In this document: positions 1 through 12,956 of the stretch, piece after piece
Numbering within the stretch: position 1 is the stretch's first letter
Layout: every line of letters begins with the position of its first letter
Virus record (IMG/VR): IMGVR_UViG_2778261122_000005
Location: 1-12,956 of that record
From: a virus
Lineage: Duplodnaviria; Heunggongvirae; Uroviricota; Caudoviricetes
Direction: 5' to 3' (one strand)
DNA: 12,956 nucleotides
Translations under genes and position numbers: made by a program
The notes under the pieces: model-generated
The model's input: the letters and a program-made list of their open reading frames with translations, nothing else
Databases searched by the model: none
What the model was told of the DNA's origin: nothing

Positions 1-161
1 AGTTTGCTCCTGCCATAACGTGAAGAAGCAATGACCTGGTGGTCCGTGACTTCCCTACGCTGGCATTATCCAGATCAGGTGATACGGGTATTTCTTACTA
101 TTTTTTGTTATCAGTTGATAATTAATAAGTTTTTCAGCACAGAAGAATTAAAAACCTCAAA

Positions 162-231
162 ACTGACCACACAACTGACCACACATTTCGTTGAAGCTCT
201 ACGAACAACGACGAACAATAACAAACAAAAG
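162..231. repeat. Tandem 12-bp repeat ACTGACCACACA x2 (162..185) followed by 10-bp-phased ACGAACAA repeats (201..231)
   Basis: Direct reading of the sequence. A similar phased CGAACAA motif recurs at ~7321..7350 upstream of the plus-strand gene. Confidence 0.5.
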
Positions 232-272
232 GGAAATTTGCTGGCGGTTTTGCTTAACCGTTATCATTTTCC

Positions 273-358
273 GGCTATCCGCCATGAAGCTGGTGGATGT
301 TTTTTCTATGCAGATTTGCATAGTTCCAAATGAGGCTGGTAGATGATCACGGATAGCC
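273..358. repeat. Compound dyad element: outer inverted repeats GGCTATCCG / CGGATAGCC, inner direct repeats GCTGGTGGATG / GCTGGTAGATG, central 18-bp palindrome CTATGCAGATTTGCATAG
   Basis: Seen in sequence. Outer inverted repeats at ~273..281 and ~350..358, central palindrome at ~306..323. No canonical U-tract on either strand, so it is more likely a protein-binding or recombination site than a terminator. Confidence 0.45.
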
Positions 359-524
359 CGTTATGGGAATCCCCATATCGGCATCACGCCCACCAGCGCG
401 ACGCATTTTTTTTAATTTCGCGGGTGTAAAAATTTGACGAGGCGTGCGGTCCCATAAGCAATAGGTTGTAGGGATTTCGATCCCCCCTCCTGAATGCAAT
501 TTTTCGTATATATATACAAAACAG

Positions 525-680
525 TGCGGGTTATGCGGGTTAGCGGGTTATCTTCGCGTGCTAAGTATTTTTTATTCTTTAATATCAATGTGTTAAAAAA
601 CAACGTATTTAAATATCAGCCAGAATGTAACCCGCAAGACATTCAAAATAACCCGCAAACACCCCTCAAATAACCCGCAA
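525..680. repeat. Iteron cluster B (distal, crr-like): three contiguous TGCGGGTTA repeats, an AT-rich spacer, then three TAACCCGCA repeats at ~21-bp spacing
   Basis: Seen in sequence: (T/A)GCGGGTTA at 525..533, 534..542 and 542..550; AT-rich spacer ~551..627 preceded by a (TA)n run at ~507..517; TAACCCGCA at ~628, ~648 and ~671. Same 9-mer as cluster A, in mirrored arrangement. Confidence 0.6.
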
Positions 681-759
681 AAACATCCCTGAAAGTGGGT
701 GCCGGTAATACTGAAAATTTATTCCATTAAATGAGCATTGTCCTCTCTCATCCATTCCG

Positions 760-2421
760 TTACACACCATCAAACGCCGCAAGCCGCTCTTTGTGGCTGT
801 CGCTCATATCGAATGCAAATTCCTCATGCTCTGCCTGGAATGTGCCAAACGCCATCAGCGCCGCAACGCTCGGGTCTATCTTGTTGGATGATTTTTTCTT
901 GTTCGGCTTGATATTGGCGTTAGCGTCACTCTGCATCACAACATTACTCATTGACCAGGCCAGCACCGGATCACCACGATGCACAATCACCTTCCGGTTA
1001 ACAAAAACTTCGAACGATTTCGCCGCCGGACTGAAACGAAGGTATGTTTGCGGGAACGGCTCCACCTCAAATCCTGCCCCCTGTAGCTGCGTCCTCAGGT
1101 GCGTGGCGTTCCATGTATCGAAGCCCACCAGCCTGATATTGAAATTCTCTGCATCCGCCATGATGTCATCACGGATACGGTCATAATCAATGCAGTCACC
1201 CGGTGTTGTGCGTATCCAGCCCGCCTTTACCCACTGGCGATAGATGGCGCGGTTTTTATTGGCGGGGTTCTGTAGCTGAAATTCCGGCAGATAGTGACGG
1301 GAAACCAGCATAATCTTTTTACCGACCGGAAAGGCATAGCACACGCTGGAAATATCGCTGGTTGATGATAAGTCCAGCCCCGCGTAGCACTCCTGCCCGT
1401 ATAAATCCGCCTCCGCGAACGTTCCGGCGCACTCCGCCCATGCACCGTTACCCATCCACGGCGTAGCCCCCTGACACCAGATATTGAATCGCTTGGTGAG
1501 CATTTCCACCCACTGCGACGGAATACCCCGCGCTTTCTGGATGGTTGAGGCCAGTTTTTCACGATCGACGGAAACATCGATATTTGGATTCGCCTTTATC
1601 CACATCGCCGGATCGTCAACCTCGCTTTCATCATCCAGCTCGTAAATCAGAACGAACATGGATTCGTTCATCTCTTCACCATCCAGTATCTGACAGCAAT
1701 AGTCATAGTGTTGTTTACAGGCTGAAACAACGTTGCTCCCCGATGTGGTAATGGCAAATAACAGCCCTTCGGGACGTGCGCCCATCCCCATATCAAGTGC
1801 GGAATAAACCCCGTTGTCTGGGTGCAGGTGATATTCATCCACAATGGCAAGACTCGGGTTTGTCCCCTCAATGGTTGCCGCTTTTGCTGCCAGTGGCTTT
1901 AACAGGCTGTTGGTTTTCGGGTGTATCACCTTATGCGCCTGAATATTCACCCGCCTGCGTAACGGTCGGGATAAAAGGCACATCTGACGCGCATCATCAA
2001 AGACGATCCGCGCCTGGTCACGGCTCACCGCTGCGGTGTAGATATCCTGCTGACCGTTCTCCATAATCAGAAACCAGTTAGCCAGAATCGCGGCGGTCGT
2101 GGATTTCGCATTTTTGCGCGGCACTTCGATAAAGGCGCTCGTGTATTTGCGCCGTCCGGTGGCCTTAACCTTAAAGCCGAGGATGCACGCAAAGGCGAAC
2201 TGCTGCCACGGCTCCAGCTCAATGGGTCTGCCACGCATCGGTCCTTTTACGTGCGGACACACCCTGGAAAAGGCAATAAACCGCTCCACGACCTCCGGAT
2301 CGAACGTGTAAAGGGGGTTTTCAAGGTCAGAAAAATACCGTTTAACGGCCTGTTTCAGTCGTTTACAGGCCGTAATTTTGCCGTTTTTTACGCCTTCTGC
2401 GTACTCATGCCAGGTGGTCAA
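760..2421 (-). CDS. terL: Terminase large subunit
   Basis: 553-aa ORF whose sequence reads as a phage large terminase (ATPase plus nuclease). It lies immediately downstream of and overlapping the small terminase. Apparent TTG start at 2421, preceded by a GAGGAAGAGGA Shine-Dalgarno-like stretch inside the terS 3' end. Confidence 0.88.
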   Translation of the reverse strand: MTTWHEYAEGVKNGKITACKRLKQAVKRYFSDLENPLYTFDPEVVERFIAFSRVCPHVKGPMRGRPIELEPWQQFAFACILGFKVKATGRRKYTSAFIEVPRKNAKSTTAAILANWFLIMENGQQDIYTAAVSRDQARIVFDDARQMCLLSRPLRRRVNIQAHKVIHPKTNSLLKPLAAKAATIEGTNPSLAIVDEYHLHPDNGVYSALDMGMGARPEGLLFAITTSGSNVVSACKQHYDYCCQILDGEEMNESMFVLIYELDDESEVDDPAMWIKANPNIDVSVDREKLASTIQKARGIPSQWVEMLTKRFNIWCQGATPWMGNGAWAECAGTFAEADLYGQECYAGLDLSSTSDISSVCYAFPVGKKIMLVSRHYLPEFQLQNPANKNRAIYRQWVKAGWIRTTPGDCIDYDRIRDDIMADAENFNIRLVGFDTWNATHLRTQLQGAGFEVEPFPQTYLRFSPAAKSFEVFVNRKVIVHRGDPVLAWSMSNVVMQSDANANIKPNKKKSSNKIDPSVAALMAFGTFQAEHEEFAFDMSDSHKERLAAFDGV

Positions 2422-2761
2422 GCTCGTCCTCTTCCTCTGTTTCCGGTGGATTTCTGCGGCGGCTTACCGGGTCAAAACCCAGCAAAGAAGCCATTTTGAT
2501 CATTATTCTTTCTGCGTCAGCCTTTGCGCTCAGGGCGGGGTTTCTGCTCTCGCTGCCCTGACTGTTAACAATGCTGAAGCCGCGTGTCGCAAGGTCTTCG
2601 ACGGCTTTGCGGTATAGGGAGTAGTTAACGCAATACAGTTCCAGATTGCTCCAGTCGGCGGGGGTAAGGTCTTCCCGCCCGGAAAGCTGGCGCGATTTTT
2701 CCTTCCACTGCCTGACCGCGATTTCATCCAGGTAAGCGGGGGCTTTTGGTGGTCTTGCCAT
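2405..2761 (-). CDS. terS: Terminase small subunit (P27-type)
   Basis: Start set at the internal ATG (2761) giving MARPPKAPAYLDE..., the characteristic N-terminus of P27-family small terminases. The longer track ORF (to 2902) has an implausible N-terminal extension. Acidic C-terminal tail, stop overlapping terL start. Confidence 0.75.
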   Translation of the reverse strand: MARPPKAPAYLDEIAVRQWKEKSRQLSGREDLTPADWSNLELYCVNYSLYRKAVEDLATRGFSIVNSQGSESRNPALSAKADAERIMIKMASLLGFDPVSRRRNPPETEEEDELDHLA

Positions 2762-3049
2762 GTTCTTTTTTCGCCCAATTATTTTCAAAAAAATTCCCGT
2801 GCACAAAAATTTGAGGAGGCGGTCGGTGTCCGGCATGGACGGTTTCGTCCTGAAAACCTCCCCCACCCCCTCTGACGGCCTCACCAGCGATTGCGAAAAC
2901 ATTCCATGACCTCGCGGTCACGGTCGGTTAATCGCTTCGCTGTGGTGCGTTCTGTGCGCCCTGTCCTGTTGGCTTTGTGCTCTGTCTCCTGTGTCTTCCA
3001 TGTGTCACGCTGCCTTATCAGTCCACGTATCAGCCTGTTTTGCTCCTGT
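2762..3049. other. Putative cos (cohesive end) packaging site region
   Basis: A 288-bp non-coding gap sits exactly between the HNH endonuclease and terS, where HNH-associated cos phages place cos (established knowledge). It contains GACCTCGCGG (~2908..2917), identical to a 10-mer in lambda cosN as I recall it, plus GC-rich tracts (CCCCCACCCCC ~2858..2870). Confidence 0.4.
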
Positions 3050-3490
3050 TCAGTCATCATCGCCATACATCCAGTCGTTACGGTGTGCTGCCCGTTCTTC
3101 CTGATCGCGATACATGCCCGCCTTACGGTTCGCTTTCGTGGCTGGATCTTCCCGTGTCGTCTTACGGTTGTGGCACGTCTGACACAATGCCTGGTGATTC
3201 CACTCAGGCCAGAAGAGAACATCACCGCCGCCATTGATGGGGATAATGTGATCCACCACAAAGGCTGGCGTATAAATACCCTCAGCCAGACAACGCACAC
3301 ATAACGGATTTTTTTTCAGGTACATGGCGCGGTATTTGTCCCACTGTCGGGAATACCCGCGCGCGCGGCGGTGTCCCCGTCTGGCATCCTCTGCACGCCA
3401 TGCAGCCCGCCTGTGCTCTTCACACTTGCCGGACTTCACGCGCTTATTACAGCCCGGCTCAGTGCATCGCCTTAATGGTTGCCATGGCAT
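3050..3490 (-). CDS. HNH endonuclease (terminase-associated)
   Basis: 146-aa protein with Cys pairs and HNH signature (..VVDHIIPINGGG..NHQALCQTCHNRKT). Start overlaps the stop of the upstream connector gene. Typical position upstream of cos/terS. Confidence 0.85.
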   Translation of the reverse strand: MPWQPLRRCTEPGCNKRVKSGKCEEHRRAAWRAEDARRGHRRARGYSRQWDKYRAMYLKKNPLCVRCLAEGIYTPAFVVDHIIPINGGGDVLFWPEWNHQALCQTCHNRKTTREDPATKANRKAGMYRDQEERAAHRNDWMYGDDD

Positions 3491-3786
3491 CAGTACACCC
3501 CCACATCACGATAAACCGACCAGAGCGCGGAAATCGTCAGGGGAATTTCTTTTGTATCGGTATCGCCAAGCGTTGTCCGGTACTCGTACAGTTGCGAGAT
3601 GTACATCAGGCAACCAATTTTTATTGCAGGGGTAAATTCCAGGCCGTCATCAAAACGCCTGCCAATATGCTTCTGGCATACCTCCAGCGCCGCACTTATG
3701 TATGCCTGAATCAGTGTGTCTTCTGTGTTACCATCTATGCGGCAGTGAAGTTTGGCCTCTTCCAGGGTTATTTTTTCTGCTGTCAT
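3490..3786 (-). CDS. Head-tail connector protein (gp6-like, DNA-packaging family)
   Basis: 98-aa protein; N-terminus MTAEKITLEEAKLHCRIDGNTEDTLIQAYISAA matches the conserved pattern of gp6-like connector proteins. ATGA overlap with the upstream gene. Confidence 0.7.
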   Translation of the reverse strand: MTAEKITLEEAKLHCRIDGNTEDTLIQAYISAALEVCQKHIGRRFDDGLEFTPAIKIGCLMYISQLYEYRTTLGDTDTKEIPLTISALWSVYRDVGVY

Positions 3787-4121
3787 TTTTCTGTACCCAC
3801 CTTTGCCAGAATTTCCAGCCGGGTTCTTTTCGCATCAGGTAAGGGGATCCCGATGATATTAAGCGTGCTCCCGGCAAAAGCGCCGGTAAGCATTTTCAGG
3901 CGACTGGCGGCGGATATGTCGCCACGATAGCGAACCCATACCCGAATCGTTGCAGGTGCGGTTTCTGCGCCTGCGGTCAGTAATTCCCGTCCGCTGATCC
4001 CCTTGACCTCTGCCCAGATGGTTTCCCCTTCCGTCCATATCTGCTGGATCGCACCTGACGGCAGGCGCTGTGTGGTAAATGTCATAATCGTCACCCGGTC
4101 CCGCATCTTTCCGGCTATCAT
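3783..4121 (-). CDS. Head closure / head-tail adaptor protein (SPP1 gp16-like)
   Basis: 112-aa protein with the IRxWVRYRGDI..-type motif typical of head-tail joining proteins. ATGA overlap with the portal stop. An alternative ATG at 4106 is possible. Confidence 0.65.
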   Translation of the reverse strand: MIAGKMRDRVTIMTFTTQRLPSGAIQQIWTEGETIWAEVKGISGRELLTAGAETAPATIRVWVRYRGDISAASRLKMLTGAFAGSTLNIIGIPLPDAKRTRLEILAKVGTEK

Positions 4122-5341
4122 TCGTCACCGCCCTTACTGTTCTTGCTGATTGTCACTTCCTGCTTCCATGCCTGGCTGAACTCGTCGCCACCTTCACGCG
4201 GCGGCATTCCCTCACGCTCACGGGCTTCGTTCGGATTCATGATCCCGTTCTTAATCCCTTTCTCATACGTGGCGTAACGTTCGGTAGGGGTGGCGCGTAA
4301 TAAATCGGCTGAATCAAACTCAACCAGATAACGGGTACCAGGTACGGGAGAAGCCACCAGCAAAGCGGCCTTGATTTGCTGTTCGAAGTTCGCCAGCCAC
4401 GGGCGCATTGTCATGGTCAGAAACGCACGGCTTGCCTCGCTGAAATTGCTGTAGGTGCTGTTGCTGTATTCCTGCAGAAAAATAGGCGATACGTTGAACA
4501 TGCGGGCGATGTCTTCAATGGAGAAGCGACGGGAGGCCAGCCATTCCGCATCCTGGTTACTCATTCCCAGTTGCTTGTAATCCATGCCCCCTTCAAGAAT
4601 TGGCGTTTTTCCGGCATTTTTCGCCCCCTTGTAGCGTTCCAGAGCATCTAATGCCTGTTTACCTTTCACGCCGTCCAGCCATTCACCTGACGTGATAATC
4701 CCTGCCGCCATCATGCCATCTTTCATAATGCTGGCTCCGTGGCGCTGTTGAGCAAGACCAAGCCCCAGCGCCTCACGGCAAATCGTGACAGGGGAGCGCC
4801 CCAGAAAGCCATCATCCGAGGCATAGCGGAGATGCAGAACTTCTTCCTGTAAATACGTGCGCACCGTTCCTGTATAGGGTTCGGTGATGGTATAGCGGTA
4901 TTTGTGTGCGCCTGTGCGTTCCGGTACAACACACCCCGGCGCATAAGGATGAAGTGATTTTGGCTGTCCGTCCCGCCCCCACTCAATAACCGCATAGGCG
5001 TTACCGTTCAGCAGGCAGTGACGCATCATTGTGCGTTTAAACTGGTAAGGTGTCTGGCATGAATTAGGCTGCTCATTCAGCAGAATATCTACCGGGTGAC
5101 TGTCCAGCCATTCCCGCGCCTCTCTGCCCTTATCATTGCGTACAAGATACAGGTAACACGGCATCGTGGCCACCGCCTCAGAGATAACAGAAACCGCGTT
5201 CATCACAGCAGGCAATGATTCAGCCGTCCCGGCAGAAACATATTCTCCAGATCCGGTATTTGGTACGCCGGACAGCGCCAGAAAATCATCAATGGACAGG
5301 TTACGCTGCTCGCTTTTTTTACGACTAAAAGGCCACCACAT
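4118..5341 (-). CDS. Portal protein, HK97 family
   Basis: Sequence reads as an HK97-family portal. Start chosen at ATG 5341 (MWWPFSRKK...), one nucleotide after the protease stop. The track ORF start at 5431 is a TTG and would overlap the protease by ~90 nt. Confidence 0.85.
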   Translation of the reverse strand: MWWPFSRKKSEQRNLSIDDFLALSGVPNTGSGEYVSAGTAESLPAVMNAVSVISEAVATMPCYLYLVRNDKGREAREWLDSHPVDILLNEQPNSCQTPYQFKRTMMRHCLLNGNAYAVIEWGRDGQPKSLHPYAPGCVVPERTGAHKYRYTITEPYTGTVRTYLQEEVLHLRYASDDGFLGRSPVTICREALGLGLAQQRHGASIMKDGMMAAGIITSGEWLDGVKGKQALDALERYKGAKNAGKTPILEGGMDYKQLGMSNQDAEWLASRRFSIEDIARMFNVSPIFLQEYSNSTYSNFSEASRAFLTMTMRPWLANFEQQIKAALLVASPVPGTRYLVEFDSADLLRATPTERYATYEKGIKNGIMNPNEAREREGMPPREGGDEFSQAWKQEVTISKNSKGGDE

Positions 5342-5342
5342 A

Positions 5343-5903
5343 TCACAACCCCGCCAGCTCAGCCCAGCGATGACGATTATTTCCTGTCGGACGTAATTCG
5401 GGGTGCTGTGCAAACAACGAACGGTGGGCAATCTCCACGCCAGATTCTGGATAAGCAGGCATCGACGTTATTGTGATTTCTCGGAGTTCAGCGGCGGTTA
5501 CGGTACGCAGATACGGTTTTTGCGCGATACTCCACTCCTCGCATAATGCGCGAAAACCAAAGCTCATTCCTGTAATGTCGCCACGCTCCACCAGCGTAAG
5601 CACATCTTTTCCAAGCTGGGTATCCGGCGGTGTCAGCTCAAAACGTAACCCGGTGTTATCCTCAGTCAGTACCAGAGTGCCGGATTTGGTGCGCCCCAGC
5701 AGTTGGGTATAGTCATGCTCATACAGGCAGCGCACATCATTACCCGCCGCCAGATAGTCAGCAAAAGCCCCCGGCGTGAACTGTTCGCGGAATTCGTCCC
5801 AGATAATTTCTGAAAGGCTGTTCCAGCGAACGGCATAACCCACCAGCTTTTTATTGCTGGCGGTCAGTTCAGATGTGCGGATTTCAAAATCGGTGTTTTT
5901 CAT
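5343..5903 (-). CDS. Prohead protease, HK97 family
   Basis: 186-aa protein with conserved prohead protease motifs (GYAVRWN..., FTPGAF, ...HD..., TGMSFGF). ATG at 5903. Confidence 0.8.
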   Translation of the reverse strand: MKNTDFEIRTSELTASNKKLVGYAVRWNSLSEIIWDEFREQFTPGAFADYLAAGNDVRCLYEHDYTQLLGRTKSGTLVLTEDNTGLRFELTPPDTQLGKDVLTLVERGDITGMSFGFRALCEEWSIAQKPYLRTVTAAELREITITSMPAYPESGVEIAHRSLFAQHPELRPTGNNRHRWAELAGL

Positions 5904-5920
5904 CGGTGTACTCCATAAAG

Positions 5921-5950
5921 CTGAAAAAGGAGGCCGCAGCCTCCTCCTTA
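5921..5950 (-). terminator. Intergenic hairpin between capsid and protease genes (possible partial terminator / attenuator)
   Basis: 7-bp GC-rich stem AGGAGGC / GCCTCCT with a 4-nt loop at ~5928..5945, followed on the minus strand by a short U-tract (TTTTT). Sits directly after the capsid stop codon. Confidence 0.35.
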
Positions 5951-5957
5951 CTCATGA

Positions 5958-7127
5958 CTAGCCAGCTTTCATTTCCAGAATTTTGATGGCGTTTGAATCC
6001 ACCACACCACCGCCCAGATATTTATCCGTGTGGACCTTGTAGAATCCGGGTTCAGTAATGTTGTCCGGTCGGGTGCGAATCCCTGTTACATGATCAACGA
6101 TGAAATAACCACGACTGAAATCGCCAACCGCCAGCGGTGCTTTTCCTGCGCCGATGTCCGGCATGGACTCCAGGCAGTAAACAGGACGACCAAGCAACAT
6201 ATCCGGCGCACCTTCTTTAAGGCTGTCGCGCCAGATATAATCGCCGTTCTCATTTTTCAGCTTCTGTAGTGTCCCTGCCGTGCCCGAGTTCATCACCCAG
6301 ACGGCATTTTTGCGGTATTTCGCTTTCAGCTTGTAGAGAATGTCGATCAGTTCGTCCGCTGTAATGGCGGTTCCACTTGCCGCTACCATTTTTTCAATGG
6401 TGCCAAAAGCGCGGGTTTTGTCACTGGTCGCCGCACGGGTGTAAGCCATGAATCCTTTCGGCTTGCCGTTACCGTCGCCATTAACAAAATCATCCTCTTC
6501 GGTGCTGGCGAACGTGTCGGCAATTTCGGAGGATAACCAGCCCAGAATATCCACCTCTGAAAAATCCAGGATTTCCTGCGTGGTTTTCGGGTAGGCGTAG
6601 ATCGGATTCAGCTTGATGGTTACGCGTTCAATTTTCGGGGTGTTGGTTTCGCTGCGCGCGCTGCCTTCTGTGCCTCTTCCTACAGTTGCGCCGCCAGTGG
6701 AAACCAGTTTCTGAAACTCATTTGATTTTGCGGTCTTCACGGTCGCGATCACGCGCATAACACTGTCATCCTGTAGCTGGCGCATGACTTCGCGATCAAG
6801 CTCAGGAATTACGGTATATCCGCCATCCCTGCCGCTGTCAGTGCTGGTGGACAGTGATCGCACATCTCCGGTTACGATATAGTTACGCAATTCATCAGAT
6901 GATAATTTCTGGATACTCGTTCCTGGCTTGCTGCGTTCTTCATCAGCCACAGACTCGAGGCGGGAAATTTCTGTGTCGAGGGAATCGGCTTTTGCACGCA
7001 GTTCATCAAACTGTTTGCCTTCGTCATCGTTCAGGCTGCGGTTTTCACTGTCTGCTTTTTCCAGCAGGGATCGCATCTGGTTTTTCAGGGCGGTTTTTTG
7101 CTGGCGGAGTTCGATTAATTTCTTCAT
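5958..7127 (-). CDS. Major capsid protein, HK97 fold, with N-terminal coiled-coil (scaffold/delta-like) region
   Basis: 389-aa protein; the N-terminal ~100 aa are charged and coiled-coil-like (LRQQKTALKNQMRSLLEKAD...ELRAKADSLDTEISRLESV), followed by a region reading as an HK97-type capsid fold. First gene of the head operon. Confidence 0.85.
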   Translation of the reverse strand: MKKLIELRQQKTALKNQMRSLLEKADSENRSLNDDEGKQFDELRAKADSLDTEISRLESVADEERSKPGTSIQKLSSDELRNYIVTGDVRSLSTSTDSGRDGGYTVIPELDREVMRQLQDDSVMRVIATVKTAKSNEFQKLVSTGGATVGRGTEGSARSETNTPKIERVTIKLNPIYAYPKTTQEILDFSEVDILGWLSSEIADTFASTEEDDFVNGDGNGKPKGFMAYTRAATSDKTRAFGTIEKMVAASGTAITADELIDILYKLKAKYRKNAVWVMNSGTAGTLQKLKNENGDYIWRDSLKEGAPDMLLGRPVYCLESMPDIGAGKAPLAVGDFSRGYFIVDHVTGIRTRPDNITEPGFYKVHTDKYLGGGVVDSNAIKILEMKAG

Positions 7128-7421
7128 GAAGGTTTTCTCGTATTGGTTAAAATTCAGGACGTGAAACCAACACGGAGGGAGCGCCGCCCGACACTCTCGG
7201 CATCTCGCAGATCAACCCGGCATCGCGCAGGGGGTCAGGCGGCATTGTGGCGGCTCACGTCTGAGTGCCACACGCCAACATATACATAAAAATCAGTATG
7301 TAAACACCAGCAGGAAACACCGAACAACTACGAAAAAACACGAACAAAGAATTTACAAAACCTGAAAAAATAAATAAGCTGTTCCGTACATTTTCTGCTC
7401 GTTAATCAGGAGGAACGAACT
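7128..7421. promoter_or_regulatory. Divergent intergenic control region for the head operon (minus) and the plus-strand cargo gene
   Basis: A 294-bp non-coding region containing direct repeats CGGCATC(T)CGCAG (~7197..7232), an interrupted dyad TGTGGCGGCTCA-N3-TGAGTGCCACA (~7246..7272), phased CGAACAA repeats (~7321..7350), -35/-10-like hexamers TTTACA / TAAATA with non-ideal spacing, and a strong AGGAGG Shine-Dalgarno 8 nt before the ATG at 7422. Confidence 0.4.

Positions 7422-12956: not shown

What the first reader, a model, noticed from the sequence alone, without database searches (positions are those of the whole stretch)
273..358. Nested dyad element near the island end, possibly a recombination or attachment site
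Outer 9-bp inverted repeats (GGCTATCCG / CGGATAGCC) enclose inner 11-bp direct repeats and a central 18-bp near-palindrome (CTATGCAGATTTGCATAG). It has no terminator-like U-tract, so it resembles a protein-binding site such as an integrase core with arm sites, a resolution site, or a regulator site. It lies in a region with no convincing coding sequence, just beyond iteron cluster B.
Basis: seen in the sequence. Interest (0 to 1): 0.45.

Follow-up and report, generated by a model that had tools for sequence, protein, structure and literature searches.

The report
Chi-bearing spacer, not attachment site
The nested repeat is real, but it is not where this E. coli phage-satellite island integrates: its inner repeats are copies of Chi, the host recombination hotspot, in a variable non-coding spacer that many such islands share next to their true attachment site.

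Summary
The features exist as described: a 9-bp inverted repeat (273-281/350-358), 16-nt direct repeats (284-299/330-345, 14/16 identical) and a hairpin (306-323). This is not the attachment site.

The window is the left end of a ~15-kb capsid-forming PICI inserted in the thiM TPP riboswitch. The att core is the 14-bp repeat ATACGGGTATTTCT (82-95). The arm repeats lie at 163-228.

The dyad lies inside the island, in a non-coding module that 879 of 5,426 complete E. coli genomes share at least in part. That module adjoins at least 9 different att arms and 6 different right-hand flanks.

The inner direct repeats are Chi (GCTGGTGG, 289-296) and a decayed copy (335-342). A third Chi on the other strand (390-397) faces them across a 24-bp palindrome (358-381).

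The nested shape arises because two alternative Chi-leader units lie in tandem: unit A carries GGCTATCCG and unit B carries the hairpin. Only 7 genomes have this arrangement.

Chi is the commonest octamer in these islands, at about 1 per kb.

Best reading: a Chi-bearing linker for homologous recombination and RecBCD control, not a site-specific recombination site. The function is inferred, not shown.

The parts
82..95 (.). True att core (context): the 14-bp direct repeat ATACGGGTATTTCT, inside the thiM TPP riboswitch. Island DNA starts at 96.
   Evidence: Present once in the K-12 empty site (L002). Present at both ends of the islands in L001, L027 and L041. The TPP riboswitch hit at 35-169 (- strand) scores only 36.8 bits against a gathering score of 54.3.
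163..228 (+). Arm repeats of the attachment region (context): CTGACCACAC x2 (163-172, 175-184), ACGAACAA x2 (201-208, 211-218) and ACAAACAA (221-228).
   Evidence: The same ~70 bp recurs in direct orientation next to the integrase gene at the far end (L001 30186-30258; also L027 and L041). That these are integrase arm-type sites is inferred.
254..299 (+). Unit A, a Chi-leader: TTAACCGTTATCATTTTCCGGCTATCCGCCATGAAGCTGGTGGATG. It contains the left outer arm (273-281) and direct repeat 1 (284-299).
   Evidence: This is the most widespread piece. Many E. coli hits cover only 254-301. It adjoins several unrelated att arms.
289..296 (+). Perfect Chi octamer GCTGGTGG on the top strand. It is active for RecBCD travelling right to left.
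   Evidence: Intact in all three A+B dyads compared and in most module variants. The active direction follows from established Chi/RecBCD biology, as restated in PMC12315714.
300..329 (+). Core of unit B: T6 (300-305), hairpin CTATGCAGATTTGCATAG (306-323) and TTCCAA (324-329).
   Evidence: Absent from most relatives, where a 46-bp gap takes its place. Present alone, without unit A, in L103 and ETEC1748. The hairpin is identical at the thiM, clpS and yifB sites.
330..345 (+). Direct repeat 2, ATGAGGCTGGTAGATG. It holds a decayed Chi (GCTGGTAG, 335-342).
   Evidence: The same position is a perfect Chi in STEC383, L103 and ETEC1748, and is GTTGGTGG in TUM1881.
350..358 (+). Right outer arm CGGATAGCC. 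The conserved core is CGGATA.
   Evidence: One compensatory change is seen (L040: TATCTG...CAGATA; L031 is a G.T intermediate). L030 lacks this arm altogether.
358..381 (.). 24-bp palindrome CCGTTATGGGAATCCCCATATCGG. It is the centre of the module's quasi-symmetry and the point where Chi polarity switches.
   Evidence: Two compensatory pair changes occur in L040 and L106. The polarity switch is shown.
390..397 (-). Perfect Chi octamer on the bottom strand. It is active for RecBCD travelling left to right.
   Evidence: Present in 5 of 8 further module variants that were found without using this Chi in the search pattern.
276..305 (+). Terminator-like hairpin (TATCCGCCA / TGGTGGATG, 9 pairs including G.T) followed by T6.
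   Evidence: The T-run belongs to unit B, so the feature is missing from the common A-only form.

Best explanation
The dyad is a rare long form of a conserved non-coding end module of E. coli phage-inducible chromosomal islands (PICIs). It is not an att or resolution site.

Two alternative short units each end in ATGAAGCTGGTGGATG, which contains Chi. Unit A carries GGCTATCCG and unit B carries the TGCA hairpin. In this island they lie in tandem. That duplicates the Chi-containing 16-mer and so produces the 'inner direct repeats'. It also places the hairpin between the two halves of a weakly conserved inverted repeat.

The working parts are proposed to be the Chi octamers: one perfect and one decayed on the top strand (289-296, 335-342), and one perfect on the bottom strand (390-397). 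They face each other across a 24-bp palindrome.

Proposed mechanism (inferred). RecBCD degrading linear or broken island DNA is switched at these sites from nuclease to RecA loader, whichever way it travels. That would protect a replicon with no recognisable anti-RecBCD or recombinase gene. It would also make this ~110-150-bp shared segment a preferred crossover point at which integration arms and island backbones are reassorted.

Shown: the anatomy, the Chi identity, the Chi excess, the att and cos positions, and the reassortment.
Inferred: RecBCD action at these sites and any role for the dyads.
For: Position.
- The att core and arm repeats map to 82-95 and 163-228, not to the dyad.
- The cos sites lie elsewhere. 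Lambda-type cosN is 1.3-1.7 kb away in classical PICIs. The termini of the particle-derived cf-PICI record LR881103.1 align to window 2846/2847.

Chi.
- The repeats contain exact Chi.
- The window has 16 Chi against 0.49 expected. The L001 island has 14 in 15.25 kb against 2 in 15.1 kb of flanking chromosome.
- In 25 dereplicated PICI contigs Chi is the commonest of 29,835 octamers: 240 in 251 kb against 25 expected under an order-3 Markov model. The E. coli average is 1 per 4.6 kb (PMC12315714).
- No recombinase or Gam-like Pfam domain was found in the window's ORFs.
- Lambdoid phages without a Rec module are known to be Chi-rich (PMC12315714; PMC8791490).
- All 24 unique Chi contexts within 600 bp left of the palindrome are on the top strand. 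Of 32 within 2 kb to the right, 26 are on the bottom strand.

Mosaic structure.
- The module joins at least 9 arm types to 6 right-flank types in at least 17 combinations.
- Indels of 46 to about 430 bp are bounded by GCTGGTGGAT repeats.
- A-only, B-only and A+B forms all exist.
- The full dyad is found in only 7 of 5,426 complete genomes.
Against: - No experiment shows RecBCD acting here.
- Each Chi in the module is kept in only about 75-80% of variants found through the other one. That is no better than the neighbouring bases, so selection on these particular Chi copies is not demonstrated.
- The contig set was collected with patterns that contain Chi, which inflates counts by one or two per contig. 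The contigs are also related to one another.
- Chi orientation does not fit simple protection of virion ends. The nearest correctly oriented Chi is 1.6-2.5 kb from either cos type.
- Compensatory changes in both dyads point to some constraint on base-pairing or on a symmetric binding site. The Chi model does not explain that.
- The hairpin's perfect conservation is also unexplained.
Confidence: 0.45

Rival explanations
1. Accessory part of attP. The dyads would bind a recombination directionality factor (an AlpA/Xis-type protein) or a host bending protein, and so extend the integrase-distal arm of the intasome.
For: The module always lies directly inside the integrase-distal arm. It is dense in short dyads. 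Both dyads show changes on both half-sites in one lineage. The cf-PICI vB_KppS-Ant, which has a different integrase and arm repeats, lacks the module.
Against: It adjoins at least 9 unrelated arm sequences. Its distance to the core and its internal spacing vary by 0 to about 430 bp, and unit A can be replaced by unit B. That is hard to reconcile with a fixed nucleoprotein architecture. None of its motifs recurs in the other arm or elsewhere in the window. It starts about 160 bp from the core, beyond the repeats shared by both arms.
Confidence: 0.15
2. An RNA or transcription-level element: a terminator or insulator at the end of the island's single long operon, or a small structured RNA.
For: Hairpins are present, with some covariation. 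The G.T intermediates pair only on the + strand. A hairpin followed by T6 lies on the + strand at 276-305. The module sits between the last gene (terL, which ends at 760) and the host gene thiM.
Against: There is no Rfam match in this window or in four relatives. No promoter-like site was found in the module. The island's genes are on the - strand, where none of the hairpins is followed by a U-run. The only U-tract is on the other strand and is absent from the common A-only form.
Confidence: 0.12
3. No function of its own. It would be a neutral scar of slippage and unequal crossing-over in a hypervariable spacer, conserved only because these islands diverged recently, with the Chi copies hitch-hiking.
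For: The full dyad is very rare (7 of 5,426 genomes). There are many deletion and insertion variants, including ones that lack either arm, the hairpin or either Chi. A 9-bp inverted repeat is expected by chance.
Against: The same ~110 bp persists across at least 17 combinations of unrelated flanks. Both dyads keep their symmetry through compensatory changes. Chi is the single commonest octamer of these islands.
Confidence: 0.2

Closest known systems
Chi hotspots in Chi-rich lambdoid phages that lack a recombination module (phage LLS class; Genome Res 2025, PMC12315714)
   Same: The octamer is the same exact GCTGGTGG. It is in large excess: about 1 per kb here, against 1 per 1.86 kb in LLS and 1 per 4.6 kb in E. 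coli. It is the top-ranked octamer, as in phage MD8. No recombinase or Gam domain was detected. In the related cf-PICI vB_KppS-Ant all 6 Chi are on one strand.
   Different: The host element is a phage satellite, which that paper does not cover. In this module the Chi copies are in both orientations, facing each other across a palindrome, rather than being clustered in one orientation near the free cos end.
Lambda-type attP arms (integrase arm-type, Xis, IHF and Fis sites)
   Same: It is non-coding, repeat-rich DNA beside the crossover core, on the side away from int.
   Different: The core and the repeats shared by both arms are at 82-228. The dyad's motifs are not shared between arms. Its spacing is not fixed, and it is independent of the arm or integrase type.
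Conserved boundary or linker sequences between exchangeable modules of mosaic phage genomes
   Same: A short conserved segment lies between two segments that reassort freely.
   Different: Here the linker carries Chi in both orientations, which suggests a way to favour crossover at that point. This has not been tested.
Chi polarity switch at the dif/terminus region of the E. coli chromosome
   Same: Top-strand Chi lie on the left and bottom-strand Chi on the right, so RecBCD moving away from the centre meets active Chi in both directions.
   Different: The scale is about 100 bp to 2 kb. No dif-like XerCD site is evident (judged by eye only). The link to replication direction is only weakly supported (Fisher p = 0.046).

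Membership tests
Tyrosine-integrase attachment site (att core) | The same short sequence is present at both island ends and once in the unoccupied chromosomal site. | tested here: not met
   Met by ATACGGGTATTTCT at 82-95, not by anything in 273-358.
Tyrosine-integrase attachment site (arm-type sites) | A repeated motif is present in both arms of attP. | tested here: not met
   CTGACCACAC and ACGAACAA recur in both arms. GGCTATCCG, the hairpin and the 24-bp palindrome occur only here.
Chi (crossover hotspot instigator) | An exact 5'-GCTGGTGG-3' octamer. | tested here: met
   289-296 on the + strand and 390-397 on the - strand. 335-342 is a one-mismatch copy.
Chi (crossover hotspot instigator) | Statistical excess of the octamer in the replicon, as in Chi-using genomes. 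| tested here: met
   16 observed against 0.49 expected in the window. Rank 1 of 29,835 octamers in 25 PICI contigs, with the ascertainment caveat stated in the report.
Chi (crossover hotspot instigator) | Orientation-dependent attenuation of RecBCD and loading of RecA. | not testable with these tools
   Needs RecBCD biochemistry or genetics.
Cohesive-end (cos) packaging site | It coincides with the virion DNA termini or with a cosN sequence. | tested here: not met
   Lambda cosN lies 1.3-1.7 kb from the module in classical PICIs. The termini of LR881103.1 align to window 2846/2847, upstream of terS.
PICI replication origin | Two sets of Rep iterons flank an AT-rich stretch. | tested here: not met
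   The TAACCCGCA iterons are at 525-680 and 9008-9160, and none lies in 254-400. The definition is taken from PMC6092414.
Intrinsic terminator | A GC-rich hairpin directly followed by a U-run on the transcribed strand. | tested here: inconclusive
   The + strand has a hairpin at 276-299 followed by T6. It is on the non-coding strand of the operon and is absent from most relatives.
Known RNA families (Rfam 15) | A covariance-model match. | tested here: not met
   Only the truncated TPP riboswitch matches, at 35-169. Nothing matches in 250-500 or in the relatives' spacers.
Capsid-forming PICI (the island that carries the element) | [quoted passage not shown] | tested here: met
   The integrase and the ~15.3-kb size come from the near-identical island L001. 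The criteria are taken from 10.1101/2025.02.11.637232. The window itself stops before the integrase.

The most novel reading that the evidence does not exclude
The 24-bp palindrome (358-381) with its outward-active Chi sites marks a programmed place where double-strand ends arise in the circular island. This could be the point where replication forks converge or where rolling-circle tails begin. The Chi/hairpin units on either side, including this dyad, would be there to hand those ends to RecA instead of letting RecBCD destroy the replicon. That would make it a miniature, dif-like Chi polarity switch in a 15-kb satellite.
Probability: 0.1. Interest if true: 0.6.

Novelty: new member of a known kind. 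Interest (0 to 1): 0.3.

Why it matters
For this finding, the result is mainly a correction: the island's attachment site is elsewhere, and the 'nested dyad' is a rare structural variant of a shared spacer.

The wider observation may be useful.
- E. coli PICIs, both classical and capsid-forming, carry Chi at about four times the host density, and Chi is their commonest octamer.
- A short Chi-bearing module sits exactly where integration arms and backbones are reassorted.
- If these Chi sites are active, satellites would join the recently described class of Chi-rich phages that use RecBCD rather than inhibit it.
- That would also suggest how these islands swap chromosomal integration sites so freely.

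None of this has been tested experimentally.

Tried and rejected
- **cos site between the facing Chi sites.** Rejected. Lambda cosN and the cf-PICI termini map 1.3-2.5 kb away.
- **Relic of a protein gene.** Rejected. An ORF of 151 aa crosses the region in one relative, but it has only near-identical E. coli hits and no Pfam match, and the relatives differ by frameshifts.
- **Outward or inward promoter.** None was found in the module by the scan. My own reading of both strands found only weak matches.
- **Operator repeated near regulatory genes.** No other copy of any of the three dyads occurs in the window.
- **Known RNA.** No Rfam match.
- **Host-derived att remnant.** Unlikely. The sequence is absent from island-free genomes such as K-12: only 879 of 5,426 genomes match.
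- **Phage or plasmid origin.** There is no phage match. The one plasmid record is 10.8 kb and is probably an excised island.
- **IHF, CRP, XerCD/dif, DnaA and integron attC consensus sequences.** Compared by eye only. No convincing match, and not formally tested.
- **Replication-linked Chi polarity over the whole island.** Only a weak signal (p = 0.046).
- **Accessory-gene hotspot to the left of the module.** In contigs with long left flanks, that DNA is mostly host sequence.
- **First species-wide scan with the left-hand pattern.** It found nothing. In the second scan the only named enterobacterial hit was E. albertii. The other hits are in unrelated taxa and were not examined.

Full report
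**Context**

The window begins just upstream of the start codon of thiM, which reads leftward, out of the window. It runs into a chromosomal island whose genes all lie on the minus strand. Pfam identifies these genes:

| Gene | Coordinates |
|---|---|
| TerL | 760-2421 |
| TerS (Terminase_4) | 2405-2761 |
| HNH endonuclease | 3050-3490 |
| Head-tail connector | 3490-3786 |
| Head completion protein | 3783-4121 |
| Portal | 4118-5431 |
| S78 prohead protease | 5343-5903 |
| Major capsid protein | 5958-7127 |
| PerC | 8225-8518 |
| SSB | 8522-8947 |
| DUF927 primase-like protein | 9184-11310 |
| DUF4222 | 11307-11621 |

- A 99.3% identical left end occurs in E. coli CEA106S. There the island runs from thiM to a tyrosine integrase next to rcnR and is about 15.3 kb long.
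- This gene set, the size and the absence of tail and lysis genes match the published criteria for capsid-forming PICIs (10.1101/2025.02.11.637232).
- Beyond about position 8,000 the window differs from CEA106S, so the island is mosaic.

**Where the attachment site is**

- K-12 has thiM and rcnR adjacent. Comparing its empty site with the two junctions of the CEA106S island shows one 14-bp direct repeat, ATACGGGTATTTCT.
- In the window this repeat is at 82-95. The same core flanks two further complete islands, L027 and L041.
- The core lies inside the thiM TPP riboswitch. The Rfam model still aligns to 35-169 on the minus strand, but at 36.8 bits against a gathering score of 54.3, and with its 5' half replaced by island sequence.
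- Inside the junction, a ~70-bp block (157-228) recurs in direct orientation beside the integrase gene at the far end. It carries CTGACCACAC twice and ACGAACAA-type repeats. I infer that these are the arm-type sites.
- The reported dyad therefore starts 178 bp inside the island, beyond the repeats shared by both arms.

**The observation**

- A perfect 9-bp inverted repeat within 80 nt is unremarkable: 3.7 are expected per shuffled window. The 16-nt direct repeat is not expected by chance: 0.27 per window.
- Folding as single-stranded DNA is only modestly better than shuffles.
- The scan also found a plus-strand hairpin at 276-299 followed by T6. The statement that there is no U-tract therefore needs qualifying.

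**What the repeats are**

- Direct repeat 1 contains GCTGGTGG (289-296), the Chi octamer.
- Direct repeat 2 contains GCTGGTAG, a one-mismatch copy.
- A third, perfect Chi lies on the other strand at 390-397.
- Between the top-strand and bottom-strand copies lies a 24-bp palindrome, CCGTTATGGGAATCCCCATATCGG (358-381).

**Comparison with relatives**

- Part of 235-420 is found in 879 of 5,426 complete E. coli genomes, always in PICI-type islands. It is absent from the phage collection. It occurs in one 10.8-kb 'plasmid' that is probably an excised island.
- I collected further copies from IMG/VR and from E. coli genomes.
- The common form is TTAACCGTTATCATTTTCCGGCTATCCG-nn-ATGAAGCTGGTGGATGATCACGGATAAn-CCGTTATGGGGATCCCCATATCGG-CATCAnGC-CCACCAGC. 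Relative to it, the window has 46 extra bases: the T-run, the hairpin, TTCCAA and a second copy of the Chi-containing 16-mer.
- Other islands have the hairpin unit without the GGCTATCCG unit (L103, and ETEC1748 at the yifB site). Others have both units at a different chromosomal site (STEC383 at clpS, where repeat 2 is a perfect Chi). L030 has the hairpin but no right outer arm.
- I therefore read the nested dyad as two alternative 'Chi-leader' units, A and B, in tandem. Whether A+B is ancestral, with A-only forms arising by slippage between the repeats, or is itself a fusion, I cannot tell.
- The full form is present in 7 of 5,426 genomes.

**Constraint on the dyads**

- Only the inner 6 bp of the outer repeat are conserved.
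- One lineage (L040) changes both sides of a pair in the outer repeat and two pairs in the palindrome. L031 is a G.T intermediate. L106 shares the palindrome variant.
- This is real but thin evidence, because it comes from essentially one lineage. It suggests that symmetry or base-pairing matters.
- The hairpin is identical in six of the seven sequences aligned. Those sequences come from the thiM, clpS and yifB sites.

**Chi excess**

- The window holds 16 Chi against 0.49 expected from shuffles.
- The CEA106S island holds 14 in 15.25 kb, and its 15.1-kb chromosomal flank holds 2.
- In 25 dereplicated PICI contigs Chi is the commonest of 29,835 octamers: 240 in 251 kb, against 25 expected under an order-3 Markov model. 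These contigs were collected with a Chi-containing pattern, which adds one or two Chi per contig, and they are related to each other.
- The E. coli average is one per 4.6 kb (PMC12315714).
- That paper describes lambdoid phages that lack a recombination module and are Chi-rich. It does not mention satellites.
- Two literature searches found no paper that links PICIs with Chi, apart from one general essay.
- I found no recombinase or Gam-like domain in the window's ORFs.

**Chi polarity**

- Within 600 bp to the left of the palindrome, all 24 unique Chi contexts are on the top strand.
- Within 2 kb to the right, 26 of 32 are on the bottom strand.
- RecBCD moving away from the palindrome would therefore meet active Chi in both directions. 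The active direction rests on established Chi biology, as restated.
- The counts on the left are largely copies of the same repeat. Those on the right coincide with the coding strand. So the test is weaker than the numbers suggest.

**What the module is not**

- It is not cos. Lambda-type cosN lies 1.3-1.7 kb to the right in classical PICIs. The termini of vB_KppS-Ant (LR881103.1), a 16.5-kb 'phage' that is a cf-PICI sequenced from induced particles, align to window 2846/2847, between the HNH-adjacent ORF and terS. That record has 6 Chi, all on one strand, and lacks the module.
- It is not the origin. The TAACCCGCA iterons form the canonical origin 3' of the primase gene (9008-9160) and a second cluster at 525-680 (definition from PMC6092414).
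- It matches no Rfam family.
- It has no promoter-like site.
- It is not coding.

**Reassortment**

I classified about 60 loci by the sequence immediately to the left and right of the module. This gave at least 9 arm types and 6 right-flank types in at least 17 combinations. For example, thiM arms occur with classical or cf-PICI backbones, and the cf-PICI flank occurs with six different arm types. The module is thus the shared junction between the integration end and the rest of the island.

**Interpretation**

- The best-supported reading is a Chi-bearing linker. RecBCD acting on broken or linear island DNA would be converted at these sites to a recombination-promoting form, whichever way it travels. 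That would protect the replicon and favour crossovers at this shared segment.
- This accounts for the Chi identity, the Chi excess, the two orientations, the indels bounded by Chi-containing repeats, and the reassortment.
- It does not account for the compensatory changes in the dyads or for the conserved hairpin. The Chi orientation also does not protect either cos end closely.
- I put this reading at 0.45. The rivals are an attP accessory site (0.15), an RNA or terminator element (0.12) and a neutral scar (0.20).
- A more novel reading is that the palindrome is a programmed site of DNA ends or fork convergence with a dif-like Chi switch. It is not excluded. Its only direct test was weak: bottom-strand to top-strand Chi counts were 26:9 between module and origin and 28:26 between origin and integrase end (p = 0.046).

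**Verdict**

The att/resolution-site interpretation is not supported, beyond the element's position near the island end. The dyad itself is a rare variant and of low interest. The Chi-rich nature of E. coli PICIs and the Chi-flanked junction module are worth a modest follow-up.

Noticed in passing
window 35-169 (- strand), core 82-95: The island is integrated inside the thiM TPP riboswitch. The riboswitch's 5' half and the native promoter end up about 15 kb away, next to rcnR. The Rfam TPP model scores only 36.8 bits against a gathering score of 54.3. The regulation of thiMD in lysogens is probably altered.
   Followed up: partly
window 525-680 and 9008-9160: The same iteron (TAACCCGCA) forms two clusters about 8.4 kb apart. 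One is the expected origin, just 3' of the DUF927 primase gene. The second lies at the island end (3 inverted plus 3 direct copies around an AT-rich stretch), which recalls the ori/crr pair of P4. L015 and L030 have the same arrangement. Islands with TGTTCACC iterons do not.
   Followed up: partly
whole window; loci L006-L046: Chi (GCTGGTGG) occurs 16 times in 12,956 bases and is the commonest octamer in a set of 25 PICI contigs (0.96 per kb). I found no paper that reports this for phage satellites.
   Followed up: partly
window 2846/2847 (- strand): This is the likely cos terminus of this cf-PICI family. The linear record LR881103.1 (vB_KppS-Ant) ends at ...GGGGTGGGGGAGGTTTTCAGGAC and restarts 22 nt before terS. 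The homologous point lies between the small ORF after the HNH gene and terS.
   Followed up: partly
L102 (LR881103.1), whole record: A 16.5-kb entry deposited as 'Escherichia phage vB_KppS-Ant' has the gene content of a capsid-forming PICI. All six of its Chi sites are on the strand that is active for RecBCD entering from the end opposite the terminase genes.
   Followed up: no
window 400-495: A conserved GC-rich non-coding stretch begins at CGCGGGT and includes GGGAT-TTCG-ATCCC at 471-484. cf-PICIs and classical PICIs share it in two sequence types, with a possibly compensated hairpin (CCCATaagcaATGGG versus CCGGAagacgTCAGG). Its function is unknown.
   Followed up: no
window 31-333 (+ strand): RefSeq annotates a 100-aa 'hypothetical protein' here (WP_047662520.1 in CEA106S). 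The ORF runs through the riboswitch, the att core, the arm repeats and half of the dyad, and it has no Pfam match. It is probably a spurious call.
   Followed up: partly
L003 2150-2450; L004 3050-3620; L005 2230-2830: Classical PICIs carry arrays of hairpins with variable stems (often xxTGCA-loop-TGCAxx). Many hairpins are followed by a T-run and a GAAnAATCAnnnGTTA-like motif, and several lie next to Chi. The arrays sit between the module and the first gene. No Rfam family matches them.
   Followed up: no
L012 ~2078-2132, L006 ~3242, L026 ~1940, L043 ~1775: In classical PICIs a Chi or Chi-like run (GCTGGTGGTGG, or variants such as CTGGTGGTGG) lies about 35 nt from the lambda-type cosN, inside what should be the PICI-specific cosB region.
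   Followed up: no
window ~8000-12956 versus L001: The window and the otherwise near-identical CEA106S island differ in the replication and regulation half (a 708-aa primase here against 608 aa there). No complete E. coli genome in the collection carries the whole window.
   Followed up: partly

What the first reader, a model, noticed from the sequence alone, without database searches (positions are those of the whole stretch)
760..7127. Complete HK97-type head and packaging module with no tail genes, typical of a capsid-forming satellite
Major capsid, prohead protease, portal, two head-tail adaptors, HNH, and both terminase subunits are all present and translationally coupled, yet no tail, tape-measure or baseplate genes occur anywhere in the window. 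Combined with a primase and iterons, this indicates an element that builds its own small capsids and borrows only tails from a helper. This class has been described, so the novelty is moderate, but the identity frames everything else in the window.
Basis: partly seen in the sequence, partly recalled or inferred. Interest (0 to 1): 0.55.

Follow-up and report, generated by a model that had tools for sequence, protein, structure and literature searches.

The report
Capsid-forming phage satellite (cf-PICI) in E. coli

Summary
Window 760-7127 (minus strand) carries nine intact genes: major capsid protein (MCP), S78 prohead protease, portal, head-closure Hc1, adaptor Ad1, HNH, a 61-aa ORF, TerS and TerL. 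All named ones pass Pfam and PHROGs with strong E-values. The order capsid-protease-portal-connectors-hnh-terS-terL is the one published for proteobacterial cf-PICIs.

The MCP is 65% identical to PDB 9gyi, which I take to be the T=4 capsid protein of the prototype EcCIEDL933. It is at most 37% identical to any full-size phage.

Tail genes do not lie just outside the window. Window 1-95 is the chromosomal thiM leader. Complete relatives (97% identical, 15.3-15.5 kb between thiM and rcnR) add only AlpA, one unknown gene and a tyrosine integrase.

Upstream lie a SaPI-Rep-like DUF927 replication protein, SSB and GCGGGTTA iterons.

Caveats:
- Coupling is broken at two junctions.
- No primase catalytic domain was detected.
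- int, alpA and attR lie beyond the window.

Side findings:
- The island sits inside the thiM TPP riboswitch aptamer.
- A second iteron cluster lies next to attL.
- A 157-aa orphan cargo gene occupies the variable slot upstream of the capsid gene.

Verdict: new member of a known kind, low interest.

The parts
1..95 (-). Chromosomal flank: the 3' part of the thiM 5' leader and TPP riboswitch. The thiM start codon lies just left of base 1.
   Evidence: 100% identical to K-12 L003 4303-4397. The Rfam TPP score falls from 71.2 bits in K-12 to 36.8 bits here, against a gathering score of 54.3.
82..95 (.). attL core ATACGGGTATTTCT
   Evidence: The same 14-mer flanks the complete islands in L001 (8082 and 23536) and L004 (18082 and 33344). 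It is the stretch of the K-12 thiM leader that appears at both junctions.
159..228 (.). 70-bp repeat also found next to the integrase end of complete relatives. It contains AACTGACCACAC twice. Probable integrase arm-type sites (inferred).
   Evidence: 97-99% identical to L001 23381-23450 and L004 33189-33258. Tandem repeat found by TRF.
526..678 (.). Iteron cluster b: three direct and three inverted GCGGGTTA copies around an AT-rich spacer, between the terL stop and attL.
   Evidence: Conserved in L001, L002, L004 and L005. L004 keeps it even though it has a different replication protein and different iterons beside that protein.
760..2421 (-). Large terminase TerL (553 aa, TTG start)
   Evidence: PF20441 1.6e-52, PF03354 7e-26, phrog_9 1.6e-179. 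Matches PDB 6z6d 'Terminase large subunit' at 5.7e-43, recalled as HK97 TerL.
2405..2761 (-). Small terminase TerS, P27/Terminase_4 family (118 aa with the RefSeq-style start; the ORF is open back to 2902).
   Evidence: PF05119 8e-23, phrog_83 4.6e-38. Overlaps TerL by 17 nt.
2762..2880 (-). 119-nt G-rich intergenic stretch upstream of terS. Candidate cos region (inference only).
   Evidence: Sequence. The position corresponds to the HNH/terS junction where HK97-type phages carry cos (established knowledge). Not tested here.
2881..3066 (-). 61-aa ORF between hnh and terS, in the position of EcCIEDL933 gene 1792, whose loss severely reduces transfer.
   Evidence: phrog_3173 3e-28. Annotated as a 186-nt gene in RefSeq relatives. 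The role of gene 1792 is. The correspondence is by position only.
3050..3490 (-). HNH endonuclease, terminase accessory
   Evidence: PF01844 1.9e-9, phrog_144 1e-44.
3490..3786 (-). Head-tail adaptor Ad1 (gp6-like connector)
   Evidence: PF05135 7.8e-12, phrog_40 1.5e-33.
3783..4121 (-). Head closure protein Hc1 (the paper's 'adaptor'); likely determinant of which tails fit.
   Evidence: PF05521 1e-18, phrog_25. 61-68% identical to Hc1 of HK97-like temperate siphophages. Connector and adaptor set tail specificity in cf-PICIs.
4118..5341 (-). Portal protein (407 aa)
   Evidence: PF04860 1e-92. Matches PDB 8cez 'Portal protein' at 1.1e-32, recalled as the HK97 portal.
5343..5903 (-). HK97-family prohead serine protease (S78)
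   Evidence: PF04586 6.9e-46, phrog_80 4e-60.
5958..7127 (-). HK97-fold major capsid protein (389 aa)
   Evidence: PF05065 2e-71. 65% identical (247 of 379 aligned positions) to PDB 9gyi, inferred to be the EcCIEDL933 T=4 capsid protein, with no gap across the paper's residues 227-248 (the 'connector loop').
7422..7895 (+). 157-aa orphan cargo gene in the variable slot upstream of the packaging operon, followed by a bidirectional terminator hairpin at 7899-7924.
   Evidence: No hit in Pfam, PHROGs, PADLOC or NCBIfam. 20 homologues, of which those with a source name are all Enterobacterales, found in other satellites. Absent from L001 and L004. AF2 pLDDT 90 with no fold match. Hairpin.
7931..8179 (-). 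Small conserved protein of unknown function (phrog_1957)
   Evidence: RefSeq homologue of 82 aa.
8225..8518 (-). PerC-family transcriptional activator
   Evidence: PF06069 3e-35.
8522..8947 (-). Single-stranded DNA-binding protein
   Evidence: PF00436 3.8e-16, phrog_44.
9012..9154 (.). Iteron cluster a: four GCGGGTTA copies at 21-bp spacing, an AT-rich spacer, then two inverted copies. Probable origin of replication just 3' of the replication gene.
   Evidence: Its position downstream of the replication gene matches PICI origins (quotes this).
9184..11310 (-). DUF927 replication initiator/helicase (708 aa), labelled primase by PHROGs
   Evidence: PF06048 1.3e-46, phrog_1139 1.7e-174. Matches PDB 8tch 'Pathogenicity island protein' at 1.2e-14 and 5dgk 'Active helicase' at 0.0023.
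11307..12473 (-). Early operon of small genes: DUF4222 (11307-11621), three phage-family unknowns (11628-11912, 11836-12048, 12041-12277) and an Icd-like ORF (12267-12473).
   Evidence: The Icd-like name comes only from the RefSeq annotation of relatives at the matching position; Pfam found no family for this ORF.
12585..12783 (.). Regulatory region: a leftward sigma-70-like promoter (12613->12585, 11 of 12 matches) facing a small rightward ribbon-helix-helix-like ORF (12608-12783).
   Evidence: The RHH match is weak (PF01402 E 0.059). This segment differs from L001, L002 and L004.

Best explanation
The window is the thiM-proximal 12.9 kb of a capsid-forming phage-inducible chromosomal island (cf-PICI) of about 15.4 kb, integrated in the E. 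coli chromosome between thiM and rcnR.

Shown here: it encodes a complete, intact HK97-type head-and-packaging operon (MCP, S78 protease, portal, Hc1, Ad1, HNH, a 61-aa ORF, TerS, TerL). It also encodes a PICI-type replication module (DUF927 Rep-like helicase, SSB, iteron origin). It has no tail or lysis genes.

Inferred from the characterised relatives EcCIEDL933, EcCIGN02175 and KpCIDSM30104:
1. A helper phage switches on AlpA, and the island excises through its tyrosine integrase.
2. It replicates from the iteron origin.
3. Its own MCP, protease and portal assemble small T=4 proheads.
4. Its own TerS-TerL-HNH complex cuts at an island cos site, probably just upstream of terS, and fills these heads with one island genome each.
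5. Ad1 and Hc1 complete the neck, so the head can dock onto a long non-contractile tail made by a co-resident or external HK97-like/lambdoid siphophage.
6. The chimeric particle injects the island into a new host, where it integrates at the 14-bp core inside the thiM TPP riboswitch.
For: - **Profile hits.** All nine operon genes are intact, and every one with a named family passes Pfam or PHROGs strongly.
- **Gene order.** It is identical to the published proteobacterial cf-PICI order, 'capsid-protease-portal-head connectors' followed by 'hnh-terS-terL'.
- **Prototype capsid.** The MCP is 65% identical over its full length to PDB 9gyi. That entry has 4 chains and 385 aa, matching the published four-MCP asymmetric unit of the EcCIEDL933 T=4 capsid. 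The stretch that the paper calls the connector loop aligns without a gap. This falls within the 50-90% similarity range the authors give for the family.
- **Satellite-specific capsid lineage.** Among 50,697 phage records only four reach 60% MCP identity. Two are 15-16.5 kb records, one is a 3.8 kb fragment and one is a 106 kb record. Every genuine full-size phage is at 37% or below.
- **Boundaries.** Window 1-95 is the K-12 thiM leader. Relatives L001 and L004 (97% identical across the head module) measure 15,454 and 15,262 bp between 14-bp direct repeats. Their remaining genes are AlpA (PF05930, 2e-16), an unknown protein and an Arm-binding tyrosine integrase.
- **Replication module.** The replication protein matches a solved 'Pathogenicity island protein' and Cch helicase. 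Iterons occur 12 times against 0.45 expected.
- **Tail interface.** Hc1 is 61-68% identical to Hc1 of real HK97-like siphophages, much closer than the capsid is. This fits a part that must match helper tails.
- **Abundance.** 423 IMG/VR loci encode relatives of this MCP. All 22 that I mapped keep the same gene order as far as the contig reaches, though some lack Hc1 or orf61.
Against: - The integrase, alpA and attR are not in the window. Their presence is inferred from relatives that are only 95-97% identical and mosaic.
- No exact source genome was found.
- Induction, small capsids, cos cleavage and tail dependence are not demonstrated for this element.
- The MCP is only 65% identical to the prototype, so T=4 geometry is an extrapolation supported by the genome size of about 15.4 kb.
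- That PDB 9gyi is the EcCIEDL933 capsid protein is my inference from its chain count, length and name, not a stated fact.
- The helper phage is unknown.
Confidence: 0.93

Rival explanations
1. It is a decayed HK97-like prophage (a cryptic remnant) that lost its tail and lysis genes by deletion. The head genes would be leftovers rather than a working satellite module.
For: The head genes are of phage origin. TerL and the portal match PDB entries 6z6d and 8cez, recalled as HK97 proteins. RefSeq labels them simply as phage proteins.
Against: - All nine genes are intact and have the same lengths as in dozens of independent genomes.
- The same element of about 15.3-15.5 kb is bounded by clean att repeats in different strains.
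- It recurs at other att sites with other integrases. That means it moves as a unit.
- Its capsid lineage is at most 37% identical to any full-size phage.
- The gene order is the cf-PICI order, not the HK97 order terS-terL-portal-protease-MCP.
- The replication and regulation modules are PICI-type (AlpA, Rep-like helicase, DUF4222, Icd-like).
Confidence: 0.03
2. It is part of an ordinary complete prophage whose tail genes lie just beyond the window.
For: The window is truncated on the right (the integrase side), so about 2.5 kb of the element is unseen.
Against: - On the left, terL is followed by 665 bp of non-coding DNA and then the chromosomal thiM leader.
- On the right, the genes already in the window are early, regulatory and replication genes. 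The window ends about 10 bp from where alpA stops in relatives.
- In every relative at this site the island ends with alpA, an unknown gene, int, and then rcnR.
Confidence: 0.02
3. It is a helper-embedded satellite (HE-PICI configuration) that lives inside a prophage late gene and depends on that prophage in cis.
For: Near-identical islands are embedded in a prophage. In L002 one splits a prophage terL. In L005 one sits among prophage packaging genes. The configuration is published (PMC10111431).
Against: This copy is joined to the chromosomal thiM leader, not to a phage gene. The att arm 96-389 is the thiM-site type and is absent from the embedded copies, whose similarity starts at 389-392.
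Confidence: 0.02

Closest known systems
EcCIEDL933, prototype cf-PICI of E. coli O157:H7 EDL933 (Alqurainy et al., bioRxiv 10.1101/2022.09.08.507074; He et al., bioRxiv 10.1101/2025.02.11.637232)
   Same: The same set and order of genes: MCP, protease, portal, two connectors, HNH, a small ORF, TerS, TerL. It has no tail genes. Its size is about 15.4 kb. Its left half is PICI-type (int-alpA-rep). The MCP has the HK97 fold and aligns without a gap across the 'connector loop'.
   Different: The MCP is only 65% identical. The attachment site, replication allele and cargo were not compared, because I could not locate the EDL933 locus. The helper and tail specificity of this element are unknown.
EcCIGN02175 / KpCIDSM30104 (cf-PICIs that release tail-less capsids and combine with tails from different species)
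   Same: The paper describes the same pattern of variable regions: one before and one after the packaging operon, plus the connector/adaptor genes. Here the cargo slot 7371-7891 and the Hc1/Ad1 cassette vary between otherwise 97-99% identical islands.
   Different: No sequence comparison was possible because no accession numbers are given in the text held. Release of tail-less capsids is not tested for this element.
Classical Gram-negative PICIs (EcCICFT073 type)
   Same: They share the int, AlpA, Icd-like, DUF4222 and replication gene layout and unidirectional transcription. At least one shares the same attachment site: ST131 strain 751 carries a PICI of about 11 kb at the thiM site.
   Different: Classical PICIs lack portal, connectors and TerL, and they hijack helper capsids. 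In SatelliteFinder those genes are 'forbidden' components for the PICI model.
Phage HK97 head and packaging module
   Same: HK97-fold MCP with an N-terminal delta domain and S78 protease, a PF04860 portal, gp6-like and gp7-like connectors, and an HNH-assisted TerS/TerL cos terminase.
   Different: The gene order is rearranged. There are no tail or lysis genes. MCP identity to full-size phages is 37% or less. The capsid is expected to be T=4 rather than T=7.
Helper-embedded PICIs (Mageeney et al., PMC10111431)
   Same: Sister copies of this island (L002, L005) lie inside a prophage, L002 within its terL gene.
   Different: The window copy is chromosomal. The embedded copies here are capsid-forming, whereas the published HE-PICIs are mostly classical PICIs. 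That paper does not mention 'cf-PICI'.

Membership tests
cf-PICI (capsid-forming PICI) | Own major capsid protein, prohead protease and portal | tested here: met
   PF05065 2e-71, PF04586 7e-46, PF04860 1e-92. All intact.
cf-PICI (capsid-forming PICI) | [quoted passage not shown] | tested here: met
   PF05135 8e-12 (Ad1) and PF05521 1e-18 (Hc1).
cf-PICI (capsid-forming PICI) | Own HNH, TerS and TerL | tested here: met
   PF01844, PF05119, PF03354 and PF20441.
cf-PICI (capsid-forming PICI) | No tail or holin/lysis genes (forbidden components in SatelliteFinder) | tested here: met
   No such hit for any ORF in the window. The left end is chromosomal. In relatives L001 and L004 the unseen stretch of about 2.5 kb holds only AlpA, an unknown protein and the integrase.
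cf-PICI (capsid-forming PICI) | Proteobacterial gene order: capsid-protease-portal-connectors, then hnh-terS-terL | tested here: met
   Coordinates compared with the description.
cf-PICI (capsid-forming PICI) | PICI-type replication module (Pri/Rep with an iteron origin) | tested here: met
   DUF927 protein similar to a solved pathogenicity-island protein. Iterons occur 12 times against 0.45 expected.
cf-PICI (capsid-forming PICI) | Integrase and AlpA regulator at the far end; a specific att site | tested here: inconclusive
   The attL core and arm are present in the window (82-95, 159-228). The int and alpA genes lie beyond base 12956, and relatives have them immediately there.
cf-PICI (capsid-forming PICI) | Packaging-module proteins 50-90% similar to those of EcCIEDL933 | tested here: met
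   MCP 65% identical to PDB 9gyi. The other proteins were not compared because the prototype sequences were not obtained.
cf-PICI (capsid-forming PICI) | Size of about 15 kb, fitting a T=4 head | tested here: inconclusive
   12,861 bp of island lie in the window. Adding about 2.5 kb by analogy with L001 and L004 gives about 15.4 kb.
cf-PICI (capsid-forming PICI) | Helper-phage induction, small island-made capsids, exclusive self-packaging, dependence on helper tails only | not testable with these tools
   Needs induction, transduction and electron microscopy experiments.
Ordinary HK97-like temperate prophage | Tail, tape-measure and lysis modules within the same att-bounded element; 35 kb or larger | tested here: not met
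Classical PICI (EcCICFT073 type) | Absence of portal, connector/adaptor and TerL | tested here: not met
   These genes are present. They are exclusion criteria for PICI.
Helper-embedded PICI | [quoted passage not shown] | tested here: not met
   The junction is with the thiM leader. The feature is met only by sister copies such as L002.

The most novel reading that the evidence does not exclude
The attachment site of this island lies inside the aptamer of the thiM TPP riboswitch. Integration removes the native promoter and the 5' half of the aptamer from thiMD. It leaves thiMD directly downstream of, and co-oriented with, the island's packaging operon, with no terminator-like site detected between them.

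If this has consequences, the satellite makes the host's thiamine-salvage operon blind to TPP and dependent on island transcription, reversibly through excision. It also uses a riboswitch core as a conserved landing pad in the way other elements use tRNA genes.

The insertion itself is shown. The regulatory consequence is speculation. The site is probably among the PICI att sites already catalogued, since a classical PICI also uses it.
Probability: 0.3. Interest if true: 0.4.

Novelty: new member of a known kind. Interest (0 to 1): 0.25.

Why it matters
It matters mainly for annotation. The operon should be labelled as a cf-PICI packaging module, not as a prophage. That label sets expectations for everything else in the window: the origin, the early operon, and cargo slots that may hold defence genes.

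cf-PICIs are abundant (found in 13% of Enterobacteriaceae genomes) and can cross species by combining with foreign tails. Each new allele of the Hc1/Ad1 cassette or of the cargo slot therefore says something about host range and accessory functions.

Nothing here changes the current picture of the family. The riboswitch insertion and the second iteron cluster are small leads that can be tested.

Tried and rejected
- **Locating EcCIEDL933.** I fetched two 50-kb stretches of the EDL933 chromosome, guessed from gene numbering. They held other prophages only. I gave up, and the comparison with the prototype rests on the PDB capsid sequence.
- **Finding the source genome.** No complete E. coli genome or IMG/VR contig matches the whole window. 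The best cover 82-90% at 95-97% identity, so the element is a mosaic of known modules.
- **Mapping cos from contig ends.** The IMG/VR contigs have no terminal repeats, and their ends do not coincide with the hnh/terS gap. Most are provirus predictions. The cos location remains an inference.
- **Folding the truncated thiM leader.** Predicted Shine-Dalgarno accessibility is the same with and without the island (0.61 against 0.63). That says nothing either way.
- **Rfam at gathering threshold.** No RNA family was found in the window.
- **Cargo protein.** No family in Pfam, PHROGs, PADLOC or NCBIfam and no significant fold match. The afdb50 library was unavailable.
- **Long ORF 12267-12956.** I rejected it as a gene. 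Its middle is antisense to the small ribbon-helix-helix-like ORF, and only its C-terminal 68 aa correspond to the annotated Icd-like gene.
- **Gene transfer agent or P4-like satellite.** A GTA capsid is a distant PDB hit. However, the element has its own attachment site and origin, with an integrase in relatives, and no P4-type genes were hit.

Full report
**1. What is in the sequence**

All substantial genes but two lie on the minus strand. Reading in the direction of transcription, from high to low coordinates, the finding's interval holds nine genes:

| Gene | Coordinates |
|---|---|
| Major capsid protein (MCP) | 7127-5958 |
| S78 prohead protease | 5903-5343 |
| Portal | 5341-4118 |
| Head closure Hc1 | 4121-3783 |
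| gp6-like adaptor Ad1 | 3786-3490 |
| HNH endonuclease | 3490-3050 |
| 61-aa ORF | 3066-2881 |
| P27-family TerS | 2761-2405 |
| TerL | 2421-760 |

Each named protein passes its Pfam gathering threshold by a wide margin and hits the matching PHROG. The 61-aa ORF hits phrog_3173. None has an internal stop.

TerL and the portal match PDB entries 6z6d (5.7e-43) and 8cez (1.1e-32), which I recall as the HK97 proteins.

**2. Details that need correcting**

Tight junctions link protease->portal (1-nt gap), portal->Hc1 (4-nt overlap), Hc1->Ad1 (4-nt overlap), Ad1->HNH (1-nt overlap), HNH->orf61 (17-nt overlap) and TerS->TerL (17-nt overlap).

MCP->protease has a 54-nt gap. orf61->TerS has a 119-nt gap with the start that RefSeq uses for homologues.

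The 'primase' (9184-11310) is a DUF927 protein. PHROGs calls it a DNA primase. Its closest solved relatives are a 'Pathogenicity island protein', 8tch (1.2e-14), and the SCCmec Cch helicase. No primase catalytic domain was detected. It is safer to call it a PICI-type replication initiator/helicase.

The iterons are real. GCGGGTTA occurs 12 times against 0.45 expected, and every copy lies in one of two clusters.

**3. No tail genes, inside or just outside**

The other ORFs in the window are listed below.

| Coordinates | ORF |
|---|---|
| 8522-8947 | SSB |
| 8225-8518 | PerC-family regulator |
| 11307-11621 | DUF4222 |
| 7931-8179, 11628-11912, 11836-12048, 12041-12277 | Four small proteins of phage families with unknown function |
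| 12267-12473 | Icd-like ORF, named only from the RefSeq annotation of relatives |
| 12608-12783 | Small rightward ribbon-helix-helix-like ORF |
| 7422-7895 | 157-aa orphan |

None matches a tail, tape-measure, baseplate, holin or lysin family.

On the left, terL is followed by 665 bp of non-coding DNA. Window 1-95 is then 100% identical to the K-12 thiM leader. No phage genes can follow terL.

On the right, the window stops about 10 bp short of where alpA ends in relatives.

Two complete relatives at the same site were examined: CREC-2 (L001) and CEA106S (L004). L004 is 97.4% identical over window 1-7370. In both, the island measures 15,454 or 15,262 bp between 14-bp direct repeats and lies between thiM and rcnR. 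Its remaining genes are an AlpA-family regulator (PF05930, 2e-16), an unknown protein of 239-264 aa, and a tyrosine integrase with an Arm-binding domain.

By analogy, this element is about 15.4 kb long.

**4. What it is**

The gene content, the order and the size match the capsid-forming PICIs described by Alqurainy et al. [quoted passage not shown] It has no tail genes. In Proteobacteria the order is capsid-protease-portal-connectors followed by hnh-terS-terL.

That paper also reports a small hypothetical gene (1792) in the EcCIEDL933 packaging module whose loss severely reduces transfer. By the paper's gene numbering it should lie between hnh and terS, and the window has a conserved 61-aa ORF in that position.

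The window's MCP aligns over its full length with PDB 9gyi at 65% identity. I infer that 9gyi is the EcCIEDL933 capsid protein. It is named 'Major head protein', has 385 aa and has 4 chains, matching the four-MCP asymmetric unit of the published T=4 capsid of 47.5 nm. The alignment has no gap across the paper's residues 227-248, the 'connector loop' that the authors propose sets the small-capsid geometry.

Against 50,697 phage records, only four reach 60% MCP identity. Two are 15-16.5 kb records deposited as phages, one is a 3.8 kb fragment and one is a 106 kb record. Every genuine full-size phage is at 37% or below. This reproduces the published observation that cf-PICI capsid genes form lineages distinct from phages.

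Hc1 behaves differently. It is 61-68% identical to Hc1 of real HK97-like temperate siphophages of Klebsiella and Escherichia. It is 61% identical to the Hc1 of the prophage in which a sister island is embedded. This fits experiments showing that the connector and adaptor proteins decide which tails a cf-PICI head can take.

IMG/VR holds 423 loci with relatives of this MCP. All 22 that I mapped keep the same gene order as far as the contig reaches, although some lack Hc1 or orf61.

**5. How it most likely works**

Shown here:
- A complete and intact head and packaging gene set.
- A PICI-type replication module.
- An attachment junction.
- No tail or lysis genes.

Inferred from the characterised relatives:
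1. A helper phage induces AlpA.
2. The island excises and replicates from its iteron origin.
3. Its own proteins build T=4 proheads.
4. Its TerS-TerL-HNH complex cuts an island cos site and packages single genomes.
5. Ad1 and Hc1 close the neck.
6. Tails come from a siphophage, either in the same cell or after lysis as free tails.

The 119-nt G-rich gap upstream of terS (2762-2880) is my candidate for cos, by analogy with HK97-type phages. This is untested.

**6. Rivals**

- **Decayed prophage.** This is contradicted by intactness, by recurrence of the same unit of about 15.3-15.5 kb with clean att repeats, by its presence at other att sites with other integrases, by the satellite-specific capsid lineage, and by the non-HK97 gene order.
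- **Complete prophage continuing outside the window.** This is excluded on the left by the sequence itself. On the right it is very unlikely, given the relatives.
- **Helper-embedded configuration.** This exists for sister copies but not for this one.

**7. Mosaic structure**

No database entry matches the whole window.

- The head module and the attL arm resemble CEA106S. That strain has a different replication protein (similar only in the N-terminal 140 aa) with different iterons (GGTGAACAGT) beside it.
- The replication and early region resembles CREC-2 and NRZ106056.
- Segments 7371-7891 and about 12540-12852 are not shared with L001, L002 or L004.

This agrees with the variable regions published for cf-PICIs: before and after the packaging operon, and in the connector genes.

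**8. Things noticed on the way**

(a) **Riboswitch insertion.** The attachment core ATACGGGTATTTCT lies inside the thiM TPP riboswitch aptamer. The K-12 leader scores 71.2 bits with Rfam's TPP model. The window's junction scores 36.8, below the gathering score of 54.3, because the 5' half is island DNA. The native promoter and the 5' half of the aptamer end up about 15 kb away on the rcnR side. No terminator-like site was found on the minus strand between terL and thiM.

76 of 5,426 complete E. coli genomes carry this island-side arm. In ST131 strain 751 the occupant is a classical PICI of about 11 kb, so PICIs and cf-PICIs share the site, as the family paper says of four of its six sites. I found no paper linking PICIs with thiM or a riboswitch.

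(b) **Second iteron cluster.** A second cluster with origin-like architecture lies next to attL (526-678). It is conserved even in CEA106S, where the replication module has been swapped.

(c) **Cargo gene.** The 157-aa protein gives a confident all-alpha model (pLDDT 90) with no fold match. Its 20 homologues, where a source names the organism, are all Enterobacterales. They sit in the same slot of other satellites.

(d) **Embedded sister copies.** In L002 a sister copy splits a prophage terL. In L005 another sits among prophage packaging genes.

(e) **Single-connector variant.** Some islands with MCP, portal, HNH and TerS about 96-100% identical carry one 99-aa Ad1-like gene in place of the Hc1 plus Ad1 pair.

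**9. Verdict**

This is a new, mosaic member of a known and abundant class. A specialist would not be surprised. Interest is 0.25.

Noticed in passing
window 1-169 (core 82-95); L001 8082-8095 and 23536-23549; L003 4337-4433: The island is integrated inside the aptamer of the thiM TPP riboswitch. thiM keeps only the 3' part of the aptamer (Rfam 36.8 bits against 71.2 in K-12; gathering score 54.3) and loses its native promoter. It lies co-oriented downstream of terL with no terminator-like site between them. 76 of 5,426 complete E. coli genomes carry the same island-side arm. I found no paper mentioning this.
   Followed up: partly
window 526-678 (compare 9012-9154): A second, origin-like cluster of the same GCGGGTTA iterons (three direct, an AT-rich spacer, three inverted) sits between the terL stop and attL, 8.3 kb from the cluster beside the replication gene. 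It is conserved in L001, L002 and L005. It is also conserved in L004, whose replication protein and adjacent iterons (GGTGAACAGT) are different. Its function is unknown: a second origin, a handcuffing site or a relic.
   Followed up: partly
[not shown]
   Followed up: partly
L002 7115-24391 (E. coli NRZ106056); L005 (E. coli CP042627.1); L006 (Raoultella planticola): In L002 a near-identical cf-PICI with a different integrase splits the terL gene of an HK97-like prophage. In L005 a sister cf-PICI sits among prophage packaging genes. In L006 a different satellite abuts a prophage portal gene. This is the published helper-embedded configuration, here seen for a capsid-forming island. The host prophage in L002 looks degraded (IS66 insertion, truncated tail gene).
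   Followed up: partly
window 3490-4121 against L005 6444-6743, L010, L013, L014, L027, L029, L032: Islands whose MCP, portal, HNH and TerS are about 96-100% identical to the window's carry a single 99-aa Ad1-like gene (56-59% identical) between portal and HNH, in place of the Hc1 plus Ad1 pair. Either they have no head-closure gene or a very different one. This is probably a swap of tail specificity.
   Followed up: partly
window 159-228 and L001 23381-23450 / L004 33189-33258: A 70-bp direct repeat containing AACTGACCACAC twice lies 60-85 bp inside both island ends. It would therefore flank the core in attP. These are probably arm-type binding sites for the integrase, which has an Arm-DNA-binding domain.
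   Followed up: no
window 12540-12956: The regulatory segment between alpA (just outside the window) and the early operon differs from that of L001, L002 and L004. It holds a small rightward ribbon-helix-helix-like ORF (12608-12783) whose start overlaps a strong leftward promoter-like site (TTGACA-17-AATAAT, 12613->12585). A rightward terminator hairpin lies at 12920-12939. It may be a repressor/operator switch, in a family where no master repressor is known.
   Followed up: no
window 8225-8518: A PerC-family transcriptional activator (PF06069, 3e-35) sits between SSB and the packaging operon. It could activate the late operon or act on host virulence genes, as PerC/Pch proteins do.
   Followed up: no
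L090 17000-28200 (E. coli ST131 strain 751): The same thiM-riboswitch site holds a classical PICI of about 11 kb in ST131. It carries int, an HTH regulator, a primase, a capsid-protease fusion and DUF1441. The first 299 bp of the junction are 97% identical to the window.
   Followed up: partly
window 465-492: The sequence GGGGGGATCGAAATCCCTACAACC resembles a tRNA T-arm and 3' end. It may be a relic of an earlier tRNA-type attachment module. ARAGORN finds no tRNA.
   Followed up: no

What the first reader, a model, noticed from the sequence alone, without database searches (positions are those of the whole stretch)
2762..3049. Putative cos site between HNH and terS carrying a lambda-like GACCTCGCGG motif
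The 288-bp gap between the HNH endonuclease and terS is where HNH-dependent cos phages place their cohesive-end site. It contains a 10-mer, GACCTCGCGG (~2908..2917), that matches part of lambda cosN as I recall it, with partial dyad symmetry around it (GACC...GGTC). If this is the cos site, the identity of the helper phage, or a capacity to hijack lambda-like terminases, could be read from it.
Basis: partly seen in the sequence, partly recalled or inferred. Interest (0 to 1): 0.5.

Follow-up and report, generated by a model that had tools for sequence, protein, structure and literature searches.

The report
HK97-type cos site, not lambda-like
The lambda-like 10-mer is a coincidence inside a small conserved gene; the likely DNA-packaging (cos) site of this capsid-forming phage satellite lies about 90 bases away, just upstream of terS, and is built like the cos site of phage HK97.

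Summary
GACCTCGCGG is at 2908-2917 (+) and does equal lambda nt 8-17. But it is not in a gap. It forms codons D-R-E-V of a conserved 61-codon gene (2881-3066, minus strand, phrog_3173). It is antisense to the packaging operon and absent from 179 of 202 related loci. Nothing else around it resembles lambda cos.

The window is a capsid-forming PICI (cf-PICI) with an HK97-type packaging module (HNH, P27-family TerS, HK97-class TerL). The true intergenic spacer is 119 bp (2762-2880). It holds two noncoding boxes as conserved as terS codon positions 1 and 2: a G-run (2860-2870) and box B (2779-2828).

Two linear assemblies of relatives end here. A 15.5-kb metagenome contig covers a whole cf-PICI except 10 nt, which map to window 2816-2825. 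The particle-derived vB_KppS-Ant record lacks 69 bp spanning the same spot.

Anchored at that cut, the layout matches HK97 and the known helper HK106: G-run near -50, 10-nt GC-rich end, T7 tract at +23 to +29, terS ATG at +55.

The parts
2908..2917 (+). The reported 10-mer GACCTCGCGG. On the minus strand it is CCGCGAGGTC, within codons GAC-CGC-GAG-GTC (D-R-E-V) of the small ORF. It is a coincidental match to lambda nt 8-17, not a cos element.
2881..3066 (-). Conserved small gene (61 aa, MAMMTEQEQ...RDREVMECFRNRW) between HNH and terS; function unknown.
   Evidence: RefSeq CDS WP_073999567.1. phrog_3173 E=3e-28 over the full profile. Intact in 113 loci across genera; indels in multiples of 3; third-position entropy highest (1.02 vs 0.70 and 0.60); dN/dS mostly 0.2-0.7.
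3050..3490 (-). HNH endonuclease of the packaging module
   Evidence: PF01844 E=1.9e-9; phrog_144
2405..2761 (-). Small terminase, P27 family
   Evidence: PF05119 E=3e-23; RefSeq annotation
760..2421 (-). Large terminase, HK97 class (ATPase plus nuclease domains)
   Evidence: PF03354 and PF20441
2779..2870 (-). Inferred cos region: box A, variable spacer, cohesive-end segment and box B
   Evidence: Conservation profile; termini of linear assemblies of relatives; HK97-like geometry
2860..2870 (-). Box A: G-run GGGGGTGGGGG at -55 to -45 from the inferred cut. HK97 has a G9 run at -51 to -43.
   Evidence: Mean pairwise identity 0.84 across species, against 0.52 at terS third positions; positions
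2816..2825 (-). Inferred 10-nt cohesive-end segment (CGACCGCCTC on the gene-sense strand). Predicted nicks lie between 2816/2815 on the sense strand and between 2826/2825 on the other strand; probably a 3' overhang.
   Evidence: Contig IMGVR_UViG_3300022664_000095 starts at the base homologous to 2815 and ends at the base homologous to 2826. 225 of 228 relatives have exactly 31 nt between GAC and CTCAAA, so 10 nt are missing.
2779..2828 (-). Box B: CACCGACCGCCTCCTCAAATTTTTGTGCACGGGAATTTTTTTGAAAATAA, a conserved noncoding block that spans the cut
   Evidence: Mean pairwise identity 0.82 across 69 distinct upstream sequences from different species. Also present in Pasteurella and Xenorhabdus copies that lack the small ORF.
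2787..2801 (-). Predicted TerS recognition segment at +15 to +29 (CACGGGAATTTTTTT), including the T7 tract at 2787-2793. This is by analogy with the HK97 TerS minimal site at +15 to +29 (CTAACCCGATTTTTT).
   Evidence: HK97 site from PMC11331095; positions. Inference only; binding was not tested.

Best explanation
The window is a capsid-forming PICI, a satellite that makes its own capsids and packages its own DNA with an HK97-type machine (HNH, P27-family TerS, HK97-class TerL, portal).

Its cos site is the conserved noncoding block at 2779-2870, directly upstream of terS.

Inferred mechanism, by analogy with HK97:
- TerS binds the A/T-tract segment about +15 to +29 downstream of the cut (2787-2801).
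- TerL with HNH makes staggered nicks on either side of the 10-nt GC-rich segment at 2816-2825, leaving 10-nt, probably 3', cohesive ends.
- The G-run about 50 nt upstream (2860-2870) is a further conserved subsite of unknown role.

The lambda-like 10-mer at 2908-2917 plays no part. It is four codons of a conserved small gene and matches lambda by chance.

Shown: the gene identities, the coding status of the small ORF, the noncoding conservation, the contig termini in relatives, and the HK97-like geometry.
Inferred: that this particular element is cut at the homologous bases, the overhang polarity, and which protein binds which box.
For: (1) Packaging genes are HK97/P27-type, and the island has cf-PICI gene content with no tail genes.

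(2) A close relative, KpCIDSM30104, was shown experimentally to have cohesive ends (bioRxiv 10.1101/2025.02.11.637232).

(3) In loci found by TerS homology, one genome per species, 71 of 82 carry both boxes. Mean pairwise identity is 0.84 for box A and 0.82 for box B. The spacer is 0.55, and terS codon positions 1, 2 and 3 are 0.84, 0.89 and 0.52.

(4) The boxes persist in Pasteurella and Xenorhabdus copies that lack the small ORF.

(5) vB_KppS-Ant is KpCIDSM30104 sequenced from particles with Nextera XT and SPAdes (PMC8006926). It is 100% identical to the K. pneumoniae ATCC 13883 chromosome on both arms but lacks exactly 69 bp covering box B.

(6) The 15,518-bp contig IMGVR_UViG_3300022664_000095 is a complete, circularly permuted cf-PICI. 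Its true start is CTCAAATTTTTACGC... and its true end is ...GCAAGGCAC. Relatives have exactly 10 nt between these points. Contig base 1 aligns to window 2815.

(7) Anchored at that cut, the G-run is at -55 to -45 (HK97 -51 to -43), the T7 tract at +23 to +29 (HK97 +24 to +30) and the terS ATG at +55 (HK97 +50). Gapless identity to HK97 over -60 to +35 is 39/95. The null is 23.7 +/- 4.3, and 0.055% of other offsets reach that value. A relative scores 48/95. Colinear alignment scores 56 against 37 +/- 6, with 7 of 1000 shuffles as high.

(8) HK97 has a 10-nt 3' overhang and a TerS site at +15 to +29 containing the A-tract (PMC11331095).
Against: - No particle DNA from this exact element was examined. 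The cut is transferred by homology from relatives about 75-80% identical in this region.
- Only one contig gives base-level ends, and its library type is unknown.
- Scans for more such ends found none: 0 of 61 metagenome contigs, and no further example among 98 IMG/VR hits.
- The Ant gap only brackets the site to 69 bp.
- HK97 TerS shows no detectable sequence similarity to this TerS, so the TerS-site analogy rests on DNA geometry only.
- Unanchored local alignment to HK97 cos is not significant (179 of 1000 shuffles score as high).
- The 3' polarity is inferred from the absence of the 10 nt and from family precedent.
Confidence: 0.85

Rival explanations
1. One reading: the 10-mer with its dyad at 2904-2923 is a lambda-like cosN, and the element can be cut or packaged by a lambda-type terminase.
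For: Exact 10-nt identity to lambda nt 8-17, which spans a cosN nick. Only 1.4% of shuffles match the 42-bp cosN core this well.
Against: The 10-mer lies in a conserved coding gene and is absent from 179 of 202 related loci. There is no flanking similarity to lambda cosN or cosB in either orientation. It is inverted relative to terS. The terminase is not of the Nu1/gpA type. Both linear assemblies of relatives read straight through the homologous position. Pasteurella relatives have no such region at all.
Confidence: 0.02
2. Boxes A and B are transcription or translation control sites for terS-terL, such as an activator or antiterminator site or a promoter, rather than cos. The assembly breaks there would be coincidental.
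For: The boxes sit immediately upstream of terS. A/T tracts are common in regulatory DNA. A dual role cannot be excluded.
Against: There is no sigma-70-like promoter on the gene strand and no Rfam hit. Folding is not unusual (z = -1.2). Two independent linear assemblies end in this block, one leaving exactly a 10-nt gap. The geometry matches HK97 cos. terS lies inside a contiguous operon.
Confidence: 0.07
3. The element uses headful (pac) packaging, with no fixed ends.
For: None specific. It is a generic alternative for any terminase.
Against: A terminase-associated HNH with an HK97-class TerL is the hallmark of cos packaging. Cohesive-end concatemers were observed for KpCIDSM30104. A full-length contig with both ends 10 nt apart does not fit permuted ends.
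Confidence: 0.02

Closest known systems
cos site of phage HK97, identical in HK106, an experimentally shown helper of the cf-PICI EcCIEDL933
   Same: It lies between the HNH gene and terS. It has a G-run about 50 nt upstream of the cut, a 10-nt GC-rich cohesive segment preceded by AC, a T7 tract at +23/+24 to +29/+30, and the terS ATG at +50/+55. Anchored gapless identity is 41-50% over 95 nt. The machine is the same kind: HNH plus HK97-class TerL.
   Different: The recognition bases differ: +15 to +29 is CACGGGAATTTTTTT here and CTAACCCGATTTTTT in HK97; the overhang is CGACCGCCTC here and CGCCGCCAAA in HK97. TerS is P27-family (PF05119) with no detectable similarity to HK97 gp1. A 61-aa gene sits between HNH and cos here. 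These differences fit the reported mutually exclusive packaging of satellite and helper.
Lambda cos (cosQ-cosN-cosB, 12-nt 5' overhang)
   Same: One exact 10-mer (lambda nt 8-17), and the general idea of a cos site upstream of the small terminase gene.
   Different: There is no further similarity. The 10-mer is coding, inverted and not conserved. The terminase family differs. The inferred overhang is 10 nt and probably 3', not 12 nt and 5'.
cf-PICIs EcCIEDL933 and KpCIDSM30104 (vB_KppS-Ant)
   Same: Same gene order: int, regulation, primase, capsid, protease, portal, connectors, HNH, terS, terL. No tail genes, about 15 kb. Boxes A and B are conserved. TerS is 83-84% identical.
   Different: A different lineage: about 68% DNA identity across the HNH-terS region. 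The small protein is 7 codons longer. The cohesive segment is CGACCGCCTC rather than CACCCGCCCC.
Satellites that carry their helper's cos (P4; cos-type SaPIs such as SaPIbov5)
   Same: A phage satellite with a cos site.
   Different: Those elements copy the helper's cos and use the helper's terminase. This element has its own terminase and a diverged cos.

Membership tests
HK97-type (HNH-dependent) cos site | Located between the HNH gene and terS, immediately upstream of terS | tested here: met
   The conserved block is at 2779-2870, HNH at 3050-3490 and terS at 2405-2761. HK97 has the same layout.
HK97-type (HNH-dependent) cos site | Encoded HNH endonuclease plus HK97-class TerL and portal | tested here: met
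   PF01844, PF03354 with PF20441, and PF04860
HK97-type (HNH-dependent) cos site | Packaged DNA has fixed ends at the site | tested here: inconclusive
   Met in relatives only. A full-length contig has ends 10 nt apart. The particle-derived Ant assembly lacks 69 bp here. Cohesive ends were shown for KpCIDSM30104. This element itself was not examined.
HK97-type (HNH-dependent) cos site | 10-nt 3'-protruding cohesive ends | tested here: inconclusive
   The 10-nt length is supported by the 10-nt gap. The 3' polarity is inferred from the absence, rather than duplication, of those bases and from HK97 precedent.
HK97-type (HNH-dependent) cos site | TerS-binding site with an A-tract at about +15 to +29 | not testable with these tools
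   The sequence geometry matches (T7 at +23 to +29), but binding needs EMSA or a structure. TerS is not sequence-related to HK97 gp1.
Lambda-type cos | cosN: quasi-symmetric nicking site giving the 12-nt 5' end GGGCGGCGACCT | tested here: not met
   Only 5 of the 12 overhang bases plus 5 flanking bases match, with no extension.
Lambda-type cos | cosB (R3-I1-R2-R1) between cosN and the small terminase gene | tested here: not met
   No alignment to lambda -75 to +120 scores above shuffle level in either orientation. The motif faces away from terS.
Lambda-type cos | Nu1/gpA-type terminase | tested here: not met
   TerS is PF05119 and TerL is PF03354/PF20441. That lambda's subunits belong to other families is from my own knowledge, not tested here.
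Capsid-forming PICI (cf-PICI) | [quoted passage not shown] | tested here: met
   RefSeq annotation of the identical E. coli SM107 locus; Pfam hits; criteria from bioRxiv 10.1101/2025.02.11.637232
Capsid-forming PICI (cf-PICI) | 10-18 kb, with no lysis genes and no tail module | tested here: met
   About 15 kb lie between thiM and the integrase, and no tail or lysis gene is annotated.
Capsid-forming PICI (cf-PICI) | Induced and given tails by a helper phage | not testable with these tools
   Needs induction and transfer experiments.

The most novel reading that the evidence does not exclude
The cf-PICI cos keeps the whole architecture of its HK97-type helper's cos: G-run at about -50, 10-nt 3' end, and A-tract at +23. 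It does so even though its TerS belongs to a family with no detectable sequence similarity to HK97 gp1. On this reading, the few diverged recognition bases are what make satellite and helper packaging mutually exclusive. The G-run (box A) would be a so far undescribed cos subsite, perhaps cosQ-like and perhaps bound by HNH or TerL, shared by HK97-like phages and cf-PICIs.
Probability: 0.35. Interest if true: 0.5.

Novelty: new member of a known kind. Interest (0 to 1): 0.3.

Why it matters
The finding as written, a lambda-like cos motif, is a coincidence and should be dropped.

What is really there is ordinary in kind: an HK97-type cos in a known satellite family. It is still useful. In the papers I could search, the cf-PICI cos had not been mapped. 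Public assemblies place it to the base in relatives.

A defined cos of about 90 bp, with its own terminase, is what one would need to engineer cf-PICI-based DNA delivery. It would also help explain why helper and satellite do not cross-package, and help recognise packaging-dead remnants such as the Shigella copy.

The case also shows that a short exact match to a famous site carries little weight unless its conservation has been checked.

Tried and rejected
- Lambda similarity beyond the 10-mer: local alignments in both orientations score at shuffle level.
- Dyad or terminator role for the 10-mer hairpin: not above chance and not conserved.
- RNA element: no Rfam hit at E<=1. Folding of the spacer is not unusual (z = -1.2).
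- Promoter upstream of terS: none on the gene strand.
- DNA similarity of the region to deposited phages: only three records, all cf-PICI-like.
- Phages with a related TerS and informative record ends: AbIPP1 and EPP-1 records start at or near terS by convention and say nothing about ends. The closest true-phage TerS is under 40% identical.
- More contigs ending at the cut: 0 of 61 metagenome contigs, and none beyond the single contig among 98 IMG/VR hits. Most are integrated copies, so this is uninformative rather than contrary.
- Several IMG/VR loci seemed to end near box A (L018, L077, L102). These turned out to be storage cuts, not contig ends, and were discarded.
- Unanchored local alignment to HK97 cos is not significant. 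Only the colinear alignment and the cut-anchored comparison are.
- I ran no further search on the 61-aa protein, because its coding status was already clear.

Full report
**What is in the sequence.** All genes in this part of the window are on the minus strand. In gene order they are:
- a head-tail connector (3490-3786);
- an HNH endonuclease (3050-3490, PF01844);
- a P27-family small terminase (2405-2761, PF05119);
- an HK97-class large terminase (760-2421, PF03354 and PF20441).

Portal, prohead protease, major capsid protein, SSB and a DUF927 primase lie further upstream in the operon. The window is 100% identical to a chromosomal island of E. coli SM107. That island is about 15 kb, is flanked by thiM and an integrase, and has no tail or lysis genes. 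This is the gene content and order that defines capsid-forming PICIs. These satellites build their own capsids, package their own DNA and take only tails from a helper (bioRxiv 10.1101/2022.09.08.507074 and 10.1101/2025.02.11.637232). The HNH-terS region is found in 491 of 5426 complete E. coli genomes.

**Checking the observation.** GACCTCGCGG is present once, at 2908-2917 on the + strand. Three things undercut it.

- The interval is not a 288-bp gap. RefSeq annotates a 61-aa protein at 2881-3066 on the minus strand, overlapping the HNH stop. The real spacer is 119 bp (2762-2880).
- The match is weak statistically. 34% of dinucleotide shuffles of the interval share 10 nt or more with a 603-bp lambda cos region. 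1.4% match the 42-bp cosN core, a target chosen after the fact. The match does not extend, and alignments to lambda cos score at shuffle level in both orientations.
- The 10-mer reads away from terS, and its short dyad is no more than chance gives.

**The 10-mer is coding sequence.** The 61-aa ORF matches phrog_3173 over the whole profile (E=3e-28). An intact homologue is present in 113 fetched loci, including Klebsiella, Serratia, Rosenbergiella, Winslowiella, Proteus and Photorhabdus. Length differences are multiples of three (21 nt and 3 nt). Third codon positions vary most (entropy 1.02 against 0.70 and 0.60). Pairwise dN/dS is mostly 0.2-0.7. The 10-mer is the antisense of codons GAC-CGC-GAG-GTC (D-R-E-V) in the conserved C-terminal motif RDRE(V/L)(M/R)ECFRNR. 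Relatives keep the peptide but not the DNA, reading GACCGGGAGCTT, GAGCGGGAGGTG and similar. The exact 10-mer occurs in only 23 of 202 loci, all from the window's own lineage. Pasteurella and most Xenorhabdus relatives lack the small gene altogether.

**Where the conserved noncoding signal is.** I collected relatives without reference to the DNA motif, by TerS homology in one genome per species. Of 82 upstream regions, 71 carry two boxes:
- box A, GGGGTGGGGG (window 2860-2870);
- box B, GGAACCGCCCCCCTCCTCAAATTTTTACGCACGGCAATTTTTTTGAAAATA (window 2779-2828).

Mean pairwise identity is 0.84 for box A and 0.82 for box B. That is the same as terS codon positions 1 and 2 (0.84 and 0.89). The spacer between the boxes (0.55) and the stretch just before the terS ATG (0.53) behave like third positions (0.52). 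The boxes are present whether or not the small gene is. No gene-strand promoter, Rfam family or unusual fold accounts for them.

**Physical ends in relatives.** Two independent linear assemblies break exactly here.

1. vB_KppS-Ant (LR881103.1) is a 16.5-kb record from particles released by K. pneumoniae DSM 30104. That makes it the cf-PICI KpCIDSM30104, for which cohesive-end concatemers were observed. It was sequenced with Nextera XT and assembled de novo with SPAdes (PMC8006926). Its two arms are 100% identical to the ATCC 13883 (the same strain as DSM 30104, from my own knowledge) chromosome, but 69 bp between ...TTTTCAGGAC and ACGAAAAGG... are missing. Loss of some tens of bases at each physical end is what tagmentation libraries usually produce (my own knowledge, not tested here).

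2. IMG/VR contig IMGVR_UViG_3300022664_000095 (15,518 bp) is a complete cf-PICI in the packaged permutation: terS and terL first, HNH and the small gene last. Its true first bases are CTCAAATTTTTACGCACGGTGATTTTTTT... Its true last bases are ...TTTTCAGGACAAAACCCAAGCCGCAAGGCAC. In 225 of 228 related sequences, exactly 31 nt separate GAC from CTCAAA. The contig has 21 of them, so exactly 10 nt are absent (consensus CACCCGCCCC; CGACCGCCTC in the window's lineage).

A circular or concatemeric template would normally give an overlap at the contig ends, not a gap. A 5' overhang would be filled in and so duplicated at both ends. A 10-nt gap is what trimming of 3' overhangs during end repair leaves behind. 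(These three expectations are general knowledge of library preparation, not tested here.) BLAST aligns contig base 1 to window 2815, and the contig end corresponds to 2826. The inferred cohesive segment is therefore 2816-2825.

**Comparison with HK97.** HK97 has a 10-nt 3' overhang. Its TerS binds +15 to +29 (CTAACCCGATTTTTT), recognising the A-tract by shape (PMC11331095). The cut used below as the anchor for this element came from contig ends, not from any alignment.

| Feature | HK97 | This window |
|---|---|---|
| G-run | -51 to -43 | -55 to -45 |
| T7 tract | +24 to +30 | +23 to +29 |
| terS ATG | +50 | +55 |

Gapless identity over -60 to +35 is 39/95 for the window and 48/95 for a relative. 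The null is 23.7 +/- 4.3, and 0.055% of other offsets reach the observed value. A colinear alignment scores 56 against 37 +/- 6. HK106, an experimentally shown helper of the prototype cf-PICI, has a cos region identical to HK97's.

The satellite's cos therefore has the helper's architecture, but with different bases in the overhang and in the presumed TerS site. That fits the reported independence and mutual exclusivity of phage and satellite packaging. One caveat: HK97 TerS has no detectable sequence similarity to this TerS, so assigning box B to TerS is an analogy.

**Mechanism and confidence.** I put 0.85 on the following:
- cos lies at 2779-2870;
- staggered nicks flank 2816-2825 and give 10-nt, probably 3', cohesive ends;
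- TerS recognises about 2787-2801;
- cleavage is by TerL with HNH;
- the G-run acts as an accessory subsite.

Shown here: the gene families, the coding status of the small ORF, the noncoding conservation, the assembly termini in relatives, and the geometric and sequence resemblance to HK97. Inferred: the cut in this exact element, the polarity, and the protein-site assignments.

Rivals:
- a purely regulatory role for the boxes (0.07);
- headful packaging (0.02).

**Novelty and score.** The family (cf-PICI) and the kind of site (HNH-dependent HK97-type cos) are known. The precise cos of these elements was not described in the texts I could search. That makes this a new member of a known kind, with a practical base-level prediction. 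The feature the finding highlighted is a coincidence. Interest is 0.3.

Noticed in passing
window 2881-3066 (minus strand): A conserved 61-aa protein (phrog_3173, function unknown) sits between HNH and cos, with an invariant C-terminal motif RDRE(V/L)(M/R)ECFRNR. It is present in many enterobacterial cf-PICIs but absent from Pasteurella copies and most Xenorhabdus copies. Acinetobacter phage AbIPP1 also has a small ORF in this position. It could be a packaging accessory.
   Followed up: partly
L181 (Shigella flexneri SFBU1023, CP182556.1), about 2981-3010 of the locus: This copy has a deletion running from just after ...TTTTCAGGACAAACC into terS codon ~7. It removes box B, the inferred cut site and the terS start, so it is probably a packaging-dead remnant.
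   Followed up: partly
L171 (Xenorhabdus hominickii), upstream of terS: Box A is expanded into a tandem array, GGGGTA repeated about five times.
   Followed up: no
L134-L204 (Xenorhabdus genomes): Single Xenorhabdus genomes carry many copies of this HNH-cos-terS module (X. innexi and X. kozodoii have five or more loci each). Many sit at contig breaks, which suggests multi-copy satellite families.
   Followed up: no
window 2816-2825 and homologous positions in L006-L391: The 10-nt cohesive segment differs between lineages: CACCCGCCCC, CGCCTGCCCC, CGACCGCCTC, CGAACGCCTC. The flanking CTCAAATTTTT is nearly invariant, and the 31-nt spacing from GAC is fixed in 225 of 228 copies.
   Followed up: partly
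L003 (LR881103.1, vB_KppS-Ant): The source paper describes this record as a filamentous ssDNA phage (PMC8006926). It is in fact the cf-PICI KpCIDSM30104, with capsid, portal and terminase genes. A 2298-nt ORF after terL is annotated as a tape measure protein.
   Followed up: no
window 2841-2858 (minus strand): There is a small dyad, GGTTT-TCAGGACG-AAACC, just downstream of box A. The GAC(A/G)AA core is moderately conserved across species. Its role is unknown.
   Followed up: no

What the first reader, a model, noticed from the sequence alone, without database searches (positions are those of the whole stretch)
3490..7127. Non-canonical head gene order: capsid first, then protease, portal, adaptors
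In HK97-like phages the order is terS, terL, portal, protease, capsid, connector, adaptor. Here the block reads capsid, protease, portal, adaptor, connector, then HNH, cos, terS, terL, all on one strand. A capsid-first operon with a hairpin straight after the capsid gene would give high capsid-to-protease and capsid-to-portal expression ratios through polarity. It may be a hallmark rearrangement of this satellite lineage.
Basis: partly seen in the sequence, partly recalled or inferred. Interest (0 to 1): 0.45.

Follow-up and report, generated by a model that had tools for sequence, protein, structure and literature searches.

The report
Capsid-first head operon of a cf-PICI satellite
The unusual capsid-protease-portal gene order is real, but it is the already published signature of capsid-forming phage satellites (cf-PICIs), which build their own small heads and steal only tails from helper phages.

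Summary
On the minus strand, profile searches give capsid (7127..5958), S78 protease, portal, head-closure Hc1 ("adaptor"), gp6-like Ad1 ("connector"), HNH, a cos-like site, terS and terL. The same order holds in every one of about 149 related loci with enough DNA, from Enterobacterales, Pasteurellaceae and Orbales. The nearest true phages have 34-37% capsid identity. The six examined, plus helper phage HK022, keep the canonical terS-terL-portal-protease-capsid-Ad1-Hc1 order.

This is not new. Alqurainy et al. state this exact organisation for proteobacterial cf-PICIs, and He et al. use it as a search criterion. The window capsid is 64% identical to the solved EcCIEDL933 T=4 capsid (PDB 9GYI).

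The hairpin after the capsid gene is real and conserved in 79 of 81 distinct sequences. It has UNCG or GNRA loops and a T-run, so attenuation is plausible. All seven canonical-order phages checked have one too, so it came with the capsid gene rather than with the rearrangement. No expression data exist.

I also found a conserved, covarying structured leader upstream of the capsid gene. It is absent from Rfam.

The parts
7344..7360 (-). Conserved upstream box TTTTGTAAATTCTTTGT, a possible activator site
   Evidence: TTGTAAAT is invariant in 19 aligned upstream regions from E. coli to Serratia and Yersinia. Coordinates. Its function is inferred only.
7275..7305 (-). Sigma-70-like promoter of the packaging operon (TTTACA, 16 nt spacer, TATGTT)
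   Evidence: Promoter scan hit at 7304..7277. The -10 region ATGTATAT(C/G)TTG is conserved in relatives. A bidirectional terminator at 7899..7924 closes the upstream module.
7128..7274 (-). Structured 5' leader of the capsid gene: hairpin 1 at 7271..7247, hairpin 2 at 7243..7183, a C/U tract, and hairpin 3 at 7168..7131, which covers the ribosome-binding region
   Evidence: 51 distinct leaders were aligned, giving 29 consensus pairs, 12 of them with compensatory changes. 97.8% of cells are paired; covariation is 0.276 against 0.114 in shuffles (0 of 500 reach it), and slid controls give 0.076 or less. The covariance model R1 scores 106.8 bits here. Rfam has no match. The 23-mer GGCACTCAGACGTGAGCCGCCAC lies 118-144 nt upstream of the capsid start in 112 of 112 further loci with room.
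5958..7127 (-). Major capsid protein, HK97 fold, with an N-terminal delta-like domain
   Evidence: PF05065 2e-71 and phrog_10. 64% identical to PDB 9GYI, the EcCIEDL933 T=4 capsid, at E 5e-156.
5924..5949 (-). Terminator-like hairpin AAGGAGGAGGC-UGCG-GCCUCCUUUUU in the 54-nt capsid-protease spacer
   Evidence: Conserved in 79 of 81 distinct relatives, with UNCG or GNRA loops and a T-run.
5343..5903 (-). Prohead serine protease (S78)
   Evidence: PF04586 7e-46 and phrog_80.
4118..5341 (-). Portal protein. The ATG at 5341 lies 1 nt after the protease stop.
   Evidence: PF04860 1e-92. RefSeq start in L001 and L002. Junction TGAtATG.
3783..4121 (-). Head closure protein Hc1, called 'adaptor' in the cf-PICI papers
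   Evidence: PF05521 1e-18 and phrog_25. ATGA overlap with the portal gene.
3490..3786 (-). gp6-like head-tail adaptor Ad1, called 'connector' in the cf-PICI papers
   Evidence: PF05135 8e-12 and phrog_40. ATGA overlap with Hc1.
3050..3490 (-). HNH endonuclease, a packaging accessory
   Evidence: PF01844 and phrog_144 1e-44.
2881..3066 (-). Small conserved ORF (61 aa) overlapping the HNH 3' end
   Evidence: phrog_3173 3e-28. Annotated in L001, L002 and L003.
2847..2870 (-). Probable cos region (GGGGGTGGGGGAGGTTTTCAGGAC)
   Evidence: The ends of the linear record LR881103 (vB_KppS-Ant) map here. This is inferred, because the physical ends of that record were not verified.
2405..2761 (-). Small terminase, P27 family
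   Evidence: PF05119 8e-23. RefSeq start.
760..2421 (-). Large terminase
   Evidence: PF03354 plus PF20441, and phrog_9 2e-179.

Best explanation
The block is the head-morphogenesis and DNA-packaging operon of a capsid-forming phage-inducible chromosomal island (cf-PICI) of the proteobacterial clade. In the near-identical locus L002 the island sits between thiM and rcnR in E. coli.

By homology with the characterised EcCIEDL933, the island makes its own small T=4 HK97-fold capsids. It packages only its own roughly 15-kb cos genome using its own HNH, TerS and TerL, and it takes tails from a helper phage through its Hc1/Ad1 pair.

The order capsid-protease-portal-Hc1-Ad1-HNH-cos-terS-terL is the fixed organisation of this clade. 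It is not a local accident.

Within the operon the capsid cistron is set apart from the rest. It follows its own promoter and a conserved structured leader. It is followed by a conserved terminator-like hairpin. Everything from the protease gene to HNH then overlaps or abuts, which fits translational coupling.

The most likely role of the hairpin is partial termination and/or 3' stabilisation of the capsid message. That would make capsid mRNA exceed the mRNA of proteins needed in far fewer copies. Identity and order are shown here. The T=4 capsid and tail theft are inferred from the EcCIEDL933 literature. The attenuation step is inference only.
For: Protein identities come from Pfam and PHROG searches.

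The capsid is 64% identical to PDB 9GYI, the EcCIEDL933 capsid with T=4 symmetry and 240 copies.

The same order was found in 72 of 72 genome loci and 77 of 77 viral contigs with enough DNA. It is also seen in the satellite-sized records LR881103 and OR544139.

The published statement of this order is in 10.1101/2022.09.08.507074. Its use as a search criterion is in 10.1101/2025.02.11.637232.

In the phage collection only four records reach 60-77% capsid identity: two satellite-sized records of 15-16.5 kb, one 3.8-kb fragment and one 106-kb record that was not examined. There is then a gap down to 37%.

L002 shows an island of about 15 kb with an integrase, regulators, a DUF927 replicase, and no tail or lysis genes.

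The hairpin is conserved in 79 of 81 distinct sequences, with UNCG or GNRA tetraloops and T-runs. In L065 the stem sequence is wholly replaced but the structure is kept.

The capsid-protease spacer is the only spacer longer than about 15 nt between capsid and HNH.

All packaging genes are needed for EcCIEDL933 transfer, so the hairpin cannot be a complete stop.
Against: There are no transcript or protein-ratio data.

The T-run in Enterobacterales is short (3-5 T), and the stem core is only 5-6 bp.

Canonical-order phages carry the same post-capsid hairpin. They reach correct stoichiometry with portal and protease upstream of capsid, so capsid-first order is not required for the ratio.

Firmicutes cf-PICIs work with other orders.

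In about 22 Pasteurellaceae relatives a gpU-like gene sits upstream of the capsid gene.

The window itself lacks the integrase end.
Confidence: 0.85

Rival explanations
1. The reversed order is a frozen historical rearrangement with no role in expression. The hairpin is ancestral baggage of the capsid gene, and stoichiometry is set by translation initiation and protein turnover.
For: Seven of seven canonical-order HK97-like phages have the same post-capsid hairpin. Firmicutes cf-PICIs have other orders and are still a working family. Some Pasteurellaceae members put a gpU-like gene before the capsid gene.
Against: The order is invariant across about 40% protein divergence and about 149 loci. 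The hairpin is retained with stable tetraloops even where the stem sequence is replaced. The downstream genes are tightly coupled. Conservation could still reflect the difficulty of reshuffling overlapping genes.
Confidence: 0.35
2. The hairpin works mainly as a 3' stabiliser of a processed capsid mRNA, together with the 5' leader hairpin, rather than as a transcription terminator. The capsid excess would then come from differential decay and not from polarity.
For: The capsid cistron is bracketed by a probable 5'-terminal hairpin (7271..7247, starting a few nt after the -10 element) and the 3' hairpin. Several phage homologues of the hairpin lack a T-run, for example ST64B, D14E and VW-6S.
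Against: In cf-PICIs the T-run is nearly always present and is long (6-8 T) in Pasteurellaceae, which is typical of intrinsic terminators. No processing site is known.
Confidence: 0.25
3. The region is a decayed prophage or a phage-PICI hybrid remnant, not a functional satellite.
For: It carries phage-type head and packaging genes. In one genome the same island lies inside a prophage.
Against: All eight ORFs are intact. The same eight-gene set recurs in over 150 loci, mostly on contigs of 9-18 kb. The island is 96-97% identical at two or more different insertion sites. No tail or lysis genes are present. A homologous island has been shown experimentally to transfer.
Confidence: 0.03
4. The ORFs are mis-assigned and the order is really canonical.
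For: None found.
Against: Pfam and PHROG matches cover almost the full profile lengths, with E-values from 1e-12 to 1e-179. The RefSeq annotation agrees.
Confidence: 0.01

Closest known systems
EcCIEDL933, the prototype proteobacterial cf-PICI (Alqurainy et al., 10.1101/2022.09.08.507074; He et al., 10.1101/2025.02.11.637232; capsid PDB 9GYI)
   Same: The same eight-gene packaging module in the same order, the same HK97-fold capsid family with full-length alignment, and HNH-dependent cos packaging genes.
   Different: The capsid is only 64% identical, so this is a different sub-lineage.
KpCIDSM30104 and vB_KppS-Ant type cf-PICIs. L079 is K. pneumoniae ATCC 13883, which I take from my own knowledge to be DSM 30104. 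L003 is LR881103.
   Same: The same order. Identities are capsid 76%, protease 85%, portal 88%, terL 82%, and the same leader 23-mer is present.
   Different: Hc1 is only 40% identical and Ad1 78%. This head-tail joining cassette is the exchangeable part that He et al. tie to tail specificity.
HK97-like head modules of temperate phages (HK022, ST64B, SfI, phiP27)
   Same: Homologous terS (P27 family), terL, portal, S78 protease, HK97-fold capsid, Ad1 and Hc1, and a GC-rich hairpin directly after the capsid gene.
   Different: Their order is portal-protease-capsid-Ad1-Hc1 downstream of terL. They are followed by tail genes, share at most 37% capsid identity, and lack the cf-PICI leader.
Firmicutes cf-PICIs (two groups)
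   Same: The same minimal gene content and lifestyle, according to the paper.
   Different: Their orders differ: either portal-protease-capsid comes first, or HNH-terS-terL comes first. The paper infers independent origins.
Terminators placed after major capsid genes, such as T7 T-phi after gene 10 (recalled from my own knowledge, not tested here)
   Same: A stem-loop with a U-run immediately after the most abundantly needed structural gene, with read-through needed for downstream genes.
   Different: Here the genes downstream of the hairpin include the protease and portal, which in other phages lie upstream of the capsid gene.

Membership tests
cf-PICI (capsid-forming PICI), proteobacterial clade | [quoted passage not shown] | tested here: met
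   for identities. The criterion is quoted from He et al. and Alqurainy et al..
cf-PICI (capsid-forming PICI), proteobacterial clade | Element size of about 10-18 kb | tested here: met
   The window is cut before the integrase. In the 97% identical L002 the element runs from just beyond thiM to the integrase, about 15 kb. Related viral contigs are mostly 9-18 kb.
cf-PICI (capsid-forming PICI), proteobacterial clade | Integrase plus regulation and replication modules | tested here: met
   In the window: a DUF927 primase/replicase, SSB, a PerC-like activator and DUF4222. The integrase and HTH regulators lie just outside the window in L001 and L002.
cf-PICI (capsid-forming PICI), proteobacterial clade | No lysis genes and no complete tail module | tested here: met
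   None are annotated in L001 or L002. None turned up among the window ORFs that were scanned. Not every small ORF was scanned.
cf-PICI (capsid-forming PICI), proteobacterial clade | Capsid and TerL fall in the cf-PICI clade, well separated from phage homologues | tested here: met
   For the capsid, 60-77% identity occurs only in four records of the phage collection (two satellite-sized, one fragment, one large record not examined), followed by a gap to 37%. The best PDB match is the EcCIEDL933 capsid. No tree was built.
cf-PICI (capsid-forming PICI), proteobacterial clade | Helper-induced excision, self-made T=4 capsids, exclusive self-packaging, and use of helper tails | not testable with these tools
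   These are experimental properties, shown only for EcCIEDL933, EcCIGN02175 and KpCIDSM30104.
cf-PICI (capsid-forming PICI), proteobacterial clade | Attachment sites never occupied by prophages (Alqurainy search criterion) | not tested
   The thiM-rcnR site was seen. In NZ_OZ501679 the same island lies inside a prophage terL gene. Site occupancy was not surveyed.
HK97-like phage head module (canonical) | Order terS-terL-portal-protease-capsid-Ad1-Hc1, followed by tail genes | tested here: not met
   The order is reversed for portal/protease/capsid and for Ad1/Hc1, and no tail genes are present. Compare.
Intrinsic (Rho-independent) terminator | A GC-rich stem-loop immediately followed by a U-run | tested here: met
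   GGAGGC-UGCG-GCCUCC followed by UUUUU, -16.7 kcal/mol. Conserved in 79 of 81 sequences.
Intrinsic (Rho-independent) terminator | Measured termination or a 3' end at the site | not testable with these tools
   No transcript data were found.

The most novel reading that the evidence does not exclude
In Enterobacterales cf-PICIs the capsid cistron is a purpose-built expression cassette. It has a satellite-specific, covariation-supported structured 5' leader that is not in Rfam and is not found in helper phages. Hairpin 1 of the leader is invariant in sequence, and hairpin 3 covers a ribosome-binding region that lacks a Shine-Dalgarno sequence. The cassette ends with the ancestral terminator hairpin. 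Together these elements would time capsid synthesis, for example by sensing a helper- or island-encoded factor, and would set the large excess of capsid over protease, portal and terminase. In that reading the leader is a new class of cis-regulatory RNA that controls satellite morphogenesis.
Probability: 0.3. Interest if true: 0.55.

Novelty: already known. Interest (0 to 1): 0.2.

Why it matters
The gene order itself adds nothing new. It is the published diagnostic organisation of proteobacterial cf-PICIs, so the window can simply be annotated as a cf-PICI of a lineage distinct from EcCIEDL933.

The regulatory punctuation around the capsid gene is what is not in the papers I could read. That includes a family-specific structured leader and a conserved terminator-like hairpin. 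If these control when and how much capsid is made, they would explain how a 15-kb satellite achieves virion stoichiometry. They might also explain how the satellite couples head production to its helper. Both elements are easy targets for mutational tests.

Tried and rejected
- Mis-annotation was rejected by the Pfam and PHROG searches.
- The idea that the hairpin is a novelty created by the rearrangement was rejected. ST64B, SfI, phiP27, YeP1, D14E, VW-6S and HK022 all have a GC hairpin right after their capsid genes.
- The idea that the leader mimics a helper-phage element was not supported. blastn against 50,697 phage records hits only three satellite-type records carrying the cf-PICI capsid, plus one short chance-level match at E 0.8. 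The covariance model R1 finds nothing in HK022 or six other phages.
- R1 also finds no leader in the Pasteurellaceae or Orbales loci, so the leader is confined to Enterobacterales.
- Rfam at E <= 1 finds nothing in the operon.
- Three literature searches for post-capsid terminators or capsid-gene polarity gave nothing usable.
- A search for work on cf-PICI transcription found none.
- PADLOC and Pfam gave no hit for the plus-strand cargo ORF 7422..7895.
- I could not locate the EDL933 island by coordinates, so I used the PDB entry of its capsid instead.
Full report
**What is there.** All long ORFs between 760 and 7127 lie on the minus strand. Pfam and PHROG searches identify them as follows:
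- major capsid 7127..5958 (PF05065, 2e-71)
- S78 prohead protease 5903..5343
- portal 5341..4118 (PF04860, 1e-92)
- head-closure Hc1 4121..3783 (PF05521)
- gp6-like adaptor Ad1 3786..3490 (PF05135)
- HNH 3490..3050
- a 61-aa conserved ORF 3066..2881 (phrog_3173)
- terS 2761..2405 (P27 family)
- terL 2421..760

The finding's coordinates match capsid start to Ad1 stop exactly. The ends of the linear record LR881103 map to GGGGGTGGGGGAGGTTTTCAGGAC at 2870..2847, between the small ORF and terS.

**Is the order unusual?** Yes, relative to phages. The capsid finds only four records at 60-77% identity in 50,697 phage records: two satellite-sized records of 15-16.5 kb (LR881103 and OR544139), a 3.8-kb fragment, and a 106-kb record I did not examine. 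There is then a gap down to 37%. The nearest true phages are ST64B, SfI, phiP27, YeP1, D14E and VW-6S. These, the cf-PICI helper phage HK022, and the prophage flanking the island in L001 all have terS-terL-portal-protease-capsid, with Ad1 before Hc1 where both are annotated. In the window both sub-blocks are in mirror order while the strand is kept: capsid-protease-portal, and Hc1-Ad1.

**Is it a lineage hallmark?** Yes.
- A scan of one genome per species returned 80 loci from Enterobacterales, Pasteurellaceae and Orbales. A scan of viral contigs returned 80 more.
- tblastn with the eight window proteins gave capsid > protease > portal > (Hc1) > Ad1 > HNH > terS > terL on one strand in 72 of 72 and 77 of 77 loci with enough DNA.
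- The records LR881103 and Pasteurella Pmp8 show the same order.

**What it is.** It is a capsid-forming PICI.
[quoted passage not shown] (hnh-terS-terL)". They also note that the organisation differs from that of the helper phage.
[quoted passage not shown] They also solved the EcCIEDL933 capsid: T=4, 240 copies, PDB 9GYI.
- The window capsid aligns end to end with 9GYI at 64% identity, E 5e-156.
- The island is 96-97% identical to islands in 26 complete E. coli genomes.
- In L002 the island is about 15 kb and lies between thiM and rcnR. It carries an integrase, regulators, an Icd-like gene, a DUF927 replicase, SSB and a PerC-like protein, and no tail or lysis genes.
- The order is therefore already known. 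The window is a new sequence of a known kind, in a sub-lineage distinct from EcCIEDL933 and from KpCIDSM30104 (L079; capsid 76%, Hc1 40%, Ad1 78%).

**The hairpin and the polarity idea.** The 54-nt capsid-protease spacer holds AAGGAGGAGGC-UGCG-GCCUCCUUUUU at 5949..5924. It folds at -16.7 kcal/mol, and 0 of 200 shuffles fold as well.

Across relatives, 79 of 81 distinct sequences have a GC hairpin with a T-rich tail just after the capsid stop.
- In Enterobacterales the hairpin is GGGGC-UNCG-GCCCC, with all four UNCG loops seen.
- In Pasteurellaceae the loops are often GAAA and the T-runs are 6-8 long.
- L065 has an unrelated stem sequence but the same architecture.

This spacer is the only real one in the capsid-to-HNH block. 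The other junctions are TGAtATG, ATGA, ATGA and TGATG, which indicates translational coupling. All packaging genes are required for EcCIEDL933 transfer, and there is no room for a promoter after the hairpin. The hairpin must therefore be leaky. These points make attenuation or differential stability a reasonable model.

Two results limit that model.
- All seven canonical-order phages tested have a comparable hairpin right after their capsid genes. HK022, for example, has GGCGGG-GAAA-CCCGCC followed by AUUUU. The hairpin is therefore an old companion of the capsid gene that moved with it.
- In about 22 Pasteurellaceae loci a lambda gpU-like tail-terminator gene (PF06141, phrog_37) sits directly upstream of the capsid gene on the same strand. 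In two more it lies downstream of terL. Capsid-before-protease-before-portal is universal, but capsid-first is not.

I found no transcript data. I put the attenuation or stability role at about 0.5.

**Leader upstream of the capsid gene (outside the given coordinates).** The 295 nt between the capsid ATG and the divergent ORF 7422..7895 are strongly conserved in Enterobacterales cf-PICIs. In order, they contain:
- a TTGTAAAT box
- a promoter-like TTTACA, 16-nt spacer, TATGTT
- hairpin 1, GTGGCACTCAGACGTGAGCCGCCAC
- a long hairpin 2 whose sequence varies but whose basal stem is kept
- a C/U tract
- hairpin 3, GGTTTC...GAAACC, which covers the ribosome-binding region; that region has no clear Shine-Dalgarno sequence

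The evidence for structure is as follows.
- On 51 distinct leaders, 29 consensus pairs form in 97.8% of cells.
- Twelve of the pairs show compensatory changes.
- The covariation score is 0.276 against 0.114 in shuffles (0 of 500 reach it), and 0.076 or less when partners are slid.
- Hairpin 3 never varies, so it could equally be a DNA palindrome.

The distribution of the leader is narrow.
- The 21-nt core of the motif is exact in 100 of the first 170 loci.
- In 112 of 112 further viral contigs with room, the 23-mer lies 118-144 nt upstream of a cf-PICI capsid start on the same strand.
- It is absent from Rfam.
- It is absent from true phages by blastn.
- By covariance model it is absent from HK022 and six other phages, and from the Pasteurellaceae and Orbales loci.

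The function of the leader is unknown. Candidates are a 5' stabiliser, translational control, or a site for an island- or helper-encoded factor.

**Verdict.** The order is a true hallmark but already published. The polarity idea is plausible and gains comparative support, but it is untested and is not specific to the rearrangement. Novelty: already known. Interest is low for the finding as stated. The leader RNA is the one item that might repay follow-up.

Noticed in passing
window 7128..7360 (- strand): A conserved promoter region and structured 5' leader lie upstream of the capsid gene. The leader has three hairpins, shows strong covariation in hairpin 2, and contains an invariant 23-mer, GGCACTCAGACGTGAGCCGCCAC. 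It is specific to Enterobacterales cf-PICIs, is not in Rfam, and is not found in the phages searched.
   Followed up: yes
L086 6107..6496, and the other 'short gap' loci listed: Many E. coli islands have capsid, protease, portal, HNH, terS and terL 97-100% identical to the window, yet they lack the Hc1 gene entirely. The portal-to-Ad1 gap is 14 nt, and their Ad1 is only 56% identical. The head-tail joining cassette is therefore swapped as a unit, and a one-gene version exists.
   Followed up: partly
L004 14914..15321 (-), and about 24 Pasteurellaceae loci: Pasteurellaceae cf-PICIs encode a lambda gpU-like tail terminator (PF06141, phrog_37). It usually sits 9-50 nt upstream of the capsid gene on the same strand, and in L029 and L036 it lies after terL. 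These satellites therefore carry one tail-side joining protein.
   Followed up: partly
L001 (NZ_OZ501679.1) 3115..3858 and 19363..20391: In this genome the same island, with a different integrase module, is inserted inside the terL gene of a prophage. It has the same orientation as the prophage genes and splits terL into N- and C-terminal pseudogenes. The prophage itself has the canonical head gene order. Several 28-58 kb viral contigs look similar.
   Followed up: no
window 7422..7895 (+), terminator 7899..7924: A plus-strand 157-aa ORF with no Pfam, PHROG or PADLOC match sits in the slot between the replication and packaging modules and ends at a bidirectional terminator. L001 has an unrelated 168-aa ORF at the same place, and L002 has none. 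This looks like a variable cargo slot.
   Followed up: partly
window 35..169 (-): A TPP riboswitch match (RF00059) scores 36.8 bits, below the gathering score of 54.3. It lies upstream of thiM (L002) in the chromosomal flank. The island's left boundary is near window position 389-392, where matches to islands at other insertion sites begin.
   Followed up: no
window 8225..8518 (-): A PerC-family transcriptional activator (PF06069, 3e-35) is encoded just upstream of the packaging operon, next to SSB and the DUF927 replicase. It is a candidate activator of the capsid promoter, or of host virulence genes.
   Followed up: no
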